From sequence record NC_129898.1: a stretch of 64,000 nucleotides of DNA. One strand, written 5' to 3'. The notes beneath the pieces were generated by a model. It was given only the letters and a program-made list of their open reading frames with translations, had not been told where the DNA came from and searched no databases. The position numbers and the translations under genes were made by a program. Source of the DNA: a phage. Position 1 is the first letter of the stretch; the number at the start of each line of letters is the position of its first letter. This document shows, one piece after another, positions 1 through 64,000 of this stretch.

Positions 1-27
1 GTAAAAAGAGGGGCCCAAGCCCCTCTC
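1..27 (-). terminator. intrinsic terminator-like hairpin
   Basis: Stem AGAGGGG (7-13) / CCCCTCT (20-26); on the minus strand the hairpin is followed by a T-run (complement of 1-6); lies 3' of minus-strand ORF 35..340. Confidence 0.5.
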
Positions 28-34
28 TTTGTCA

Positions 35-340
35 TTATTCTACAGAGCGTTTGAACAGAATGTCTGCCTCGGACATGTGTTCAACCTCTTCTTCGATTTT
101 AGCTCGACGTTTTTCAGCCTCATAGCGAATATCGAACTCGGTAGCCACTAGAGATTTGATGAATTTAGGAGAATACAGATGATCCTGCTTCTCAACAAGA
201 ATGATATCCTTGATGGCATCTTTCAGATCTTTAATCTGAAGCTGGAGTTCCACCAGTTCTTCGATTGTTTTGCGAAGGCGATCACGTTCTGCAGTGTCAG
301 AAGGAAGAGAGGTGAACAGTTCAACTTTAGATTTAGCCAT
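35..340 (-). CDS. hypothetical protein (charged, coiled-coil-like)
   Basis: 101-aa ORF in co-oriented dense gene array; no recognisable motif. Confidence 0.5.
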   Translation of the reverse strand: MAKSKVELFTSLPSDTAERDRLRKTIEELVELQLQIKDLKDAIKDIILVEKQDHLYSPKFIKSLVATEFDIRYEAEKRRAKIEEEVEHMSEADILFKRSVE

Positions 341-368
341 AGTAAGAGTCTCCTTATGTTGTTTTAAA

Positions 369-686
369 TTAACGTTCTACAAAAATACCGTTCAGTTCAA
401 TAACCAGGAATTTCTGGTCTTCACTATCGTCACGAGCCAGCACCTCGCAGACGTAGCGGTCATCTCCGTCATCATCACAGTCAAATACAAGGCTGAGGAC
501 TTTATCATGATAAATCTTCGACACTACTGCCTCGTAAGTATTGCCGATTGTGAATCCAAGATAATCCCCGATGCATTTGACAACAACATGGTCGCCAGCA
601 TTTAAGTCAATCTTCGTCATTACTGTGCTCCTTGGGTGATAATATGGTATGTAAAACTTTAACCAGAGATGTGAATAACGCCCCAA
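369..686 (-). CDS. hypothetical protein
   Basis: 105-aa ORF, co-oriented array. Confidence 0.5.
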   Translation of the reverse strand: MGRYSHLWLKFYIPYYHPRSTVMTKIDLNAGDHVVVKCIGDYLGFTIGNTYEAVVSKIYHDKVLSLVFDCDDDGDDRYVCEVLARDDSEDQKFLVIELNGIFVER

Positions 687-775
687 AACACACAGATAGC
701 GCTAAAACGGATAAGGCCATCATTAAAGCTTCAGTAAAATCAGTCCTTCCTCACCTCTTGTTAGTAACTATACTA

Positions 776-1039
776 TCATTTATCTTCGCCGTCAAGAACT
801 TTTTTAAATCTCTCAGGAATATCTCCTGTTCTTAGATAGCTCATGACCTCCCAAGGTTTCCACTTGAACTTCTTGCACAGTAAGGCAGCCGAGATCGTCT
901 CGTTGCGAAAAGAAAGGATATTAATATCCCACTCTGAGAACCCCAATTTCCGAAGAGTGGCTATAGAAATCCTCACAGCAACCCAACAAGAGAGGCACGC
1001 AACAAACGCCACTGCCACAACCCACATCAGGATGTTCAT
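776..1039 (-). CDS. hypothetical small membrane protein
   Basis: 87-aa ORF with N-terminal hydrophobic helix ILMWVVAVAFVACLSCWVAV. Confidence 0.45.
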   Translation of the reverse strand: MNILMWVVAVAFVACLSCWVAVRISIATLRKLGFSEWDINILSFRNETISAALLCKKFKWKPWEVMSYLRTGDIPERFKKVLDGEDK

Positions 1040-1128
1040 ACAGCCCCCTTAATGAAATACAAGGCATAGTGTTAAGGTTGCTACCCAGCAAATAATTAAC
1101 AGTGCCGTTGCAACCTTGGCAAGATTTA

Positions 1129-1416
1129 TCATAGTGTCTCTAAAATTTCATACCCTTCGGGTCGGAAAACAAGCCACTCAGGTGCTCCATTTGGTCGATA
1201 CGCTTTATACAGAACAACCTGATCTCGGCACATGCACATGGCTACATAGTTTTCATCAACACCTGCCTCCTGCATTGCATCTTCTTCTCCGGCAACAGCC
1301 TTGCTTACAACTTCCTTGGTAGGCAGGTGGGCGATCAGCTCGTCACCATCGTTAATTCCAAAATGACTGAGTTCTCCATTGGTATCTTTAATCTTGATCT
1401 TAACCAAATCTTTCAT
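1129..1416 (-). CDS. hypothetical protein (MK-I/V-K... small protein family)
   Basis: 95-aa ORF; start overlaps upstream stop; acidic C-terminus EGYEILETL. Confidence 0.5.
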   Translation of the reverse strand: MKDLVKIKIKDTNGELSHFGINDGDELIAHLPTKEVVSKAVAGEEDAMQEAGVDENYVAMCMCRDQVVLYKAYRPNGAPEWLVFRPEGYEILETL

Positions 1417-1745
1417 TAGTCTTCCTCCAGGTTCAAAGGTCCTAAGATTTCATATGCTAGATTAGAAGTTACCAGAGGGTCTTCTGCATCTTTAGTATTA
1501 TACCATCCGTGAATAACCAGAGTCCCACTTTGCTTCATGTCTAACTGGAACTGTTCTGCCGTTTCCTCATCCATCTCCAAGATCTCCATGAGGTATTTGA
1601 TGTTAGGAAGGTATGCAGCTGTTACAGTCCCCTCTACCAGGCCTTCAGGCCAACCTACATCCGGATGACAAGTAGGGACCAGAGAGGTCAGCTTGATAGT
1701 GTATGCTTTTTCTGCACGAGCCTTCAGTAACGGATCAATTTTCAT
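1416..1745 (-). CDS. hypothetical protein
   Basis: 109-aa ORF; stop/start coupled to neighbours. Confidence 0.5.
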   Translation of the reverse strand: MKIDPLLKARAEKAYTIKLTSLVPTCHPDVGWPEGLVEGTVTAAYLPNIKYLMEILEMDEETAEQFQLDMKQSGTLVIHGWYNTKDAEDPLVTSNLAYEILGPLNLEED

Positions 1746-2095
1746 TATTCTTCCTCCTCTTCGGTGCCTGCTTCCAGTAGTAAGTTAAGAACATCTTCAG
1801 CAGAAGGTTCGTAGAACTCTTGGCCTTCGTTGTCGATGATGCGATAGTCATCACCCCGAATAATCAGAGGATCGTCATCAAAACCTTCAAGACCTTTAAC
1901 AACGACAACACGGTCGATTGCCATCATTGTAAGAACTTTATCGACATCTTCCTCTGCTACACCATACTGCAGCAGAATGTCTTTGGTAGGAGGGACAGCA
2001 TCCACCACAACACCGTTACCAAAACCTTCCGGAAGTTTAGCTAAAATATCTTCCGGAACCACATTCATATCAAAACCTGTGATCTCTACTTTCAT
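1745..2095 (-). CDS. hypothetical protein (MKV-family, poly-E C-terminus)
   Basis: 116-aa ORF starting MKVEITGF, ending EEEEE. Confidence 0.5.
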   Translation of the reverse strand: MKVEITGFDMNVVPEDILAKLPEGFGNGVVVDAVPPTKDILLQYGVAEEDVDKVLTMMAIDRVVVVKGLEGFDDDPLIIRGDDYRIIDNEGQEFYEPSAEDVLNLLLEAGTEEEEE

Positions 2096-2356
2096 TTACA
2101 GAACCTCTTCGTCAACTACTTCATAAAAATGGCTTGGGATTGCAATGGCGTTCTCGCCTTCACCTAAGAACACTGTCCCACTAACGATTAACATTAGAAG
2201 AACGTCTGCGATACCTTCCTCGGGGACGTTGCCAAAACCTTTAATCAGCTCGTAGGTTGGAAGATTTACCTCTAAGATGTCACCATCTTTGGAGCGGAAA
2301 TCAACACCATCCTGAATCTCTGCCGTTTCAAGGTTTTTCAATTTAATCTTCATCAA
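2096..2356 (-). CDS. hypothetical protein (MK-I/V-K family)
   Basis: 86-aa ORF, MMKIKLKNLE..., C-terminal VVDEEVL. Confidence 0.5.
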   Translation of the reverse strand: MMKIKLKNLETAEIQDGVDFRSKDGDILEVNLPTYELIKGFGNVPEEGIADVLLMLIVSGTVFLGEGENAIAIPSHFYEVVDEEVL

Positions 2357-2432
2357 TCAGTCTCCTGTCTTGTTAAGATGAAGGTATTATTGCACACAGG
2401 GTTGGTGTTGTCAACACCTGTGTGGAATAAAA

Positions 2433-2828
2433 TTACTGAAACAGTGCAGATAAATTACCTTCTGGTGGGAACTTATCTGCCAAGAACGGAGTCAGAACAG
2501 TGGCCTTCTGAAGATCTGGAGTCCACTCGTTGTTCAGAACATCCCAGTAGTACGCAATGTTGCTGTGTGGGTGCCGCATTACGAACTTTTTCCCTTCGTA
2601 GTCAGTTGAAACCTCTACAGAAGAAATAACAACAGAATCTTCAAGAGTTTCTTCATAGAAAGATCCACCCTCGAATTTCCAACGAGATGCAAGAGCTCCT
2701 GCCTTAAACGCTGCAGATAACGGACTGTCGGCAAGAACATACATTTCTTGCACTCTGTCGCTACGATCTTTGCTTCTTACGTTGTATACAGTATCTGAGC
2801 TATACTCAACACGGTATAGACTTACCAT
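2433..2828 (-). CDS. hypothetical protein, paralog of 4644..5042
   Basis: 131 aa; shares H-P-x-S-x-(6)-YW-(5)-W-T-P motif with 4644..5042. Confidence 0.55.
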   Translation of the reverse strand: MVSLYRVEYSSDTVYNVRSKDRSDRVQEMYVLADSPLSAAFKAGALASRWKFEGGSFYEETLEDSVVISSVEVSTDYEGKKFVMRHPHSNIAYYWDVLNNEWTPDLQKATVLTPFLADKFPPEGNLSALFQ

Positions 2829-3187
2829 TACCGCACCTCCTCAATAACTTCCACATCTGAACCTACCACAAATGCAAAAGGGCAGGTTTCATGAAAGACA
2901 TCCGGATCGCCGCCAAGCTTGCTAACTATTTCTCCACCACTAATAAACACAAGCTCACCGATATTCATCAGATTGCTGAAATAGTATCCATAATGATTAA
3001 AGAATGCAGCAGGGTCAGGCAGACTGGTAGCCTCAAGCTCTACATCGGTTGAGATTACTTTCTTATCATACCCTCTGGCCTTTTGAGATGCAAGATCTGC
3101 AGAATCCTCAGGCGACCGGAGATGCACAGGAATTGTTTCACCAATAAAGCGTACTTTCATATTCTCACCCAACAACCATAGCTTCAA
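2828..3187 (-). CDS. hypothetical protein (VEIVE-tail family)
   Basis: 119 aa; contains MKVRFIGE and C-terminal DVEVIEEVR. Confidence 0.5.
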   Translation of the reverse strand: MKLWLLGENMKVRFIGETIPVHLRSPEDSADLASQKARGYDKKVISTDVELEATSLPDPAAFFNHYGYYFSNLMNIGELVFISGGEIVSKLGGDPDVFHETCPFAFVVGSDVEVIEEVR

Positions 3188-3428
3188 AAGGGGTCATAAA
3201 CGAATAAACAGCATTATCATCTGCTTCAGGAAATGCCCCCAAAGACTTCATGTCTGAGCCCTTGACAAATACAAGGTTCTGATCAAAAGCTTCTTGTGGA
3301 TCAATCCGATACATATTTCGTAGGGTATCACTTACCTCCTCATCAAGAGGTGAGTATGCTGTGCACGTTTTTCCGATCAAGCTTTGAGAATCAGGATATC
3401 CACCTGAAGTTTTAAAATAAACAATCAT
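3165..3428 (-). CDS. hypothetical protein
   Basis: 87-aa ORF, co-oriented. Confidence 0.45.
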   Translation of the reverse strand: MIVYFKTSGGYPDSQSLIGKTCTAYSPLDEEVSDTLRNMYRIDPQEAFDQNLVFVKGSDMKSLGAFPEADDNAVYSFMTPFEAMVVG

Positions 3429-3523
3429 ATAGTATCACCTCTAGTAAGAGATTGGGATTCCTTTCCCACAAATAATTACAAACTTTTCTTTTTATTGAGA
3501 GAAGTATGCTAATCCAAGCAGGA

Positions 3524-3793
3524 TTACTCTTCTACAATCTCATACACATCAGGAGTTACAATCAACTCTTCTCCGTTACCCGGTGCAACAAACACCACCA
3601 AGCCTTCAGGTGTGTGCTTTTTAGCCATCTCGATAACATCTTCTCGCAGAGCTGGCTCCATCAGATCAAAGCCTTCACCCAAGGCATCACGAACTACCTT
3701 CATGTAGTCCACTGGTTGTGCTTCAACGATCATGCCTTCAACCAGTCCGCAGTTTTTGTCTTCCAGCTCAGTTTTGAATAATTTAATTTTCAT
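3524..3793 (-). CDS. hypothetical protein (MK-I/V-K family)
   Basis: 89 aa; MKIKLFKTE..., C-terminal DVYEIVEE. Confidence 0.5.
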   Translation of the reverse strand: MKIKLFKTELEDKNCGLVEGMIVEAQPVDYMKVVRDALGEGFDLMEPALREDVIEMAKKHTPEGLVVFVAPGNGEELIVTPDVYEIVEE

Positions 3794-3930
3794 TTAGAGG
3801 TCTCCTCAATTATTTGATATTAATAGCCGTAACCTAACACATTAACTACAACTGCGATTGCAAACATAATTTCAAAGCATGCAATCTCTACATTTGGGAC
3901 TAATTTCTTAATCACGCCCATTGTAGCACC

Positions 3931-4248
3931 TCATTCTCCAAAGTAAATCTTTACTTTGCCTTTCCCTTTACCTTTCTTTCCACCGCATTTAGCCAACTGA
4001 CGTGCTGCAACATCTACCATACGGTCAGTTGCCTCGTAAGCGTCACTGCCTTTAGCTTTGGCAATAACTTCTTTTCCGGAAGTGTCAAAAATGAACGCCA
4101 TGACTTCCTGGTGATCATTTTCAACTTTTACACTCACACGTGCATAGTTGGCAGAGGGGTGCAAACGCTCCAGCTTAGACATTTTGTGGGAAATGAAAGA
4201 CACCATACCTTCAGTGATTTCTACGTTGCCAGTGATTTCAATTTGCAT
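3931..4248 (-). CDS. hpf: ribosome hibernation promoting factor / YfiA-RaiA family homolog
   Basis: N-terminal MQIEITGNVEITEG matches the HPF/S30EA signature (E. coli HPF begins MQLNITGNNVEITEA); KLE, VKVE and RQLxK elements conserved; 105 aa. Confidence 0.8.
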   Translation of the reverse strand: MQIEITGNVEITEGMVSFISHKMSKLERLHPSANYARVSVKVENDHQEVMAFIFDTSGKEVIAKAKGSDAYEATDRMVDVAARQLAKCGGKKGKGKGKVKIYFGE

Positions 4249-4335
4249 AACGTGCTCCTTTTAAGGAAGAGAGAATAACAACCATCTCTCTTTGAAAACA
4301 ATAATACTATAGCTGAAGCGTTGTGTCAACAGTTT

Positions 4336-4626
4336 TTACAACTTATTATCGATAGTATCTAAAATATCTACAGCAAGATCTGCCATTTTTCGAACATACT
4401 CTGCAAACTCAACAGGATCCTTGATCAAAGAATTCACAGGGTCGTACCCTAGAGCGTTCAAAATGGCTGCAGCATCTACAACCTTCTCATCATTTGCGAA
4501 GATCTCTCCGTCAAACTTGTGGGTCCATTTTGAGTCAATCTTGGCAGAGCATGGTTGGTCAATGCTTGTTACACCATCGTCTTTAAACTCTCCTGCGTTA
4601 TCAATATTCAGAACTAAATCCATCAT
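4336..4626 (-). CDS. hypothetical protein
   Basis: 96-aa ORF. Confidence 0.5.
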   Translation of the reverse strand: MMDLVLNIDNAGEFKDDGVTSIDQPCSAKIDSKWTHKFDGEIFANDEKVVDAAAILNALGYDPVNSLIKDPVEFAEYVRKMADLAVDILDTIDNKL

Positions 4627-4643
4627 AGTGGCACCTCACTGTT

Positions 4644-5042
4644 TCAGTCTAGCTTTTCTTCAACAACCCCGTAGCTCGGGGCAGAGTCAAGAGCTTTTTG
4701 GTTTAAAAGTGGTGTAGCAGAATCTGCAAACGGTGTCCAAGTTTTTGTTCTGGCATTCCAGTAATGCTTCACTCTGGAATCTGGATGCACTATAACAAAA
4801 ACTTTTTCACTTGTCAACACATTAATTTCTTCTACACCCTTGCTGATAATTTCTCCGTCATAGCCCCCAGTCTGGTATCCTTCGTACCAGGTTCTTGCAT
4901 AGGCATAGCCAGCCTGCCAGCATGCAGCCTCCTCCGAGGTGGAGACTACGTAGAAGTCTTTCTCAAATTCTGGGATACGTCCTTGCTTTACGCTCCAAGC
5001 TCCGCGAATTTTCATTGTTACTTTGAAAAGCTTGTTCTTCAT
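4644..5042 (-). CDS. hypothetical protein, paralog of 2433..2828
   Basis: 132 aa; HPDSRVKHYWNARTKTWTP motif shared with 2433..2828. Confidence 0.55.
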   Translation of the reverse strand: MKNKLFKVTMKIRGAWSVKQGRIPEFEKDFYVVSTSEEAACWQAGYAYARTWYEGYQTGGYDGEIISKGVEEINVLTSEKVFVIVHPDSRVKHYWNARTKTWTPFADSATPLLNQKALDSAPSYGVVEEKLD

Positions 5043-5043
5043 A

Positions 5044-5298
5044 CTACCGCTCTACAATCTCTACGTCTGTTCCTACACCGAAGGCATAGTAATGTTCTTC
5101 CCCAAAGTAATACTTGGGGACACCAGCTTTGATCAGGTCTAACCCGCGAATAAATACCACACCGTGTGATACAGTGGAATGCTTCTGACGCACAGGATCG
5201 TTGTCAGGCAACCATTCAAAGTACACCGCAGGTACAACCTTCCCTTTAAGAAAGGATTGCCCCAAGTAGACGTTAGAATCAAGAATTTTGACCTTCAT
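5044..5298 (-). CDS. hypothetical protein (MKVK / VEIVE family)
   Basis: 84 aa; MKVKILDSNVYLGQ..., C-terminal DVEIVER. Confidence 0.55.
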   Translation of the reverse strand: MKVKILDSNVYLGQSFLKGKVVPAVYFEWLPDNDPVRQKHSTVSHGVVFIRGLDLIKAGVPKYYFGEEHYYAFGVGTDVEIVER

Positions 5299-5512
5299 GA
5301 TCGTCCTCCACTATCTCCACATCCTCCCCTAGGGCAAAGTTGTAGGTCCACTGACTGTCAAAGCAGTCCTGAGATGCTCCAGCGGCAATAAGATCTGCAC
5401 CCTTTATTTTTAAAAGGTCAGGATAATCTTCGTTAGGGACAGCGGTAAACACTTTACCCACTAAAGGCTCCTGACCAATATAGAAGTTTGAATCTAAAAC
5501 TTTAACTTTCAT
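5279..5512 (-). CDS. hypothetical protein (MKVK / VEIVE family)
   Basis: 77 aa; MKVKVLDSNFYIGQ..., EDVEIVEDD; clear paralog of 5044..5298. Confidence 0.55.
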   Translation of the reverse strand: MKVKVLDSNFYIGQEPLVGKVFTAVPNEDYPDLLKIKGADLIAAGASQDCFDSQWTYNFALGEDVEIVEDDHEGQNS

Positions 5513-5796
5513 CAGCGGTCTCCATCGGGCGGTTGTGGAACGTAAACACTGTTACGAATCTCGTCAGCAGTGTAGTAACAAGTTTTCCCCTCTCTGTCCC
5601 TGGCAGCAATGTATTCAGCTATACCAATAAGTGCCATAGCCTTGGTGGCGTATCTCTTAAGCTCGTTAGCTCCCCAGCAAAATCTCTGCCAAAACGGTAT
5701 GAAACCGAATAGGTACACCTTCTGTTTCACTATCCAATAAGTTCCTTTACAGATCACTTTAAACTCTGCAGCACTGTTACTGACACCATTGCTCAT
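5512..5796 (-). CDS. hypothetical protein
   Basis: 94-aa ORF. Confidence 0.5.
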   Translation of the reverse strand: MSNGVSNSAAEFKVICKGTYWIVKQKVYLFGFIPFWQRFCWGANELKRYATKAMALIGIAEYIAARDREGKTCYYTADEIRNSVYVPQPPDGDR

Positions 5797-5808
5797 TATC
5801 TTCTCCTT

Positions 5809-6093
5809 TTATTTTTCTGGGTTTGGCAGATATTGCACATTGGCAGGAGGAACACCGGATAGCTCCCAAACAACCATAGTGCTGTACCCTGGCACACTTC
5901 TAACATTTAAAAGAGTAGGAGCACCAACACATTTAAACTTCCTTTTCCCAAATCCGTTCTCCATCATAACCCAGTATCCTGTATCCTGATCACCTGGAAT
6001 TTGTGTTCCATCATCGTCCACCCAGCGGACGGTCCATTTCGATACAGCAACGGCTCGGTATTTAAACTTTTTAAACCACTCAAACAGTTTCAT
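5809..6093 (-). CDS. hypothetical protein
   Basis: 94-aa ORF. Confidence 0.5.
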   Translation of the reverse strand: MKLFEWFKKFKYRAVAVSKWTVRWVDDDGTQIPGDQDTGYWVMMENGFGKRKFKCVGAPTLLNVRSVPGYSTMVVWELSGVPPANVQYLPNPEK

Positions 6094-6096
6094 AAT

Positions 6097-6186
6097 TCAG
6101 CCTCGCATAGCCATAATAACTATAAACAGACAAATAATGAATCCGAATGCCACGCCACCCATAAACGTTAATATTGATGCGACCAT
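6097..6186 (-). CDS. small hydrophobic peptide (29 aa, single predicted TM helix)
   Basis: ATG at 6186-6184 preceded by GAGGA; translation MVASILTFMGGVAFGFIICLFIVIMAMRG; below the 60-aa ORF cutoff. Confidence 0.3.
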   Translation of the reverse strand: MVASILTFMGGVAFGFIICLFIVIMAMRG

Positions 6187-6188
6187 AA

Positions 6189-6374
6189 TCAATCATCCTC
6201 GTTTGGCAGCTCTTCCATTTTGACATACCGGAAAGTGTTGCCGTAATAGTTGATCCATGACATCAGCTCGCTTTCTTGCTCTTCCTCTGGGATTGACTCT
6301 CGTATGCTGACAAGTTTTAAGAAAATCCAATCACAATCTGCACCCATCCTACCAGACAGGCAATAGTGCTTCAT
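6189..6374 (-). CDS. hypothetical protein
   Basis: 61-aa ORF. Confidence 0.4.
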   Translation of the reverse strand: MKHYCLSGRMGADCDWIFLKLVSIRESIPEEEQESELMSWINYYGNTFRYVKMEELPNEDD

Positions 6375-6392
6375 AGAACCCTCCCGACCGGT

Positions 6393-6587
6393 TTAGAATA
6401 TTGCTTCTTCCATTGCACCTGAGAGCAATAAAGAGGTAATATGGCTAACATTCATCTCAGACTCTACTTCCTCCCCTTTGAAAGGTTCGCGGCAGAATAG
6501 GACTGTTTCAGGACTTTTACTTCGAACAATATAATACAAATCATTCAAAGTGTTGTAGTAATAAGTGTTAAAACGTAAGTTTTTCAT
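6393..6587 (-). CDS. hypothetical protein
   Basis: 64-aa ORF. Confidence 0.4.
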   Translation of the reverse strand: MKNLRFNTYYYNTLNDLYYIVRSKSPETVLFCREPFKGEEVESEMNVSHITSLLLSGAMEEAIF

Positions 6588-6871
6588 TTTCTAGTCCCCT
6601 TCTTAGATTTTTGTGAAGAAACGCTTTCTGCAATACGAGACAGGCGTTCTTCTGAAGCTTTACCTACCCCAGGTTTCTTGAGCGGGTTATCTTTATGACC
6701 GCAATCCAATTGGATGCTAGATACCTCCCCAACCTTGTAAGTCAATTCTAGCAAAAGGTTGTCGTCCTTGTCAAATGTTTTTACGATAAATTTTTTATCG
6801 TTCTCCTGAACTTCATATCTGGTACCTGCAGTATACAGCATGGTGCCATCAGCATAGGATATCCAGATCAT
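6584..6871 (-). CDS. hypothetical protein
   Basis: 95-aa ORF; overlapping stop/start with neighbours. Confidence 0.5.
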   Translation of the reverse strand: MIWISYADGTMLYTAGTRYEVQENDKKFIVKTFDKDDNLLLELTYKVGEVSSIQLDCGHKDNPLKKPGVGKASEERLSRIAESVSSQKSKKGTRK

Positions 6872-7215
6872 TGAGCCTCCTTCTGCTGCAACAGCATTAA
6901 CTCTTTGTTGGAAATCTTTACTGCTGTCTTTATTGTTCCATCTTCACGGAACCACGACCAGAATTCTACAGTGTCACCACTATCAAGCAAGGCATGACCA
7001 TGGTAAAAATCCTTGTCCTTAGACAGTTTCTCATCTATATCTGCATCGACACATTCGTGATCCATAGCATTTTGCCTGAATGCATCGGTTATGCCAATGC
7101 ATGCCTTGCTCTCAAGACTGGCATATCCGATATCTTTTAATTCAGTTTCCCAAACCCAGAACCCTATAAAAGCCACAACAGCTACCCACATTAATATCGA
7201 TTTAATCTTTGACAT
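6868..7215 (-). CDS. hypothetical signal-anchored / secreted protein
   Basis: 115 aa; N-terminal hydrophobic segment ILMWVAVVAFIGFWVW. Confidence 0.5.
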   Translation of the reverse strand: MSKIKSILMWVAVVAFIGFWVWETELKDIGYASLESKACIGITDAFRQNAMDHECVDADIDEKLSKDKDFYHGHALLDSGDTVEFWSWFREDGTIKTAVKISNKELMLLQQKEAQ

Positions 7216-7275
7216 TCTCTCTACCTCTTTCTTAATTTGTTTAATTATGGCACATCCTTTGTGCCTTGTTGCACA

Positions 7276-7746
7276 CTACTTAGACAACAGTTCAAAATAG
7301 TGCAAAATTAACAGAAGTTGAATTACGCCTAGCACAACGGCAAGTATGTTAATCTTAGAATCAAAAAACTTCTTAACTTTTACTCTAAAAGGTTCCTTAA
7401 TGTCCTTTACGATCCTATCTATAGATGACCTCATATCTCTGATTACCATCCTGAACATTAAAGACGGATGCTCCCCCATCTCTGTAACGGAATCGAAAAC
7501 ATACTCTCTTCGGTCATAAGGGCCGCCAGCTCTGCGTATTAACCTCTCCACAGAGACCTCGAACGTCACACCTGTAACGTAATCATCTATAACAAGTCGT
7601 GACGGGTCTTTACCTTTACTATCAAGAGGTATCAAAGTTATCTTTCCAGATTTTGTTAAAATTTCTCCTTTTTCAAGCAAGGTGTACCAATGCTCTCTAC
7701 CAAGATTGTTGAGGCACGTTTTTACATATTTAACAAACATCGTCAC
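7276..7746 (-). CDS. hypothetical protein with C-terminal TM anchor
   Basis: 156 aa; C-terminal ILAVVLGVIQLLLILHYF. Confidence 0.5.
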   Translation of the reverse strand: MTMFVKYVKTCLNNLGREHWYTLLEKGEILTKSGKITLIPLDSKGKDPSRLVIDDYVTGVTFEVSVERLIRRAGGPYDRREYVFDSVTEMGEHPSLMFRMVIRDMRSSIDRIVKDIKEPFRVKVKKFFDSKINILAVVLGVIQLLLILHYFELLSK

Positions 7747-7928
7747 CCCTTATCGCACGTCTGATATAACCATTCTATGAAATCTTGATACCACTCTCCC
7801 TCTGAGCGCTCCGTAGGCCAATAATCTTCCCCCTCTCTTGCATTAAAATCTGAGTATTCGACTTTCCACTCCTTTACCAGCTCGTGGAGAAGGTTTTCAG
7901 CCTGTTCTAAGGATTTATTTTTTGTCAT
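7743..7928 (-). CDS. hypothetical protein
   Basis: Track ORF 7743..7946 begins at TTG; first ATG at 7928 (MTKNKSLEQ) with AAGGGG RBS. Confidence 0.45.
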   Translation of the reverse strand: MTKNKSLEQAENLLHELVKEWKVEYSDFNAREGEDYWPTERSEGEWYQDFIEWLYQTCDKG

Positions 7929-8034
7929 TACTGTCCCCTTTTTCAAGATAATTATACATCAGTGCCGCGCCACCCAAAATGGCTACTAGCAGTAATACTC
8001 CAGAGAGCATTTCAATAAACATGGCTTGAAACAT
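7915..8034 (-). CDS. small hydrophobic peptide (39 aa)
   Basis: MFQAMFIEMLSGVLLLVAILGGAALMYNYLEKGDSNDKK; overlaps start of 7743..7928; below ORF cutoff. Confidence 0.25.
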   Translation of the reverse strand: MFQAMFIEMLSGVLLLVAILGGAALMYNYLEKGDSNDKK

Positions 8035-8148
8035 TAGAAGGCCCCCTCTAATTTCACGCACCATTTTAAATACATACTCTTTTCCCATGAAGATGCTAAA
8101 CTAAGGTCTGTATAGAATGCAATCTCCCTAAGAACAGCATAAACAGTT

Positions 8149-8385
8149 TCAGGCACTGTTACCATTCTTATCTGCCTCCTTCATTTTCCTGACGGTTTTA
8201 CAGTGATCTACCAAGCACATAACCACAATGAAGAGAACAACAGGCCAAAAAGGTGCGGCAGTGATTATAGTTATAAAGTCGTCAAACTTAATTTTTCTAC
8301 AAGATATGATGCAAAGAGTTGCTAAAACAACCATTGTCAGAAAGGTCAATGCGCAATACCAAACCAGCACAGTGTCTATAGTCAT
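8149..8385 (-). CDS. hypothetical membrane protein
   Basis: 78 aa; two hydrophobic helices. Confidence 0.45.
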   Translation of the reverse strand: MTIDTVLVWYCALTFLTMVVLATLCIISCRKIKFDDFITIITAAPFWPVVLFIVVMCLVDHCKTVRKMKEADKNGNSA

Positions 8386-8386
8386 A

Positions 8387-8914
8387 CTATATCTCCTGGT
8401 TCAAACTGTTAAGAAAGGATACCCTGTCTTCGCTATTTTTCTCTGTGATGTACCCTCCAAACATGGAAAGAATCACATGCTTCAAGTAATCTTTTTCTGG
8501 GTCGCTTAGATGATTGCGTGGCTTTATTTCCACATCATGGTAGTCATACAATCCACAATCATGATACCCCCAGTATCGACACACCTCAATACTGATCGGG
8601 AGTTTTTTGTCACACGAAACTTTCCAACGGGTTACGTTGTTACCAGGAGATAAATCCTCTCCCACCTTCACGAATGACAAATCATAATTCATAAACTTTT
8701 CGTACAGTTTAAGTACAAAACCTTCTACCTGTGGAGAAACACCAGCCACTAGCTGGGCGTATCTATATTTACTTTCAATAATTTTTCGGCGCTTTGCTGT
8801 AAGGTTTATTGCAGCAATTTGACTCTCCGAGTATCTCCAAGGCTTATATATAAATGCTTTCGGGTCTTTATCGCCATAAAAATCTTTCCAATCAACTAGC
8901 AGCATACCTGTCAC
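8387..8914 (-). CDS. hypothetical protein
   Basis: 175-aa ORF. Confidence 0.5.
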   Translation of the reverse strand: MTGMLLVDWKDFYGDKDPKAFIYKPWRYSESQIAAINLTAKRRKIIESKYRYAQLVAGVSPQVEGFVLKLYEKFMNYDLSFVKVGEDLSPGNNVTRWKVSCDKKLPISIEVCRYWGYHDCGLYDYHDVEIKPRNHLSDPEKDYLKHVILSMFGGYITEKNSEDRVSFLNSLNQEI

Positions 8915-9144
8915 TCCTCCACAACTTCAAGGCCTTTGCCGCCTCGTTCTGGTAGATTACTTAAAGACAGGTAATACGTATAGTCAGGAGAGATCCTACC
9001 AGACTCTGCACCTGCAGATAGTAAATCTTTTCCCTTAACCATGACAACATTATCGTTTGCAGATAGTCGTTTTGCTTCCACAATTTTACCAACGCAGTCA
9101 ACCAAGGAAGGGTACCCTAAATCTGTAAGAAATTTAACTTTCAT
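8911..9144 (-). CDS. hypothetical protein (MKVK family)
   Basis: 77 aa; MKVKFLTDLGYPSL..., C-terminal LEVVEE. Confidence 0.5.
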   Translation of the reverse strand: MKVKFLTDLGYPSLVDCVGKIVEAKRLSANDNVVMVKGKDLLSAGAESGRISPDYTYYLSLSNLPERGGKGLEVVEE

Positions 9145-9183
9145 GCTACCTCCTACTTCTACCGTCCCTAGTAAGATAAATTA

Positions 9184-9582
9184 TTACTGAACAAAGCGCG
9201 GAGCTGGGAAGGATAACTCTTCTAAAGAGAAGATTTCATTCCCCACAATCCATGTTGCAGGATCATCCGGGTTGACTGGATAGATGATCATCACCTCGTC
9301 AGTGTTACATACCCGCTTTTTACCTGTGGAGTCATCAGCAACCAGCATGCGCGGTTCTTCAGAAATGCACAGGTAGCCTCCTCGGCCCACTGTTCCTTCC
9401 ACAGGGTCTTGTCCTTTGATCACGATGATTATCTTCTCTCCTGAGGCGATATTACCTTGCACACTCACCGTTTGACCAACCTTGGATGTGCCAATCTTAG
9501 TGACTTCGAACATTACATCCCGAATTACCGTTGCATAATCGCCAGACACTTTCTTACCTTCTTTAGTGATCTCAATCTTCAT
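9184..9582 (-). CDS. hypothetical protein
   Basis: 132 aa, MKIEITKEG... Confidence 0.5.
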   Translation of the reverse strand: MKIEITKEGKKVSGDYATVIRDVMFEVTKIGTSKVGQTVSVQGNIASGEKIIIVIKGQDPVEGTVGRGGYLCISEEPRMLVADDSTGKKRVCNTDEVMIIYPVNPDDPATWIVGNEIFSLEELSFPAPRFVQ

Positions 9583-9818
9583 ACACTGGGCTCCTTAAAT
9601 GAATCTATGTAATCAATTAAATCCCAAGCATCCCTATGACCTGTCAGAGGGTATACTTCTTCAAGAGGGATCATAGCAGTAAGTCTATCAAAAACCCAAT
9701 CCGGACGCAACATCTTATGGTGATATTCCCACTCACCTTCTACAGACTTTTTCTGAGTGATCAGAATCTCTGTGTAGTGTTTTGCCTGTCTTGAGTAAAT
9801 TGAAAATGACTTATACAT
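9579..9818 (-). CDS. hypothetical protein
   Basis: 79-aa ORF. Confidence 0.45.
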   Translation of the reverse strand: MYKSFSIYSRQAKHYTEILITQKKSVEGEWEYHHKMLRPDWVFDRLTAMIPLEEVYPLTGHRDAWDLIDYIDSFKEPSV

Positions 9819-9855
9819 AGATGACCCTCCCTCTTGTTGAAAACAAAATACACTA

Positions 9856-10140
9856 CTACCAAGTCACTGTCAAGTAGGCAACCGTGTTATTTTTCTCCGG
9901 AGAGATGCCAACAACATCCACCTGCAGACCTCCTGCCCTCAAATCTCCAACGATGTGTGGAAAGTAGTCTGAGAGGTGTGATGGGAGATTTATCGAAAAT
10001 CCACATCCCAGAAAGCCTGCTAACGCTTTATTTTGTATATCCCCTACAATCGCATCATAAATAGAGTTAAGCTCGTCAGGAAGCGTTACAGGACGTTTTA
10101 GAGCTAACTGGTGCAACTTGTCCTTAGCACTCATTTTCAT
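9856..10140 (-). CDS. hypothetical protein
   Basis: Start moved to ATG at 10140 (MKMSAKDK) forming an ATGA overlap with the methyltransferase stop. Confidence 0.4.
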   Translation of the reverse strand: MKMSAKDKLHQLALKRPVTLPDELNSIYDAIVGDIQNKALAGFLGCGFSINLPSHLSDYFPHIVGDLRAGGLQVDVVGISPEKNNTVAYLTVTW

Positions 10141-10670
10141 TTCAAGTCTGCCTCTGGTGGTGCCAACCACATAAATGGCGGCAAGTCTAGACGGTTTTTC
10201 TTGTCCCATACAAAATATGCATATGCCTGCCCATCCGTTCTACCATTGGATTGGAATGACGGACGCTTAGATATTGTGATCACAGTGGTAGGTGCATTAT
10301 CAAGCCACCATTCAAATCTGGCCTTGCTTTCCAGAAAATTAAGACGCAAAAGCATAATAACTACATCGGCATCTTTCAACGCCTTGTCTACAAACTCACG
10401 AGCCAAGCTGTACGGTGGGTTGGTGATAATACAGTCAACATGGTTGTATTCTGTATTCAGATAGTCAACACCTTCTTGGATTTCTCCCCATGCAGATCCT
10501 AACGGCATACGGGAGTAGAACACACCTGAGGCACTATTCCTGCAAGGCTCTAAGTAAGTCCAGTCTTCTGGGAACGGAATAAGGTCATACAGCCCTTCTG
10601 CACACCACTCCGGTGTCACATACTCATCGTAAGCGTTACGTTGTTCATCAGGTTTTCTAGCACAAGTCAT
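10137..10670 (-). CDS. DNA N6-adenine methyltransferase (NPPY motif)
   Basis: DCIITNPPYSL catalytic motif; 177 aa; no adjacent restriction enzyme. Confidence 0.65.
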   Translation of the reverse strand: MTCARKPDEQRNAYDEYVTPEWCAEGLYDLIPFPEDWTYLEPCRNSASGVFYSRMPLGSAWGEIQEGVDYLNTEYNHVDCIITNPPYSLAREFVDKALKDADVVIMLLRLNFLESKARFEWWLDNAPTTVITISKRPSFQSNGRTDGQAYAYFVWDKKNRLDLPPFMWLAPPEADLK

Positions 10671-10688
10671 GCAAATCTCCAGATCATA

Positions 10689-10710
10689 AAAGCCCTCCGA
10701 AGAGGGCTTT
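10689..10710 (-). terminator. terminator-like hairpin
   Basis: AAAGCCCTC-CGAA-GAGGGCTTT perfect 9-bp stem with tetraloop 3' of 10722..11771; weak U-tract. Confidence 0.4.
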
Positions 10711-10721
10711 AGGATTAATGT

Positions 10722-11771
10722 TTAAGCTTCTTCGACAATTCCTGCGCCCAGGATTTTTTCATTGAGCTCTTTTGCTGTTTTAATAATATTGTCCACCAGA
10801 CGCTTACGAGTCTTATCTTTCACCTGAACTTCTTCTCCGCCGTTCAGGGTGGTTTTCAATTGGGACAAAATGTCCTGAAGCTCTACCACAGAGAATCGCT
10901 GCAGATCTTCCGAGGTAATCTCACCCAGTGCAATCTTAACGGTCTCACCACTCTCCATCTGCAGATTCAGGAACACAGTGTGAACATCACCTTTCATACC
11001 ATTTTCTTTTGCAGACTCAACAGCATGAACCAGCTCGTCCAAAGATGTGCATTGGTGAATCTCTGGCAGGCCTGCTTCGCCTAGCACACCTTCTTCATCA
11101 CTTTTTGCCAAAAGCTTTTTCGGTTTCTGTCCATTCTGAATGCGCTGAATGTTTTCATCGTCCAGAATAATAGCACCAGTTCGAGATGCCAGCTCTTCTC
11201 CATCTAACCACACTTCGCCGCCAGCTGTGATGGATGCGATCTCATCTTCTGTTAGCACTCCACCGTAGTATTTTTCGATCAGGCGTTCAAAACGTTTCTT
11301 CCAGTAGTTGACCTGGGTATTCATGTTCACACCGTTACCATAGGTGCCACCTTGATAATAGTGGAACATAAATTCTGTGTCCGGAGCCACAGTTCGTTCT
11401 TTGCAACCCATCCATAAGATTGTTCCTGCTGAACAGCACATCCCTTCAGCGTGTACAACAACGCTTGCCTGAGACTCGCGGAATGCCTGCAAATACGCCA
11501 TAGCAATGTGAACGCAACCACCAGGGCTGTTAATGATTACACGGATACTTTCTTCTGGCTGAGCCATACGAATCGTCTGTAGACGAGACATATGATCTTG
11601 CAGGTCGTCCAAATCGTCAATATAAAGAACGTGGTCAACAACAGGTGTTGGGTAGCTGTATGTTTCCATAATACCACCCGGCATACCAAACATTTTGTTA
11701 CTCATAGGTTCGAAACCGTTCTGTTTTTCTTTCATGCCGTGTACCATGGTGCTGCGAGGTGTTAAATTCAT
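10722..11771 (-). CDS. ClpP/S14-like serine peptidase with ~150-aa C-terminal extension
   Basis: INSPGGCVHIAMAYL and GMCCSAGT (ClpP-type oxyanion/Ser motifs); acidic, helix-rich C-terminal half. Confidence 0.5.
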   Translation of the reverse strand: MNLTPRSTMVHGMKEKQNGFEPMSNKMFGMPGGIMETYSYPTPVVDHVLYIDDLDDLQDHMSRLQTIRMAQPEESIRVIINSPGGCVHIAMAYLQAFRESQASVVVHAEGMCCSAGTILWMGCKERTVAPDTEFMFHYYQGGTYGNGVNMNTQVNYWKKRFERLIEKYYGGVLTEDEIASITAGGEVWLDGEELASRTGAIILDDENIQRIQNGQKPKKLLAKSDEEGVLGEAGLPEIHQCTSLDELVHAVESAKENGMKGDVHTVFLNLQMESGETVKIALGEITSEDLQRFSVVELQDILSQLKTTLNGGEEVQVKDKTRKRLVDNIIKTAKELNEKILGAGIVEEA

Positions 11772-11831
11772 GAGAAATCCTTAATATTGGAAGTTGAAAG
11801 CTATTTATTTAAACCTGATTCACATTTACCT

Positions 11832-12191
11832 TTATTTAGCAATCACTATAGAATACTTACGATTGTCAGAAGCATCACAGCTCAATGATTGCCAGTCTAC
11901 CACATACCACGTATCATTGTCAACAATTACTTTATCGCCTGTTCTGTAGCAGGTGCTGCTTTCAATAATCCTAGACTCGATAAAGAATCTGTGTCGGCGC
12001 TCACGTAGCAACGCTAAGTTGATTATATTACCACCACTGTCCTTGGTCCACACATTCTTGGATCCTTTATTTGCCAAAATTGTCTCGCCGTTATATACAA
12101 ACAGGCAGTATATTTTATTCAGTCTCTCTTGTATTGTAGCCATACTGTGTCCTTCTCCTTGTTTTGTCCAGTAATAATATCTAAAGCTCAC
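11832..12191 (-). CDS. hypothetical protein
   Basis: 119-aa ORF. Confidence 0.45.
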   Translation of the reverse strand: MSFRYYYWTKQGEGHSMATIQERLNKIYCLFVYNGETILANKGSKNVWTKDSGGNIINLALLRERRHRFFIESRIIESSTCYRTGDKVIVDNDTWYVVDWQSLSCDASDNRKYSIVIAK

Positions 12192-12246
12192 CTGTTTGTC
12201 AACAACTGTTTTAGATATTTAAGGGTGGAATAACCACCCTTCTGTA

Positions 12247-13035
12247 TTACTCGGAAACAGGAGTCCAAATATGATTTGCACGATCCTCAATAAGATTGAG
12301 TGCAATCTGACGGCCTAACCCGGAACGAACGACATCGTCTGGACTATCAAAGCTAATCATTCCAACCTCAGGATCTGGATGACGCGTAAAGAAATCTGTC
12401 ACCCATGCAAGGCCAGATTTACCAGGGATGTCACGTTGGCTGTTATCGCCCATAATTACAAGGGTGGCCTGATCAGAGATCCTTGTGATAATTGACAACA
12501 TTTCTTCAGGATTGGTTTGCTGTGCTTCATCAATAAGGACAAAGCATCGTTCATCAAAACTACGACCACGAATGCTTTCAACCTCACAAATCTCGATACG
12601 GCTGTTCTGACCGTCTCCAAGCATTGCTGCAAAAGCACCTTTGCCAACACGACGACAAATCGTGTCCATCATGCTTCTAAGATAGGGCCACAGTTTCTGC
12701 ATTGCATTTCCAGGTTTAAATCCTGAAGTCTTTCCTGTCTGAACGTAAGGGCGTGCAACAATGATCTTATCAATCTCGTTCTTGCGCAGAAGATCCCCTG
12801 CATATGCAGATGCCATGAATGTCTTACCGGATCCAAACACACCGTTTACAATGATAATCTTACGCGACCCTAGATAATCAAGATACTTTTGCTGCTTTTT
12901 ATTCATTGGTCGGAGAGCTGGAGCGGTGTGCTCTCGTTCGTCAGCAAATTTTTCAGCAGCCTTACGCAGGCGATCAGATTTGCGAGCCTCTCTAGCTTCA
13001 TCACGCATGCGTTTTGTTTCTTTAGCTCGACCCAT
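12247..13035 (-). CDS. phoH: PhoH-like ATPase
   Basis: Walker A GVFGSGKTF and Walker B VLIDEAQ in PhoH-like arrangement; 262 aa. Confidence 0.8.
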   Translation of the reverse strand: MGRAKETKRMRDEAREARKSDRLRKAAEKFADEREHTAPALRPMNKKQQKYLDYLGSRKIIIVNGVFGSGKTFMASAYAGDLLRKNEIDKIIVARPYVQTGKTSGFKPGNAMQKLWPYLRSMMDTICRRVGKGAFAAMLGDGQNSRIEICEVESIRGRSFDERCFVLIDEAQQTNPEEMLSIITRISDQATLVIMGDNSQRDIPGKSGLAWVTDFFTRHPDPEVGMISFDSPDDVVRSGLGRQIALNLIEDRANHIWTPVSE

Positions 13036-13073
13036 GTTGGGACTCCTTTCAGATTGAGATGTGCCAAGTACTT

Positions 13074-13424
13074 TTACTGCAATAGTTTTTCAATAGCCGC
13101 TTCCATGCTGCTTGCAACAGCCTGAACTCGGATATTCATCTCTTCTTGGTGGATCAGCTCCTTAAGCTCTTTAATGGTAAATTCTTTAGAGAAACCTTCT
13201 ACCATAATCTTGTGTAAGGCTTCTTGCGTGTCTACCTGCAAGAACTTTTCCAGTTTGTTGGCAGAGGCTTCTAAATCAGCCCGAATACGAGGGTCATCTG
13301 TGCGATTCAGCATCAGGCGTAAGCCATCAAGATTAGTAGAAATAGCGTCTGCATGTTGAGTAACTAATCGTGGCAAAATGAGATCTACAAACTTATTAGC
13401 CAAATCGATACGTTCTTGTGTCAC
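13074..13424 (-). CDS. hypothetical protein
   Basis: 116-aa ORF (GTG start). Confidence 0.5.
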   Translation of the reverse strand: MTQERIDLANKFVDLILPRLVTQHADAISTNLDGLRLMLNRTDDPRIRADLEASANKLEKFLQVDTQEALHKIMVEGFSKEFTIKELKELIHQEEMNIRVQAVASSMEAAIEKLLQ

Positions 13425-13596
13425 TGTTGCACCCCCTCTTCATCCTCATGATGTTTCTTTTCACGCTTGTGTTTTTTCTTAAGCTCAAGCGCAATCTCTT
13501 TTTTGTACGCCTTCTTCAAGGCCTTTTTAGCCATTTGGCACCTCCTCTGCTTTCATTACGCTAATTATAACCAACTTAACAAGACTTTGTCAACAA

Positions 13597-14070
13597 TTAG
13601 TCAACCTGAACCCAACCGCCTGCTACCTTTTTAAACATTCTTTGGTTATCACTGCCTCGGAATGGTTTCTTGGTTGGTAAATCTTTTACATACTTTCCAT
13701 CAATGACGATATCAGCCAGTTTAAGAACATCACTAGAGATATGCTCAAATGTGAACCCAGTATACACAAGAATAGTTTTCTTGTCACCAAACTTTTCCTT
13801 AATTCTCCTCATAAGGTTGATAATATCTGGCTCATTATAAGTAGCCAAAGGCTCTCCACCAAGTAAAGAAATACCGCATACAGATTCATTGTCTAAATCC
13901 AACAAAATTTTCTGCAAATCTTCTTCGGTGAACTCTCTTCCTTTATCTTTTGACCAAAATGCTTGATTAAAGCAACTGGGACAAGCGTGTGGGCACCCAG
14001 ATACCCACAAAGCTGTCCTAATACCTGGCCCCTCGGTGTAAGATATCTCTGTATACCCGACAATATTCAT
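13597..14070 (-). CDS. nrdG: anaerobic ribonucleotide reductase activating protein (radical SAM)
   Basis: CPHACPSC radical-SAM cysteine motif; start set to ATG at 14070 (MNIVGYTE) overlapping the upstream stop. Confidence 0.8.
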   Translation of the reverse strand: MNIVGYTEISYTEGPGIRTALWVSGCPHACPSCFNQAFWSKDKGREFTEEDLQKILLDLDNESVCGISLLGGEPLATYNEPDIINLMRRIKEKFGDKKTILVYTGFTFEHISSDVLKLADIVIDGKYVKDLPTKKPFRGSDNQRMFKKVAGGWVQVD

Positions 14071-14183
14071 ACATACTCCGCATCGCATTTAGGACAATGC
14101 CAAATAAAATCGTCCAGTGCCTTACACCAACGAAGATTGCAATGACAACCACACTTGCAAATTTTATAAATACCTGTAGACAT
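14067..14183 (-). CDS. small Cys-rich (zinc-ribbon-like) peptide, 38 aa
   Basis: GGAGG RBS 7 nt upstream of ATG 14183; MSTGIYKICKCGCHCNLRWCKALDDFIWHCPKCDAEYV; stop overlaps nrdG start (ATGA). Confidence 0.35.
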   Translation of the reverse strand: MSTGIYKICKCGCHCNLRWCKALDDFIWHCPKCDAEYV

Positions 14184-14246
14184 GCTGCACCTCCTAGTTT
14201 ACTGTGTGACAACAATATGCAACATCCTTGTGACTTTTGTCAAGTA

Positions 14247-15239
14247 TCAGCAACCACAACTTCCGTAGTGCTTAACCCGTTCTATAACCTCCGCTTGCTT
14301 ACCTTTATTGTAAGGACGGGAGTTTGGACTGGACAGATACCCGGATACACGTCTAATCACACTGATCGTTCCCTCTTCATGGTTTCCACACTCTGGGCAT
14401 ACAAAGCCTTTAGCTGTTGCACTGAACTCACCAGAGAATCCACACTTAAGACATTTATCCACAGGCTGGTTAATACCAAAATACATAATGTGTTTATATC
14501 CGAAATCAACAAGAGCTTCCAAAGCATCTAAGTTGTTTTTCAGATTTGGTGTCTCTATGTACCCAATGTTGCCACCAGAGGAGATCATAGCAAAACCTTC
14601 CTCATACTTCCACTTATCAAAAGGCGAGCTATTGATCCATACTGGCTGATGGAAACTGTTGGTGAGGTATTCATGCTCGTGCTTCAACACTTCTGGGTAT
14701 TCACGATCCAGACAGGTTGCAGCTTTATAGCATAAACTCTCAGAAGGTGTGCCGTACAAGCTAAATGCTAGTCCACTTTCCTTCTTGTATCGCTCACAAG
14801 CATCTTTCATGTGCTGAAGGATTCCAAGAGCTAAAGCCTTGTCACCCTCTCTGCCCAAAATCTGACAGGTTTCATACACACCAATATACCCAATACTGAT
14901 GGAAGCGTACCCGTCATAGAAGAGTTTATCGATACTCTCTTCAGGATCCAGGCTAGCAAGAGCTCCTTCACACCACATGATAGGGTTATGCCCTGCCTTT
15001 GTTCCTTTTAGACGGTTAACTCTTACAAGGTGAGCCTCATATGCCAAATCCAAATATTCGTCAAGAACTGCAAAGAAATCAACACCTTCCGTTTTAGCTT
15101 TTGCCGCAATCATTGGTAGGTTAAGGCTAACAACACCCAAGTTGAATCTGCCAAGGTATTTCTCCTCGCCTGTTACAGGGTCGCTATATTTCGATAAGAA
15201 ACTTCTACACATTATGTTCAAGGTGGTTCGCAAGGCCAC
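14247..15239 (-). CDS. nrdD: anaerobic ribonucleoside-triphosphate reductase, C-terminal part
   Basis: Glycyl-radical-type RVSGYL motif and C-terminal Cys cluster; reading frame remains open upstream of the GTG at 15239. Confidence 0.85.
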   Translation of the reverse strand: MALRTTLNIMCRSFLSKYSDPVTGEEKYLGRFNLGVVSLNLPMIAAKAKTEGVDFFAVLDEYLDLAYEAHLVRVNRLKGTKAGHNPIMWCEGALASLDPEESIDKLFYDGYASISIGYIGVYETCQILGREGDKALALGILQHMKDACERYKKESGLAFSLYGTPSESLCYKAATCLDREYPEVLKHEHEYLTNSFHQPVWINSSPFDKWKYEEGFAMISSGGNIGYIETPNLKNNLDALEALVDFGYKHIMYFGINQPVDKCLKCGFSGEFSATAKGFVCPECGNHEEGTISVIRRVSGYLSSPNSRPYNKGKQAEVIERVKHYGSCGC

Positions 15240-15962
15240 CCCCGCACCATTACGTGCTGCTGCATGTCCCCATGCAGATCAGACTATATCTTCACACTTA
15301 GTGTGTCTACCATTTCGAGTGTCATCAGCTTACACCCTACACCGCTACATTCATCACGGTTAGTCGTTAGGCATTTCGTAACAGAACTCGTAATCATAGT
15401 TATTAGGTGCACCACGTTTCAGGATAGCAGATATTCTTTTTCTATCTATTCCTAAAACATCAGCACAACATCTCAGACTCTTAAAGTGAATAACCACACC
15501 AGTTAATTTGTGGGTGGCTTTCACCCCGTGACATCTTGTGTAAAAAGCATAACAGTTGTTGTCGTATCCTTCTTGAGTATTGTCTGGGCAAGCTCCCCAC
15601 TCAAGGTTGTATACGCTGTTATCTTTCCTGTTGTCACCTTTGTGCTTAACATATGGTAAATTGTCTGGATTTGGTAAAAACGCTTCAGCAACAAGTCTGT
15701 GAACCCTTAGGCAAACAGTCTTTTTGTTCTTGCGTATCCTGACAAGACGGTAACCTGTGTTTATCTCTTCCCACGAATGAATAATTCTTTCATTTTCGTA
15801 TCGGGTGCAATAAACATTGCCCATCTCGTCAATTTCATAACCTTCAAAATCACGAATTTGTTTTCTCATTTCAGGACTCCTCTTAGTCAGGAGTTCTGTT
15901 ACGTTTAGCACGGGATTGTCCGTTCTGGAGTTTCCCCGTTTAGATAGATTTTACATGAGCAG
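15240..15962 (-). mobile_element. intervening sequence splitting nrdD (group I intron or free-standing homing-endonuclease insertion)
   Basis: About 720 bp between the two nrdD reading frames, containing an HNH endonuclease ORF on the same strand. Confidence 0.5.
15360..15869 (-). CDS. HNH homing endonuclease
   Basis: VHRLVAEAF...HKGDNRKDN...NLEW HNH core; ATG at 15869 preceded by AGGAG. Confidence 0.75.
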   Translation of the reverse strand: MRKQIRDFEGYEIDEMGNVYCTRYENERIIHSWEEINTGYRLVRIRKNKKTVCLRVHRLVAEAFLPNPDNLPYVKHKGDNRKDNSVYNLEWGACPDNTQEGYDNNCYAFYTRCHGVKATHKLTGVVIHFKSLRCCADVLGIDRKRISAILKRGAPNNYDYEFCYEMPND

Positions 15963-17132
15963 TTATAGTTTACCCATGCTTGTTACTTTGCCGTCTGTTG
16001 AACCTGTCACTTTACGATTTAGTGGAACAGAAACAAAGTCAGGATAAATCCGCTCTGCAGAGCATTCTAGAGCCAATCGTTTCAAATCGTAGTTAGGATC
16101 CCCAGGGTTCATGTTGACACCCTCCTCTAAGAAGAACAGCACTTTAGGAAACACAGGGGTGATCCGTTCTTCACCAAGACCCATTTTGTGGACTTTCAAG
16201 TAGTTTTTGGTAATCATTCTACCAAAGACCGAGGTATCCAGTCCTAAACTTAATGTGATGAATGGAGTTTGCCCGTTGACAGAAGTTAACGTATTGATTT
16301 GGTAGAGCAAAGTTTGCATACTATCAAACACGTCTTTATCTGTCATTTGCATTGCAACAGTCTCAGCATCTGGCAACCAATGCTCCTGACAAAATTTAAG
16401 GTTCTTCTCATAGGTTGCTTCAGCATACTGTGCCAGATAATGATCAATATGGCTCATGGTTTGACCACCATATTGAGCACTAGCTACTGCACTAGAGATT
16501 TGGCTAAGGATTGTTGTTGCAACCCCTATTGACTTCGGCTTACTGACATGGGCGTTGCCAATGTTGAATCCGTTTTCCAGCATATCCGGATAATTTACCA
16601 AACAACAGTTTGTTAACGGACTGATCAGGTAGTCAAGATCATGCACATGGATGAAGCCTTTGTTGTGCTCTTCGGAGACACGGTCTGGCAGGATCTGTGT
16701 TGATGCAAGATGTTTGCTAAGGATGCCTGCAAGCAGGTCACGATGAGTGTGTACATGATTAGTAGGCTTATTTGCGTTTTCTTTTGTAAATTCATCACAA
16801 GTACGATCCAAGAAGCCACTAATATCTGCAAGCAGTTTTCCACCTGCCTCTCTGTTATTATCTCTTGTCTGTCTATACTGGATGTATTCTCTGGCTGCAC
16901 ATTTTAAACCCATATCCATAAGAGCATCTTCAACAAGGATATGGATATTTTTTACAGAGATCGTGCACTGGTCGGTTGGCAGATTGTTGGCAACAACTTC
17001 ATTAACCGCACAGGCAATCCGGTAAGCTTCTTCTTCAGTATGTCCAGACTCAAGTAAGGCGGACTCTGCCGCCTTGATCACCTTAATTCCGTTATAAAAC
17101 TCTTCTCTACCGTCCCGTTTTACAACTTTCAC
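15963..17132 (-). CDS. nrdD: anaerobic ribonucleoside-triphosphate reductase, N-terminal part (ATP-cone)
   Basis: N-terminal VVKRDGREEFYNGIKV ATP-cone; terminates at a stop immediately 5' of the HNH region. Confidence 0.85.
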   Translation of the reverse strand: MKVVKRDGREEFYNGIKVIKAAESALLESGHTEEEAYRIACAVNEVVANNLPTDQCTISVKNIHILVEDALMDMGLKCAAREYIQYRQTRDNNREAGGKLLADISGFLDRTCDEFTKENANKPTNHVHTHRDLLAGILSKHLASTQILPDRVSEEHNKGFIHVHDLDYLISPLTNCCLVNYPDMLENGFNIGNAHVSKPKSIGVATTILSQISSAVASAQYGGQTMSHIDHYLAQYAEATYEKNLKFCQEHWLPDAETVAMQMTDKDVFDSMQTLLYQINTLTSVNGQTPFITLSLGLDTSVFGRMITKNYLKVHKMGLGEERITPVFPKVLFFLEEGVNMNPGDPNYDLKRLALECSAERIYPDFVSVPLNRKVTGSTDGKVTSMGKL

Positions 17133-17407
17133 TTTTTCTCTCCAAAACCATTCTTAACAAAAGAGATGAAATCGTCAGCACCACCTATGTGGATACTGTC
17201 AAGGTTGCTTTCCAAGAAGATCTGAGGCAACGTTCTGGGAACAAATGGGCTACACTTCTCGATAAGCTCTTCTTTTGTGTATCCCTCACCTAGCGTCTTG
17301 TATACGAAAGGTATGCCTTTGCTGACTGCAAATTCTTTTGCTCTTACACAATGTGGGCAGTTATCCTTGCCGTAAATGATGATGAAAAAAGATTTTTCGC
17401 AGCTCAT
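17129..17407 (-). CDS. nrdH: glutaredoxin-like protein (NrdH-like)
   Basis: CPHC redox motif near N-terminus; 92 aa; between nrdD and nrdB. Confidence 0.7.
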   Translation of the reverse strand: MSCEKSFFIIIYGKDNCPHCVRAKEFAVSKGIPFVYKTLGEGYTKEELIEKCSPFVPRTLPQIFLESNLDSIHIGGADDFISFVKNGFGEKK

Positions 17408-17410
17408 ATA

Positions 17411-18499
17411 TTAAAACTCCCAAATTTCTTCTTCAGCGTCGTTAACGGTTGTGTTGACGCGGTAGTCGGTGTTAGACATTTCCTGGTTAGCCGTCTGTTG
17501 CAGTGAAGGTTTCATCCACACCTGCATAAACGGTAGCGGGTCCTTTGTTGGCGGCACAAAGTCTTTGTCGATGTCGTAATAATCATAAATCGGTGAGCAG
17601 TTATAGTCAACCCATTCTTTAAGCAACGGGGAATTAAGACCTATAATCGCTCTTCCTTCGCTGAAAATATAGTCACTCCAACCGTACTCCTTGGTCCGCA
17701 CTTCGTCAAGAATTTCTTTTAACTCACCCTTAATCTCAAGAAAGCTTTGCTCCCATGCAGGATCATCAAGCAGGATATCGATGATAGCAAAATCACCTTT
17801 CGAATGCAGCATTTCATCAAGCATAATTTTTTGAACAAGTTGTGCCACTTGAACAAAAATACCTTGCTCAGCTACTGCGAACGTACATGCAAAACTTGCA
17901 ATAAACTCAATACTTTCTAGAGCTAAAAGTGCAAAAAGTGCTCTAAGGATACATTTCCGTACAACATCTTCTTCAACACTGGAAGGATCCAGTCGGTATT
18001 TTGCACCAATAACCTCAAGCTCTTGCATATATTTGACAATAACTCCAGATCTGCTCAGCACGTTCTGGTTTTCCTGAATCTCTTCTATAATCTCGCGAGC
18101 ATTAGGAAGGCATTGTCTAACAATCTCTGAGTAAGTTAGTGCATGAAGAACCTCAATCTCAGACTGCTTCATCAACAAGGTGAAAAGCTCACTGTTGGTG
18201 ATAAATGGTGAAAACAGACAAATGATAGATCTTGCTGCAACACTGTCTGCCTCCCATTGCCACATCAGTGTCTGCACCATCACATCGTAAGTTGACTTTG
18301 AGCATGTTACGAAATCAGAAATAGACTGTGACAAATCTACTTCGTCCTCTGCCCAATCTTGTTCTTTTTGTTTTTTGTATAGTTCAAACAGCTGTGGATA
18401 CTTTTTGTTAATAGAGTCGTACATCCCCATCTGCTGTCCTAGAAACAGCGGATAATCACCAGTTTTATGAGCAGTGTTCTCAGTATTAAATACGGACAT
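17411..18499 (-). CDS. nrdB: ribonucleotide reductase class I beta subunit
   Basis: 362 aa; di-iron ligand helices (E..H patterns); directly downstream of nrdA. Confidence 0.85.
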   Translation of the reverse strand: MSVFNTENTAHKTGDYPLFLGQQMGMYDSINKKYPQLFELYKKQKEQDWAEDEVDLSQSISDFVTCSKSTYDVMVQTLMWQWEADSVAARSIICLFSPFITNSELFTLLMKQSEIEVLHALTYSEIVRQCLPNAREIIEEIQENQNVLSRSGVIVKYMQELEVIGAKYRLDPSSVEEDVVRKCILRALFALLALESIEFIASFACTFAVAEQGIFVQVAQLVQKIMLDEMLHSKGDFAIIDILLDDPAWEQSFLEIKGELKEILDEVRTKEYGWSDYIFSEGRAIIGLNSPLLKEWVDYNCSPIYDYYDIDKDFVPPTKDPLPFMQVWMKPSLQQTANQEMSNTDYRVNTTVNDAEEEIWEF

Positions 18500-18516
18500 T
18501 ATTCTACCTCTAAAAT

Positions 18517-18530
18517 GGGGCCGAAGCCCC
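18517..18530 (-). terminator. intergenic hairpin between nrdA and nrdB (attenuator/terminator-like)
   Basis: GGGGC-CGAA-GCCCC flanked by A- and T-runs on both sides. Confidence 0.4.
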
Positions 18531-18537
18531 TTTTAAA

Positions 18538-20853
18538 TTACAGTGCACAACTTTCGCAATACGGATCTTCAACTGAACTATCTGCAATCAAAGGATAGTT
18601 CTTTCTGGTTTCATCTTCAGCCTGTTTCTTCGCGTGAAGCTCCTCTGTCAAAGAGTCACCAGCACCAACCCGAGAGTTTAAGTAATACCATGTCTTCATC
18701 CCGAATTTAGTAGCACGGATAAGATACCCAAGCTGCTCCTTCATTGAAATTTTACCATCTTTCAACTTGGTGTAATCAATATATAGGTCAGCACTGATTG
18801 CCTGTCCTGTGAATTTTTGAATCACAGCATACATATCAATCATGTCGTTAGTATCAACGTCCCAAGCCGAGGTATAATACTCTTTCAGTTCATCATATTC
18901 AGGAACGATAAACAGCACCTGCCCTTGTGGTGACTTTTTAAAGATAATGTGTTCACGGACAGGATAAACCCCGTTAGTGGTGTTTGTTGCCAACGAAGAG
19001 CTTTCATTAGGCATGTATGCTTCAAGAACGCTATTACGTAGTCCACCGTTTTCAATAATTTCTTTACGTAACCCTTCCCAATCCTGCTTAAGAGAAGGAT
19101 CTTTCACCACACTATCGACCTCTTTGTTATAAGTGTCGATTGGTAACCAACCATCTGGGTATTTTGTTTTATGCATCCACTCGCAGACACCACGCTCTTT
19201 TGCCAATCGTAAACTTGCCTTATGCAAGCTGTAGCTGTGGAGCTCTGCAAGATCGTGAACAAGCTGTTTACTTTCAGGAGATCCGTAAGCAACCTTGTGG
19301 CTGGCAATAAAATGTGCAACATTGGTAAGGCCAACCCCGATGGATCTGCGTTTTTTAACAGTGCTCTCCATATTTTCATACGGATATGTCATGATTTCCA
19401 TAACATTGTCAATCATAAGCACAGTGTAGTATGCAACATCCTCATACTCCTCTGGGGTAACCCTTCCCGCTACAAGAGATGACAGGAAGCACAATGCAAC
19501 TTCGCCATCATCAACATCGTACTTGAAGATATTACGCATATCTGAATAGCCTTTTGTCGGGAGGGCTATTTCTGCACACAGGTTACTTGAATAGATTACA
19601 TCTTTAAAAGGTGTATGTCTATTCATCTCATCTGTCCAGTACACATACAATCTGCCAACCTCGGTACGCTGAGTGATCAGTTCAACAGCAAGGTCTCTAG
19701 CACGGATCCATGTTTTAGGAATGCTGTCATCTTTAGCAATACGATCAACCTCTGCATCAAACTCCTCCATAGACATGGTGAAGATACCCTCGTGCAGTTG
19801 AGGCGCGTGCTTATAGGAAACAAGCATCCAATCTAAATTCTTAGCCACACGGTTGATAAATGACCTATTAATACCTATAGAGTAGTCCATGGTGTTGATT
19901 CTTTTTGAAGCAACAGTCATAGGGTTTCTCAAACGGATTAGCTCATCAATCTGTGGGTCTAGCGCAAGAAATGATACCGTTGCCGAACCTCCGCGTGATT
20001 GTTGTCTATTCTCCTTAACCCCAGCATCAATACCTCGATAATATGGAAGCTTACCCATATGTTTAATAGTGTTACCACGAACACCATCACCTGCAGATCT
20101 TGATGATAAATAGTAGCCAATACCTGCTTGGTTAACCGTCATTGTGTACGCAACTTCACGTGCCACACCAATAGATTTTGCTGTATCGTCAGCTTTTATT
20201 ACACAACAAGATGCATACCCTGTCTTACCTGTGCGTAGACCGTTTAAGTACGGTGTCGGGGCATTGATCTTTAAGTCTGACAGATAAGTGTATAATTTTA
20301 CAACATCGTCAATACGGCGTTCTTTCGGCATATTTTTCATGACAGCCATCGCTATCCCCATGAACATCATCTGTGGGGATTCGAACAGGGTGTCTTTAAG
20401 AGTATCCTTGATCCCGTATTTGTCTCGAAACTGTTTAAGGACTGCATAGCCATAACCAAGGTCTTTACTGTGATCAATAACAGTGTCTAAAGTGTTTAAC
20501 TCGGTAAAGCTATAACCCATATCCTCCCAATACCCTTTATCAACCATGGTGTTGTAAAATGATGGTAAGGAAGGGATCTTTGTAAATCCTCCAAAAGCCT
20601 CTTTATAAATCTGACCGATAAGAACACGACCAGCCATACGAGAATGTGCTTCGTCCTTACGGCTAACACAGGAGTCTATAATAGCTTGGTTAACTTCTTT
20701 GGTTGTGCATCCATCATACAGCCGTTTGTATGCATCAAGTGCAATATGTGACCAATTGCCGTTACCGTCGTCACCGAAAATAGCTGCCTTATTTAAACGT
20801 TCCGGATCGAATGCCACTTCACATCCGTTGCTTTTAATTACCTTGGTGATCAA
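18538..20853 (-). CDS. nrdA: ribonucleotide reductase class I alpha subunit
   Basis: 771 aa; N-terminal ATP-cone (VIKSNGCEVAFDPERL), catalytic NLCAEI and C-terminal CxxC tail. Confidence 0.9.
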   Translation of the reverse strand: MITKVIKSNGCEVAFDPERLNKAAIFGDDGNGNWSHIALDAYKRLYDGCTTKEVNQAIIDSCVSRKDEAHSRMAGRVLIGQIYKEAFGGFTKIPSLPSFYNTMVDKGYWEDMGYSFTELNTLDTVIDHSKDLGYGYAVLKQFRDKYGIKDTLKDTLFESPQMMFMGIAMAVMKNMPKERRIDDVVKLYTYLSDLKINAPTPYLNGLRTGKTGYASCCVIKADDTAKSIGVAREVAYTMTVNQAGIGYYLSSRSAGDGVRGNTIKHMGKLPYYRGIDAGVKENRQQSRGGSATVSFLALDPQIDELIRLRNPMTVASKRINTMDYSIGINRSFINRVAKNLDWMLVSYKHAPQLHEGIFTMSMEEFDAEVDRIAKDDSIPKTWIRARDLAVELITQRTEVGRLYVYWTDEMNRHTPFKDVIYSSNLCAEIALPTKGYSDMRNIFKYDVDDGEVALCFLSSLVAGRVTPEEYEDVAYYTVLMIDNVMEIMTYPYENMESTVKKRRSIGVGLTNVAHFIASHKVAYGSPESKQLVHDLAELHSYSLHKASLRLAKERGVCEWMHKTKYPDGWLPIDTYNKEVDSVVKDPSLKQDWEGLRKEIIENGGLRNSVLEAYMPNESSSLATNTTNGVYPVREHIIFKKSPQGQVLFIVPEYDELKEYYTSAWDVDTNDMIDMYAVIQKFTGQAISADLYIDYTKLKDGKISMKEQLGYLIRATKFGMKTWYYLNSRVGAGDSLTEELHAKKQAEDETRKNYPLIADSSVEDPYCESCAL

Positions 20854-21080
20854 TTTGCTTCCTCCACTTCATCAACGTATTTATCAAGGCAGGTATCAGT
20901 ATCTTGTTGGATAAAGGTATCCTCTTCTACGGAGATATTTATAATTTTACCTGTATACTCGTCATAATAAACATCATCATACATTTTAATATCATTTGTC
21001 AGGCCGTTGAACCAAAGCCAACCAACATACTCTGACCGACTTGCAAAACCAAGATCCTTCCACTTGGAGTTATGACTCAT
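20850..21080 (-). CDS. hypothetical protein
   Basis: Start set at ATG 21080 (MSHNSKW) with AAGGTGG RBS, after the stop of 21091..21591. Confidence 0.45.
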   Translation of the reverse strand: MSHNSKWKDLGFASRSEYVGWLWFNGLTNDIKMYDDVYYDEYTGKIINISVEEDTFIQQDTDTCLDKYVDEVEEAN

Positions 21081-21090
21081 CTTCACCACC

Positions 21091-21591
21091 TTAGCTTTCA
21101 ATACCGAATAATTTTTCCAGGCGATGCAGATCTTCAAAATTGAAAGGTTCATCAACAATATGAATATCTTCAGCCTTTTCAGATTGTTTTGTATACTTTC
21201 TTACATTAACACGATCTTCTACAGGGATATCATACGGAAGATCTTGAACAAGCATTGCCTCACCGGGTGCTTTATCTACATCTAAAATATCTACACCGTT
21301 ATACATTTGCGGGTATCTAAAGTCTGCACGCATGACACCAGCAAATACATCTGCCTTTCGATAATGGGTTGGCTTATTTTTGCATCGAACGTTTTTTCCA
21401 CGAAGAACATCAATATTTTTTAAATCAAACCCTACAGCAAAGAGTGCAGCTCGGAGACCGTTTCGTGTGCGAACGTTAAATCCGGGAACAGTAGATAGGA
21501 AATCTAAAGTAACTGAAATAAATGTCTTTTTAGGAATCATAACATTACTCATATCTGTCTCCATTTCTGGCTCACCAACAAAGTGAGCCAT
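21091..21591 (-). CDS. hypothetical protein
   Basis: 166-aa ORF. Confidence 0.5.
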   Translation of the reverse strand: MAHFVGEPEMETDMSNVMIPKKTFISVTLDFLSTVPGFNVRTRNGLRAALFAVGFDLKNIDVLRGKNVRCKNKPTHYRKADVFAGVMRADFRYPQMYNGVDILDVDKAPGEAMLVQDLPYDIPVEDRVNVRKYTKQSEKAEDIHIVDEPFNFEDLHRLEKLFGIES

Positions 21592-21650
21592 TATTATAGA
21601 TTATCTGATGCTATTAGTCAACACAAAAGTTACCTATCGCTGTGATAGGA

Positions 21651-22634
21651 TTAACCTTTCATGAAGTGGTTATTAAGCAGCTGTCTGTGCTGAACCCACC
21701 CACAAAAGTTGGCAGACCAGAATTTACCATCACGGTCTTGATGGGTTACACCTTCCTGCCAAACACAGCTGTCCTGTGTGATTTCACATGAAGACAGGTA
21801 GTAGTTTAAACGTTCCATTGCGTTATCGTGATCCATAGGTGTTGCCTGGTGCTCGTAGGGGCTTGCATGAATACGATCCCCACCAATCAATTTTTTAGCC
21901 ACACTGTCTGCCTTTTCAAACGTGCTGTCAATATTTCGATAAGATACTTGTGCACAGCAACTAGCACTAATAGACAGAGCTTCTTTAGTATCGAGAATGC
22001 AGAGCTTTCCTTCTGTGTCACGTACAGCGTAGTTAAACTCTCCGTCCAAATAAACATGCTCTACATATGGGGTGTGCCATTGACCCGGTTTAAGGATTTC
22101 AGGAGTGCTATTCATAATAGCATCCTGCATGCAATTAGCCAACATCTGAATCGTAGGATCCGCATCGTGCCAGCAACGTAGGTGGAAAAAATTATTCCAC
22201 TCGGTGCTTGTTACAACTGTTTTCATGCGCTGAAACGGCTCTACTAAGCGGTTACATACTTGCTTATGGTAACCAGCAAGGGCGAACTTCTCTGCATGCC
22301 AAGCGGCGTTTTTTGCAGCTTCTTTCCAAAACTCTTCAGGGGTCATCTCCATGTCAGTGTATTCTACACGGATCTTTTGATCGTGTTCCCCTCCATCTTC
22401 CATTCCTCGCTTATTTACACCGAAGCGAACTGGCATTGCCGGATTCTCAACAATCTGCTGCAGCATCTTGCTGACAGGCACTGCACGAGAAGACATGGCG
22501 TTTCGGCTGAACATTCGATGTGTCATAAGCTCTGAGTGAATAATTCGAGGATATTCTAGCTCAAAAGTAGTGATACGCTTACCTTTCTCGGAAATGCTGT
22601 CGGCAATAATCTTTGCAGTGCACAGTTTTAGCAT
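21651..22634 (-). CDS. thyX: ThyX-like flavin-dependent thymidylate synthase homolog (atypical length)
   Basis: TFELEYPRIIHSELMTHRMFSRNAMSSR aligns with the ThyX signature (F..P...HR..S.N..S.R) and NFFHLR second motif; 327 aa is longer than typical ThyX. Confidence 0.65.
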   Translation of the reverse strand: MLKLCTAKIIADSISEKGKRITTFELEYPRIIHSELMTHRMFSRNAMSSRAVPVSKMLQQIVENPAMPVRFGVNKRGMEDGGEHDQKIRVEYTDMEMTPEEFWKEAAKNAAWHAEKFALAGYHKQVCNRLVEPFQRMKTVVTSTEWNNFFHLRCWHDADPTIQMLANCMQDAIMNSTPEILKPGQWHTPYVEHVYLDGEFNYAVRDTEGKLCILDTKEALSISASCCAQVSYRNIDSTFEKADSVAKKLIGGDRIHASPYEHQATPMDHDNAMERLNYYLSSCEITQDSCVWQEGVTHQDRDGKFWSANFCGWVQHRQLLNNHFMKG

Positions 22635-22834
22635 TATTTAGCTCTCCTTGTTTTAATTTTGGAAATTTCGTCTGGGTTTATGTTGGCCTTAAATGCAAGG
22701 TATCTGTTAAACATATCGGAGCACATATCTTGGGTGATCCTAGAGGCATACACCAGCTTACCGCCCAGATCATACACCTCTATCCAGTCACCGTATCTGA
22801 CTACAGGATCGCCACCTTTAGAACATCTGCCCAT
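22634..22834 (-). CDS. hypothetical protein
   Basis: 66-aa ORF. Confidence 0.4.
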   Translation of the reverse strand: MGRCSKGGDPVVRYGDWIEVYDLGGKLVYASRITQDMCSDMFNRYLAFKANINPDEISKIKTRRAK

Positions 22835-22835
22835 T

Positions 22836-23429
22836 TCAAATACCTTCTAAAAACTTCCCTATTTTATACCAGCTGTTAGCGGTATAGTCAACACTAACCT
22901 TCAACTCCTCGAATTGCTCGTAAGGAGTGTCTTTTAAGATTTTAATAACTTCAGGACGTGAAGCGAATTGATTCAGGTATTCATGCCTGTCGTCAATTAT
23001 AACATCTACAGCCACATTACCTTTGAAATGTGTGGCGTAGAAGCCGTGACCCTGGGTGTGATCGTCCAGATCCATAAAATCGCTGGTCCAACGCTTTAAG
23101 AACCTTGATTTAGATGCAAGGTGACCTTTCTTACATACAGAGATAAATGCAAGCTTGTGACCACGAGCCACCAAATCTTTCATAACCTCAATAGCCCCCT
23201 CTTCAGGCTTAAGAAAGTCGTAGAGGAACGGGTCACTCCAGAAATCAAAAGGCCCTATGATGTTTTCTTTGGGGCGATCAGGCCAATACTTTGACAGATC
23301 GTAATACATCAGTCCGTTAGAAGGTTTAGCGACTGTCTTGCTGGCTGGGCCATACAAACGCTCTAGCCATTCCCACCATGCTGTTCCTGAGTCTACCAGT
23401 GTTAAATCTACATCAATTCCGATCAGCAT
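22836..23429 (-). CDS. HAD-superfamily 5'(3')-deoxyribonucleotidase-like hydrolase
   Basis: N-terminal IGIDVDLTLVDS (DxDxT) HAD motif I; DDR motif late. Confidence 0.6.
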   Translation of the reverse strand: MLIGIDVDLTLVDSGTAWWEWLERLYGPASKTVAKPSNGLMYYDLSKYWPDRPKENIIGPFDFWSDPFLYDFLKPEEGAIEVMKDLVARGHKLAFISVCKKGHLASKSRFLKRWTSDFMDLDDHTQGHGFYATHFKGNVAVDVIIDDRHEYLNQFASRPEVIKILKDTPYEQFEELKVSVDYTANSWYKIGKFLEGI

Positions 23430-23434
23430 TGTTC

Positions 23435-24037
23435 TCAGACCTCTTTAGCATCAATATACTTGCACACAATCTCAGATGCGCACTCCCAAGGAGCTCCCTC
23501 AGGGTTAACAACATCAAACTCGATACCTTTTATCCCGTTCTTCTCTAGGCTAAGGTAAGTTCTGGAATCATTTCCCCAATCATATCCTGCACGGTGGATA
23601 CGGAACAGTAGAAGATCGCCACCTGTGCTGTATGCGTACTCGCCAAGGCATGCCAGCTCCTCTTTGAAGCCACCATCGGAGTAAACAACAACCCCTTTAC
23701 CTTCAGGGAAATCTTTCTTCAAGGATGCGACTGCGGCCTTACCGAAAGCATCTTCACCAAAGATAGGTTTAATCAGATTTTCACTACAATGGATCATCCA
23801 TTCTCGCGGAGAAACATGCTTGCCGTCTATCATTAAGAACGGGCACGGTTCTTCTTTGTAGCGGCGATCATAAAGTGCATTCCACAACTGTGGTGAAATA
23901 CCAGCTGCCTTAATTGCCACACTGAATAGCATTTCCTTTACCTCGCGGTGATGCGAGTTTGGAATGGCTTCCAACAAAAGATCTGCGATATGGTCTTTTC
24001 CAGAACTTGGTGGAGCATTAAGAACAATAATATCCAT
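23435..24037 (-). CDS. deoxynucleoside monophosphate kinase-like P-loop kinase
   Basis: P-loop LNAPPSSGKDHIADLL resembles T4 gp1 dNMP kinase N-terminus. Confidence 0.55.
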   Translation of the reverse strand: MDIIVLNAPPSSGKDHIADLLLEAIPNSHHREVKEMLFSVAIKAAGISPQLWNALYDRRYKEEPCPFLMIDGKHVSPREWMIHCSENLIKPIFGEDAFGKAAVASLKKDFPEGKGVVVYSDGGFKEELACLGEYAYSTGGDLLLFRIHRAGYDWGNDSRTYLSLEKNGIKGIEFDVVNPEGAPWECASEIVCKYIDAKEV

Positions 24038-24240
24038 TAAAAACCTCCGTGGTATTCTTCAACTGCATCAATAATACTTTTACACTTATCTACCAGTTCG
24101 TTAGCTACTACGGCATCGTCTTCCCAAACAGCCTCCTCAATCTGATCAAGCAGTGATCGCATCTTATTCATCATTTCTGGAACAAAGCTTTCTGAAAAGC
24201 TGTCTGGGATTGTTAACTCTGGTGTCATTGCGGTCTCCAA
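24037..24240 (-). CDS. hypothetical acidic protein
   Basis: 67-aa ORF. Confidence 0.4.
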   Translation of the reverse strand: METAMTPELTIPDSFSESFVPEMMNKMRSLLDQIEEAVWEDDAVVANELVDKCKSIIDAVEEYHGGF

Positions 24241-24255
24241 TCATACTGTGCGTTA

Positions 24256-24714
24256 TTAGAAGTTTGTTTTTACACGTCCCTTTTCATCTACTTCGTTGTT
24301 AGCTAAAAGCGTTACAAAGTCTGTAAAACGAACATGAAGAACTCTTTTCTTATCCAGGTATCCTAAAGCCACACCTGAGAAATTTACCATCAAAGGTGCT
24401 AAAGAAGCTCTAGCACTGAAATGCTGCTGTTCCACTCTTCCAACACCCTTAGTATAAGAAGGGTTGAGATTGTAAGTTCTGAATCCAAGTTTTGTTGGAG
24501 CTTTAGAATTAAAAACAACTTTATAACGTTTCTTACTCAGCTTATGTTCCAGAATAAGCATGCCCTTTTCGCCACGGATAAGCTGAAAATCTGTAAAATG
24601 CTCTTTTAAGACAAAAGGTAGTGCCAGCCCCATAGCCTGCCCCCTTTGCACGGCTGTCTCACCAAAAGCTTTTGCATCAGTAAGCTCTTTAGTCAAGTCT
24701 ATACTTTTGATCAT
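24256..24714 (-). CDS. hypothetical protein
   Basis: 152-aa ORF. Confidence 0.5.
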   Translation of the reverse strand: MIKSIDLTKELTDAKAFGETAVQRGQAMGLALPFVLKEHFTDFQLIRGEKGMLILEHKLSKKRYKVVFNSKAPTKLGFRTYNLNPSYTKGVGRVEQQHFSARASLAPLMVNFSGVALGYLDKKRVLHVRFTDFVTLLANNEVDEKGRVKTNF

Positions 24715-25525
24715 ACCTGGTCTCCAAAATGTATTGTAGTTCTTTCTTGCCTATACTCTTCATTCCAGCAGTCTTACCTGCTTCTTCTTGAAAAGAAGAA
24801 TAGCATTCAGCAAACACTCTGTCAACACCATCAACTAAAGATTTTATGAAATATGTTGATTCTTCAGATTTTGGGTCATCCTTCCCCAATACTTTTCCAG
24901 CATTATACCCAACACGCCTTATGCAGAAGTCGTAGTCATCTGGTGTACTAAAAGAAAATAGCTTATTCTCCCCAATCTCTACAGGATCCCTATTGCACAC
25001 CTTTTTCTCCCAAATTTGGAAAACACATGGCACGTCATAAGGTTTGCCGTTGAGTAAAAACGAGTTCTTGGGGCACCTTTCGCTGTAAATAAGGTGCATC
25101 GACATGTCCAGTTTGTTTGCAAAAAATATTTTTTCAAATGTCCGTGGCAAGATGAAGGCTATAGCCCCACCAGGCTCTAGCAATGATGCACAGTGGTTAA
25201 AAAACTTGCAAGCTAAAGACGAATTTTTGCCGAATGGAGGATTACCTATGAAGACATCAGCTTTAGGGTACACCTCTAAGAAGTTTGCCTTAATACACGG
25301 TGTTGGGCCTTCAAATTCAGGATCTGGTACCAAATCGTACGACAGTATCTCTGAAAATAGTTTTGAAAAAGAACCCTTTCCAGCAGAAGGCTCAACGTAT
25401 GCACAACTCCCATACTTACCTTTTACTTTACCAACAAGATATTCTGCATACTCAGGGTCTGTGTAATATTTGTCGTTGGACTCTTTCTTGCTCAAGGTGC
25501 CTCCAAAATGAAAAGGGAGGCGCAA
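24689..25525 (-). CDS. DNA N6-adenine methyltransferase (NPPF motif)
   Basis: VFIGNPPFGKNSSLA catalytic motif; 278 aa. Confidence 0.65.
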   Translation of the reverse strand: MRLPFHFGGTLSKKESNDKYYTDPEYAEYLVGKVKGKYGSCAYVEPSAGKGSFSKLFSEILSYDLVPDPEFEGPTPCIKANFLEVYPKADVFIGNPPFGKNSSLACKFFNHCASLLEPGGAIAFILPRTFEKIFFANKLDMSMHLIYSERCPKNSFLLNGKPYDVPCVFQIWEKKVCNRDPVEIGENKLFSFSTPDDYDFCIRRVGYNAGKVLGKDDPKSEESTYFIKSLVDGVDRVFAECYSSFQEEAGKTAGMKSIGKKELQYILETRYDQKYRLD

Positions 25526-25533
25526 GCCTCCCT
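25505..25533 (-). terminator. intrinsic terminator
   Basis: AGGGAGGC-GCAA-GCCTCCCT; on the minus strand followed by TTTTCATTTT; 3' of 25541..26524. Confidence 0.6.
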
Positions 25534-25540
25534 CTACTTG

Positions 25541-26524
25541 TCAGATTATCTGAATCAGGGTGTTTTTCATCTCTTCTCGGGTACGGATGTTGTTACGATC
25601 ACGAACAACAGACCCACAACCTTCGCAGCGGTAGGTTTTAAATGCACTCAGTTGAGTATACGCCAAAGCCTCTTCCTCGTGAAGGTGTTCTCCACCACAA
25701 CGTGGGCAACGAACTTTTGACTCCTCATCTTGGTAGTACAACGACATGTTGGGGTGCTGCTTAGCAAACGGACGCGCCAGCAAATACAGTCCTTCCAGAG
25801 ACAAGATGTCCCCAACATTATACTCCCGCATCTGTTTAAACGCCTCAAGATCACCATGAACACACTTGATCCACATTTCAAATGTGTGGTCAATTAGTTT
25901 CTGTCTGGCCAGTTGGAAGTATTTACATGCATACTCTAACGTGTTTGCATTCAAACGGAATGCCTTTTTAATCATCTTGAGGGTGTCAACCTCTTTGTAT
26001 GGGCTTGTTGGCGGCAAACCGTGAAATGCAAATCGTTGGTTAGCCCACCCACAGTCAAAACCAGAGTTGTGTGCTACTGCGACATCACATTTATCCAAAT
26101 AATACCACAAATCTTGAATCAGCTCAAGATCGTTGTGGATATCCTCGCCCCACATTTTGTAATCAGGAAGAGCACAGTCAACCACGCTAGGGCTGTCTAA
26201 CCATTTACCTGCGAAAGTTAGCATATAGGGCATAATTTCAATACCGCAGGTTTGAATGTTGGTCTTATAATGCCCAAAGAACCAGCCGTTTGTTGGGGAT
26301 GTCTCTGTATCATACACCCAAACTTTAGCACCTTTGTGTTCTTCAAGGAAGCGCTCCGTTGCCTCTCCTACAATCTCTGACATATTCTCTTGTGCACGTT
26401 TAAGCTGTAGCCGGATCCAGCTCTCACGTGACTCACTACCTAAAAATTCACGAGCAATTTGTCTATTAGTGTATCCCTGTTGCTTCAGTGTTAAAATTTG
26501 CTCAAGAGTTAACTTTGTCATCAT
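25541..26524 (-). CDS. DEDD-family 3'-5' exonuclease with N-terminal HTH
   Basis: VWVYDTETS (Exo I), VAHNSGFDCGW (Exo II), H...D (Exo III); N-terminal GYTNRQIAREF HTH-like segment. Confidence 0.6.
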   Translation of the reverse strand: MMTKLTLEQILTLKQQGYTNRQIAREFLGSESRESWIRLQLKRAQENMSEIVGEATERFLEEHKGAKVWVYDTETSPTNGWFFGHYKTNIQTCGIEIMPYMLTFAGKWLDSPSVVDCALPDYKMWGEDIHNDLELIQDLWYYLDKCDVAVAHNSGFDCGWANQRFAFHGLPPTSPYKEVDTLKMIKKAFRLNANTLEYACKYFQLARQKLIDHTFEMWIKCVHGDLEAFKQMREYNVGDILSLEGLYLLARPFAKQHPNMSLYYQDEESKVRCPRCGGEHLHEEEALAYTQLSAFKTYRCEGCGSVVRDRNNIRTREEMKNTLIQII

Positions 26525-26536
26525 CGTTAAGATTCC

Positions 26537-26758
26537 TTAGTAAAACTGAAGAATGTCTTTTAAAGCGAAGTCACGATATTCGCCCTTGTCTACATCAAAT
26601 GCATGCATCAACCACTGCTCTTCTTTATGATACTCTGTAGATCCAAACCATAAACTAGGCTCAGTAACGCAGCGATCTGCAACAACACCTTTCCAGTTAC
26701 GGTATTTCATTCTGATCAGAACTGAATCGCAAGGATTGAATACCTTTTTCATCCCCAT
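26537..26758 (-). CDS. hypothetical protein
   Basis: 73-aa ORF overlapping the 3' end of 26697..27302; uncertain. Confidence 0.3.
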   Translation of the reverse strand: MGMKKVFNPCDSVLIRMKYRNWKGVVADRCVTEPSLWFGSTEYHKEEQWLMHAFDVDKGEYRDFALKDILQFY

Positions 26759-27302
26759 AGAAATCTCTCTCCTCAGTTTTCTTTATAAACTCCTGCATGT
26801 ATGCCTCAATAGCCTCATGCTTGGTGTACTCTGAATTAATGACAAGATCGAGATCCGATTCTGCCCGTGCAATAATCGTAGCCTTAGAGCATCTCCTCAA
26901 GAACTTTGTCATATCATCTCTGTAGTTTTTGTGGAGCGGGAAGTCGCTGTAGTCTTTCTCCAGATAGTCAGCCATCCGGCGCAACGCCTCTGATAAACTG
27001 CAATCTGTGTACTCGTTACAGTATTTCATCCAGTATTTAAGCACATACCCCTCGAAGGTATTAGTGCATTGGGACAAAACACCCCTGCAACGACCAGTCA
27101 GATGATCATGATCTAAACAAGGCTTACGAAGTGGTTCACACAAGATCGGATCAAGACCATCCTGCTCTTCTGACAATTCTTTTCGAAAGTTGGCTATGTC
27201 CTTAGAATCTTTTAGCCACCCGCTATGAACGGGGGCTTTGACAGCTTTCTTTCTTATTTTACGCTTTGCGATAATCCCTCCAGATGCGCCCTGCCTATCC
27301 AA
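26697..27302 (-). CDS. recombination endonuclease VII-like (His-Cys box)
   Basis: CEPLRKPCLDHDHLTGRCRGVLSQCTN matches the endonuclease VII Zn/HNH core. Confidence 0.7.
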   Translation of the reverse strand: MDRQGASGGIIAKRKIRKKAVKAPVHSGWLKDSKDIANFRKELSEEQDGLDPILCEPLRKPCLDHDHLTGRCRGVLSQCTNTFEGYVLKYWMKYCNEYTDCSLSEALRRMADYLEKDYSDFPLHKNYRDDMTKFLRRCSKATIIARAESDLDLVINSEYTKHEAIEAYMQEFIKKTEERDFYGDEKGIQSLRFSSDQNEIP

Positions 27303-27883
27303 TAAGCATCTGCAAGATCGGCCTTACCTTGTACCAAATTGATCCCATCCAGGAACCCCGGTTCAGATACTTCGCAGGCCTTAACCATCAACTTTTTATC
27401 CATCGTAACAGGTTTCTTCACAGTATGCTCTTTACCTGTCCTTTTGTCAAGCTTTTTCTTCTCCTCAAAAGCAAGTTCTTCAGGAAGATGACTACGAGCA
27501 AACTTTTTGGCAGTTGTTGGTGTCACTGTGTGGACCTTAAACAGGCCGTCATTTTCACAATCTGCTAAAGCATCCCAAAGCATAACTTCAAGACCATAAA
27601 ACAACCCAGCCAGTTCACGTGTGGCATCTCCTCGCGATCCGAAGGAGAGCCCTTCCATAACCACGGTGTCAACGCCGTGCGTGTGGATATAATATCTAAC
27701 CTGTTTGCAGATCCAGTCAATACGCTCAGCAGCTGTTGCAAAAGAAACCGTCCCTGGTTTCTTTTCTTTTGCAGACGAGCTTTGGGTTCGTAACACAACC
27801 TTATGAACAGGCCTACCATCGTCCCATACAACGCAGGCCGTGTGGGTAAGAGACTGGTCTATAGACAGCAGTCTTTCTCTCAT
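27254..27883 (-). CDS. RuvC-like Holliday junction resolvase
   Basis: N-terminal LSIDQSLTHTACVV (catalytic D), C-terminal DLADAYWIG resembling RuvC DAADA. Confidence 0.55.
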   Translation of the reverse strand: MRERLLSIDQSLTHTACVVWDDGRPVHKVVLRTQSSSAKEKKPGTVSFATAAERIDWICKQVRYYIHTHGVDTVVMEGLSFGSRGDATRELAGLFYGLEVMLWDALADCENDGLFKVHTVTPTTAKKFARSHLPEELAFEEKKKLDKRTGKEHTVKKPVTMDKKLMVKACEVSEPGFLDGINLVQGKADLADAYWIGRAHLEGLSQSVK

Positions 27884-28206
27884 GCTGTCTCCTCTTCATC
27901 TGGGGCATAAGCTTTGTCTTTGAACAACACAAGGGAGCAAAGCTTAACATCTGTTTCCACACTGGTAAACATGCATAACCGCTCGCCCTCGATCAGCTCA
28001 CAGTCCTCTTTTAAAACAGCAGACCATACACGATCATCTGCGTAATCATCAGTATACAAGATGTATGCAATAGTGTCATCTTCATACAACCGCCACATAC
28101 CTGTGGCAACAATAAATGTATTTTTTGTTTTAATGGTGCCTGTTGTATGGTCATCCTCAAAAACAGCTTCCATAATTGCATTATCTACAGAGTTTTTAGT
28201 CATCAA
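27880..28206 (-). CDS. hypothetical protein
   Basis: 108-aa ORF. Confidence 0.45.
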   Translation of the reverse strand: MMTKNSVDNAIMEAVFEDDHTTGTIKTKNTFIVATGMWRLYEDDTIAYILYTDDYADDRVWSAVLKEDCELIEGERLCMFTSVETDVKLCSLVLFKDKAYAPDEEETA

Positions 28207-29342
28207 ATTGCTCCAACATTTCTAAGAACATTAACAAGTTTTGTTTGGTCATTGAATGATCGCTTCATATACAAACAGTCGAAAATTATACTCATCCACT
28301 GACCTACGGAAATCCTACGGTCGATACCATTGAAATCAGTATACTTAACGGCACCTTTCGGAAACCATTTTTTATACTGATCAATGATTGCTAACCACAT
28401 CTCCTTCGGTGTGCTGCACTGAGACAGCAAGGAGAATGCAGATGCATCTCCAAACTTTCCTTTACCAATAAGCCCTTGGTAAGGCTTAATATTGTCAGCT
28501 GAGTCACCACATAGCATTTGATAACCGAAGAACAACATTCCATACCCACCAACATCTCCGTTTGGTTTCATGAATATGTTACCCATACCGTTATCAATAA
28601 GCATAGGAGTTTCTCTTACAAAATCACCTTTATCGTTCCTCATCGGATCGAATACAAGCCCAGGAAGTGTTCGCTGGTCCTTATCTATAGAGATAATAAA
28701 CTTGTTGAACTTACCTGTTTTCTGGTAGTGGTTCCAACCTTCAAATTGCTGGATAGCTAACCAGTCGTCAGCTTCAATACCGTTGATCACCTGAGCGTTA
28801 TACTGCTTTTGGAGATACTGTCTTGCATCTTCAAGCAACAGTGGTCGAAGAGTATTGTTACGGTTGGCTTTATATCGTTCCGGCATGGGAAGATCTAGTC
28901 TGAAATTACCTGTGCCTCCAAGCACTCCTACGCACCGATCTTCAGGAATACCAAGATAGTTAAGGACTGCGTTAGCTTTACACTTAATTGTGTGCAAGCA
29001 GTTCTCTACAGGATCAGGGGTTTGGATATCCAAGACATCGAAATCTTCACGTGTCCACGGAATAAACTCCTTGCCAGCTTTTTTACATGCAGCTTCACGG
29101 TTGGTGTTCTCAGCCTTTAACCAACCGCCAACTGCGTTCTTCTGCCTCCCCCAAAACTCTGTTCGTGTTTTGAACACCTTCTTACGTCCGGAGGCTTTAT
29201 GTGTTACCTCAATTGTCCTTTTTTCACAACTTGCTGCAGCTTGATATGCAACCTGATCGAAGTCATAATAAACTATAGCGTCAGGTTCAAGAAGATCAGC
29301 TAGACAATCTATGGACTCAATAAGTGGATATTCTCTACTCAA
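28203..29342 (-). CDS. FEN-family 5'-3' exonuclease / RNase H-like
   Basis: IVYYDFDQVAYQAA, GIEADDWLAIQQF and FIISIDKDQRTL match the three acidic motifs of Pol I 5' nuclease / T4 RNase H. Confidence 0.7.
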   Translation of the reverse strand: MSREYPLIESIDCLADLLEPDAIVYYDFDQVAYQAAASCEKRTIEVTHKASGRKKVFKTRTEFWGRQKNAVGGWLKAENTNREAACKKAGKEFIPWTREDFDVLDIQTPDPVENCLHTIKCKANAVLNYLGIPEDRCVGVLGGTGNFRLDLPMPERYKANRNNTLRPLLLEDARQYLQKQYNAQVINGIEADDWLAIQQFEGWNHYQKTGKFNKFIISIDKDQRTLPGLVFDPMRNDKGDFVRETPMLIDNGMGNIFMKPNGDVGGYGMLFFGYQMLCGDSADNIKPYQGLIGKGKFGDASAFSLLSQCSTPKEMWLAIIDQYKKWFPKGAVKYTDFNGIDRRISVGQWMSIIFDCLYMKRSFNDQTKLVNVLRNVGAI

Positions 29343-29643
29343 AGACCCTCCTGTTAGTTACTCTGCAAGATGGTTGGATGCTGTAATGGAATGCATCATC
29401 ACTCTCTGCAATAAGCGACTCAACATCCCAATATTTTTCAAAAAGGAACGGATTAGACCCCCAGTGGTGGGTTATTTTCATCAAGGAGTCTGGTATCAGA
29501 TAACCAGAGATCTTAACTACATCACCAGGTTGAATTGTGTTTTCATGAAGGTTGCTTGCCTTCTTCAGGATCATACCTTTATGATTCTCGTTTGCATACA
29601 ACTGGACAATATCTTTATCTTCAACAATAAAAATTTTAAGCAT
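29335..29643 (-). CDS. hypothetical protein
   Basis: 102-aa ORF. Confidence 0.45.
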   Translation of the reverse strand: MLKIFIVEDKDIVQLYANENHKGMILKKASNLHENTIQPGDVVKISGYLIPDSLMKITHHWGSNPFLFEKYWDVESLIAESDDAFHYSIQPSCRVTNRRVFE

Positions 29644-29702
29644 ACCTAGTTCTCCTAGTTTATAAATATCTGACTGATACTATCAGATTAATGACACTTT
29701 TG

Positions 29703-29996
29703 TCAAGACTTTTTAGTCTTCCTTGGAGAGCTTTTTGTTGATCTTTTCCGTTTGTGGTAGATTCCAAGTGCAGCGTTTTCTTGTGCGCACGTTTTAACAG
29801 TTCTCAGACAAGAACTTTCAGCTTTAGGCAGGTTTAACTCCCACCAACCAAGCCAGTAAAGTTCTGATTCAGACAACTGCTCAGATTCAGCCTTCCGATA
29901 CAATGATTGCATACCTCTAATAATGTCGTCCAGAGGCGTATCGAATACAAAAGCTGTCTTATCAAATTTCTCTTTTACAGGTTTCTTAGCCATCAA
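29703..29996 (-). CDS. hypothetical basic protein
   Basis: 97-aa ORF, Lys/Arg-rich C-terminus. Confidence 0.45.
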   Translation of the reverse strand: MMAKKPVKEKFDKTAFVFDTPLDDIIRGMQSLYRKAESEQLSESELYWLGWWELNLPKAESSCLRTVKTCAQENAALGIYHKRKRSTKSSPRKTKKS

Positions 29997-30450
29997 GGTA
30001 ACCCTCTATCCACGAAAAGTCAGTCTTCCATTCCGGAACTTTACTAAGCTCACGCCACTCTGCAAAGCAGTCTCGGTAATAGGCCTCTGCCATACCTTTA
30101 GTGATCTTATTCACCTTAGCCAACTGATTAACTGCCTGAGCATACTTCCCACGGATATTTGCTAACCCAGGGTGCACCGATGTGTGACAATCCGGGCACA
30201 GAGCTATCAGTCCGACAAGCCGGATCACCCCCTCTTCGAAGGTGTAAAGTTCATGACACTCCACAGGGTGTTTGCTACCTTTGCCGCCACACACCTCGCA
30301 AGTGTAGTTGGCCTCTCTGTAGCACTTCTTACGGATCTTATCCCACTCACTCTTCTTCACAGCGTTTCGGAGGTTATTATACCAAGCTGTTTCTGGGATC
30401 AGTTGTACAATAAGCCTGCGTTCAGACTTCATTAAACGTCCGTCTTCCAC
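29986..30450 (-). CDS. zinc-binding HNH-like nuclease candidate
   Basis: CEVCG...ECHELY...LCPDCHTSVH Cys/His pattern. Confidence 0.4.
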   Translation of the reverse strand: MEDGRLMKSERRLIVQLIPETAWYNNLRNAVKKSEWDKIRKKCYREANYTCEVCGGKGSKHPVECHELYTFEEGVIRLVGLIALCPDCHTSVHPGLANIRGKYAQAVNQLAKVNKITKGMAEAYYRDCFAEWRELSKVPEWKTDFSWIEGYLDG

Positions 30451-30459
30451 GTATCCTCC

Positions 30460-30666
30460 TCATTCAAAGAAATGGGTGCGAGGGCAGGAACCTGCCTCAC
30501 CTTGCTTCACAAGCTCATATAGCTCACCTTGGCTTGTCTCATAAAGGCAAATACGTTTACCATTGTCCCGATATACATCTACAAGGTACGCTGTCTCACC
30601 TGCAAACACGACACCACAGGCAAGGCATGCAGCCATGAACAAAATTGCCAACAGAAAATCTTTCAT
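30460..30666 (-). CDS. small secreted / lipoprotein-like protein next to endolysin
   Basis: 68 aa; signal peptide MKDFLLAILFMAACLACG with lipobox-like LAC. Confidence 0.45.
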   Translation of the reverse strand: MKDFLLAILFMAACLACGVVFAGETAYLVDVYRDNGKRICLYETSQGELYELVKQGEAGSCPRTHFFE

Positions 30667-30729
30667 AGTTAAATCCTCCTTAACATTCTATGAGGTAACA
30701 ATACCACGTCCGTGTGGTCATGTCAATGA

Positions 30730-31200
30730 TTAATCTAGGACAACACCGCCTGACTTTTTAAACACCTCGATCAACTTTTCGATCTTCTGTTCGTGCTGAC
30801 CGTACCCTGCACCTGGAAGGCTTGCCCATCGAGATCTGCAAAGATGGATGGCCTGGTGAATACGACCTTCATCAATATCATCGAGCGCCTTACACTCACG
30901 GATCAGTTGCAACGCAATCTTGTCCTGACTGGCAGGGCCAAAATCTGGTAATCCTAACTGTTTCATATAGTGTTTAGCAAACTTCTCCAGAATCTGGTAA
31001 CGCCCAGCAGCAGAGGAGGTAAGTTTAGCATTTAGCTTAACGTAAACACCTGGATGCTTACTGTAATCGCTAAACAGCTTGCCCCCGACTATGACATCGT
31101 AGCCCCGATCCTTGGTAGGTTGTCTACCATTATCTGTACCTTCTGAATATGCGATCATATCCAAGAAAGCTTTTCGTTGAACATTTTTATCAAGTTTCAT
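30730..31200 (-). CDS. endolysin, lambda R-like lytic transglycosylase family
   Basis: AYSEGTD...YDVIVGG...SAAGRYQIL motifs typical of lambda-lysozyme-like enzymes. Confidence 0.75.
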   Translation of the reverse strand: MKLDKNVQRKAFLDMIAYSEGTDNGRQPTKDRGYDVIVGGKLFSDYSKHPGVYVKLNAKLTSSAAGRYQILEKFAKHYMKQLGLPDFGPASQDKIALQLIRECKALDDIDEGRIHQAIHLCRSRWASLPGAGYGQHEQKIEKLIEVFKKSGGVVLD

Positions 31201-31341
31201 TTTTCATACTCTCCAGTTCACTCATAACGAGCCCTGATCAGCACGTGGCTAGGTTGCACAGTGCATACATCAGGGCATATGTAGGTGCCAATTGAAAACA
31301 CTCATTCAATTGGCTACCGTTATCTACTAAACATACCTACA

Positions 31342-32625
31342 CTATTCCAGAACATCCCAAGTGTCTGGATTAACATTTCGGACGCAGATACCGACAGGGA
31401 ATTGGTAGTTGTTGTCTTCTGTCCTTGCTTGATATTTAAAGGTGACAAACTTGCCGATCATTTCCTGCATCCTGCTATAGCTACGCTCCTCGTGCGTGCC
31501 TTTCATCTTCATTTTAACAACGATGCCTTCCTTGTCAACGCAGATAAGAACACCCTCATCATTCTTATCTTTCTCAACGTCAATAACTTTCACCTCTGCG
31601 TCGTTGAACTTTTTCCATTTCAATGCTTCAGATGTTCGCTGACCGTATTCGTATTTACCACAGAAGTTACGCATGATAGTACCTTCATACCCTTCGGACA
31701 TGAATACACCAACAGATTCTTCGCAATGATCAACTGTGTACGCAATCTCTGCGTCAACAACCTTGATATGGTCAAGCATCAGAGTGGTAATGGTATCTTC
31801 TGCATCCATAAGATCCTTGCAGCGTCCAGACTCTGTTTCTGGATCCCACCACACCTTGTCACTAGGGATATCAAAAATGTGATACTCTAAGTCATAGCTA
31901 CAGTACCCTCCGTAACGCAAATCATCACGAACAGGCTCAACATCAACAGGAATATCTACCTTATTGAAGTTTTTGTATGTTGATAAGCCTGCCTTAATTG
32001 CGGCATGACGGCGTTTTTTATCTGCCTCGTAGTCTTTATCGATCTCGGCCTGAATCTCTTCCTGTGTGCGCCACCGTTTAGCAAGAGACACTATTTTCTG
32101 CAGAGGCAGACCATGAATATAGATCTCTCCGTCGAGCTGTTTAATCCCGGTGGTGAAGTGGAAAGAACGAAGTTGCTCCAGAAGCTTTCCTTGAATAGGG
32201 TAGGACTTATTACCACGGGAAATAAATTTAGGCTCCCCATTTTGGAAAACAACAAGTAGACGAAGGCCATCTAACTTACGCAAGATCCAGCAAGGTAATT
32301 TAAGTGCCTTTCCACGCTTCAGGTAGTCATGCACCAGCATGGGTAAAAGGTCAACGCCCTGCTCGCAATCTTCCATATTTTCAACATACCCCAGACGGAC
32401 TTGTTTTTCCCACTTACTGATCGCTTCCAGCTCAGCCTGTTGCTCAGCTGTAGTTTCATTGGCACGACCAACGTTCTTAGGTGTGCAGATCGTCTCTTTG
32501 TATTGCAGTTTACCGTCAAGCTTGCCAAACTCTACGATAACCTTATCACCATCCGTGAATACTTTCCACTGTTGGTAGCTGCCATCTTTGTTCAGTGCGT
32601 ACAGTGTTGTTTTGATCTGATGCAT
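31342..32625 (-). CDS. ATP-dependent DNA ligase
   Basis: Motif I RKLDGLR (KxDGxR), motif IV EGTIMRN, motif V ALKWKKF; 427 aa. Confidence 0.7.
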   Translation of the reverse strand: MHQIKTTLYALNKDGSYQQWKVFTDGDKVIVEFGKLDGKLQYKETICTPKNVGRANETTAEQQAELEAISKWEKQVRLGYVENMEDCEQGVDLLPMLVHDYLKRGKALKLPCWILRKLDGLRLLVVFQNGEPKFISRGNKSYPIQGKLLEQLRSFHFTTGIKQLDGEIYIHGLPLQKIVSLAKRWRTQEEIQAEIDKDYEADKKRRHAAIKAGLSTYKNFNKVDIPVDVEPVRDDLRYGGYCSYDLEYHIFDIPSDKVWWDPETESGRCKDLMDAEDTITTLMLDHIKVVDAEIAYTVDHCEESVGVFMSEGYEGTIMRNFCGKYEYGQRTSEALKWKKFNDAEVKVIDVEKDKNDEGVLICVDKEGIVVKMKMKGTHEERSYSRMQEMIGKFVTFKYQARTEDNNYQFPVGICVRNVNPDTWDVLE

Positions 32626-32894
32626 TACTCAGCCTCTTCCTTAAAAATTTTAAACATCTCTTCTTTGCTCATTACCAACCAGTCTCCCATAAAGTCAACT
32701 AACCAATCCCCTTGGTACAAGACAAGGTTACCAAACGGCTCGACAAGCTCGCACATGCGAAGAATATCTCTGGTTCGAACAGGTGACGATGTAAACACAC
32801 CTGTATCAATCCACCGTTGCAGATCAGATACTGATGAAGAGCTTCCGTCAAACTGGTGTGCCTCTACAGGTTTAGCAAGATTAAATAACGGCAT
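32625..32894 (-). CDS. hypothetical protein
   Basis: 89-aa ORF. Confidence 0.45.
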   Translation of the reverse strand: MPLFNLAKPVEAHQFDGSSSSVSDLQRWIDTGVFTSSPVRTRDILRMCELVEPFGNLVLYQGDWLVDFMGDWLVMSKEEMFKIFKEEAE

Positions 32895-33189
32895 TGCAGT
32901 CCTCCTTCTCTAATAGGTCTTTTATCGGGTAAACAAGCAGGTGCGGATCGTAATAACTTATAGTCTTATTCTGCCACACTATGAACTTAATTACAACTAA
33001 ATTTACCACATCTTTATCCCCATGTAGTCCAACACACAAATTTGTCCATATTTTGTGGTTGAATACTTTGCTGTCGATGTAGATCTTAGTGTCAAACTTA
33101 TCCTCTATCCTACCTATAAGTTTAACCAATTCTTTCATCTGATCACCAAACACAGCATCGTTTTCAAGATCTCTGGAGTGCTTGTACAT
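32881..33189 (-). CDS. hypothetical protein
   Basis: 102-aa ORF. Confidence 0.45.
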   Translation of the reverse strand: MYKHSRDLENDAVFGDQMKELVKLIGRIEDKFDTKIYIDSKVFNHKIWTNLCVGLHGDKDVVNLVVIKFIVWQNKTISYYDPHLLVYPIKDLLEKEDCNAVI

Positions 33190-33228
33190 AACTTTCTACC
33201 TCACTTGCATACTTTCCGAAACAAGTAA

Positions 33229-33247
33229 AGCCGGGATCGCCCCGGCT
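33229..33247 (-). terminator. terminator-like hairpin
   Basis: AGCCGGG-ATCGC-CCCGGCT 3' of 33254..33967; weak U-tract. Confidence 0.35.
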
Positions 33248-33253
33248 ATGTTA

Positions 33254-33967
33254 TTAAATATATTCTGTTACATCCTTGAAGCTCGAAGGCTTCATAATCT
33301 TACCTTTACTGTCGAGGAATATGATAACTTTATTTCCGTTGTAGAATTCTTCTTTAGCAACAAAACCTTCATAGCGACCATCAAAGCGTCGCTCAAGATC
33401 TTTAATCTCCAACTCGATGAGTTGTTCAGCAGGCATATCTGCACTGGCACCGTGTGAATACCGCAGATGGTTGACGCGTGCAAACTTGCTGTCATTAGAT
33501 TTTAGAACCTTCCGCATCATCCCGCACACATCACCGCGAAGCTGGAACAGCAAAGCTGTTGACAACTCTGCTAAGCGGTAAGCAGACGCTCTTTGCTTAG
33601 AGGTATTTTTCGCAGCGATCAGTGTATCATAAAATTCACCGATCTTAAACTTAAGACCTCGCGGATTATCAAACAGGTTTGACCACTTTTCATGGTTATC
33701 GTTAACAAGATAAGCGGCATAACTTGTGACAACGTGAAGATCGCAGGCCTCTTTTAGGAGATGATCCCCACCATCACCTTTCTCCAACTCTTCCAAAACT
33801 TCATTGAACTCTTCCTCAATGAAACTCAGCTGAAGTTCGAATGGTGTGTATGATTTTTTCACTTTAGCTGCTACACGGTTCCAATTTTCCACCCAGTTGG
33901 CAGACCAAAGGTAGTTTTCAGGCTGAGACAGTTTTTCCAGGTTGTCGATCAGTTTAGTATTCAGCAT
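33254..33967 (-). CDS. MazG-like nucleotide pyrophosphohydrolase candidate
   Basis: IEEEFNEVLEELEK...KEACDL resembles the MazG/HisE EExxE helix; 237 aa; assignment tentative. Confidence 0.4.
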   Translation of the reverse strand: MLNTKLIDNLEKLSQPENYLWSANWVENWNRVAAKVKKSYTPFELQLSFIEEEFNEVLEELEKGDGGDHLLKEACDLHVVTSYAAYLVNDNHEKWSNLFDNPRGLKFKIGEFYDTLIAAKNTSKQRASAYRLAELSTALLFQLRGDVCGMMRKVLKSNDSKFARVNHLRYSHGASADMPAEQLIELEIKDLERRFDGRYEGFVAKEEFYNGNKVIIFLDSKGKIMKPSSFKDVTEYI

Positions 33968-33981
33968 TAAAAGGCCTCCGC

Positions 33982-34743
33982 TTACAGTTCCATAAAGTTT
34001 TCTACGATGTCAATGAATGTTTTATCAGAGAAAGCGTCAACCGCCCCGTTAAACCAAACTGGGATGCCGCGATCCTCATACTGGTAAATGTCACTACGTG
34101 AAATGCCATTCTCCCCTAAATGCTGTGAGTCGTATTTGTTAACGATCAGTAGTTTAGTCCCCTTATTACAGGCAGGGAATAGCTCCCAGTTAAAATTGAT
34201 AACTGTGTTGGAGCACCCTACAAGGATAACCATATCATTGCTCGTCAGAGAAGTCAACAGGTCATACATGTCTACATACTTTGGAGCTACTTCTCCGAAG
34301 AACACTACATTAGGCTTGACCCAAGTATACTCGCTTGCATCTACCTCAGAGTATCCAATGTCTTTAATGACGTCATTCCCTTCATCATCCTCGTAGACTA
34401 TTTCTGGCAAATATCCGTGGACATGTAAAATATCTTCATGTTTTACACCAGCACGCTCCAGCAAATCATCTACATTGGTGGTCAGGTTGATCACACGACC
34501 AGACCAGCGGGAATACCATTCAGCTATCCGGAGATGTGCAAGGTTAGGATCAACACTGCCCAGAGCTACACGCCGTGCATTATAAAAGTCATGCACCTTA
34601 TAGTAGTTCTTGGCAAAGGTGTGGATGTTACACACCTCATCGATGCTGAAATTCTCCCACATTGCAGTGCCACCAGATCGGAAAGTTGGGATACCAGATT
34701 CAGCGCTCAAACCAGCACCGGAGATAATGATCAGTCGTCGCAT
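33982..34743 (-). CDS. Sir2-family (sirtuin-like) NAD-binding protein lacking zinc-ribbon cysteines
   Basis: GAGLSAESGIPTFR, PNLAHxxIA, TTNVDDL and HG motifs in canonical order; no CxxC...CxxC after the HG. Confidence 0.7.
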   Translation of the reverse strand: MRRLIIISGAGLSAESGIPTFRSGGTAMWENFSIDEVCNIHTFAKNYYKVHDFYNARRVALGSVDPNLAHLRIAEWYSRWSGRVINLTTNVDDLLERAGVKHEDILHVHGYLPEIVYEDDEGNDVIKDIGYSEVDASEYTWVKPNVVFFGEVAPKYVDMYDLLTSLTSNDMVILVGCSNTVINFNWELFPACNKGTKLLIVNKYDSQHLGENGISRSDIYQYEDRGIPVWFNGAVDAFSDKTFIDIVENFMEL

Positions 34744-34751
34744 AAGTGTCC

Positions 34752-35102
34752 TCAGTAGATGTTTTGTTTAATTTCTATTCCAAACTTTTTAAACGAGTCA
34801 GCAGCAAGCATGAATTTACGAGCCGCTGATGGGTTAGAAGTATGCACGAAAATCTTCACGTTGTCAACTACAGGAGGCTTACCAAATACAAATTTTTCCT
34901 CCAGTATGCAGAAGCAATCGTATCCTTCAAAAATTTCTCCCAAGTCGCTGTCAAAATGCCACTCAGAAACGCGTCTATATAGCTTTCCCTTGTCATTAAT
35001 GAAATCCATGAACTCAGAAGAACTCTTTAGCCAAAGAGCGTCTGGGAGCCCATAATTTGACGGATCTCTCAAATCATCTAGCCACACAATCAGCTTCTTC
35101 AT
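34752..35102 (-). CDS. hypothetical protein
   Basis: 116-aa ORF. Confidence 0.45.
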   Translation of the reverse strand: MKKLIVWLDDLRDPSNYGLPDALWLKSSSEFMDFINDKGKLYRRVSEWHFDSDLGEIFEGYDCFCILEEKFVFGKPPVVDNVKIFVHTSNPSAARKFMLAADSFKKFGIEIKQNIY

Positions 35103-36034
35103 TGCATATAGTCCTCGTTGTGGAAATAGCAGTCAAGTATCTCACGGCGTTCCTGCTCCAGGAGGCAATTCCACACATCTTCTGTGTAGTTTCTACGAAT
35201 GAAGTTTACCATGCCGTAAAACTCTTCGTCAACACGTTTAAAGATATCATCATCCCAAATCTTCCAAGCTCTACCCCTCATTACGACCTTCCGTGCCAGA
35301 TAGTAGGGAGACTTGATCTTTAGTTGCAGGTCATAAGGGTAGTAAGGCTTACGGATCATATACCCTTCGCCCCTTGTTTCTGCAGCCAACTCTTTTGCAT
35401 AGCTGAACGGAATTTCACGCACAGTGTGAGGACGTTTTGCACCAAGGTATTTGGCAATACCGTCTAAAGCTGCTTCTGGTAGCATTATTCCAGAATCATT
35501 GTATCGGCAACCGATCAAATAGGCACCATGATCTTCCTGAACAATATGCGGGTCTGAAGGGTGACAAATTTCAAACATGAATGTCATGTTTTCATGGCCC
35601 ATAACCTTCTTGATAAGATCTAAATTACCACATTGCTCCTGGATTGTTTCCTTTGCGAGGTTACAATATGGAGAATCAAGAGACCCTGTTGTTGAGAACA
35701 ACAGTTCACCTTTGTGAGATGATACCACACCAAGGAATCCGTTCTTTTTCTCTACCGCCGTCACAAGTTTATTGTCAGGCAGGTTGGTGGAATTTTCTCC
35801 CAAGTTAAACACTTTTGTGAAGGGCCATGCCACAACATTTCCTTCATTACCGACAACAATTCCTCGGCACTCTAGTAAACGCGGAGACAAATGCCATAGA
35901 TTGTTGTAAAATACTTTTCTGGCATATTTATAGATCTTTAACCCAAGATCTGGATAATACCGACTGGTTACAAGACCTTTATTCACTAAATCATCTGCAT
36001 TAAAATACTTCATCATACATTCCTCGTTTGTCAT
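35099..36034 (-). CDS. ligase-family nucleotidyltransferase, probable RNA ligase
   Basis: Motif I VEKKNGF (KxNG, no Arg at +5), motif IV EGYMIRK, motif V LKIKSP; 311 aa; a separate DNA ligase exists at 31342..32625. Confidence 0.55.
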   Translation of the reverse strand: MTNEECMMKYFNADDLVNKGLVTSRYYPDLGLKIYKYARKVFYNNLWHLSPRLLECRGIVVGNEGNVVAWPFTKVFNLGENSTNLPDNKLVTAVEKKNGFLGVVSSHKGELLFSTTGSLDSPYCNLAKETIQEQCGNLDLIKKVMGHENMTFMFEICHPSDPHIVQEDHGAYLIGCRYNDSGIMLPEAALDGIAKYLGAKRPHTVREIPFSYAKELAAETRGEGYMIRKPYYPYDLQLKIKSPYYLARKVVMRGRAWKIWDDDIFKRVDEEFYGMVNFIRRNYTEDVWNCLLEQERREILDCYFHNEDYMQ

Positions 36035-36077
36035 TTTGTCACTCTATCTTGCCACACAAATAAACTAGTGTCAACAC

Positions 36078-36106
36078 TTGAAATGAACAAAAGAGTTATG
36101 TATACT
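36078..36106 (+). promoter_or_regulatory. sigma70-like promoter for the plus-strand kinase operon
   Basis: TTGAAA (36078-36083), 17-nt spacer, TATACT (36101-36106); RBS GGAGG before ATG 36135. Confidence 0.55.
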
Positions 36107-36134
36107 ACCATTAAAATTAAAACGGAGGATTACT

Positions 36135-36545
36135 ATGTCTAAAATGCTATATATCGTGCGTGGTCTACCAGGTTCTGGCAAATCAACACTGGCAAATGCA
36201 CTATCTTTAGAGGGGCTGTACCCACATTTTGAGAACGACATGTTCTGGTACGACGACGATGGAAATTACAACTGGGATGCAAGTAAAGTAACACTTGCAG
36301 CAAAATGGTGCAAAGATAACGTAGAAGATATGATGCGTATGGGATACGACCGTGTCGTGGTAAGTAATACGTTTACAAAAGAAAAACATGTGCAAGAATA
36401 TGTTGACATGGCAATCAGTCATGGGTATAGTTATACTGTGATCGTGGTTGAAAACCGCCACGGTAATAAGAGCATTCATGATGTTCCAGATAGGGTTGTG
36501 GACCGTATGGAGCGTGAGCTTAAAAACTGCATTAAACTAAAATGA
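36135..36545 (+). CDS. P-loop kinase (polynucleotide-kinase-like)
   Basis: Walker A GLPGSGKST near the N-terminus; 136 aa; operonic with a metallophosphoesterase. Confidence 0.6.
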   Translation: MSKMLYIVRGLPGSGKSTLANALSLEGLYPHFENDMFWYDDDGNYNWDASKVTLAAKWCKDNVEDMMRMGYDRVVVSNTFTKEKHVQEYVDMAISHGYSYTVIVVENRHGNKSIHDVPDRVVDRMERELKNCIKLK

Positions 36546-36552
36546 GGGATGT

Positions 36553-37107
36553 ATGAAATATTTTGTAACAAGCGATACACACTTTCTCCACCAGCGAGTC
36601 ATGGAGTTTGATTCATGTCAAAAACACAGATCTCAGTATGATCACAATCTTGACAGTATGAACGAAGGAATCATTGCAGAGTGGAACTCTGTTGTATCAC
36701 CAGAAGACACTGTGTTTCACTTGGGCGATATTGCATGCACTAAGGATAAGAATATCAACAACTTATTTCCAGATATTCTAAATATGTTGAACGGACATAT
36801 TATTCTTGTTCGTGGTAACCATGACACAAGGACGACTGTCAGAATTATGAAAGAGTTCGGTAATGAGGTTGTAGATTATTACGAGCTTCGCCACAACAAG
36901 AATTTGATCTGTATGAGCCATTACCAGTTTGCAAAGTGGAACAGAAAGCCTCACGGATCAGTCCAACTGTTCGGTCATGCTCACGGAACCACACAGCAGT
37001 TGTTTGGCAGGCAGTTTGATGTCGGTTGGGATGTGTGGGGGAGACTCTTACCATTAGAAGAGGCATACCGTATTGCAATGAGTCTTGCTATTGACAGCGG
37101 GGAGTAA
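36553..37107 (+). CDS. calcineurin-like metallophosphoesterase
   Basis: SDTHF (DxH), LGDI (GD), GNHD, GHAHG motifs in order. Confidence 0.75.
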   Translation: MKYFVTSDTHFLHQRVMEFDSCQKHRSQYDHNLDSMNEGIIAEWNSVVSPEDTVFHLGDIACTKDKNINNLFPDILNMLNGHIILVRGNHDTRTTVRIMKEFGNEVVDYYELRHNKNLICMSHYQFAKWNRKPHGSVQLFGHAHGTTQQLFGRQFDVGWDVWGRLLPLEEAYRIAMSLAIDSGE

Positions 37108-37154
37108 TCCCTGCTATTTTAAAGAAAATTGCCACACAAGGAGAATCAGGAGAT

Positions 37155-37505
37155 ATGAAAGAGGAGGATAAGCTGCCATACCTTAAAGTCCCATTTGGAA
37201 TACTGTCTATGTCAAAAGTTTTGAATGATACAACTGGAGAGGTTGTTGTTCTTGACTTGTATGACAAGATCGTATACTGCTACCTGCACAACTGGTATAA
37301 GCTTGGAGGAAATTCACGCTTCACACCCAGCACAAGGAAAATTGCAGCAGATGTTGGGATAAAGAAAACAAAAGCAGCAGCGTGCGTTAAAACTTTAGAA
37401 TGTGCAGGAGTGGTTGAAATATCCACACAAGGGAGAGGTAAAAGATGCACATTTTCCAAAGTTTTGCCACCAGAAGAGGTTATTCGAATGTCAACAACTG
37501 GTTAG
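37155..37505 (+). CDS. helix-turn-helix DNA-binding protein candidate
   Basis: STRKIAADVGIKKTKAAACVKTLECAGVVE HTH-like segment; 116 aa; immediately upstream of the palindrome array. Confidence 0.45.
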   Translation: MKEEDKLPYLKVPFGILSMSKVLNDTTGEVVVLDLYDKIVYCYLHNWYKLGGNSRFTPSTRKIAADVGIKKTKAAACVKTLECAGVVEISTQGRGKRCTFSKVLPPEEVIRMSTTG

Positions 37506-37580
37506 ACCAGTAAAAACTTAAATATCTGTACTATAAGGATTCGTATGTTTTATGTCCATCCAAGAGCAGAGGGTAGTAAC

Positions 37581-37661
37581 TGTCCGTGATACGGACACTA
37601 CTGTCCGTCACGCGGACACATCTGCCCGTAATACGGACACTAACTGTCCGCAATACGGACA
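37581..37661. repeat. array of four 17-bp palindromic operator-like sites at ~21-bp pitch
   Basis: TGTCCGTGATACGGACA (37581-37597), TGTCCGTCACGCGGACA (37602-37618), TGCCCGTAATACGGACA (37623-37639), TGTCCGCAATACGGACA (37645-37661); half-sites TGTCCGT/ACGGACA. Confidence 0.7.
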
Positions 37662-37800
37662 CATAAAGAATATAACTAAAATAACTAAATAATAAAAAAA
37701 AATAAAAGATCTAGTAATTATGGTACTAAAGTACATATACTTAACTTATGTAGAATATACTAGATCCTAAGTACCATGTTTTAAATTTATTACTTACTAT

Positions 37801-38160
37801 TGGTAGTGTCGGCCCTTCATTGGCACTCGCCTACGAGGGGCGAGATGCCGGGCCTCCATAGTGCACACAATGACAGGAGTGCATACATGCAGGACTGTTA
37901 ACATGTGTGGGAGCGAAGCTATAGCGCAGGCCAAAGGCCGAGCACTAATGTGGACCACCGACGAAAGCTTGCCAGCGCCGTAAGGAGTCGGTTGAGAGCC
38001 TCCCGCGCGAGTTTAGTTAAAGTTTATGTGTGGAAACGGACAGGAAGGCCCCTAAATCGCCACACAGCTGCGTAAACTATACCAAGTAAGGCAATCGCAC
38101 CAGTTTGATAGAAAAGCTCGTTACAAAGCGATACAGTGAGTTTTTCTATAACTTGAAGAG
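37801..38160 (+). ncRNA. GC-rich ORF-free structured block (candidate non-coding RNA or leader)
   Basis: No ORF >=60 aa on either strand; nested helix GGCCC/GGGCC, GGCA/TGCC, CTCGCC/GGCGAG at 37811-37854. Confidence 0.25.
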
Positions 38161-38169
38161 GAGGCAGTT

Positions 38170-38748
38170 ATGAGTTCACGCAAAGATGACCGCGAAAAGA
38201 TTGCAAAACGTTATCAGAATGAAGAACAGATGGAGAAAACTTTCAAGTGGAAGCCAGGTTTCCAGCGTAATCATTCTAACGCTCGTGATCGTAAGCATCC
38301 GGATAAGTGGCTAACACCGCCAAATGATGGCATGCAGGTTGGTGATGAGAAGGAGCTATCGCCTGGAAAAGATGGCAACTACATTCGCACTAAGGACGCT
38401 GGTCCAAAGGATGACAGCTATCTTGTAGATAAGGTTCTTGATGGTATTGATGTAGATGTTGACACCACACGGAACTTTTTTCTTGGGTGGTATCGCACAG
38501 GTTTTTTCGACATCAAGGCCATTCGTCGTGTTTGTGATATTAAAAAGTCTGCATATGATGACGACTCGTTACATCGCACCCTGAGGCAATATTCAGAAAG
38601 ATATGGTCATCCGGTTATCACTCTTGACGATGTTGACGAAGTGATGTATCATGCAGAGGTTGTTGCAGGCAGATTTGGTGATGCATATCTTGATATCCTT
38701 TCTGCAAACGATGAGGTAATGTTGAATAAGATTTACTACGAACGTTGA
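38170..38748 (+). CDS. hypothetical protein
   Basis: 192 aa; GAGGAGG RBS upstream. Confidence 0.55.
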   Translation: MSSRKDDREKIAKRYQNEEQMEKTFKWKPGFQRNHSNARDRKHPDKWLTPPNDGMQVGDEKELSPGKDGNYIRTKDAGPKDDSYLVDKVLDGIDVDVDTTRNFFLGWYRTGFFDIKAIRRVCDIKKSAYDDDSLHRTLRQYSERYGHPVITLDDVDEVMYHAEVVAGRFGDAYLDILSANDEVMLNKIYYER

Positions 38749-38758
38749 GGAGAGCTTA

Positions 38759-38947
38759 ATGAACAATCCGGTAGCAAAGAACTGTAATAAGTTCAACAAG
38801 TCTGCAATTCACACTGACAGGAAAAAGAGCTGGTCACCGGACATTGACGAGGAGCTTGAGAATTACTTTGAAGATCTGGTTACCAATGCAGGTGAGGTTG
38901 CGATTAAAGAATACGCAGACAGGAGGGATAAGGCCGGAATCTGTTGA
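38759..38947 (+). CDS. hypothetical protein
   Basis: 62-aa ORF. Confidence 0.4.
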   Translation: MNNPVAKNCNKFNKSAIHTDRKKSWSPDIDEELENYFEDLVTNAGEVAIKEYADRRDKAGIC

Positions 38948-39023
38948 CAAAAATAATGTTACCTGATAAGATCTGCAATATGATGTGATACAATTTTAAC
39001 TTACGAGGTCTACAGGTAATGCT

Positions 39024-39266
39024 ATGTTTAAGGTTAAGCTCGTTTTCCGTTCCATGAATGAGGATTATTTAGAAGATGAAGGTGAATTTCGTGCACTAGA
39101 TGATGCAATAGATTTTGCCAACGACTTAGCTTGTATGAACACGGGTTATGGGTTGTGTTGTTGGGACGGTGGTATTCAGATCGGTGATAGCAAAATCTTC
39201 TACTTCTACCCTGAGCCGGATAACAAACAAATTAAGTATGTTTTATTTATTTGTGCTTTACAATGA
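39024..39266 (+). CDS. hypothetical protein
   Basis: 80-aa ORF. Confidence 0.45.
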   Translation: MFKVKLVFRSMNEDYLEDEGEFRALDDAIDFANDLACMNTGYGLCCWDGGIQIGDSKIFYFYPEPDNKQIKYVLFICALQ

Positions 39267-39553
39267 GGTTGTTTTCGTGTATCATGATGAATATCCAATT
39301 TAAAGATGAATTTGATGGCTTTATCTCCGGATGCTTTGAAACAGGGTTCGGAGAATGCTGAGTTCCCATTAGAGGGCTTGATAGTGCACCACACTTAAAA
39401 TGGTAGGGGCAGCCAGCACATGACGATGTGACCCCAGCCAACCTGTAATAAGGTCGAGCCAAAGCGCGGTAATGGGTCTCTGGTAACCCACTTGTTGGGT
39501 CTTGTGGTCCAGGACGCTGGGCAAGTCGCAGGGAATACCACCCTGCGGCGAAC

Positions 39554-39599
39554 TTGACAATCAGTATTTGCCGTGATAAAATCCACCTATCACGTGATA
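39554..39599 (+). promoter_or_regulatory. sigma70-like promoter with overlapping 12-bp palindrome
   Basis: TTGACA (39554-39559), 17-nt spacer, TG-n-TAAAAT (39574-39582); perfect palindrome TATCACGTGATA (39588-39599). Confidence 0.55.
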
Positions 39600-39610
39600 A
39601 TGGAGGAAAC

Positions 39611-39949
39611 ATGGCGGATACAACTAAAAAGCGTCGCCGTAGAGGCAGACCTCTGAAAGAGGAGTCCAACGCCATTCAGCTAGAGAAGAACATTCTTGAT
39701 ATGAAGGAATCTTTTATAGCGATGGTTCCAGAAGCTCACAAAGTTTTAAGAGAGCTGATGTTGGATCCGAAAACCAAGCAAAATATTCGTCAAAGCATTG
39801 CAGAGTATGTTCTTGATAAGGCAGACCGAATGCAGGAAGAATATGATGAGATGTTTGGTGAAGAGGAAGAGGTGGTAGTAGAAGAGGCTGAAAAACCAGC
39901 ACCTTTTATGCCATTTACCACAGAAATACAGCCTGTTAGCAATAGCTAA
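39611..39949 (+). CDS. hypothetical protein with Arg-rich DNA-binding N-terminus
   Basis: ATG 39611 with GGAGG RBS; MADTTKKRRRRGRPLK then acidic C-terminus; possible small terminase or regulator. Confidence 0.5.
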   Translation: MADTTKKRRRRGRPLKEESNAIQLEKNILDMKESFIAMVPEAHKVLRELMLDPKTKQNIRQSIAEYVLDKADRMQEEYDEMFGEEEEVVVEEAEKPAPFMPFTTEIQPVSNS

Positions 39950-40045
39950 AATATTTTCTTGACAAACTTTGCTTAACAGTGTAATATTGTAAACATGGTC
40001 TCCCACCTTTTCTGGCGGCTAAGGTGTAAAAGAAAGCCACCCAGT

Positions 40046-40117
40046 GCCCTGTTAGCTTAGTGGATAAAGCAGCGGCCTTCTAAGCCGTTGACACTGGTTC
40101 GAGTCCAGTACGGGGTG
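40046..40117 (+). tRNA. tRNA-Arg (anticodon TCT)
   Basis: Acceptor GCCCTGT/ACGGGGT, D-stem GCTT/AAGC, anticodon loop CTTCTAA, T-loop TTCGAGT, CCA encoded. Confidence 0.8.
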
Positions 40118-40250
40118 CCAAGTTCTTTTTAATGTAGCTTACTTTAGCAGAGTAAATCTTCGGCAAGTGGCGGTAACCACTTTACCGATACCTCATAGTT
40201 AGTGGTGAGAACACTAGCTATTTTAAAAAGAATTTAAATATTAGTATTTA

Positions 40251-40335
40251 GGTGAGTTAATTCCGTAGGGGTAGCGGGGCAGACTGTAAATCTGTTATCA
40301 TTGCGATTCGGGTGGTTCGACTCCATCACTCACCA
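40251..40335 (+). tRNA. tRNA-Tyr (anticodon GTA), long variable arm
   Basis: Acceptor GGTGAGT/ACTCACC, anticodon loop CTGTAAA, T-loop TTCGACT, discriminator A, CCA encoded. Confidence 0.75.
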
Positions 40336-40452
40336 CCAAATTTATATTTTTAAATGCATAAATCATACAGATAATGGCATTGATATTTATCGTCGTTTAT
40401 ACTAGTCACTAACTGCTCGAAAATCAGTGTCATTATCAGTATTGTTTATAAA

Positions 40453-40540
40453 AGAGGGTAGGGAGCAATGGTGCTCAAGCGGTCTTGAAAACCGTCCCGT
40501 TGAGGATGACTCGATGATGGTTCGATTCCATTATCCTCTG
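40453..40540 (+). tRNA. tRNA-Ser (anticodon TGA), long variable arm
   Basis: Acceptor AGAGGGT/ATCCTCT, anticodon stem GCGGT/ACCGT with loop CTTGAAA, T-loop TTCGATT, discriminator G. Confidence 0.7.
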
Positions 40541-40640
40541 CCATATTGTTGACCTTGTAATTAAGCGAAAGCCGGAAGCAGAACCGGATTATCAAATGTT
40601 ACAGTCGTCATCGCCGACTAGCCACATGGTCAACATATTG

Positions 40641-40737
40641 CGCTAGGTAAGCCCTTTGGCAAGGGCGAGGATTTTTAATCCTGAAAATAGACGAGGTAGT
40701 CGTTGAATACATAGATGGTTCGATTCCATCACCTAGC
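40641..40737 (+). tRNA. atypical 97-nt tRNA-like element (anticodon loop TTTTTAA, possibly UUU)
   Basis: Perfect acceptor GCTAGGT/ACCTAGC, D-stem GCCC/GGGC, canonical T-arm GATGG-TTCGATT-CCATC, but ~30-nt variable region with ACGA-GGTAG-TCGT hairpin. Confidence 0.35.
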
Positions 40738-40743
40738 ACCTTT

Positions 40744-40816
40744 TGCTGATGTAGCACAATTGGCAGTGCAATTGATTTGTAATCAATAGGTTGCAGGTTC
40801 AAGTCCTGCCATCAGC
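40744..40816 (+). tRNA. tRNA-Thr (anticodon TGT)
   Basis: Acceptor GCTGATG/CATCAGC, D-stem GCAC/GTGC, anticodon stem ATTGA/TCAAT with loop TTTGTAA, T-loop TTCAAGT. Confidence 0.8.
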
Positions 40817-40820
40817 ACCA

Positions 40821-40892
40821 TGGCCCTGTAGCTGGAAGGTTCAAGCAAGCGACTCATAATCGCCAGACGGTGGTTCAATTCCACCCAGGGCC
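40821..40892 (+). tRNA. tRNA-Met or Ile2 (anticodon CAT), elongator-type
   Basis: Acceptor GGCCCTG/CAGGGCC with paired 1:72, anticodon loop CTCATAA, T-loop TTCAATT. Confidence 0.7.
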
Positions 40893-40907
40893 ACCAAATT
40901 ATAAATA

Positions 40908-40981
40908 CTCCGCGTAGCTCAGCTTGGTAGAGCGCCTGATTTGGGATCAGGAGGTCGAGTGTTCGAATCACTCCGTGGAGA
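40908..40981 (+). tRNA. tRNA-Pro (anticodon TGG)
   Basis: Acceptor CTCCGCG/CGTGGAG (C1:G72), D-arm GCTCAGCTTGGTAGAGC, anticodon stem CCTGA/TCAGG with loop TTTGGGA, T-loop TTCGAAT. Confidence 0.8.
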
Positions 40982-41030
40982 CCACCTTTAGTTATACTTT
41001 AAACATATACACACAAAAGGAACCTTTAAA

Positions 41031-41300
41031 ATGTATACACTTAAAATTGTAGAGCGTGTAAATCCAACCCATACTGTAGATTTTCGTGACGATTTCAATC
41101 CTCTGGCTGTAAATCTTCGAGAGTCATATCATGAACTCAGCTGCGATGCAGTGGTGGTCTTTTTTGAAGACAACTCTGAAGGGGCGGTAGCTTGTGTTGT
41201 TGATAGTGAGCAGAAGTTTTATATTTACAGAGATGTAGATGCATACTTGATGAATGAAAATGCAGTTACTGTTAGAATCATCCACCGAGTGCCTCGATAA
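41031..41300 (+). CDS. hypothetical protein
   Basis: 89-aa ORF with AAAGGAAC RBS-like upstream. Confidence 0.45.
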   Translation: MYTLKIVERVNPTHTVDFRDDFNPLAVNLRESYHELSCDAVVVFFEDNSEGAVACVVDSEQKFYIYRDVDAYLMNENAVTVRIIHRVPR

Positions 41301-41356
41301 GTATTAGTCTCCTTTTAGTTAGTTTCGATCTATTTAGGTTACTCAATTTTAACCCG

Positions 41357-41392
41357 CCCCGTTAGCTGTATAGCTGCGGGGTTTTTTCGTTT
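41357..41392 (+). terminator. intrinsic terminator
   Basis: CCCCG-TT-AGCT-GTAT-AGCT-G-CGGGG hairpin followed by TTTTTTCGTTT. Confidence 0.7.
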
Positions 41393-41405
41393 CTGGAGCC
41401 TTAAA

Positions 41406-41804
41406 ATGATTTCAGTTTTAACATGGCTAGGTAGGTATAGAGGGATCATAAAAGGTTTAGTTTTTGCAGCTGCTCTAGGCACAGCATACCTTGGGGCCGT
41501 GTATTGGTTTAACTCTAAGCTTAACGCTGCTTATCAGGAAGGTGTAACAGCAACAGAGTTGAAGTGGGAGCAGATCCTTGACCAGCAACAAAAGCGAGCC
41601 GACAGGATTAAAATGGGACATGCCGAGGAGGTGAAAAACCTTGAAAAATCCCTTTCTGACTTACAGGATAAGCTGGAGGCAGCTAAGATGGCAGGTAAAG
41701 AAAAGCAGATTATTTACCTCCAGTCACCTGAGGGTAAGAAGTCAACACTCCCTGACCAGCTTATAGATATCTATAACGAGAGCATCAATCAGGAGGGTAG
41801 ATGA
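41406..41804 (+). CDS. i-spanin (Rz-like) candidate
   Basis: N-terminal TM helix GLVFAAALGTAYLGAVYWF followed by a charged coiled-coil periplasmic domain; overlaps the next ORF by 4 nt. Confidence 0.55.
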   Translation: MISVLTWLGRYRGIIKGLVFAAALGTAYLGAVYWFNSKLNAAYQEGVTATELKWEQILDQQQKRADRIKMGHAEEVKNLEKSLSDLQDKLEAAKMAGKEKQIIYLQSPEGKKSTLPDQLIDIYNESINQEGR

Positions 41805-42088
41805 GAGCCACCGTATTATTAGTTGCTTGCTTGCTTCTGTGCGGATGCGCGACAAGTGTCGAAAAAGAATATAAGATTGATCCTCCGGATGTGGGAAGAT
41901 TGATTGTTAAACCGCCCGAAGGTGCTATGAAGCCTCCTGCTAAAGCTATACCTTTAAAGAAAGGTGCGCCTGATGCGGTGAATTCTGGCATTATGAGGGA
42001 TAATAACCTGTCTTGCAGTAATGATAGGGCTAAATTGATCATTTTGCAAGACTATATTAGAACACTGTTTCCAAAGGAGAGAGGTTAA
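41801..42088 (+). CDS. o-spanin (Rz1-like) lipoprotein candidate
   Basis: Signal peptide with Cys-containing lipobox-like LLLCGCAT, proline-rich mature region (DPPDVG, KPPEG, KPPAK). Confidence 0.55.
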   Translation: MRATVLLVACLLLCGCATSVEKEYKIDPPDVGRLIVKPPEGAMKPPAKAIPLKKGAPDAVNSGIMRDNNLSCSNDRAKLIILQDYIRTLFPKERG

Positions 42089-43635
42089 TGTCTAAGATTT
42101 ACGGACCGTGTTCTGAAAAGCAGAAGATGATCCTTGAAAACGATGCAGACATTCTTGTCATTGGTGGTGCGGCTGGTTCAGGTAAGTCGTTCCTCCTGCA
42201 GTTGATGCCGCTTAAAATTATTGATGATCCGCACAGCTCTGTGGTTATGTTCCGAAGAACAACTCCACAGTTGGAAGGTGAGGGTGGGCTATGGCCTAAA
42301 GCAGTAGCTATTTACAGTGATCTGCCTGAAAACATTAAACCAAAGTTCAGAGAGAAGGATCATAAGTTTATTTTTCCACGGTTTGATCCGAGCACTGGCA
42401 AGTGGGACAGGAGCAAAAAAGGGGCCGTTGTAAAATACTGCCACATGGAGTATGTCCAAGATAAGCTTAACCATCAAGGCCTTGAGTACACCATGGTTTG
42501 CTTCGATGAAGGCACGCAATTCGAATGGGAGCAGATAGACTATTTGATGTCTCGTCTGCGATCTCAGTCAAAGTATCCATCAAGAATGGTTATCAGTTGT
42601 AACCCCGACTCAGAACACATGCTTGCCAAACTGGTTAGGTGGTGGTTGGACGATGAAGGGTATCCAGATCCGGAGAAATGTGGTAAGAAAAGATATTTTA
42701 TCCGACGCGACGGTGAGTTTATCTGGGGAGACTCTAAAGAGGAGTTAATAGAGAAATACACCACGGTTAACGGACTGGGTGTGGAGATCAAGCCAAGACC
42801 GTTGTCATTCTCGTTTATAGGTGCAACAATTTTCGATAATCCTGTCTGCTTGAGAGACAACCCAGAATACCTTGCTTTCCTTGAAGGTCTACCAGAGCTT
42901 GAAAAAGCCCAGCTTCTTCATGGCAACTGGTTTGCCAAACCTGAGGGTGCAAACTATTTCCAAAGATCTTTCCTTCGTGATGCCGATAGAGTACCTCTTG
43001 GATCAGTATCTTGCAGGGCATGGGATAAGGCAGGAACCGAGAGAACTTCCGGTAATAAATTTCCTGACTTTACTGCCAGTGTTAAGGTAAGTAAAGATAG
43101 CGACGGTTTTTATTACCTGTCCGGGGATTATTGTCCTGAGAACGTGGATGACGGTAGGTATTCCACAGGTCTGGAAGGTAAGTTCTGTAAAAAGGCTGGG
43201 GAACGAGATGTGATCATCAGGAAACAGGCGCAGTTTGATGGAGATGATTGCATAATCGTATTTTCTGTGGACCCCGGTCAGGCAGGTAAGAGTGAGTTCT
43301 TAACCTCGTCCAGATCCTTGCTCGCCGAAGGGTTCAGGGTTGAAGAAGATCCGATGCCTTCCAACAAATCTAAACTGACAAGGTTCTCACCTTTTGCCAA
43401 TCTTGCCCAACAAGGAATGGTGAGGATTGTAAAATCCAGTTTCCATCCTGACACTCTGGAAGCATTTTTGACTGAACTTGAAAAGTTCAACGGGGAAAGA
43501 TCAACATTTAACAGAAAAGACGACTGGGCCGACTGTGTAGCTTCTGCGATTAATTTCCTGGAGAAAGAGGAGGTAGCGCTGCCTTGTGTTATTCCATCAA
43601 TCTCATCACCTTCTATGTTCAAGCGTTTTATCTAA
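42088..43635 (+). CDS. terL: terminase large subunit
   Basis: Walker A VIGGAAGSGKS and Walker B MVCFDEGTQ in the N-terminal ATPase; 515 aa; heads the structural module. Confidence 0.85.
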   Translation: MSKIYGPCSEKQKMILENDADILVIGGAAGSGKSFLLQLMPLKIIDDPHSSVVMFRRTTPQLEGEGGLWPKAVAIYSDLPENIKPKFREKDHKFIFPRFDPSTGKWDRSKKGAVVKYCHMEYVQDKLNHQGLEYTMVCFDEGTQFEWEQIDYLMSRLRSQSKYPSRMVISCNPDSEHMLAKLVRWWLDDEGYPDPEKCGKKRYFIRRDGEFIWGDSKEELIEKYTTVNGLGVEIKPRPLSFSFIGATIFDNPVCLRDNPEYLAFLEGLPELEKAQLLHGNWFAKPEGANYFQRSFLRDADRVPLGSVSCRAWDKAGTERTSGNKFPDFTASVKVSKDSDGFYYLSGDYCPENVDDGRYSTGLEGKFCKKAGERDVIIRKQAQFDGDDCIIVFSVDPGQAGKSEFLTSSRSLLAEGFRVEEDPMPSNKSKLTRFSPFANLAQQGMVRIVKSSFHPDTLEAFLTELEKFNGERSTFNRKDDWADCVASAINFLEKEEVALPCVIPSISSPSMFKRFI

Positions 43636-43685
43636 GTGTTGCCAATCTTAATTAGATGTGGTAGAATAGAGTAATCGGAGATACT

Positions 43686-43713
43686 AGCCCTCTGACACGA
43701 GGGCTATTTTGTT
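43686..43713 (+). terminator. intrinsic terminator
   Basis: AGCCCTC-TGACAC-GAGGGCT followed by ATTTTGTT. Confidence 0.6.
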
Positions 43714-43737
43714 ATACTGTTTTGAGGGGTAAAGCTT

Positions 43738-45294
43738 GTGTCCAAAAAGAACCGCAGGAAACACAACGCCACAGCCAAAACTGTGAATAAATCTGGGAAC
43801 GCAGGCGCACCAACTCATAATGTTCGTATGAGTGAGATCGGTTCTGGCGCACTTTCCCAAATTATGGCAGAATCACAATCTATGATGGTTGAGGAATTGC
43901 GTTGGCCTCAGCTGATTGCCACAGTGGAGACTATGAAATGTGATTCCACAGTTGCTACTGCCTTAGATACAAAATATGTTTTCATCACGAAAGCATTTAA
44001 TGATTTTAAGATCCTTTATAATGTTAAAAGTGAAGACTCTAAGAAAGCTGCCGAGCTTATAGAGTATTCTTTGCGTAATTTGGCAAACCAGCAAACTCTT
44101 CGAGATATTGCAAGAAGCGCAGCTACCTTTAACGAGTATGGTTTTTCACTGTTTGAGAAAGTATACCGCAGAGAGAAAGAAGGTAAATATGCCGGGATGC
44201 TTCTTATTGATAAAATTGCATTCCGACCTCAGGCCAGTTTGTCCAGATCAGAGCCGTTTGTCTTTGACAAGAATAGTAGAACACTGACAGGTATTTATCA
44301 ATCACCTAATGCATTTCTAAACACGCAGAATGCACGCTGGGCTGGTCCTCTTGCTGCAATGCCTTCAAAAGGCTTTAACGAGCCTGAAATTTTCATCCCT
44401 GCCAAGAAGCTTATGCTCATGACCTTGTCAGGAACAGAGTCTAATCCTGCAGGTGTGTCACCGATGATAGGTTGCTACAGATCTTTCCGTGAGAAAGTTC
44501 TGATTGAAAACCTTGAGGTTGTTGGCTGCTCCAAAGACCTTGGTGGTGTGCTTGAGCTGAAAATTCCTTCCAATATTCTGAACAAGGCCAGCATTGACCC
44601 GAATTCAATGGAAGGGAGAATGGTTGCAGATCTTATGCTTGACGCAGCAAATGCCCACAGTGGGGAGCAAAGTTTCTTTATACTTCCGTCTGATAGAGAT
44701 AAGTCTGGTAAAGAGCTTTACTCCATGACCCTGAAGGGTGTTGACGGCATGGGTAAGCAGTATTCAACTAAAGATTTGATTGATGCCCGTAAGAAGGCGA
44801 TTCTTGACCGTTTCGGTGCTGGATTTATTAACCTCGGTAACGATAACGTTGGATCCTTCTCCCTGTCTGAGTCAAAACAGTCTATCCATGGGCATTTTGT
44901 TCAGCGTGATATAGATATTATCACTGAGGCCTTCAATAAAGATCTTATTCCACAGCTTCTGGCATTGAATGGTATCATCCTTGAAGATGATGATATGCCT
45001 AAACTGAAACCTGGTCTGATTGAAGAAGTGGACATGGAGAGCTTCTCCAAGTTTGTCCAGAGGATCGGTGCTGTAGGTTATTTGCCAAAAACTCCTGCAG
45101 TAATTAATAAGATTCTTGAAGTAGGCGGGTTTGATGAAAGATTTGACGAGGACATGGATCAGGAAGAGCTAATGAAACTCTTGGGCCAGGACATCAGTAG
45201 AGCTGGTGATGGAATGGCTGCAGGATCCACTGGCAACGGCACTTCTAAGATGTCATCAACCAGAGATAACTCCATATCTAACATGGAAAATTAA
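43738..45294 (+). CDS. portal protein candidate
   Basis: 518-aa ORF immediately after the large terminase; size and position typical of portal. Confidence 0.6.
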   Translation: MSKKNRRKHNATAKTVNKSGNAGAPTHNVRMSEIGSGALSQIMAESQSMMVEELRWPQLIATVETMKCDSTVATALDTKYVFITKAFNDFKILYNVKSEDSKKAAELIEYSLRNLANQQTLRDIARSAATFNEYGFSLFEKVYRREKEGKYAGMLLIDKIAFRPQASLSRSEPFVFDKNSRTLTGIYQSPNAFLNTQNARWAGPLAAMPSKGFNEPEIFIPAKKLMLMTLSGTESNPAGVSPMIGCYRSFREKVLIENLEVVGCSKDLGGVLELKIPSNILNKASIDPNSMEGRMVADLMLDAANAHSGEQSFFILPSDRDKSGKELYSMTLKGVDGMGKQYSTKDLIDARKKAILDRFGAGFINLGNDNVGSFSLSESKQSIHGHFVQRDIDIITEAFNKDLIPQLLALNGIILEDDDMPKLKPGLIEEVDMESFSKFVQRIGAVGYLPKTPAVINKILEVGGFDERFDEDMDQEELMKLLGQDISRAGDGMAAGSTGNGTSKMSSTRDNSISNMEN

Positions 45295-45349
45295 AAATTA
45301 TCAACACAGGGGGTTGCAAAACCTCCTTTGGCGTGATAAAATAATCCAC

Positions 45350-45781
45350 ATGGGGAATAAGATGCCACAGGAAGAAATGATTTCCTACGAAATCATCTAC
45401 GAACCTGACACTAAAGATGCTCACGGTGAGTGGATGAGTAAAGACACCATCAAAAAGGCTAAAGATAACTGGGACGCAGCATACGCCGCAGGACTAGTTT
45501 CTGAAAACCTTTTTCACTTGACCTCTACAGATGCTTTCACTATTGAAAAGACGTGGATTCAAGAAGAGTTTGATGTTGTAGTAATTGGCACTGAGCAGGT
45601 CATCAAGGCTGGCTCTTGGGTTGCTAAAGTTAAATACAATAATCCTGAATTATGGGAAGCTAAGAAGGCTGGCATTGTTGGTGGCCTAAGCATTCAGGCA
45701 ACAGGTAATGTTGATGAAGAGACTGGTGAAATTACCAACGTAAACTTCGGGATCAGTGTTGTAGAAGAGGGCAATGAATAA
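45350..45781 (+). CDS. hypothetical head-module protein
   Basis: Track ORF 45206..45781 trimmed to the first ATG after the portal stop. Confidence 0.4.
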   Translation: MGNKMPQEEMISYEIIYEPDTKDAHGEWMSKDTIKKAKDNWDAAYAAGLVSENLFHLTSTDAFTIEKTWIQEEFDVVVIGTEQVIKAGSWVAKVKYNNPELWEAKKAGIVGGLSIQATGNVDEETGEITNVNFGISVVEEGNE

Positions 45782-46758
45782 TGTCTGAAAAAACGATTAC
45801 TATTAAAGAGAAGGGGATTGCCCTGTGCCATAAGGCGCAAGGCTATAGCGCTAACAACAGACCTGTATCTCTTTTGATGAAGAGTGATCTTCAGCCTGAG
45901 CAGTTAACAGACGATATTGTTAAGGCACTTCGCCAAGTTACTGTGGAGCTTAGTTTTGAAGAATACCTGCGTCGTTTCTTCGATATGTGGTATGATGATG
46001 CCAAAGCACTTGCACACATGCTTGGTTTTGAGATTGAAGAGGAAGCTTGGGCTAAAGAGCATCCTGATTGGGAATGGGCGCAAGCTGACGCAGAGTCTTG
46101 TATTGCATGGCTGGAAGAGCGTTGTGATAACGTGACCATTCATAAAGCTGCAAAAGAAGGCAAGCAGCTTAGTGTGGTAGATCAGTACAGCCTGCTAAAA
46201 ACACAACAGATTTTTGAACAAGTAACCGCTGATCTCTTCGATAAAGAAGGGAACCTGATCAAGGCGGTACAGGAACCTACTGAGGTAGATAAAACTACCG
46301 AGGTGGATGATGTTGCAAAATCCGCAAATACCGAGGAGAATCCGGTGGACGTAACCAAAACTAAAGAGTATCTGGATCTGCTGAAGCAAGTAGAAGAGCT
46401 GAAAGCAACCCAGAGTAAAGCTGAAGAAATCATCAAGGCTCAGGTTGAAGTTGAAAAAGCTAAAATGCTGACTAAAGCTCAAGCTTTAAGCTTTGTTGGT
46501 GAAGAAGATCATGCAACCCTGGTTGACTTCATGCTGGAAAAAGCTAACGAACCTATTGTAGCTATGCTGGAGAAAGCTCAAGCCAAAATTGAAGAGCTGG
46601 AAGCAGAGGTGCATAAAACCAAAGAAGAGTTTGCCACCACTGAACATGGTAATGATGGCGAACCTGTTGTGGATGATATTGCAAAATCCGCAGAAGAAAT
46701 TCTTGCTGAAAACGTTGCAAAAGCACTTGCTCGTGCACGTGCAGAATCTACTAAATAA
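45781..46758 (+). CDS. scaffolding protein candidate
   Basis: 325 aa, acidic, long predicted coiled-coil (KTKEYLDLLKQVEELKATQSKAEEIIKAQVEVEKAK); between portal and capsid. Confidence 0.5.
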   Translation: MSEKTITIKEKGIALCHKAQGYSANNRPVSLLMKSDLQPEQLTDDIVKALRQVTVELSFEEYLRRFFDMWYDDAKALAHMLGFEIEEEAWAKEHPDWEWAQADAESCIAWLEERCDNVTIHKAAKEGKQLSVVDQYSLLKTQQIFEQVTADLFDKEGNLIKAVQEPTEVDKTTEVDDVAKSANTEENPVDVTKTKEYLDLLKQVEELKATQSKAEEIIKAQVEVEKAKMLTKAQALSFVGEEDHATLVDFMLEKANEPIVAMLEKAQAKIEELEAEVHKTKEEFATTEHGNDGEPVVDDIAKSAEEILAENVAKALARARAESTK

Positions 46759-46778
46759 GACATTAACGGGGGAAATAA

Positions 46779-47168
46779 ATGATTACCGCTCAATATTCTG
46801 ATATCGTGCTCGGCAAAGTTGATTCTAGCGATGCTGGCTACAATTTTAAAGAGATGGAAATTACACTGACAGAGCACCATCATGCTGGTACTGTTGTAAC
46901 AAAAACTGGCACTATCGCTAACGATGATGGCTCAGATGTTTATGGTGTTATTGTAGACCGAGCTCTGGTAAAAGATGCAGGAAAAGTTCATCTCGCTGAG
47001 CCTCTGCAAACAGGCCAGAAATATAAACTGGTTGTTGCAGTTCACGGTGTTACCTTTGCAAAAGATAAGCTGCTGGGGTCTAACGGTGAAGCAGCTAAGC
47101 AGGCTGTTCTTGAAAAGCTTGAAGCTCTGGGTAACAAAGTTCACGTCCAGACTCTTGGTGAAGAGTAA
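46779..47168 (+). CDS. small head protein (decoration protein candidate)
   Basis: 129 aa directly upstream of the major capsid gene; biased codon usage. Confidence 0.35.
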   Translation: MITAQYSDIVLGKVDSSDAGYNFKEMEITLTEHHHAGTVVTKTGTIANDDGSDVYGVIVDRALVKDAGKVHLAEPLQTGQKYKLVVAVHGVTFAKDKLLGSNGEAAKQAVLEKLEALGNKVHVQTLGEE

Positions 47169-47216
47169 GCCCTAAATTGTTCGGGAAAATATTTAAGTTT
47201 TACTTTGGAGAAATAA

Positions 47217-48227
47217 ATGATTACTCGTAAAGATGAATTTGGCATTGTTGATTTAGGTGCTACTCTGGACCTTGTTCCGCGTCAATTTCGCCTGATCACC
47301 GGTATGGATCTGTTCGAAACTCGTCTTGGCACCTCAACAATTGCTCAGATCGAGCGTGTTGATGAAGTTGTAACCGACATTCCGGCACGCCGTCGTGGCG
47401 GTGAGCGTAACTACGTTGGTAGTGAACGTGCTCAGGTTAAAAACCTGAACATCCCGTTCTTCCCTCTGGACAAAGGCATCACTGCCGCAGATGTTCAGAA
47501 CTTCCGTCGTTACTTCACCCCTGACGCTCCGAAAACTGTTCAGGATGTAGTAACCCGCGTTGTTCGCCGTATCCGTGTTTCTCATGAAGCACTGCGTGAG
47601 AAAGCGCTGTTCCAGGCTATTCTGGGTAAATCCTATGCACCTGGTGACACCACCTGTCAGTATGATTACTACACTCTGTGGGGCGTGTCTCAGAAGTCTG
47701 TTGAGATTGACCCTGCAAAAGCAGATCAGGATCCTATGGAGGTTCTGGAAGAAGCTCGTCTGCACATCGCACTGCAAGCTGGTGATAACGCAGCTGGCTA
47801 CCGTATTGTAGCTCTGTGCTCACCAGAGTTCTTCAGTGCTATTACCCATCACCCGCTGGTAGAACTGGCATACACCTATTACGGCTCTGCTCAGGAACCT
47901 CTGCGTCGCCGTCTGGGTGCTGGCGGTCAGGACAGCGTATACCGTGTGTTTGAACATAAAGGTATCACCTTTATCGAAGATATCTCTGGCAATATTCCTA
48001 AGAAAGAAGCTCGCATTCTGCCGATGGGTATTGATCAGATGTTCCAGCTGCACTTTGCTCCGGCAGATGATGTTAACGAAGCAAACACTCCAGCACAGGA
48101 ACTGTACATGTGGTACAAACACTCTGCATACCTGCGTGAAGAGAAGATTGAATCTGAAACTTCTATGCTGGCAGTTAACACCCGTCCAGAGTTGGTTGTT
48201 AAAGTAACTCTGAAAAACGGTGGCTAA
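47217..48227 (+). CDS. major capsid protein candidate
   Basis: 336 aa; strongly biased codon usage (CTG, CGT, GGT); followed by the strongest terminator in the window. Confidence 0.6.
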   Translation: MITRKDEFGIVDLGATLDLVPRQFRLITGMDLFETRLGTSTIAQIERVDEVVTDIPARRRGGERNYVGSERAQVKNLNIPFFPLDKGITAADVQNFRRYFTPDAPKTVQDVVTRVVRRIRVSHEALREKALFQAILGKSYAPGDTTCQYDYYTLWGVSQKSVEIDPAKADQDPMEVLEEARLHIALQAGDNAAGYRIVALCSPEFFSAITHHPLVELAYTYYGSAQEPLRRRLGAGGQDSVYRVFEHKGITFIEDISGNIPKKEARILPMGIDQMFQLHFAPADDVNEANTPAQELYMWYKHSAYLREEKIESETSMLAVNTRPELVVKVTLKNGG

Positions 48228-48251
48228 TCACTAAGGTGATTCATCCCATAT

Positions 48252-48285
48252 GGGGAGGGGGTTCTCCCCTCCCCTTTTTATTTAT
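48252..48285 (+). terminator. intrinsic terminator
   Basis: GGGGAGGGG-GTTCT-CCCCTCCCC followed by TTTTTATTTATT. Confidence 0.8.
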
Positions 48286-48307
48286 TAGGGTTTAACAGGA
48301 GTGTCCC

Positions 48308-49123
48308 GTGAAGAGAGCCGTATATCCAGTTGAGTATGATCCTCTATTAAGAGTTTTCAACAATCAGTTAAGTTTCTATCAATTTTTAGCACAATATAAC
48401 CCAGAAATCAATGTTGGTTTATCAGCCCTGCTGCCACCAACAGAATTCGTTATTGGCAGTGTTCACTATCCGTGCAGAACGATTGTAGACTTCTTCGAGA
48501 AGATTGCAAAACACACAGGCCTGCCAATTGATACTGGTATTTCAACTATCCGTATGGGTGTTATTCTTCTGTTCTTCACAGAGAACCTTGATGAAAGCAC
48601 TTTAACACTGCAAAGCGGTGATGTCAATATCACACTCACCCCGTCAGTGTTTAAAGAGGTAGATGCCGCTTTCAAAGTTTCCGTGGCAGAGGGCCATCTG
48701 TGGGATCCTGCAGGGATGCCTAAAAAAGTGACCATAAACGATGAGCAATGCAGCATTGTTTATGAAGAAGATACCCAAACTTTCACCATCGAATGGCCTA
48801 AGAAACGCTCTCAGGTTGTAAATCTTGGACTGACCTCTACAGTGGCCCCAGAGCCTGAACCTGAAGTTCCGGAACCACCTCTTGAGGGTGACGGTGAAGG
48901 TCCTGTAGCAGATCCACAAGATGTGGCTGTAGCCTCTTTCGCATCTGCAGCTGTTGAGAATAAGGATGAAATCCTTAAACAGGCCGCAGCTCTTAACAAC
49001 GAAGATGACAAAAGTGGTTCAAAAGATGCACTCCAAACCTTTGCTAAAGAGTATGGTGTTACCTTAAGTAAGGCAAAAACTTTCCAAAATATGATGAAAG
49101 ATTTTGAGGCTGCACTGGCATAA
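48308..49123 (+). CDS. hypothetical structural protein with Pro/Glu-rich linker
   Basis: 271 aa; PEPEPEVPEPPLEGDGEGP linker. Confidence 0.5.
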   Translation: MKRAVYPVEYDPLLRVFNNQLSFYQFLAQYNPEINVGLSALLPPTEFVIGSVHYPCRTIVDFFEKIAKHTGLPIDTGISTIRMGVILLFFTENLDESTLTLQSGDVNITLTPSVFKEVDAAFKVSVAEGHLWDPAGMPKKVTINDEQCSIVYEEDTQTFTIEWPKKRSQVVNLGLTSTVAPEPEPEVPEPPLEGDGEGPVADPQDVAVASFASAAVENKDEILKQAAALNNEDDKSGSKDALQTFAKEYGVTLSKAKTFQNMMKDFEAALA

Positions 49124-49132
49124 TTTTGTTAA

Positions 49133-49170
49133 GGCCCCTTCCAAGTCAGGAATGGGGCTTTATTTTTACG
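49133..49170 (+). terminator. intrinsic terminator
   Basis: GCCCC...GGGGC hairpin with inner TTCC/GGAA pairing followed by TTTATTTTT. Confidence 0.6.
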
Positions 49171-49182
49171 AGGTATTTTCAA

Positions 49183-49803
49183 ATGGCATGGTATGAAGAT
49201 GAAGAGATTATCCCGTCCCCTCCTGACCATGATGGCGTAGTCGATACCCCAGAAGAACCACCAAAAGAAGATCCTGCACCTTCTGAACCTGATCCAGACC
49301 AACCTCTTATTGATATTATGAGGTTATTGCTTGGCAATGTTGATGAGGAAACACTTCCTGATGAGGTAATTAAAACATTCCTCGACATGGAGAAGCTGAA
49401 ACTAAATTACCCGGCAAATCCTGATAAGCTACCCCTGCTTAAGTACAATGTGCTTGTGCAGCTTGTGCGGTGGCTGATGATGCAGGAAGTGTCTAGCGGT
49501 AATGCAAGTATAACTTCCCGTCTGGAAAAAATAGGTGATGAGACCATAGAGATTCGTGGTGGATCTTCCTACGCCCAGTGGAAAGATTTCCTTGATTGGC
49601 TGCTGGCACACCCAGACTATGTAGACTCAGAGCTAGATGCTTATAGCAGAATGATTATCATTGGCGGTGTTCGTGTAGACGAGGGAATTCGGGTTAAATT
49701 CAATGAAAACAGTAACGGCCCGTTCGATGTTCAGGGGATTACACCTATCAGTGGTCTAAATAATCAACCTCCTCGCCACCCAAGACGCAAACGCAGTTTT
49801 TAA
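49183..49803 (+). CDS. hypothetical head-tail joining protein candidate
   Basis: ATG 49183 (MAWYEDEE); Pro/Glu/Asp-rich N-terminus. Confidence 0.45.
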   Translation: MAWYEDEEIIPSPPDHDGVVDTPEEPPKEDPAPSEPDPDQPLIDIMRLLLGNVDEETLPDEVIKTFLDMEKLKLNYPANPDKLPLLKYNVLVQLVRWLMMQEVSSGNASITSRLEKIGDETIEIRGGSSYAQWKDFLDWLLAHPDYVDSELDAYSRMIIIGGVRVDEGIRVKFNENSNGPFDVQGITPISGLNNQPPRHPRRKRSF

Positions 49804-49856
49804 AAATTGTTGCTTTTGATGTATCTTTGTGGTAAAATACATTAGTGAGGAATATA

Positions 49857-50321
49857 ATGCTAAAGGTTAAATGTCAAACTAGGTTCAACCTAAAGCGTTT
49901 AGATCGCTTTTACAAAGACCTTGTGAAACTAGAAAGCAAAACAATAACCTACGGCTTTTATGATGAACCTCACCCGTCAGGCTTAAATATGGCAACATTG
50001 GCAGCTATTCACAACTTCGGTTGGAACGGGCTGCCTGTTCGCAATTTCATGGAGACGGCCTTTGCATTTCACAGCACGCAACTGCAGACCTTGACAGAAA
50101 AATTGTTGAGAGCTATGGCTAGAGGATCAAGTGCAGAGGCTGTTCTTAAGCAGATGGGGGACACAGGGGCCAAAGCTATCCAGTTTGTTATTGAGGCTGG
50201 GCAGTTTAGTAACCCTACTGTTAGTGAGAAGTGGGCACAAGAGAAGGGCTTCAACGAGGCTATGCGGCATTACGATGTGCTGCTGGAATCTGCAACCTTT
50301 AAAATTGGACAGCAAAAATAA
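49857..50321 (+). CDS. hypothetical structural protein
   Basis: ATG 49857 with GAGG RBS. Confidence 0.5.
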   Translation: MLKVKCQTRFNLKRLDRFYKDLVKLESKTITYGFYDEPHPSGLNMATLAAIHNFGWNGLPVRNFMETAFAFHSTQLQTLTEKLLRAMARGSSAEAVLKQMGDTGAKAIQFVIEAGQFSNPTVSEKWAQEKGFNEAMRHYDVLLESATFKIGQQK

Positions 50322-50330
50322 GGGGGTTGA

Positions 50331-50756
50331 GTGGCAGCAGGTTATAAGCTGATAGGAAAGAACAGGCTAATACCCCGTAAAACATTCAAAGGTCGCCACA
50401 GAGTGTATAACAAAACAGTTGGTGGTCCTTTTGCTAACGAGGGGTTAGAACTTGAGTATGAAGAGTTTGATGTCTTAGAGTGTGTTGTGCAGCCGTTGAC
50501 AGGAAGGGCAGCTAAAGATTACTCCTCTCAAATAAATCCTGAAGGTGACAGACAGTACGAGGCTTTTACAGTTTACTCCTCAACCAAGTTGTACAGTCCA
50601 GATGAAGGAACATATGCAATGGCTGATCAAATTCAGCTGCCTGACATCCGTGGTGACTTGAAATGGTTTACCGTTTTAAAATGCGATGCATATGTAACGT
50701 CTGGTGGTGGAAGATATAGATTTTTTGTGGTAGAAGAGCCTGAAGGAGAAGATTGA
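50331..50756 (+). CDS. hypothetical structural protein
   Basis: GTG start with AGGGGG RBS. Confidence 0.5.
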   Translation: MAAGYKLIGKNRLIPRKTFKGRHRVYNKTVGGPFANEGLELEYEEFDVLECVVQPLTGRAAKDYSSQINPEGDRQYEAFTVYSSTKLYSPDEGTYAMADQIQLPDIRGDLKWFTVLKCDAYVTSGGGRYRFFVVEEPEGED

Positions 50757-51307
50757 TGGAAGCTTTCGAAAAAGTTTTTTCTGATCTTGAAACAACCATT
50801 GCTAAGCTTGTCAAGGTTGCCACAGGAAGAACTGTAGTTCTGGCAGAAAGCTCTACCATACCGAAGCCGGAAGGTGAGTTTGTACTTTTACAAACCTTGG
50901 CGATCAATCCAACCACTTGGGAAGATAACGAGTTTCAAGATGCGGAGGGTAATGCTTACGTAACACACAGTTACACTGTTACTTATCTGTTAACAGCTTA
51001 TCGTGGCAGGGCATATGCTGCACTTAGCAGAGTATTGCAAGCAATAAATCTTCCAATGTTTTATGACAAGTATTTCCCTCTGGGATCGTGCTTTGCTTAC
51101 TCTAACAATTCAACAATCTCCCCTCAAAGGGTGCCGTTGAATAAGCAGACGTATGAAAATAGAGCCACGGTAATGCTGACATTTAACGTAAGGTTTGTTG
51201 AGACAGACATTGGGGCTTTTGAGGATCTTCAGGGAATTAAGGCTGAAATAACCACACACTTCCCTTCACCCAATTCTGATAAATCGGTTACAGACAGTGG
51301 TCAGTAA
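50753..51307 (+). CDS. hypothetical structural protein
   Basis: 184 aa, start overlaps upstream stop. Confidence 0.5.
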   Translation: MMEAFEKVFSDLETTIAKLVKVATGRTVVLAESSTIPKPEGEFVLLQTLAINPTTWEDNEFQDAEGNAYVTHSYTVTYLLTAYRGRAYAALSRVLQAINLPMFYDKYFPLGSCFAYSNNSTISPQRVPLNKQTYENRATVMLTFNVRFVETDIGAFEDLQGIKAEITTHFPSPNSDKSVTDSGQ

Positions 51308-51379
51308 TCGTTATAATTGTGTAGTGTAATGATTACACTGCGTGTTTGATATCCGTGCACAGATATTAAGAGGAAACAA

Positions 51380-52756
51380 ATGCCATATTTAGATAAAGTG
51401 GTAGATGTTACAGTTAACCTCGGAACCCAGCCTATTGACACTGTAGGTTTCGAAACTCCGCTGTTCATCGCTATCCACAACAACTTCACTGAGCGAGCTC
51501 GCGTATATGCGGAGCTGGATCAGATGGTGGAAGACGGTTTCGCACAAGGCTCTGCAGCTTATGAGTTTGCAGCAAAAGCTTTCGGCGGTGTATTCCCTCC
51601 GCAGTATGTTATGATCGGCAGACAGGCAAAAGAAAAAACCACTGTAGATTTTAAAGGTATTGCTGCCGCAGCTGATACTGATGTCGTAATGACTATTGCA
51701 AAAGGTAGCTACAATACTTCTCTGATAGTGCCTATCTCTGGTGGAACAGGTGCAACTCAGATTGCAGAGTCAATGAAGACTAAAATTGAAGCAGATGATA
51801 GCTTGAACGATATCACTGTAGCGGCTGAAGACGGTGTTCTCACCATCACGGGTGACTGTACTGTTGGTTATCATACTGGTAACTATACAATCAAAAATAT
51901 CGCCAATGCTGAAAAACCTTCTACAGTAGTTGATAAGATCAATGCTGAGCGTGACAATTGGTACTTCCTGTGCCATGAAGACCACACCGACATTGAAGCA
52001 TGTGCTAAGTGGGCTCAGGCTAACTACAAGCTGCATGTCTACTCTACTGCAGAAGATGTGACTGGTAAAGATAATAACATCGCCACCAAACTAATGGCTG
52101 CACAATATGACAGTGTTGGCATGTACGATCCTCGTGCAGATAAGGACTTCCCGGAGGGTGGTATCATAGGTGCTATGGCATCCAACGATCCGTCCTATGG
52201 TGACAGTTTGCACTTAAAACAGATGCCGGGTGTGATTGCACCATCTTTGACTTTAACTCAGCGTATGGCGATTTGGGAAAACCACGTTAACTTCTATAGA
52301 ATGATTAACGGTGTCGGCGCTTTCTGGGAAGGTAAGTGTGCTTCAGGTCAGTATGCAGACGCTATTCGTTTTGCACACTGGATCAAGTTCAGATCTGAAG
52401 AATCCATGTTCGGGTACATGCATCGCCGCTCCAATATGGGTTTAAGCATGAAGATGTCTGATGATGATCTTCCGGTTATCAAGTCTGTTCTGATGAACAA
52501 CCCGATCAATACTGGCATTAAGAATGGTGCGATCCTGACAGGTTTTGACGAAGACAACAATGTGTTCTACGACCCGATCATCACAGTTCCTAAACGTGCA
52601 GAAATCCCAACCAATCAGTTGGCTGCTCGTGTTCTGGAAGGTGTGAAAGTAGAACTGGTGTATAACAACGCCCTGCACTTCGTTCGTATCCGGATCAACG
52701 TCCTCCTGGACAAAGTTGGTTCTAAATCCACCAATGCTGTTGCAATGACTGAATAA
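51380..52756 (+). CDS. tail sheath protein candidate
   Basis: 458-aa ORF directly upstream of a ~157-aa tube-sized ORF, chaperone and tape measure; biased codon usage. Confidence 0.55.
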   Translation: MPYLDKVVDVTVNLGTQPIDTVGFETPLFIAIHNNFTERARVYAELDQMVEDGFAQGSAAYEFAAKAFGGVFPPQYVMIGRQAKEKTTVDFKGIAAAADTDVVMTIAKGSYNTSLIVPISGGTGATQIAESMKTKIEADDSLNDITVAAEDGVLTITGDCTVGYHTGNYTIKNIANAEKPSTVVDKINAERDNWYFLCHEDHTDIEACAKWAQANYKLHVYSTAEDVTGKDNNIATKLMAAQYDSVGMYDPRADKDFPEGGIIGAMASNDPSYGDSLHLKQMPGVIAPSLTLTQRMAIWENHVNFYRMINGVGAFWEGKCASGQYADAIRFAHWIKFRSEESMFGYMHRRSNMGLSMKMSDDDLPVIKSVLMNNPINTGIKNGAILTGFDEDNNVFYDPIITVPKRAEIPTNQLAARVLEGVKVELVYNNALHFVRIRINVLLDKVGSKSTNAVAMTE

Positions 52757-52766
52757 GGAAGACTAG

Positions 52767-53240
52767 ATGGAAACTCAAATTTTAACTCCTTATGCATATG
52801 ACCCTAAAAAGGTCAAACTGTATCTGATGCAGCAGCGTGTCACTGGCTTCGCTGCTGACACCAAGATCGTTGTTTCAAGAAACGAAGACAACATCTACCC
52901 TCACGTCGGTGTGGATGGTGAAATGTCTGCAGCTCTGTCTCGTAACCAATCTGGTGTTATGACTGTGTCCTTGCAGAACACTTCTGTATGGAACGCTTAC
53001 CTTTCTGACTGGCAGAAACAGGCATCTATTACTGGTCTGGTATTCTTCCCGGTTCTGCTGGAAGGTAGCCAAGGTCCTGGTATTTCTACAATCGGTTGGA
53101 TCCAGAAACAGCCTGACCTGACTTATGGAACCGAAGTAGGTCAACTGGACTGGGATATCGGTATTCTGGATGCATGGCTCAACCGTGACAACATCACTGG
53201 TGCTCTCACTGGCCTCGCAGGTCTTGCAGGTATTATCTAA
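52767..53240 (+). CDS. tail tube protein candidate
   Basis: 157 aa between sheath-sized and chaperone ORFs; followed by a strong terminator. Confidence 0.55.
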   Translation: METQILTPYAYDPKKVKLYLMQQRVTGFAADTKIVVSRNEDNIYPHVGVDGEMSAALSRNQSGVMTVSLQNTSVWNAYLSDWQKQASITGLVFFPVLLEGSQGPGISTIGWIQKQPDLTYGTEVGQLDWDIGILDAWLNRDNITGALTGLAGLAGII

Positions 53241-53258
53241 GGGCACACTTTAGCATAG

Positions 53259-53290
53259 GCCTCACCTTCGGGTGGGGCTTTTTGCTTTTA
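53259..53290 (+). terminator. intrinsic terminator
   Basis: GCCTCACC-TTCG-GGTGGGGC followed by TTTTTGCTTTTA. Confidence 0.8.
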
Positions 53291-53402
53291 TGGTTTTGAC
53301 ACACGCTCTTGAATTGCTTGAAAGGTTAAATTGACAATGCACCGTAATCATGGTAAAATACACAAATATGGTGCACAACATGACTAATAAGGATGCTATA
53401 AA

Positions 53403-53876
53403 ATGGCTATAAACTTTAGACCTACAACAGAGATTGATTTAGCAGGGCACAACTTTGTGATCACCCACTGGGGTCCGATGAAAGCAATGAAAAACATGCC
53501 TAAAATCGGTAAGATTGTGGCTGTCCCGCTAGGTGCTATCGGTGGATCTATTCTCTCAGGCGGTCAGAATATGGCAGAGGTCCTTCCTACAGCCCTGGCT
53601 TACCTGTTCCAAGAACTTGATGATAACTCTATTGAAGAGTTATTTAAAATCTTGTTCGAAGATATTACCGTGGATGGTGTGGATAAGCTTAACCCTGATG
53701 TTGTGTTTGCAGGGCATCTGCTGGAGATGATTAAGCTGGCAGGTAAGGTTCTGGAGGTTAACTACGGCTGTTTTTTCACACAAGACGGTTTAGGAAGCCT
53801 TCTGGAGATGTTACAGCAGATGGGTATGATTCAGCAGGTGAACAATCTGGATCAGACTCCGGAAGAGCAGGAATAA
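53403..53876 (+). CDS. tail assembly chaperone (gpG-like)
   Basis: 157 aa upstream of tape measure; contains in-frame slippery heptamer T TTT TTC at 53771-53777. Confidence 0.55.
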   Translation: MAINFRPTTEIDLAGHNFVITHWGPMKAMKNMPKIGKIVAVPLGAIGGSILSGGQNMAEVLPTALAYLFQELDDNSIEELFKILFEDITVDGVDKLNPDVVFAGHLLEMIKLAGKVLEVNYGCFFTQDGLGSLLEMLQQMGMIQQVNNLDQTPEEQE

Positions 53877-54136
53877 GCAAGGTTGTTGTGAGGGCCAGTG
53901 AGTGGGCAGCCAAGAACAGTTCACTCAACTGGTTCGACTTTCTTTGGTGCAGGGTGCTCAAGAATTTCAAAGGGGAAAATTTTGAATCGCTAAATCTTGC
54001 AGATATGGCGTATTTCCTGAAGCTCTGTGAGTATCTTGATATCGAAGAATTCCTAGATACCGTCCAAAACAGGGAAATGGAGCGGGAGCAGAAGGCTGCC
54101 GCAGCTGCTGCGAAAGCTAAACGCAGGAGAGGATAA
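53777..54136 (+). CDS. tail assembly chaperone -1 frameshift extension (gpGT-like)
   Basis: The -1 frame is open from the slippery site through 54136. Confidence 0.5.
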   Translation, partial: HTRRFRKPSGDVTADGYDSAGEQSGSDSGRAGISKVVVRASEWAAKNSSLNWFDFLWCRVLKNFKGENFESLNLADMAYFLKLCEYLDIEEFLDTVQNREMEREQKAAAAAAKAKRRRG

Positions 54137-54141
54137 TCTAA

Positions 54142-54180
54142 GGGCCGGATTCCTTTTCTGGGATCTGGCCCTTTTTATTA
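54142..54180 (+). terminator. intrinsic terminator
   Basis: GGGCCGGAT...ATCTGGCCC hairpin followed by TTTTTATTA. Confidence 0.7.
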
Positions 54181-54190
54181 TGAGGAAAGC

Positions 54191-56530
54191 ATGGCTACAA
54201 ACAAAATAGTTGCCACAACAGTCAACAAGATTGGCTTTGAGATAGAGAACTCCTCCTACAAAAAAGCTGTAGAGAAAATTCGCAGTATTGGGAGGGAGTT
54301 CAGGAAACTGGGCGAGGATTTTAACTCAGCCAACCCAATGAGTAGATGGCAGGCAGTGGCTGTTAAAACCCAGCAAACAATGCAGCGGGTTGCCAGACAG
54401 CAATCTCAGGCAAATGCTAAACTTCACAGGGAGAGCGTAGCACAAGCCAAGAAAGAGGCTGCAGTAAGGGCTGCAATAGAACGTAGGGAAAACGCAAGAC
54501 GTAAACAGGCTGTAGGTAATCTTACCGCTAAAAATCCAGAAATGGCCAGGATGCGTAAGTTCTACCAGCAGCAAGCTAAAGAGGCCAAAAAGGCTGCCAA
54601 ATCTACACCAGTGTCTTACGGCGGTTATAAGGCACCAAAGGCAAGAGTTTTGGCTAATGCCAAATCTTTCAAGTATATCCCAGGTAACCCTAATATGGGT
54701 GGTGTGGCTTCCGACCCTAACCTTGTGAAAGCTCAGACAGCCGCTATGAATCGTTATCATAGACAGCTAAGAAGAGACAGTAAAGCTGGTATGGATAATA
54801 AGCTTATGTCTGATCGTGAGGCAAGGAGAACCCACCTCTACAACTCTGCGATAAGACTTTCTGCCAAGTATGGGGCCGGATTCCGTGGAAGCTTGGCAGG
54901 ATACTCAGAGTTAGAGTCCAGGTTTGCTCGCGGGGAGATGAAAAAGTCAACCTTTAACGCCCACCTGTCAGCTCTGCAGTCTGGATTTAAAAGCGCCACC
55001 AGCCAAACGCTTACACTAGGTGATGCCATGAGGGACTTACGTAGGTCTGTTATTAATGCAACAGCTGCGTATACTGCTTTCTCTGGATTTACTGCTGTGA
55101 ACAGATCTGGTCACATGATGGAGGGGGCAAGTGCTGCTCTTACTGCTGTTACTGGAGATCCAAACAAAGCCAACAGTGAGGTTGCGTTTGTCCAGCAAGA
55201 GGCTATGCGTCTTGGTTTTGATCTCAAATCTGGTCTTCAAGGTTACGCCCAGATGGCGGTAAACGCCAAAAACCAGATGACAAATCAAGAGGTGCATGAG
55301 CTATTCTCTGCATACTCACAGTATGCTGCTGCTTACGGTGCCGATGAGGTAAAATACCAGCGTGGCATCATGGCAATCCAGCAAATGCTCGGTAAAGGAC
55401 AGGTAATGTCCGAAGAACTGAAGCAACAACTTGCTGAAGCATTGCCTGGTGCATACGAACCTTTTATCAAAGCCACCAAAGAGGCTTTTGGTCTTTCTGA
55501 ACTATCCATGGATCAGTTCATGGACATGATGAAGAAAGGTGAGGTTAAAACAGCCAAGATCATGAAGTATGTGGCTAAGTACATGAACGAGGCATCTGCA
55601 GCTGGTTATGAAAGAATGCAGAAGTCTAACGTACTGGCAGAAAACAGGCTGAAAACCTTCATCGAACTATCTCGTCAGAAGCTGTTCACCCGTTGGGCTG
55701 ATGAATTAACAGAGTTCTATTATACACTGATTCGCACAGGTGAGACTTTGCAATTTGTGTGGGATGCCTCTGGTGATTTTGTTAGCGGGTTTGTGAGAGG
55801 CCTCAACTGGGTAGTTGGTGAACTAAACAATACCATAGTCAAGATCCGCATGTTTTTCCTTGAATGGGGGATTAAATGGGGATTCATAACAGCTAAGACG
55901 AAGGAATATTCTGAAGAGCTTAATGACACCTTTAGCTATGCTAAATGGGCAGGGTTTGCTGCTGCCATCATGCTGGTAGTGAACGCCCTGACAAAAGGTT
56001 TTGTCATGGCATCTATGCTTGTAAAAACCTTCAAATTCCTTAGTTCTATAAGAGGCGCAGCTGGAGCAGCAGGTGCAGGTGCAGCTACCACAGAAGGATC
56101 TGGTGGTGGTGCGGCAGGAAAAGGGGGAGGTGGCCTCAAGACACCTGGCGGTAAAGTTGGCCTGCTTGGGAAGCTTGGTATTATCGGTACAATATTAAGT
56201 GCCGGGGAGTTATTTAATGACCGTTTCAACCCGCTGAGTGAGAGAAATCAGCAACTGGATACTATCAGCGATATGATTCGCAAAGATATCATATCGGGAG
56301 GTAACGGGTTTGTTGATCCTTTGGACACCTTACCGGGAGGGACTCTTCCGTTGCCGGGTGGTCCTGGTTTTGCTTCTCAATTAAGAACTATGGAAATGCT
56401 ACCTTTAGAGATCAGTGATGGCAAAATCACGATTTCAATAGATGAGGGGGAGTTTAGCAAAATACTTGATGCAAAACTTGAGTGGGAGAATAACAAAGAT
56501 ATTAACTTTATGTCAACAGATCTTTGGTAA
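54191..56530 (+). CDS. tail tape measure protein
   Basis: 779 aa, Ala/Gln/Lys-rich helical N-terminal half, hydrophobic segment and Gly-rich tract (GAAGAAGAGAATTEGSGGGAAGKGGGG); follows the chaperone pair. Confidence 0.75.
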   Translation: MATNKIVATTVNKIGFEIENSSYKKAVEKIRSIGREFRKLGEDFNSANPMSRWQAVAVKTQQTMQRVARQQSQANAKLHRESVAQAKKEAAVRAAIERRENARRKQAVGNLTAKNPEMARMRKFYQQQAKEAKKAAKSTPVSYGGYKAPKARVLANAKSFKYIPGNPNMGGVASDPNLVKAQTAAMNRYHRQLRRDSKAGMDNKLMSDREARRTHLYNSAIRLSAKYGAGFRGSLAGYSELESRFARGEMKKSTFNAHLSALQSGFKSATSQTLTLGDAMRDLRRSVINATAAYTAFSGFTAVNRSGHMMEGASAALTAVTGDPNKANSEVAFVQQEAMRLGFDLKSGLQGYAQMAVNAKNQMTNQEVHELFSAYSQYAAAYGADEVKYQRGIMAIQQMLGKGQVMSEELKQQLAEALPGAYEPFIKATKEAFGLSELSMDQFMDMMKKGEVKTAKIMKYVAKYMNEASAAGYERMQKSNVLAENRLKTFIELSRQKLFTRWADELTEFYYTLIRTGETLQFVWDASGDFVSGFVRGLNWVVGELNNTIVKIRMFFLEWGIKWGFITAKTKEYSEELNDTFSYAKWAGFAAAIMLVVNALTKGFVMASMLVKTFKFLSSIRGAAGAAGAGAATTEGSGGGAAGKGGGGLKTPGGKVGLLGKLGIIGTILSAGELFNDRFNPLSERNQQLDTISDMIRKDIISGGNGFVDPLDTLPGGTLPLPGGPGFASQLRTMEMLPLEISDGKITISIDEGEFSKILDAKLEWENNKDINFMSTDLW

Positions 56531-56543
56531 TAAACAGCACACA

Positions 56544-56569
56544 GGGGGCTCCGGCCCCCTTTATTTTAT
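56544..56569 (+). terminator. intrinsic terminator
   Basis: GGGGGC-TCCG-GCCCCC followed by TTTATTTTA. Confidence 0.8.
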
Positions 56570-56636
56570 CGGTGTTGTAAAAACGGCTATTTTATGATAC
56601 AATATTTAGATGGTATCGGAGTGTCCTGGAGAGGTT

Positions 56637-57521
56637 ATGCCAAGCAATATAGTTGATGAAAAAGACCTGTACAAGCCTCAAGAGGTTAAATCTCCAAAGG
56701 CTGAAAAGGCAGAACAGCAAACTGAAAGCGATGTAAAGTACACTATGTTTGTCAGCGGTCTTAACTATGGTGGTCGCAATACGGAGATGAAGGGTAAAAA
56801 CTTTACTAACGATCTTGCCATCATCTTCGATCAGATTGAGAACTACTCTTTCAAACATACTGTTGATAAGACTGATTTTGCGGTGGAAGATAAATCTACC
56901 CTGTCAGACCACGCTGTAATTAAAGATGGTGTATTTTCTTTTACTGGTAGGGTAAATACATCACCACATATAATCTATGAGCAAAACTACATTGACAGGA
57001 ATACTGACTCTAAAAACCCTGCAGCATCTATGCGACCGGGCGCTGCACTGGAGGCTTTGACTGAGATCATTAATAAGCGCCAGTTGGTTTCTTTGGTTAC
57101 CGAGGAAAGACTCCTTGAGAACTACATCATAACCAGCCTTTCTGCCAACAAGTCTGTTGGTGAAGGTGCTGCGATGGTGTTTGATGTAGAACTTACAGAG
57201 TTCCGCACATTCTACTTGAACAAGGTTGTTAATGCAACTGTATACAGCAACCCTAAGAAAGTAGGCAAGACCCAGCAAAAAGGTGCTGTCAACGACTGTA
57301 AGAATGGCAGTAACGTAGGTAACAAGAGGGACACAGGGGCATTTGCAGACACTGCCTCCACAAATGCCGCAGAAGAGTGGCAGCCATACAAATCTATGAT
57401 GTGGACGGATGAAAACGGTGTTACCCAATCCGCAGCAGATTGGTATTATCAGGAATATGGAAGACCTTCTACCATAGTCCCATCTGAGCAGGGAAACTAC
57501 AACAAAGTTAACGGAAAATAA
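56637..57521 (+). CDS. tail/baseplate protein candidate
   Basis: ATG 56637 with GGAGAGG RBS; first gene after tape measure. Confidence 0.5.
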   Translation: MPSNIVDEKDLYKPQEVKSPKAEKAEQQTESDVKYTMFVSGLNYGGRNTEMKGKNFTNDLAIIFDQIENYSFKHTVDKTDFAVEDKSTLSDHAVIKDGVFSFTGRVNTSPHIIYEQNYIDRNTDSKNPAASMRPGAALEALTEIINKRQLVSLVTEERLLENYIITSLSANKSVGEGAAMVFDVELTEFRTFYLNKVVNATVYSNPKKVGKTQQKGAVNDCKNGSNVGNKRDTGAFADTASTNAAEEWQPYKSMMWTDENGVTQSAADWYYQEYGRPSTIVPSEQGNYNKVNGK

Positions 57522-57533
57522 GGGGAGCGTGTA

Positions 57534-57914
57534 ATGGAACTTAAAGATTGGTGCATAATCACCTTTGTGTGGGACATTGACGGCTTTCCTGATCAAACCA
57601 TGCGTGTTGTTTTAGACAATGAGACGTATGAAATGCGTATGCAATGGAATGAGAGGGATGAGTCCTGGTGGTTATCTCTTGGTCCGGTAGGTGACAGCCC
57701 TTTAGTAACTAGAAAAGTAACAGCTTGTCAAGATATTCTAGACGGACTGCATTACAGAGACGATTTACCGAAAGGTAGATTGATGGTGCTGTCGTTTAAA
57801 GACGATCAATATTGGGGAAGGGTTGGAAGATACAACCTTGGAGCAAGGTCTGAGCTGCAACTTGTATACGGTACCCCAGTTGATCTTTACAAGGAACAGC
57901 AAGGGTTAGAATAA
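57534..57914 (+). CDS. tail/baseplate protein candidate
   Basis: 126-aa ORF. Confidence 0.5.
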   Translation: MELKDWCIITFVWDIDGFPDQTMRVVLDNETYEMRMQWNERDESWWLSLGPVGDSPLVTRKVTACQDILDGLHYRDDLPKGRLMVLSFKDDQYWGRVGRYNLGARSELQLVYGTPVDLYKEQQGLE

Positions 57915-58912
57915 TGGCAGAGTACAGACGTAGAACATGGCGACTGTTGTTTGGTCGTCCTGTAGAGCATGGCGGTAAATCAAAAACCAATATCCCAAAA
58001 TCTGTTGAAAAGAAAGGAGAGAGTGATTCCGGAGTTTATGAGATTAGTTCGGACACTGGTGCTGCCAATATAGAGTTTGACATACAAAAGGACAATACCA
58101 AAGAGCCAAACAAAGGCTATGTGACAGTTTACAACCTGTCTGACGATACAGTTAACTATCTAGATATGCATCAAGCTGATGCTCTTGCAGTTATGTTTGA
58201 GGCTGGCTATGATAATGAGAACCAGTTGATATTCTCTGGAACTGTAGAGTTTGTTGAGGACAGATGGGAAGGCCCGACCAGAAAAACTAAGTTCATCTTT
58301 GGGGATGGCACTGAGAACATCATTAAGTGCCAAAGCACAAGATCTTATCAGAAAGGTACACCTCTGAACTCTGTGCTTAATGACCTACTGAAGGATATGA
58401 ACTTGCCAAAAGGTAGGGTTGTTGGTTTTGGAAACCAGACTTTGCAATACTCTATGGCTTTCTCTGGAAACACTGCAGAGAACCTCCGCAGGTTTGCAAG
58501 GCTGACCAACTCGACGTTTAGCGTTCAGGATGGGGCTTTGTATTGGACCAAGGTTGGAAAAAGGTTCAAGGATTCTGTGTTTGAAATAAGTGCAGAATCT
58601 GGGATGCACGGATCACCTACTCCTAAAAACCCAGAACCTGCTAAAAAACGAAAAGCTAAAGCTGCTGCGAAAGGTGGCACAAGTAAGAAAAAGAAAAACC
58701 CGAGAGAGGATGTTGGTCTTACTGTAACCACATGTCTCAACGGAGCTATCCTCCCAGAGTCCACCATTTATCTTAAAAGCAGGCAGTACACAGGCTTCTA
58801 TAAGGTGATCACAGTGCATCATAAGGGCACCATAGAAGGTGGTGATTACACTACAGAGCTTGGCCTTGGGGAAACAGTGGGTGGAGTTGTTGACAAAACT
58901 GAGGAGGTATAA
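57914..58912 (+). CDS. baseplate protein candidate
   Basis: 332 aa; overlapping stop/start with neighbours. Confidence 0.45.
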   Translation: MAEYRRRTWRLLFGRPVEHGGKSKTNIPKSVEKKGESDSGVYEISSDTGAANIEFDIQKDNTKEPNKGYVTVYNLSDDTVNYLDMHQADALAVMFEAGYDNENQLIFSGTVEFVEDRWEGPTRKTKFIFGDGTENIIKCQSTRSYQKGTPLNSVLNDLLKDMNLPKGRVVGFGNQTLQYSMAFSGNTAENLRRFARLTNSTFSVQDGALYWTKVGKRFKDSVFEISAESGMHGSPTPKNPEPAKKRKAKAAAKGGTSKKKKNPREDVGLTVTTCLNGAILPESTIYLKSRQYTGFYKVITVHHKGTIEGGDYTTELGLGETVGGVVDKTEEV

Positions 58913-59589
58913 TGGCAATAAATAGGAAAGATGCTGCTGTAAGATCCTTTATAGAAAAAATAATGAGGGACTACCACACCAGTATCAGGGCCAGAGTTGT
59001 CAGTGTAGATTACAGTATCCCCTCCGCAGCAGTGCAGCCAATAGCTGAAACCACGTTTGATGACGGAGATGTTGAGAGATACCCTCTTATCTATGATGTG
59101 CCAATCCAGGTGATGTCTGCAAACAGTGGGAAGGCAAGGTTAACACTTCCTATTAAGGCTGGAGATGTTGTAGGATTGCAGTTTTCAGAGAGAAATGAAA
59201 ACAATAATGATGATCAACAAACTCACGGCCTGTTTCCAGGGTGGGCAATAACCTCTGTTCATTCAGACTCTAACGCTCTGCAGATCGATCCTGATAATGT
59301 AGAGTTATGGAATGATAGGGTTTATTTTAAGCTTACACCTTCTGGTGATTTTGAGCTTCAAACACCCGGTGGGACATTACGGTGCGACAGCAGCGGGGAG
59401 TTTTCTTTCACCAACGGAGCTGCCAATTTACGAGCTGCTGTGGACGGAAATATTAGAATGAATGGTGCCACAATAGACCCATCGGGCAGAATCATAACTG
59501 CTGCTGGTGTGGATTTGGACTCATTCTATGCAGAATATAAAGGTCATACCCACTCTTGCCCTGATGGTGAGACAAGTGGACCGCACTAA
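58912..59589 (+). CDS. baseplate protein candidate
   Basis: 225-aa ORF. Confidence 0.45.
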   Translation: MAINRKDAAVRSFIEKIMRDYHTSIRARVVSVDYSIPSAAVQPIAETTFDDGDVERYPLIYDVPIQVMSANSGKARLTLPIKAGDVVGLQFSERNENNNDDQQTHGLFPGWAITSVHSDSNALQIDPDNVELWNDRVYFKLTPSGDFELQTPGGTLRCDSSGEFSFTNGAANLRAAVDGNIRMNGATIDPSGRIITAAGVDLDSFYAEYKGHTHSCPDGETSGPH

Positions 59590-59601
59590 TAGAGGGCTTG
59601 C

Positions 59602-60318
59602 ATGGCTACGCTTTATAGTGATATATTGATGGACCCACAGACAGGCGATTTGGCGATAGACAAAGGTCTTAAGTTGATAGACTCGAACCAAGTAAGTCTG
59701 CGCCAGCGCCTGTGGATGAGGTTTAATACCTGGAAAGGGAGCTGGTACTTTGACGAATTGTTTGGCTTCCCTTATATGGACTTTCTTAGCAAGAAAGTCA
59801 TGAAGACTGTTCTTGATAACAAGATTATGGAAGTGGCAAGACAAGAGCCGGATGTGCTAAACATCATAAACTTCCAATCTACCATGGATCGAAGATCGAG
59901 AACATATCAAGCGTTCTTTGAGGTTGTTACCAAGGAGAACGAGATTGTAAGACTTGCTTTCGTAGGTCTTGATCAGTTTACCTATCCACAACCTGATTCT
60001 GGGACAACCTCTCTATGTGATGATGAAGGTTGGATTAAGTGGGCTAATAAACTGTATTACCTGATCAACTTCAGGTTGCCTAGAACCGGGGATGCCACAT
60101 GGTGGAACCAGTATGCTGGTCCTGAGATGGAAAACCCGATCCCTGTAGGATCTCTGTTGACTCAGGATAAAGATCTGCTGATGACCGAGGCAGAACAAAC
60201 CATTAACCGCAATACCTGGACGCTTGCTCCAGATGAGCGCGAATACTCTGGTGTTATTGCTACCTCTAATGATGAGGCTATTGCCAACCAGTCTGGTCGT
60301 GCTATTGATGTTAACTAA
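59602..60318 (+). CDS. baseplate protein candidate
   Basis: 238-aa ORF. Confidence 0.45.
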   Translation: MATLYSDILMDPQTGDLAIDKGLKLIDSNQVSLRQRLWMRFNTWKGSWYFDELFGFPYMDFLSKKVMKTVLDNKIMEVARQEPDVLNIINFQSTMDRRSRTYQAFFEVVTKENEIVRLAFVGLDQFTYPQPDSGTTSLCDDEGWIKWANKLYYLINFRLPRTGDATWWNQYAGPEMENPIPVGSLLTQDKDLLMTEAEQTINRNTWTLAPDEREYSGVIATSNDEAIANQSGRAIDVN

Positions 60319-60327
60319 GGAGAAATC

Positions 60328-60996
60328 ATGGCTGTAGCTTATCCTACAATACCAATTCCAGATCTTGAAGATGCAGAAACAGTCCTGAGTGATGACTTCT
60401 TGGTTGTCAATCAGACTGATGGGACAAGAAAGGCTAAGATTGACGATGTTGTCAACGATCTCAGCATTACCAAAATAGTCTATTTCACAGAGGGTGGTTA
60501 TCTTAAGAGCAAGAAGGACTTTGCTTATGACCCAGAGACCAAGCGCTACTACACGTGGAACGGGGATTATCCTAAAATAATCCTTCCAGACTCTACTGTA
60601 GAGGGTGCTGGAGGTGTGTCTGCAAAAGCCTGGTCTGTTTTTGGGGAGCTTGCTGCAACTTCTTCTGGCAGAATAGTTGATTACGGATCTATTGGTGGTC
60701 AGCTTGATATGGATCTTGAAGTTGCGGACACTTTTAAAGTTCGACTAACTTCAAATACCACAATCTCTTTTGAAAATCAAACAGAAGGCCTTGAAGGGGT
60801 GGCGAGAACTATAACCGTATGCATTACTCAGACCTCTGGAGGCAACAAAGTCTATTGGCCTGATAATGTTAAATGGGCATACGGAAGAGATCCTATCCTA
60901 ACATTTACAGCTGGTGCAACAGATATTTTCAAGTTAGAAACCTACGACAACGGGCTAACTTGGTACGGGGCACTGATTATAGCAGGAGCTATCTAA
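60328..60996 (+). CDS. fibre/adaptor protein sharing an N-terminal domain with the ORF at 63631
   Basis: N-terminal DDFLVVNQTDGTRKAKIDDVV ... FTEGGYL ... DFAY ... WNGDYP recurs in the ORF starting at 63631. Confidence 0.45.
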   Translation: MAVAYPTIPIPDLEDAETVLSDDFLVVNQTDGTRKAKIDDVVNDLSITKIVYFTEGGYLKSKKDFAYDPETKRYYTWNGDYPKIILPDSTVEGAGGVSAKAWSVFGELAATSSGRIVDYGSIGGQLDMDLEVADTFKVRLTSNTTISFENQTEGLEGVARTITVCITQTSGGNKVYWPDNVKWAYGRDPILTFTAGATDIFKLETYDNGLTWYGALIIAGAI

Positions 60997-60997
60997 G

Positions 60998-63595
60998 ATG
61001 CGTATTCAACACAACATTGATAACGTATTTCAGATGATTGAGGGGCACAGGAAGTGCCTCGATAACAACACAGGCATTACCAATCTCCCCACGCAGAACA
61101 AACTGGTAAACCAGGATGGACTTATAGCGTCAGGTTGGTCAGGGAGTAAGATAAATAATGATTGGGCAATGCATGAAGCTCAGGCTGTGTTGATTCTGGG
61201 GTACATTGAGGCATACAGGGCATCAAAAAGCGATTTTTACCTAGATAGGGCCAAAGAAGCTTGGGAAGCCTACAACAGTCATCTTCTGGGTGCCTATGCA
61301 GTAGAAAGTAAAATGCAAAGATTGTCCCACTACCCATTATCCACAGATGGGGTTCCATCACATGGTGGATTTAAAGATGTAGTGGTGTCTTTTACCAATG
61401 GTAGAGGAAAAATCCCAGCTGGATCTCCGACATGGGGGGAATACTTAGACAAGGCATTCCAAGCGTATAACGGTGTGCTAGGAAGAAACACTGTAGACTC
61501 TGATGTTTACGGCGGCACAGATGCTAACCCAAATTGGACAACATCTGGATTAAGTTGGTGGGTTGAGTGGTATATAGCATGGGATGGTAACCGCTATTGG
61601 GCCAACGGTAGCATAGCCGACAGTGGTCATACGTCTGTAGAGTTCGGCACAATCCAACTGCAGGATAAGGGTGTTACAGGCAGCCACAAGGTAACCTACT
61701 GTGTAAGATTGCCACAAGAGCAGGGTGGATCGGTGATACCTGCTGGATCCCCTGTAATTGTAAATCCTATAAATGTGGTTGCAGACAATCAAGCCCCAGA
61801 GTTGGATGGGGAAGAAATGTGGTGTGACGCTTGTTATCAACTCTACACCTTGACAGGTGAGGAAAAGTATTACACAGCGTTTAAGCAGTCTTACAACAAG
61901 CTGCTTAATTTCAGCGATATAAATGCCTACGACAAACTGTTTAGAAAGACCACGTTAATTAAGGCACCGTTCACAGATGGTACTTGTCTAGTCGCAGGAA
62001 CAGTTCCTGTCATGAGCAGGGACAGCGACGGGTATATCAATTTTAGAATGAACGCACGTCAGCCTTGCGAAATAATTCAAAAAGGGACTACATACAAGAT
62101 AGGCAGAGATGCTGAAATTGTTATGAATTTCGGAGGAGAAGGGGTTCTGTTCCAGCCACACTTCATCCTTAACGATGGCAACAATAACAAAAAACAGTAT
62201 AGGATAGGTGTCCCTTTTGGAGGGGCAGAGGTAACAGAGACAGTTGCCAAGGTTACTGATTTCGTAGAGGTGGTTGGTAAAGATGGTAACCCGTATCTCT
62301 TACCAAAAGAGGAAAACATTGTCGTAAGCGGTGGCGCTAGTGTTAGTATGCAGTATGATACCGACATTTATAACCACTCCGACAACTTCACCCGTTGCAA
62401 CATAGCAAGAGGCAAGGTAACTTTCAATTTTGGAAGAGAGATTTCTTTAAACTCAGTAACTTATCGATCAGATGATGAGATGATAAGGGTCAAATTTCTT
62501 GACAAAGACCGTTGGTTATGGTATGCTGATCTATATGCCACTAATGGACAATGGATAACAGAAACTCTTACCCTAGGTGATTTTAAACTAGACCCAACAC
62601 AACCTCATCACACAGAAGATGAGATTAAACCTTTCTTTGCTAACCCTAAAGGAATTACCTCTGTAGATTTCAGTCTGAGCGACAGGCAGATAGGCAATGG
62701 CTTGTTCGATCTGTATTGCGTCAACACGCTGCCACAATTTTATGTTGCAGATAGGGATGCTTATCTGATCTGGTTTAGTGTATGGATGGCAAGCAAGACA
62801 GAATCAACAGCCAAGGTTGGTGATTGCTATGTCAGAAACTACAAGCAAGGTGCCTACAGGCACACCCCAGGTGTGTTCCCTGCCGGAAAGGTGATAGACA
62901 AGGAAAATTATCTCTTAGAGGAAAGGCCAAATTGGCCCTATCCTGGAATGCAATATCCGGTAGTCTACTGTATGGGTGCGGAAAACATAGATCGCCAAAG
63001 ATTGGCAAATACCATTGGATTTATGTACGACTCCCAAGTTTGGTATAACAACACATTTAAAACAGAAGGGCCAGTTGCATCTCGCTATGTATGGCAGAGG
63101 GGTAATGAGGGGTTGACTGGTTGGTGGGAGATGGTAGATAACTCTAAACTCCAATCAAGAGCCTTTGTTGCTGCGTGTCGCACACTATATGAGCTTAAGA
63201 AACATAAAGAACCTGTTGATGAAAGACTGTTCCTGTTCTGCCAGAAATGGGCATGGTTCCTCAACAGATTCCAGTCATCTCATTCCGGAAATCTTCCTAC
63301 AGACTTCAACACCTCAGGAGGATATTCTTATCAAGACAGAGGTGACAGGATGTGGGTGGTAGGTGAATGGCTTGCAGGTTGCTGCTGGCTAGGCCTTTGT
63401 GGGTATTCAGAGACAATACCTCAAATAGATATTGTTGTAGAAGCCTGTGTGAAGTTACTGCAAAAGCACCACTTCATTAACGGGGATAATGTTTTAAACG
63501 GCTGCTGGGCAGTTTCTGATCCGGTAGGCTATCACTCTGGCGAAATCCTTCGCGGTCTGGGACTTTATGCTCAATACCGTGGATTGTACCTTTAA
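60998..63595 (+). CDS. large Trp/Gly/Tyr-rich tail protein (possible receptor-binding or depolymerase-like protein)
   Basis: 865-aa ORF between two paralogous fibre-like ORFs; no catalytic motif recognised. Confidence 0.45.
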   Translation: MRIQHNIDNVFQMIEGHRKCLDNNTGITNLPTQNKLVNQDGLIASGWSGSKINNDWAMHEAQAVLILGYIEAYRASKSDFYLDRAKEAWEAYNSHLLGAYAVESKMQRLSHYPLSTDGVPSHGGFKDVVVSFTNGRGKIPAGSPTWGEYLDKAFQAYNGVLGRNTVDSDVYGGTDANPNWTTSGLSWWVEWYIAWDGNRYWANGSIADSGHTSVEFGTIQLQDKGVTGSHKVTYCVRLPQEQGGSVIPAGSPVIVNPINVVADNQAPELDGEEMWCDACYQLYTLTGEEKYYTAFKQSYNKLLNFSDINAYDKLFRKTTLIKAPFTDGTCLVAGTVPVMSRDSDGYINFRMNARQPCEIIQKGTTYKIGRDAEIVMNFGGEGVLFQPHFILNDGNNNKKQYRIGVPFGGAEVTETVAKVTDFVEVVGKDGNPYLLPKEENIVVSGGASVSMQYDTDIYNHSDNFTRCNIARGKVTFNFGREISLNSVTYRSDDEMIRVKFLDKDRWLWYADLYATNGQWITETLTLGDFKLDPTQPHHTEDEIKPFFANPKGITSVDFSLSDRQIGNGLFDLYCVNTLPQFYVADRDAYLIWFSVWMASKTESTAKVGDCYVRNYKQGAYRHTPGVFPAGKVIDKENYLLEERPNWPYPGMQYPVVYCMGAENIDRQRLANTIGFMYDSQVWYNNTFKTEGPVASRYVWQRGNEGLTGWWEMVDNSKLQSRAFVAACRTLYELKKHKEPVDERLFLFCQKWAWFLNRFQSSHSGNLPTDFNTSGGYSYQDRGDRMWVVGEWLAGCCWLGLCGYSETIPQIDIVVEACVKLLQKHHFINGDNVLNGCWAVSDPVGYHSGEILRGLGLYAQYRGLYL

Positions 63596-63599
63596 CATA

Positions 63600-63620
63600 G
63601 GGGGCTGTTTGCCCCCTTTC
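63600..63620 (+). terminator. terminator-like hairpin
   Basis: GGGGGC-TGTTT-GCCCCC followed by TTTC (short U-tract). Confidence 0.4.
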
Positions 63621-63630
63621 AGGAGAAAGA

Positions 63631-64000
63631 ATGGCTGATATTAAAGTTGTCAGAATTGAATCTCTTCCTGCCACTACCGCAGTGGCAGAGGATGATTACC
63701 TGGTTGTTCAACAACCAGACCTGACCCGTCGTGTAAAAATTGGCGATGTTGTCCATATAGATGGGACTGTTTCTCATGTAATCTCCTTTAAGGAAGGTGG
63801 TAAGTTAAACGGCCCAATGGATTTTGCCTACTTCGAAGAGGAAGACCTCTACCTGCGTTGGAAAGGCGAATTTCCGCACACTGTTCCTGCACTGTCTTCA
63901 CCGTACGCCGATGGTGGGATTACCGATGCTGCATGGATGGTATATACAGACCCGTCCTTAAGAGAGGAGCTGGAGTCTACCATTGGCGCATCTATGATCA
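63631..64000 (+). CDS. fibre-like protein (5' part; runs off the window)
   Basis: ATG 63631 with GGAGA RBS; N-terminus EDDYLVVQQPDLTRRVKIGDVV ... FKEGGKL ... DFAY paralogous to 60328..60996. Confidence 0.5.
   Translation, partial: MADIKVVRIESLPATTAVAEDDYLVVQQPDLTRRVKIGDVVHIDGTVSHVISFKEGGKLNGPMDFAYFEEEDLYLRWKGEFPHTVPALSSPYADGGITDAAWMVYTDPSLREELESTIGASMI

What the first reader, a model, noticed from the sequence alone, without database searches (positions are those of the whole stretch)
53403..54136. Programmed -1 ribosomal frameshift in the tail assembly chaperone
The slippery heptamer T TTT TTC (53771-53777) is in the X XXY YYZ register of the 53403..53876 frame, and the -1 frame is open from that point through 54136, directly upstream of the tape measure gene. 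This is the conserved two-product chaperone arrangement of long-tailed phages.
Basis: partly seen in the sequence, partly recalled or inferred. Interest (0 to 1): 0.55.

Follow-up and report, generated by a model that had tools for sequence, protein, structure and literature searches.

The report
Frameshifted tail chaperone of rV5-like phage
An rV5-like E. coli phage almost certainly makes a short and a long form of its tail assembly chaperone by a ribosome slip at UUUUUUC; this is a textbook phage trick, well supported here by comparison, but none of the public records examined annotates it.

Summary
T TTT TTC (53771-53777) is in X XXY YYZ register of the 157-aa ORF 53403..53876. That ORF is a Pfam PF21822 / phrog_3840 tail assembly chaperone (TAC). 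The -1 frame is open from 53762 to 54136, ending 54 nt before the tape measure gene.

The window is a Vequintavirus, 99.4% identical to phage FV3. Comparison supports a programmed -1 ribosomal frameshift:
- The heptamer and a 110-141-codon open -1 frame are kept in every relative with this TAC, down to 28% TAC identity. Two distant phages have G GGA AAG or A AAT TTT at or near that position instead.
- No start codon for the downstream ORF is conserved. In Klebsiella and Erwinia phages the first one lies about 45 residues inside the conserved domain.
- Synonymous sites are unusually conserved at the site.
- The -1 frame shows a coding-type substitution pattern.

No 3' stimulatory RNA structure exists. 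Predicted products are G (157 aa) and GT (244 aa, join 53403..53777,53777..54136).

None of the GenBank records inspected annotates the shift, and I found no paper reporting it for rV5-like phages. Sister clades were described in December 2025. Verdict: a real feature and a new member of a well-known kind, of modest interest, mainly for annotation. Translation of GT itself is inferred, not shown.

The parts
53403..53876 (+). Zero-frame tail assembly chaperone ORF (G, or TAC-N), 157 aa
   Evidence: PF21822 Phage_TAC_15 E 1.1e-23 (84.5 bits, cut-off 22); phrog_3840 'tail assembly chaperone' E 6e-69
53771..53777 (+). Slippery heptamer T TTT TTC in X XXY YYZ register (tRNA-Phe in both P and A sites)
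   Evidence: Invariant in every Vequintavirinae, Stephanstirmvirinae and Aeromonas relative examined and in 38 IMG/VR loci. It is the only in-register heptamer in this ORF.
53777..54136 (+). -1 frame extension read after the slip (119 aa plus stop). The GT product is join(53403..53777,53777..54136), 244 aa.
   Evidence: The frame is open in all relatives (110-141 codons).
53778..53876 (+). Dual-coding overlap of 33 codons. The zero frame gives the conserved C-terminus of G. The -1 frame gives a basic RRFRK start followed by a Gly/Ser/Asp-rich, length-variable linker.
   Evidence: Alignments. Synonymous resampling of this stretch keeps the -1 frame open in only 16% of trials.
53879..54133 (+). 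Conserved -1-frame C-terminal domain (T domain), currently annotated as a separate 82-aa hypothetical protein starting at GTG 53888
   Evidence: phrog_10409 E 9.5e-51. Nucleotide differences of 18/15/56 at codon positions 1/2/3 against L027. Conserved motif KNSSLxWFDYLWCR.
53753..53757 (+). Shine-Dalgarno-like GGAGG 13 nt upstream of the heptamer; a possible 5' stimulator, not established
   Evidence: GGAGG, GGAG or GAGG in 19 of 24 distinct contexts. It also encodes the conserved Leu-Glu-Val, so the two constraints cannot be separated.
53331..53359 (+). Sigma-70-like promoter TTGACA-17-TAAAAT (TG-extended) directly upstream of the chaperone gene
   Evidence: 11 of 12 matches. Not found at the same place in PVP-SE1 or a Klebsiella relative.
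54140..54173 (+). Intrinsic-terminator-like hairpin (14 bp plus T tract), 4 nt after the -1 frame stop and before the tape measure start
   Evidence: A hairpin at the same place, with a partly different stem sequence, is found in PVP-SE1 and a Klebsiella phage.
54191..56530 (+). Tape measure protein gene (context; the presumed client of the chaperone)
   Evidence: PF20155 TMP_3 E 4e-18; phrog_5255 E 0
52767..53240 (+). Tail tube gene (context)
   Evidence: PF11681 KPP10_Orf10 E 7e-9; phrog_280; named tail tube protein in several records
51380..52756 (+). Tail sheath gene (context)
   Evidence: phrog_205 tail sheath E 7e-118; PF11863

Best explanation
This is a programmed -1 ribosomal frameshift in the tail assembly chaperone gene of an rV5-like myovirus. 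Most ribosomes read 53403..53876 and make the 157-aa chaperone G. A minority slip while tRNA-Phe occupies both the P site (UUU) and the A site (UUC) of U UUU UUC. Both tRNAs re-pair one base back on UUU UUU, and reading resumes at C53777 in the -1 frame. This gives a 244-aa GT protein: the first 125 residues of G, a basic and Gly/Ser-rich linker, and an about 85-residue helical C-terminal domain. By analogy with lambda gpG/gpGT and P2 gpE/gpE+E', G and the G part of GT coat the tape measure protein. The rarer T domain would recruit the tube protein, and neither protein ends up in the virion. Shown here: the site, its register, the open frame, TAC homology, and the conservation pattern in both frames. 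Inferred: that the slip occurs, that it is ribosomal, that its efficiency is a few per cent, and what the proteins do.
For: (1) Site and frame geometry are as described, and the site is a unique outlier among 55 in-register heptamers in the window.
(2) The ORF is a TAC (PF21822, phrog_3840) lying between tube and tape measure genes.
(3) T TTT TTC and an open -1 frame of 119-141 codons are kept in 10 GenBank relatives from 5 Vequintavirinae genera at about 65% nucleotide identity. They are also kept in Certrevirus, Phapecoctavirus, Justusliebigvirus and Aeromonas phages at 28-42% TAC identity, and in 38 IMG/VR loci with 24 distinct sequences.
(4) The slip site is replaced while the arrangement is kept: G GGA AAG in Rheinheimera Barba5A and A AAT TTT in Vibrio PWH3a-P1.
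(5) In locus L031 the -1 frame opens exactly at the heptamer.
(6) No start codon is conserved. In Mydovirus and in Hena1 the first ATG/GTG/TTG after the slip site lies about 45 residues inside the conserved domain. Database gene calls for this ORF have ragged N-termini of 43-102 aa, and GenBank calls vary between 132 and 267 nt or are absent.
(7) Identical-codon use among identical residues peaks at 0.77-0.90 around residues 122-128, against 0.31-0.61 upstream.
(8) Synonymous resampling leaves the overlap open in the -1 frame in only 1-32% of trials for 12 of 13 genomes, yet it is open in all 13.
(9) The -1 frame beyond the G stop shows third-position-biased substitution, 18/15/56, and matches phrog_10409.
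(10) UUY A-site codons and all-pyrimidine heptamers are among the more shift-prone classes in E. coli (PMC4066793).
(11) The arrangement is the conserved G/GT one of long-tailed phages (PMC5009743).
Against: No fusion protein has been observed. I found no proteomic or reporter data for this group. No 3' stimulatory structure exists: the 100 nt after the site give z = -1.05, and 70-nt segments in 11 phages give z from -1.3 to +1.5, mostly positive, with only a weak 7-bp hairpin in the consensus fold. Efficiency may therefore be low. In this window a GTG (53888) with AAGG 5 nt upstream could start the downstream ORF independently. No natural in-frame G-T fusion was found among 1.84 billion representative proteins. 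The relatives are phylogenetically related, so the conservation statistics overstate independence. The IMG/VR loci were retrieved with a peptide pattern that lies just upstream of the site.
Confidence: 0.87

Rival explanations
1. There are two separate genes, as annotated in GenBank. The downstream ORF would be translated on its own from GTG 53888, possibly by termination-reinitiation after the G stop 12 nt upstream. This would give a free 82-aa protein, and the heptamer would be incidental.
For: GTG 53888 is preceded by AAGG at a 5-nt spacing. Every record inspected annotates a separate hypothetical protein or nothing. phrog_10409 is built on such 82-aa calls.
Against: That start is not conserved. 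Klebsiella Mydovirus and Erwinia Hena1 have no ATG/GTG/TTG until about 45 residues into the conserved domain. This reading does not explain the invariant heptamer, the absence of -1 stops through 19-36 overlap codons in 13 of 13 lineages, the peak of synonymous conservation at the site, or the replacement by other canonical heptamers. It could still co-occur as a minor route in this phage.
Confidence: 0.07
2. The shift comes from transcriptional slippage. RNA polymerase would add or drop a U on the T6 run, making a subpopulation of mRNAs in which G and T are in one frame. The two products would be the same but the mechanism different.
For: The site is a homopolymer run. Related Vandenendeviridae-type phages (Herod, KIL3b) carry the T run out of X XXY YYZ register. 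[quoted passage not shown]
Against: Six T is shorter than the runs of about 8-9 that I recall as the usual requirement for productive slippage by bacterial RNA polymerase (from memory, not checked here). The run is in exact tandem-slippage register in all 24 or more distinct sequences of this TAC family. Barba5A (G GGA AAG) and PWH3a-P1 (A AAT TTT) have heteropolymeric heptamers that suit tRNA re-pairing but not polymerase slippage.
Confidence: 0.04
3. There is no recoding. Either a homopolymer sequencing or assembly error splits one long chaperone gene, or the -1 ORF is a non-functional open frame present by chance.
For: Homopolymer runs are error-prone in some sequencing chemistries.
Against: The same run length occurs in 188 independently sequenced records that match the region and in metagenomic contigs. 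The zero-frame tail after the site (TKDGFxxLxxLL...HQVNxxDQ) is itself conserved as protein, so G really ends at 53876. The -1 ORF is under purifying selection.
Confidence: 0.01

Closest known systems
Phage lambda gpG / gpGT (Levin, Hendrix & Casjens 1993; Xu, Hendrix & Duda 2004, 2013, 2014, as summarised in PMC5009743)
   Same: Two overlapping ORFs lie immediately upstream of the tape measure gene. [quoted passage not shown] No strong 3' RNA structure is needed (from memory for lambda).
   Different: The heptamer is U UUU UUC rather than G GGA AAG. The phage is a large contractile-tailed virus (sheath plus tube) rather than a siphovirus. The chaperone belongs to another Pfam family (PF21822), with no detectable sequence similarity to gpG tested here. 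The overlap after the slip is long (33 codons).
Phage P2 gpE / gpE+E' (Christie et al. 2002; the slip site T TTT TTG is from memory; efficiency 2-3 fold above lambda per PMC5009743)
   Same: It is a myovirus with an all-U-type heptamer decoded by tRNA-Phe, placed upstream of the tape measure gene.
   Different: The A-site codon is UUC here rather than UUG. The proteins are not detectably homologous by the searches run. P2 is a small temperate phage, whereas this is a 137-kb lytic phage.
TAC-N / TAC-NC locus of Vandenendeviridae (Pakpunavirus Adele) and Andersonviridae (PMC12846349, December 2025)
   Same: The tail module is related (KPP10_Orf10-type tube). The downstream 'hypothetical protein' is reinterpreted as the C-terminal part of a -1 frameshift product. 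The motif is T-rich (GTTTTT), and the argument from an uninterrupted -1 frame is the same as the one made here.
   Different: That paper did not analyse the Vequintavirinae chaperone locus. In the two phages of that type examined here (Herod, KIL3b) the T run is not in canonical X XXY YYZ register. In the rV5 group it always is.
E. coli dnaX and IS3/IS911-type -1 frameshift cassettes
   Same: A heptamer is decoded by tandem slippage in E. coli. An SD-like GGAGG lies 13 nt upstream, within the 9-14 nt range reported for 5' stimulators (PMC5009743).
   Different: There is no 3' hairpin or pseudoknot. The SD-like element is confounded with conserved Leu-Glu-Val codons. The expected efficiency is far below the roughly 50% of dnaX.

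Membership tests
Long-tailed-phage tail assembly chaperone with -1 programmed frameshift (lambda G/GT type) | Gene pair located between the tail tube (major tail) gene and the tape measure gene | tested here: met
   Order is sheath 51380-52756, tube 52767-53240, G 53403-53876, T up to 54136, tape measure 54191-56530
Long-tailed-phage tail assembly chaperone with -1 programmed frameshift (lambda G/GT type) | Second ORF overlaps the 3' end of the first in the -1 frame and lacks a conserved initiation site of its own | tested here: met
   overlap of 33 codons after the slip site; no conserved start, and none before residue ~45 of the domain in Mydovirus and Hena1
Long-tailed-phage tail assembly chaperone with -1 programmed frameshift (lambda G/GT type) | X XXY YYZ slippery heptamer in zero-frame register inside the overlap | tested here: met
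   T TTT TTC at 53771-53777; the only such site in the ORF
Long-tailed-phage tail assembly chaperone with -1 programmed frameshift (lambda G/GT type) | Arrangement conserved in relatives despite sequence divergence | tested here: met
   including heptamer replacement in Barba5A and PWH3a-P1
Long-tailed-phage tail assembly chaperone with -1 programmed frameshift (lambda G/GT type) | Both G and GT proteins are made, GT as a minor fraction, and both are needed for tail assembly | not testable with these tools
   Needs a western blot, mass spectrometry, a reporter assay or genetics
Long-tailed-phage tail assembly chaperone with -1 programmed frameshift (lambda G/GT type) | The G part binds the tape measure protein and the T part binds the tube protein | not testable with these tools
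   The T-domain model was too poor to use (pLDDT 53.5). There are no PDB relatives by sequence.
Pfam PF21822 Phage_TAC_15 | Whole-protein score above the curated gathering threshold | tested here: met
   84.5 bits against a cut-off of 22; residues 15-129 cover profile positions 2-125 of 127
Structure-stimulated -1 PRF cassettes (IS3/IS911, dnaX, coronavirus type) | Stable hairpin or pseudoknot 5-9 nt 3' of the heptamer | tested here: not met
   z-scores -1.05 (100 nt) and +0.69 (70 nt) in the window; 10 relatives between -1.3 and +1.5; the consensus fold is -7 kcal/mol with a weak 7-bp hairpin only. Pseudoknots were not searched explicitly.
SD-stimulated -1 PRF (dnaX type) | Shine-Dalgarno-like sequence 9-14 nt 5' of the shift site, conserved beyond coding need | tested here: inconclusive
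   GGAGG lies 13 nt upstream. GGAG, GAGG or GGAGG occurs in 19 of 24 contexts, and GAG is used even where GAA dominates. The element also encodes the conserved L-E-V.
Transcriptional slippage sites | Homopolymer run long enough for RNA polymerase realignment (about 8-9 or more A/T in bacteria, from memory) | tested here: not met
   The run is T6. Two lineages use heteropolymeric heptamers instead.

The most novel reading that the evidence does not exclude
The shift may be driven by an unusual, structure-free signal that is older than the slip site itself. The region lacks any 3' RNA structure. Yet the flanks of the site, an SD-like GAGG about 10-13 nt upstream and the string CGGTTYCG 5-8 nt downstream (encoding RFR in the -1 frame), are conserved. 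The downstream string also occurs in Vandenendeviridae-type phages whose chaperones did not come up in the TAC protein search and whose T run is in a different register. That would point to a primary-sequence or nascent-peptide stimulator. Together with the conserved terminator placed right after the -1 stop, it could set the G:GT:tape-measure stoichiometry in this large group of myoviruses.
Probability: 0.12. Interest if true: 0.5.

Novelty: new member of a known kind. Interest (0 to 1): 0.3.

Why it matters
The main value is for annotation. At least 356 phage records carry this T domain, including widely used therapeutic and biocontrol phages of the rV5, PVP-SE1, phi92 and phAPEC8 types. All records examined list it as a stray 'hypothetical protein' with an arbitrary start, or not at all. 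The correct annotation is a joined CDS with ribosomal slippage. The finding also extends the G/GT rule to another large clade of contractile-tailed phages. It supplies a set of homologous loci in which the heptamer changed (U UUU UUC, G GGA AAG, A AAT TTT) while the flanks stayed. Such a set is useful for studying structure-independent frameshift signals. It does not change understanding of the mechanism.

Tried and rejected
- A search for natural in-frame G-T fusions or better T-domain homologues gave 2 hits in the word-indexed search and 20 in the exhaustive HMMER search. The convincing hits were short fragments of 43-102 aa. The long hits (P0008 checked) look like unrelated repeat proteins.
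- The -1 product alone gave pLDDT 53.5. That is too poor for a fold search, so none was run. It only suggests a disordered first ~31 residues and a helical C-terminal part.
- PDB sequence searches for G and T found nothing significant.
- Stop-codon read-through and a +1 shift are rejected. The zero frame hits TGA four codons after TAA, and the +1 frame is open for only 19 codons.
- Literature searches for a frameshift report in rV5, Vequintavirinae or rV5-like phages found none. The Virology 2022 paper on T4-like TACs is not held.

Full report
**What is in the sequence**

The ORF 53403..53876 (157 aa) contains the codons TGT TTT TTC (C123 F124 F125). The heptamer T TTT TTC at 53771-53777 is therefore in exact X XXY YYZ register. 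In the -1 frame a TAA lies at 53759-53761. The frame is then open from 53762 to the stop at 54134-54136.

A -1 slip on the heptamer would resume at C53777. It would yield join(53403..53777,53777..54136), that is 125 + 119 = 244 aa. The +1 frame is closed (19 codons), and the zero frame meets a second stop four codons after its TAA, so neither a +1 shift nor read-through is an option.

ORFs of at least 100 aa on both strands of the window hold 55 in-register X XXY YYZ heptamers. This one is followed by 119 open -1 codons, and the runner-up by 37.

**What the genes are**

- The window is a Vequintavirus, 99.4% identical over this kilobase to Escherichia phage FV3, with 117 records at 95% identity or more.
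- The zero-frame ORF is a tail assembly chaperone: Pfam PF21822 Phage_TAC_15 with E 1e-23, and phrog_3840 with E 6e-69.
- The flanking genes are sheath (phrog_205), tube (PF11681, phrog_280) and tape measure (PF20155, phrog_5255).
- The part of the -1 ORF beyond the G stop matches phrog_10409. That is an 82-residue family of unknown function, built from stand-alone gene calls.

**Comparative evidence**

I fetched the locus from 10 GenBank relatives in five Vequintavirinae genera, at about 65% nucleotide identity. In every one T TTT TTC is the only in-register slippery heptamer in the chaperone gene. It sits at the homologous ...NYGCFF... position, and the -1 frame is open from at most 12 codons upstream to about 50 nt before the tape measure gene.

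The same holds at 28-42% chaperone identity in:
- Certrevirus PBES02;
- phAPEC8;
- two phi92-like phages;
- Aeromonas phage 4L372XY.

Rheinheimera phage Barba5A has G GGA AAG at the homologous place. Vibrio phage PWH3a-P1 has A AAT TTT at a comparable position near the 3' end of its chaperone gene. Both keep an open -1 frame of 126 codons. So the slip site was exchanged for other canonical heptamers while the architecture stayed.

A scan of IMG/VR gave 38 loci with 24 distinct sequences. All have the heptamer and a 110-136-codon -1 frame. In L031 the -1 frame opens exactly at the heptamer. One caveat applies: the peptide pattern used for that scan lies just upstream of the site, so retrieval is biased towards conserved flanks.

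**Separate gene or frameshift extension?**

The annotated starts of the downstream ORF differ from record to record (249, 267, 243, 216, 156 or 132 nt, or none). When all ATG/GTG/TTG codons are mapped on an alignment of the -1 peptides, none is conserved near the start of the conserved domain (ISKVVxRAxxYAxKNSSLxWFDYLWCR...).

In the Klebsiella Mydovirus phages and Erwinia Hena1 the first possible start is the M of ...SADM..., about 45 residues into that domain. The window's GTG 53888, with AAGG 5 nt upstream, is specific to the close rV5 group. An exhaustive HMMER search of 1.84 billion representative proteins returned only ragged fragments of 43-102 aa and no in-frame G-T fusion.

**Selection signatures**

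- *Synonymous conservation.* Among pairs of sequences with the same residue, the fraction using the same codon is 0.31-0.61 along most of the gene. It rises to 0.77-0.90 in windows centred on residues 122-128, and rises again towards the end of the overlap.
- *Resampling.* I resampled synonymous codons for the observed zero-frame peptide of the overlap. The -1 frame stayed open in 1-32% of trials for 12 genomes and 71% for the shortest overlap. It is open in all 13 genomes. The product of these fractions overstates significance, because the genomes are related.
- *Substitution pattern.* Beyond the G stop, differences from a 77%-identical relative fall 18/15/56 on positions 1/2/3 of the -1 frame. 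That is a coding signature.
- *Zero-frame tail.* The zero-frame tail after the site is also conserved as protein. G therefore really ends at 53876, and a sequencing indel is excluded.

**Stimulators**

There is no convincing 3' structure. The 100 nt after the site fold no better than shuffles (z = -1.05). Seventy-nucleotide segments from 11 phages give z between -1.3 and +1.5, mostly positive. The consensus fold offers only a 7-bp imperfect hairpin of about -7 kcal/mol.

A GGAGG lies 13 nt upstream, within the 9-14 nt range given for 5' SD stimulators of -1 shifts (PMC5009743). GGAG, GAGG or GGAGG is present in 19 of 24 distinct contexts. It also encodes the conserved Leu-Glu-Val, so this element remains undecided.

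U UUU UUC fits the rules for shift-prone heptamers in E. coli: a UUY A-site codon and an all-pyrimidine heptamer (PMC4066793). Without a strong stimulator the efficiency is probably a few per cent, as in lambda. That figure is an inference.

**Ribosomal or transcriptional?**

Three observations favour tRNA slippage over RNA polymerase slippage:
- the run is only six T long;
- it is always in tandem-slippage register in this family;
- two lineages use heteropolymeric heptamers instead.

**Comparison with known systems**

This is the conserved G/GT arrangement of long-tailed phages (Xu, Hendrix & Duda 2004; reviewed in PMC5009743). Its closest mechanistic analogue among myoviruses is P2 E/E+E'. 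From memory, P2 uses T TTT TTG.

A December 2025 paper argued the same for the related Vandenendeviridae and Andersonviridae, with a GTTTTT motif (PMC12846349). It did not analyse the Vequintavirinae locus.

I found no report for rV5-like phages. None of the records inspected annotates a joined CDS.

**Verdict**

It is a new, unannotated member of a well-known kind. Interest is modest (0.3).

Noticed in passing
window 54140-54173 (also L004 2248-2277, L002 2257-2286): A strong intrinsic-terminator-like hairpin (14 bp plus T tract) sits 4 nt after the -1 frame stop and just before the tape measure ATG. A hairpin at the same place, with a partly different stem sequence, occurs in PVP-SE1 and a Klebsiella phage. 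It suggests that the chaperone mRNA largely ends before the tape measure gene, which may set their ratio.
   Followed up: partly
window 53257-53280 and 53331-53359: A terminator follows the tube gene. A near-consensus TG-extended sigma-70 promoter (TTGACA-17-TAAAAT) then lies directly upstream of the chaperone gene, making G/GT look like a self-contained transcription unit. The promoter was not found at the same place in PVP-SE1 or a Klebsiella relative.
   Followed up: partly
window 53786-53793; equivalent positions in L002-L061, L022, L023: The string CGGTTYCG or AGGTTTCG lies 5-8 nt 3' of the slip site in 23 of 24 distinct contexts. It gives the -1 product a conserved basic start, RFR(R/K). 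It is also seen in Acinetobacter Herod and Pseudomonas KIL3b, whose chaperones did not come up in the TAC protein search. Whether the constraint is on a peptide or on RNA is unresolved.
   Followed up: partly
L022 5130-5200 (Acinetobacter phage Herod), L023 4700-4760 (Pseudomonas phage KIL3b): These Vandenendeviridae-type loci have an open -1 frame of 89-95 codons before the tape measure gene. Their T run is not in X XXY YYZ register (GAT GTT TTT TCC and TCG GTT TTT CAG). Their shift, if real, needs single-tRNA (P-site) slippage or another mechanism.
   Followed up: partly
L020 2919-3375 (deep-sea thermophilic phage D6E): Between the tube and tape measure genes the record annotates nothing. 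A TAC-like ORF (2919-3185) is followed by a second ORF (3166-3375) in the +1 frame, not the -1 frame.
   Followed up: no
L013 2319-3384 (Aeromonas 4L372XY), L014 2120-2758 (Rheinheimera Barba5A): An extra gene (annotated as endonuclease or DNA-binding protein, the latter on the opposite strand) is inserted between the T ORF and the tape measure gene. This breaks the usual adjacency without disturbing the G/T overlap.
   Followed up: no
L012 1872-1881, L015, L016, L047-L061: Phapecoctavirus and phi92-like phages carry two overlapping in-register heptamers, C CCT TTT and T TTT TTC (CCCTTTTTTC). This gives two adjacent possible slip positions that would yield the same -1 frame.
   Followed up: no
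and one search hit lists: About 20 records named 'Campylobacter phage' (MG0656xx, host C. jejuni) are 98% identical to this E. coli rV5-like phage over the region and carry no annotation. The host or name looks mislabelled, or a contaminant was sequenced.
   Followed up: no

What the first reader, a model, noticed from the sequence alone, without database searches (positions are those of the whole stretch)
60328..64000. Two fibre-like proteins share an N-terminal module, flanking an 865-aa Trp/Gly-rich protein
60328..60996 and the ORF starting at 63631 share about 90 aa of N-terminal sequence (DD(F/Y)LVV(N/Q)Q.D.TR...KI.DVV, F.EGG.L, DFAY, G(D/E)(Y/F)P) and then diverge. A conserved virion-attachment domain with variable distal parts is the hallmark of interchangeable receptor-binding proteins. 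The large ORF between them (60998..63595) has no recognisable catalytic motif and may be a receptor-binding or polysaccharide-degrading protein.
Basis: seen in the sequence. Interest (0 to 1): 0.5.

Follow-up and report, generated by a model that had tools for sequence, protein, structure and literature searches.

The report
Phage tail adaptor–enzyme pair and fibre
In this rV5-like E. coli phage, a small tail protein and a long tail fibre share an N-terminal attachment module, and the small protein looks like an adaptor for the large sugar-processing enzyme encoded next to it, a two-gene pairing that recurs in many unrelated phages.

Summary
A (60328..60996, 222 aa) and C (63631..>64000, cut by the window end) share about 100 N-terminal residues (38% identity, BLASTP E=1e-20). 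Both reach Pfam's cut-off for Tail_spike_N (PF18668). The window is a Vequintavirus (rV5-like) coliphage, and rV5 proteomics found the orthologues of all three proteins (gp43, gp42, gp41) in virions.

A is not a variable receptor-binding protein, because A and B are conserved across the genus. Only the last third of C is exchanged between relatives.

The main new result concerns A and B. In all 77 loci where it could be tested, the gene directly upstream of a B homologue ends in A's C-terminal domain, usually with overlapping stop and start codons. The N-terminal parts of these partner proteins fall into 15 unrelated groups.

Best reading: A is an adaptor that carries enzyme B into the baseplate fibre network, using the same kind of anchor as fibre C. 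Physical binding between A and B is inferred, not shown. The genes are already in GenBank under generic names. The pairing and the adaptor reading were not found in the literature searched here. Interest is moderate.

The parts
60328..60996 (+). Protein A, 222 aa, orthologue of rV5 gp43. Proposed adaptor made of an N-terminal anchor and a C-terminal B-coupling domain.
   Evidence: ORF. phrog_7760 'tail fiber protein' E=6e-119. rV5 gp43 was detected in virions (PMC3606486).
60328..60465 (+). N-terminal peptide of A (aa 1-46), shared with C. Probably the docking element.
   Evidence: Alignment across lineages. It is the only part of the N-module kept in the 157-aa phi92-like A orthologue. In Sf11 gp13 (9occ) the virion contact is made by residues 4-59, proximal to the Pfam-type domain.
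60478..60639 (+). Tail_spike_N (PF18668) domain of A, aa 51-104.
   Evidence: Pfam 40.5 bits against a cut-off of 25. PDB hits 9occ_G, 8x8m, 5w6f, 4qnl and 4oj5.
60670..60993 (+). C-terminal domain of A (aa 115-222). Beta-rich, with no Pfam or PDB relative. Always found at the end of the gene directly upstream of a B homologue.
   Evidence: hmmsearch hits in 73 loci and in L081-L085. Alignment A6. No solved homologue.
60998..63595 (+). Protein B, 865 aa, orthologue of rV5 gp42 and, by synteny, phi92 gp141. Predicted (alpha/alpha)6 glycosidase-type toroid interrupted by beta-rich inserts.
61370..61759 (+). First beta-rich insert of B (aa 125-254), low model confidence.
   Evidence: Secondary structure and pLDDT.
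61982..62839 (+). Central beta-sandwich region of B (aa 329-614), resembling a carbohydrate-binding module. Part of it is a mobile module (phrog_23426).
63599..63617 (+). GC-rich stem-loop in the 35-nt B-C spacer. It separates the coupled A-B pair from C.
   Evidence: Sequence. Centroid fold -15.1 kcal/mol, z=-1.9. It does not pass the terminator scan because it has only three T after the stem.
63631..64000 (+). N-terminal 123 aa of protein C, a long tail fibre (orthologue of rV5 gp41). It is 1479 aa in the closest relative, HMD-6. It carries the shared N-module at aa 7-105.
   Evidence: phrog_6578 'tail fiber protein'. The tip is exchanged between relatives.

Best explanation
The region encodes two separate attachment units of the rV5-type baseplate fibre network, and both use the same kind of N-terminal anchor.

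Unit 1 is the translationally coupled pair A and B. A is a short adaptor, presumed to be a trimer by analogy with tailspike N-termini (not tested). Its N-terminal peptide and Tail_spike_N domain plug it into the baseplate periphery. Its conserved C-terminal beta-domain holds B. B has no anchor of its own. It is a large (alpha/alpha)6 toroid with carbohydrate-binding-type beta-sandwich inserts, and it most likely binds and cleaves or modifies a conserved surface glycan of enterobacteria.

Unit 2 is C, a long fibre that docks through the same anchor type. Its distal third is the exchangeable, host-specific tip.

Shown here: the A/C N-terminal homology, B's predicted fold class, the strict A-Cterm/B gene pairing and coupling, the modular exchange of A's N-terminal part, and the variability of C's tip. 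Taken from published work: the presence of all three proteins in rV5 virions. Inferred: physical binding of B to A's C-terminal domain, the docking site, enzymatic activity, and the substrate.
For: (1) N-module homology: E=1e-20, with PF18668 in both proteins.

(2) Context: the genes lie directly after the tape measure, tube initiator, plug, hub, spike and sheath initiator genes, which matches phi92 gp134-gp139.

(3) rV5 gp41, gp42 and gp43 were found in virions by mass spectrometry.

(4) In 71 of 71 testable IMG/VR loci, 2 metagenome/prophage loci and 5 cultured phages from other groups (phi92-like, ZCSE2, the jumbo phage JN03, Vibrio phage D528, SeKF_13), the ORF ending at B's start carries A's C-terminal domain at its extreme C-terminus.

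(5) The stop-to-start spacing is -20 to +12 nt in the 77 loci measured, and between -4 and +1 in 66 of them. In the window it reads TAA-G-ATG, with AGGAG inside A's 3' end.

(6) Among 24 non-redundant pairs, the N-terminal parts of the A-like proteins fall into 15 unrelated groups of 45-451 aa, including PF08400 phage_tail_N and SPRY-containing forms, while the C-terminal domain is kept. Its divergence tracks that of B, r=0.72.

(8) A and B are conserved across the genus, whereas C's tip is swapped.

(9) In ZCSE2 the pair sits at a different genome position, between neck and sheath genes, so it moves as a cassette.
Against: There is no direct evidence that A binds B. No A-Cterm::B fusion was found among 150 family representatives, so the Rosetta-stone test was negative. 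The AF2 model of A was unusable (pLDDT 45), and no complex prediction could be run. Conserved gene order with coupling is also typical of fibre-plus-chaperone pairs. The (alpha/alpha)6 fold also includes non-hydrolases such as epimerases and cyclases. No catalytic residues could be placed, and B matches no glycoside hydrolase family by sequence. No T4 gp10-like branching domain or other docking partner was identified in the locus proteins that were scanned. The mirror-tree correlation is confounded by shared ancestry, and the rank correlation is only 0.43. B's model has mean pLDDT 63.9, with 239 residues below 50.
Confidence: 0.6

Rival explanations
1. A and C are alternative, interchangeable receptor-binding proteins that share a virion-attachment domain and carry different distal specificity domains. 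B is an independent receptor-binding protein or depolymerase lying between them.
For: The shared anchor-type N-module is real. C does have an exchangeable distal part. A's C-terminal domain is a small beta-domain that could in principle bind a ligand.
Against: The DNA segment holding A is 90-99% identical in all 119 relatives, so A shows none of the allelic variation expected of a specificity determinant. A has only about 110 residues beyond the anchor. A's C-terminal domain never occurs without B directly downstream in 77 loci. B has no anchor of its own, yet rV5 gp42 is in the virion.
Confidence: 0.15
2. A is a self-sufficient short spike whose C-terminal domain needs B for folding or trimerisation. 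In this model B is a large assembly factor or tip cap, as with fibre-plus-downstream-chaperone or adhesin pairs such as S16 gp37/gp38 or Mu gpS/gpU, rather than an enzyme that A displays.
For: The gene order (fibre, then a tightly coupled downstream gene) is the classic arrangement for tail-fibre assembly proteins (own knowledge). Pairing is strict and spacing is tight. Some such partners stay on the fibre tip (own knowledge).
Against: B is 865-1170 aa with an enzyme-type toroid, carbohydrate-binding-type inserts and conserved polar residues. That is far larger and more elaborate than known fibre chaperones. In distant family members the B module is fused directly to tail-tip proteins such as Phage_min_tail and Prophage_tail, which suggests it is itself a displayed functional module.
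Confidence: 0.15
3. The A/C similarity is only a relic of an old internal duplication or a recombination footprint, with no shared docking function today.
For: Tail-fibre genes recombine often and share N-terminal segments (BASEL).
Against: At 38% identity the duplication is old, yet the module is kept in both proteins in the window and in another lineage whose B is only 56-57% identical (L011-L013). In the phi92-like locus the peptide is kept in the A orthologue and in the fibre at the gp143 position. The most conserved part is the extreme N-terminal peptide, which suggests selection for a common partner.
Confidence: 0.07

Closest known systems
Branched receptor-binding-protein systems with a conserved docking peptide or anchor: Klebsiella phages KP32/K11/KP34, CBA120 TSP1-4, G7C gp63.1/gp66 (PMC6872550, PMC13352976, PMC8825819)
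   Same: Several distal proteins carry related N-terminal anchor segments that plug into a common scaffold. The PF18668 domain found here is the one defined on CBA120 TSP1 and G7C gp66. The distal parts are enzymatic or exchangeable.
   Different: In those systems each enzyme carries its own anchor. Here the anchor and the enzyme are split over two genes (A and B). The enzyme is an (alpha/alpha)6 toroid, not a beta-helix tailspike. No T4 gp10-like branching domain was found in the locus proteins scanned.
phi92 gp140, gp141 and gp143, and the unassigned 'fibre II' of the phi92 baseplate (PMC13450770; Schwarzer 2012 as cited in PMC5380687)
   Same: The locus is syntenic. In the phi92-like phage PaulScherrer, a 157-aa A-like gene and a 958-aa B-like gene follow the sheath initiator, and the fibre at the gp143 position carries the same N-module. 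gp141 is listed as a 'glycosidase'.
   Different: The phi92-type A keeps only the N-terminal peptide and the C-terminal domain, with no Tail_spike_N. B is about 35% identical. The 2026 phi92 paper tested gp140 alone as a candidate for fibre II, never mentions gp141, and left fibre II unassigned.
Six-hairpin (alpha/alpha)6 glycosidase superfamily: GH105, GH88, GH8, GH76, GH15 and AGE-type epimerases
   Different: Sequence identity is only 9-14%. B matches no Pfam glycoside hydrolase family. The toroid is split by two large beta-rich inserts. Catalytic residues and activity are unverified.
Fibre plus downstream-encoded distal subunit or chaperone (S16 gp37/gp38, Mu gpS/gpU, T4 gp37/gp38)
   Same: A two-gene unit in which a virion-anchored protein is followed by a tightly coupled partner that acts at its distal end.
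   Different: The partner here is a protein of roughly 860-1170 aa with an enzyme-type fold. The anchored protein is minimal, with no rod or shaft. This comparison rests on my own knowledge of those systems.
Sf11 tailspike gp13 on the distal tail protein gp17 (PDB 9occ, PMC12724387)
   Same: It is the best PDB sequence match to the shared module (E=3e-10 to C, 5e-5 to A). It shows that the extreme N-terminus (residues 4-59) makes the virion contact and that the Pfam-type domain follows it.
   Different: Sf11 is a siphophage. Its N-terminal contact is a three-helix bundle around a helix of the distal tail protein. The N-terminal peptides of A and C show no sequence similarity to that segment; the matches start at about residue 50.

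Membership tests
Pfam PF18668 Tail_spike_N (TSP1/Gp66 N-terminal domain) | Score above the curated gathering cut-off (25 bits) | tested here: met
   A 40.5 bits (aa 51-104). C 38.5 bits (aa 46-103 of the HMD-6 orthologue)..
Branched RBP system (KP32 / CBA120 / G7C type) | A conserved N-terminal docking segment shared by the distal proteins | tested here: met
   A and C share the peptide and the domain. Both are conserved in other lineages.
Branched RBP system (KP32 / CBA120 / G7C type) | A primary RBP or scaffold with a T4 gp10-like branching domain that receives the docking segment | tested here: not met
   No Gp10_C or related Pfam hit in A, B, C or nine other proteins of the fibre locus. 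Only sequence profiles were tried, and some small proteins were not scanned, so a structural equivalent is not excluded.
Branched RBP system (KP32 / CBA120 / G7C type) | Physical attachment of the distal proteins to the scaffold | not testable with these tools
   Needs cryo-EM, pull-downs or complex prediction.
Six-hairpin (alpha/alpha)6 glycosidase superfamily | (alpha/alpha)6 toroid fold | tested here: met
   [not shown]
Six-hairpin (alpha/alpha)6 glycosidase superfamily | Sequence membership of a defined glycoside hydrolase family | tested here: not met
   No Pfam or NCBIfam hit for B. Only 1 of 40 distant relatives touches GH76, at E=6e-5.
Six-hairpin (alpha/alpha)6 glycosidase superfamily | Catalytic acid/base residues in the central pocket, and glycosidase activity | tested here: inconclusive
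   D270, D502, E849, Q652, Q680 and R721 are conserved in at least 85% of 122 family members. Activity is not testable here.
   [not shown]
Tail-fibre assembly chaperone (Tfa/gpU/gp38 type), considered for B | A small protein (about 150-260 aa) matching known Tfa families | tested here: not met
   B is 865 aa with no Pfam or NCBIfam match. PHROG calls it 'tail protein'. rV5 gp42 is a virion component.
A-Cterm/B two-gene cassette (defined here) | An A-type C-terminal domain at the end of the gene directly upstream of a B homologue, with a tight junction | tested here: met
   All 77 loci with upstream sequence available have it. The window junction is TAA-G-ATG..

The most novel reading that the evidence does not exclude
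The A-B pair is a portable 'adaptor plus enzyme' cassette: a minimal trimeric adaptor whose conserved C-terminal domain displays a non-fibrous (alpha/alpha)6 glycan enzyme. It has been grafted onto at least 15 different anchor types in myophages, jumbo phages and prophages. In rV5- and phi92-type phages, this complex (rV5 gp43-gp42, phi92 gp140-gp141) would be the short, thick, rigid 'fibre II' that attaches at the base of fibre I and that the 2026 phi92 cryo-EM study could not assign. That study screened only fibre-like proteins one at a time.
Probability: 0.3. Interest if true: 0.6.

Novelty: new variant of a known kind. Interest (0 to 1): 0.4.

Why it matters
[quoted passage not shown] The 2026 phi92 structure still leaves one fibre unassigned.

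Recognising A and B as one unit, anchored through the same module as the long fibre C, gives a concrete and testable assignment. It also explains how an enzyme with no anchor of its own gets into the virion.

The cassette recurs on many different anchors, which suggests a natural plug-and-play design. That design could be used to graft glycan-degrading enzymes onto other phage tails.

If the adaptor reading is wrong, the region is still an ordinary, already annotated tail-fibre locus.

Tried and rejected
1. AF2 of A, using 4 sequences, gave pLDDT 45. The model was not usable, so no fold search was run on it.

2. A profile of A's C-terminal domain against PDB sequences gave only a chance match to a segment of Rpb4 (E=0.004), which I rejected.

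3. Rosetta-stone test: no B-family representative has A's C-terminal domain fused in front of the B module. One 293-aa chimera, P0071, has the reverse order and is uninterpretable.

4. The search for related loci with the A-Cterm alignment failed because no stretch was conserved enough. The reverse co-occurrence test, whether A-Cterm ever occurs without B, was therefore not done beyond the loci already held. Each of those loci has exactly one copy, always adjacent to B.

5. The word-indexed protein search found few homologues. The exhaustive HMMER search was needed to size the B family.

6. The stem-loop between B and C is not a canonical terminator and its folding z-score is only -1.9, so I treat it as a minor feature.

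7. The Bas63 and phiTE structure papers were checked for orthologues of A or B. Keyword searches found no glycosidase or hydrolase component in their fibre networks.

8. Schwarzer et al. 2012 on phi92 is not in the library, so its density assignments for gp141 and gp142 could not be checked.

9. The full-length C of this exact phage lies outside the window. The closest relative, HMD-6 (98.3% identical over window 56001-64000), was used instead, and the tip allele of the window's phage remains unknown.
Full report
**What the window is.** The region 58000-64000 is 90-99% identical at DNA level to 119 phage records, nearly all Escherichia phages of the rV5 type (genus Vequintavirus). The best matches are HMD-6 (97.9%) and FV3 (97.6%). 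The finding lies at the start of the tail-fibre locus. Upstream on the same strand are the tape measure (54191), tube initiator (56610), plug (57534), hub (57914), central spike (58912) and sheath initiator (59602) genes. This is the same order as phi92 gp134-gp139. I call the three ORFs A (60328..60996, 222 aa), B (60998..63595, 865 aa) and C (63631 to beyond 64000). By gene order counted back from the tape measure gp49, and by the sizes and descriptions in the rV5 paper, they correspond to rV5 gp43, gp42 and gp41. All three were detected in rV5 virions by mass spectrometry.

**Checking the observation.** BLASTP of A against the 123 residues of C available in the window gives 38% identity over 99 residues, E=1e-20, and nothing beyond that. 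Both proteins pass Pfam's gathering cut-off for PF18668 Tail_spike_N. Their best PDB sequence matches are the N-terminal regions of tailspikes from Sf11, CBA120 and G7C.

An alignment across lineages shows the module has two parts: an N-terminal peptide of about 45 residues, and then the Pfam domain. In the phi92-like phage PaulScherrer, the A orthologue is only 157 aa. It keeps the peptide and runs straight into the C-terminal domain. The fibre at the position of phi92's endosialidase gp143 carries both the peptide and the domain. In the one virion structure that contains a relative of this module, Sf11 (PDB 9occ), the contact with the tail is made by residues 4-59, proximal to the Pfam-type domain. 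I therefore take the N-terminal peptide to be the likely docking element. This is an inference.

**What varies and what does not.** The segment holding A, B and the start of C is 90-99% identical at DNA level in all 119 relatives. B is at least 90% identical at protein level in 119 records. C is different. Using the full 1479-aa orthologue from HMD-6 as query, only 34 of 121 records cover at least 80% of it. In the rest, similarity stops after nt ~2800-2990, which is aa ~935-996. This agrees with BASEL's remark that only the three largest fibre genes show allelic variation. The picture of a conserved anchor with a variable distal part therefore applies to C, and only to its last third. It does not apply to A.

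B is therefore predicted to be an (alpha/alpha)6 'six-hairpin' toroid interrupted by beta-rich inserts, not a beta-helix. The family has 326 representative clusters among 1.84 billion proteins. It occurs in 524 cultured-phage records from several groups: Vequintavirus, phi92/phAPEC8-like, GAP31, jumbo phages, ZCSE2-like, Kolesnikvirus and Vibrio phages. One distant member touches Pfam GH76, and 11 of 40 distant members carry a Phage_min_tail domain. Residues D270, W274, D502, Y651, Q652, Q680, R721 and E849 are conserved in at least 85% of 122 members. B is enriched in Trp and Tyr.

The glycosidase-type annotation is not new. BASEL records call the orthologue a 'lateral tail fiber protein with glycosidase domains', and phi92 gp141 is listed as a glycosidase. 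Activity and substrate remain untested. The known receptors of these phages are assigned to other proteins: the NGR glycan to the deacetylase fibre, and the LPS core to the short fibres.

**The main new result: A and B form a conserved two-gene cassette.** Two distant B homologues, one in a myophage contig and one in a Burkholderia prophage, were each preceded by a gene whose C-terminus matched A's last ~85-150 residues (E=3e-20 and 3e-9), while the N-terminal parts were unrelated. I then fetched 74 IMG/VR loci with B homologues, most of them 24-32% identical to B.

- In all 71 loci where upstream DNA is present, the ORF ending at B's start carries the A-type domain at its extreme C-terminus. 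The three misses are loci cut at B's start.
- The same holds in PaulScherrer, ZCSE2, the jumbo phage JN03, Vibrio phage D528 and SeKF_13.
- Across the 77 loci measured, the stop-to-start spacing is -20 to +12 nt, and 66 fall between -4 and +1.
- In the window the junction is TAA-G-ATG, with AGGAG inside A's 3' end. B and C are separated by 35 nt containing a GC-rich stem-loop.
- Among 24 non-redundant pairs, the N-terminal parts of the A-like proteins fall into 15 unrelated groups of 45-451 aa, including PF08400 and SPRY-containing forms. The C-terminal domain is kept, and its divergence correlates with that of B, r=0.72.
- In ZCSE2 the pair sits between neck and sheath genes, so it travels as a unit.

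**Mechanism.** B is a virion protein with no anchor. A is little more than an anchor plus a conserved domain that never occurs apart from B in the loci examined. The simplest explanation is that A is an adaptor. Its N-terminus plugs into the baseplate periphery in the same way as fibre C, and its C-terminal domain holds the enzyme B. The enzyme then acts on a conserved surface glycan, while C supplies strain-specific binding through its exchangeable tip. The gene pairing and coupling are shown here. The physical A-B contact, the docking site and the enzymatic activity are inferred.

Several results count against this reading or leave it untested. No A::B fusion was found. A's model was unusable. 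No gp10-like branching domain was found in the locus proteins scanned. Tight fibre-plus-downstream-gene pairs can also be fibre-plus-chaperone pairs. I put the adaptor model at about 0.6.

**Relation to known systems.** The arrangement works like the branched receptor-binding systems of CBA120, G7C and the Klebsiella podophages, in which distal proteins share a docking segment. It differs in three ways: anchor and enzyme are split over two genes, the enzyme is a toroid rather than a beta-helix, and the receiving scaffold is unidentified.

The 2026 phi92 structure assigns fibre I to gp143 and fibre III to gp147. It leaves fibre II unassigned, describing it as 'short, thick, and rigid' and attached at the base of fibre I. 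The authors screened fibre-like proteins, including gp140, singly, and the paper never mentions gp141. The phi92-like A orthologue and the gp143-position fibre share the docking peptide. A gp140-gp141 complex is therefore a reasonable candidate for fibre II. This is the most novel reading, at about 0.3 probability.

**Verdict.** The genes themselves are already known and generically annotated. The adaptor-enzyme cassette and its modular anchors appear to be undescribed in the literature I could search, and they amount to a new variant of a known kind of system. Interest is moderate.

Noticed in passing
GenBank records MG065635, MG065647, MG065653, MG065658, MG065662, MG065676 and others: Between 18 and 23 records named 'Campylobacter phage', most listing host C. 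jejuni, are 91-97% identical to this E. coli rV5-like locus. The host label looks doubtful; contamination or mislabelling is possible.
   Followed up: no
L001:19632-24071 (full-length C orthologue in HMD-6): The exchangeable tip of C in this allele contains an NCBIfam GTA_spike_fiber ('phage head spike fiber') domain at aa 1113-1317 (E=8e-21) and a weak Laminin_G_3 match at the extreme C-terminus. The rV5 allele instead ends in an endosialidase-type chaperone domain, according to PMC3606486.
   Followed up: partly
window 63599-63617: A GC-rich stem-loop (GGGGGCT/GCCCCC) lies in the 35-nt spacer between B and C. Its centroid energy is -15.1 kcal/mol, its z-score is only -1.9, and it is not called a terminator by the scan. 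It may attenuate transcription or stabilise the A-B mRNA.
   Followed up: partly
[not shown]
   Followed up: no
L085:2478-3983 (Salmonella phage SeKF_13): A 502-aa 'tail protein' two genes upstream of the B homologue carries a separate copy of B's beta-sandwich (B profile positions 438-580). This corresponds to phrog_23426, so the insert is a mobile module.
   Followed up: partly
L082 (Salmonella phage ZCSE2), 2869-6446: Here the A-B cassette lies between head/neck genes and the tail sheath gene rather than next to baseplate genes.
   Followed up: no
P0071 (293 aa, from the representative library): An odd chimera: the first ~166 positions of the B profile are followed directly by an A-type C-terminal domain. 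It could be a real rearrangement or an assembly artefact.
   Followed up: no
window ~34000-38000: GC skew and AT skew change sign near 36 kb. This is consistent with a switch from minus-strand to plus-strand genes at the start of the structural module.
   Followed up: no
Neither the Pfam nor the NCBIfam copy used here matched A.
   Followed up: partly
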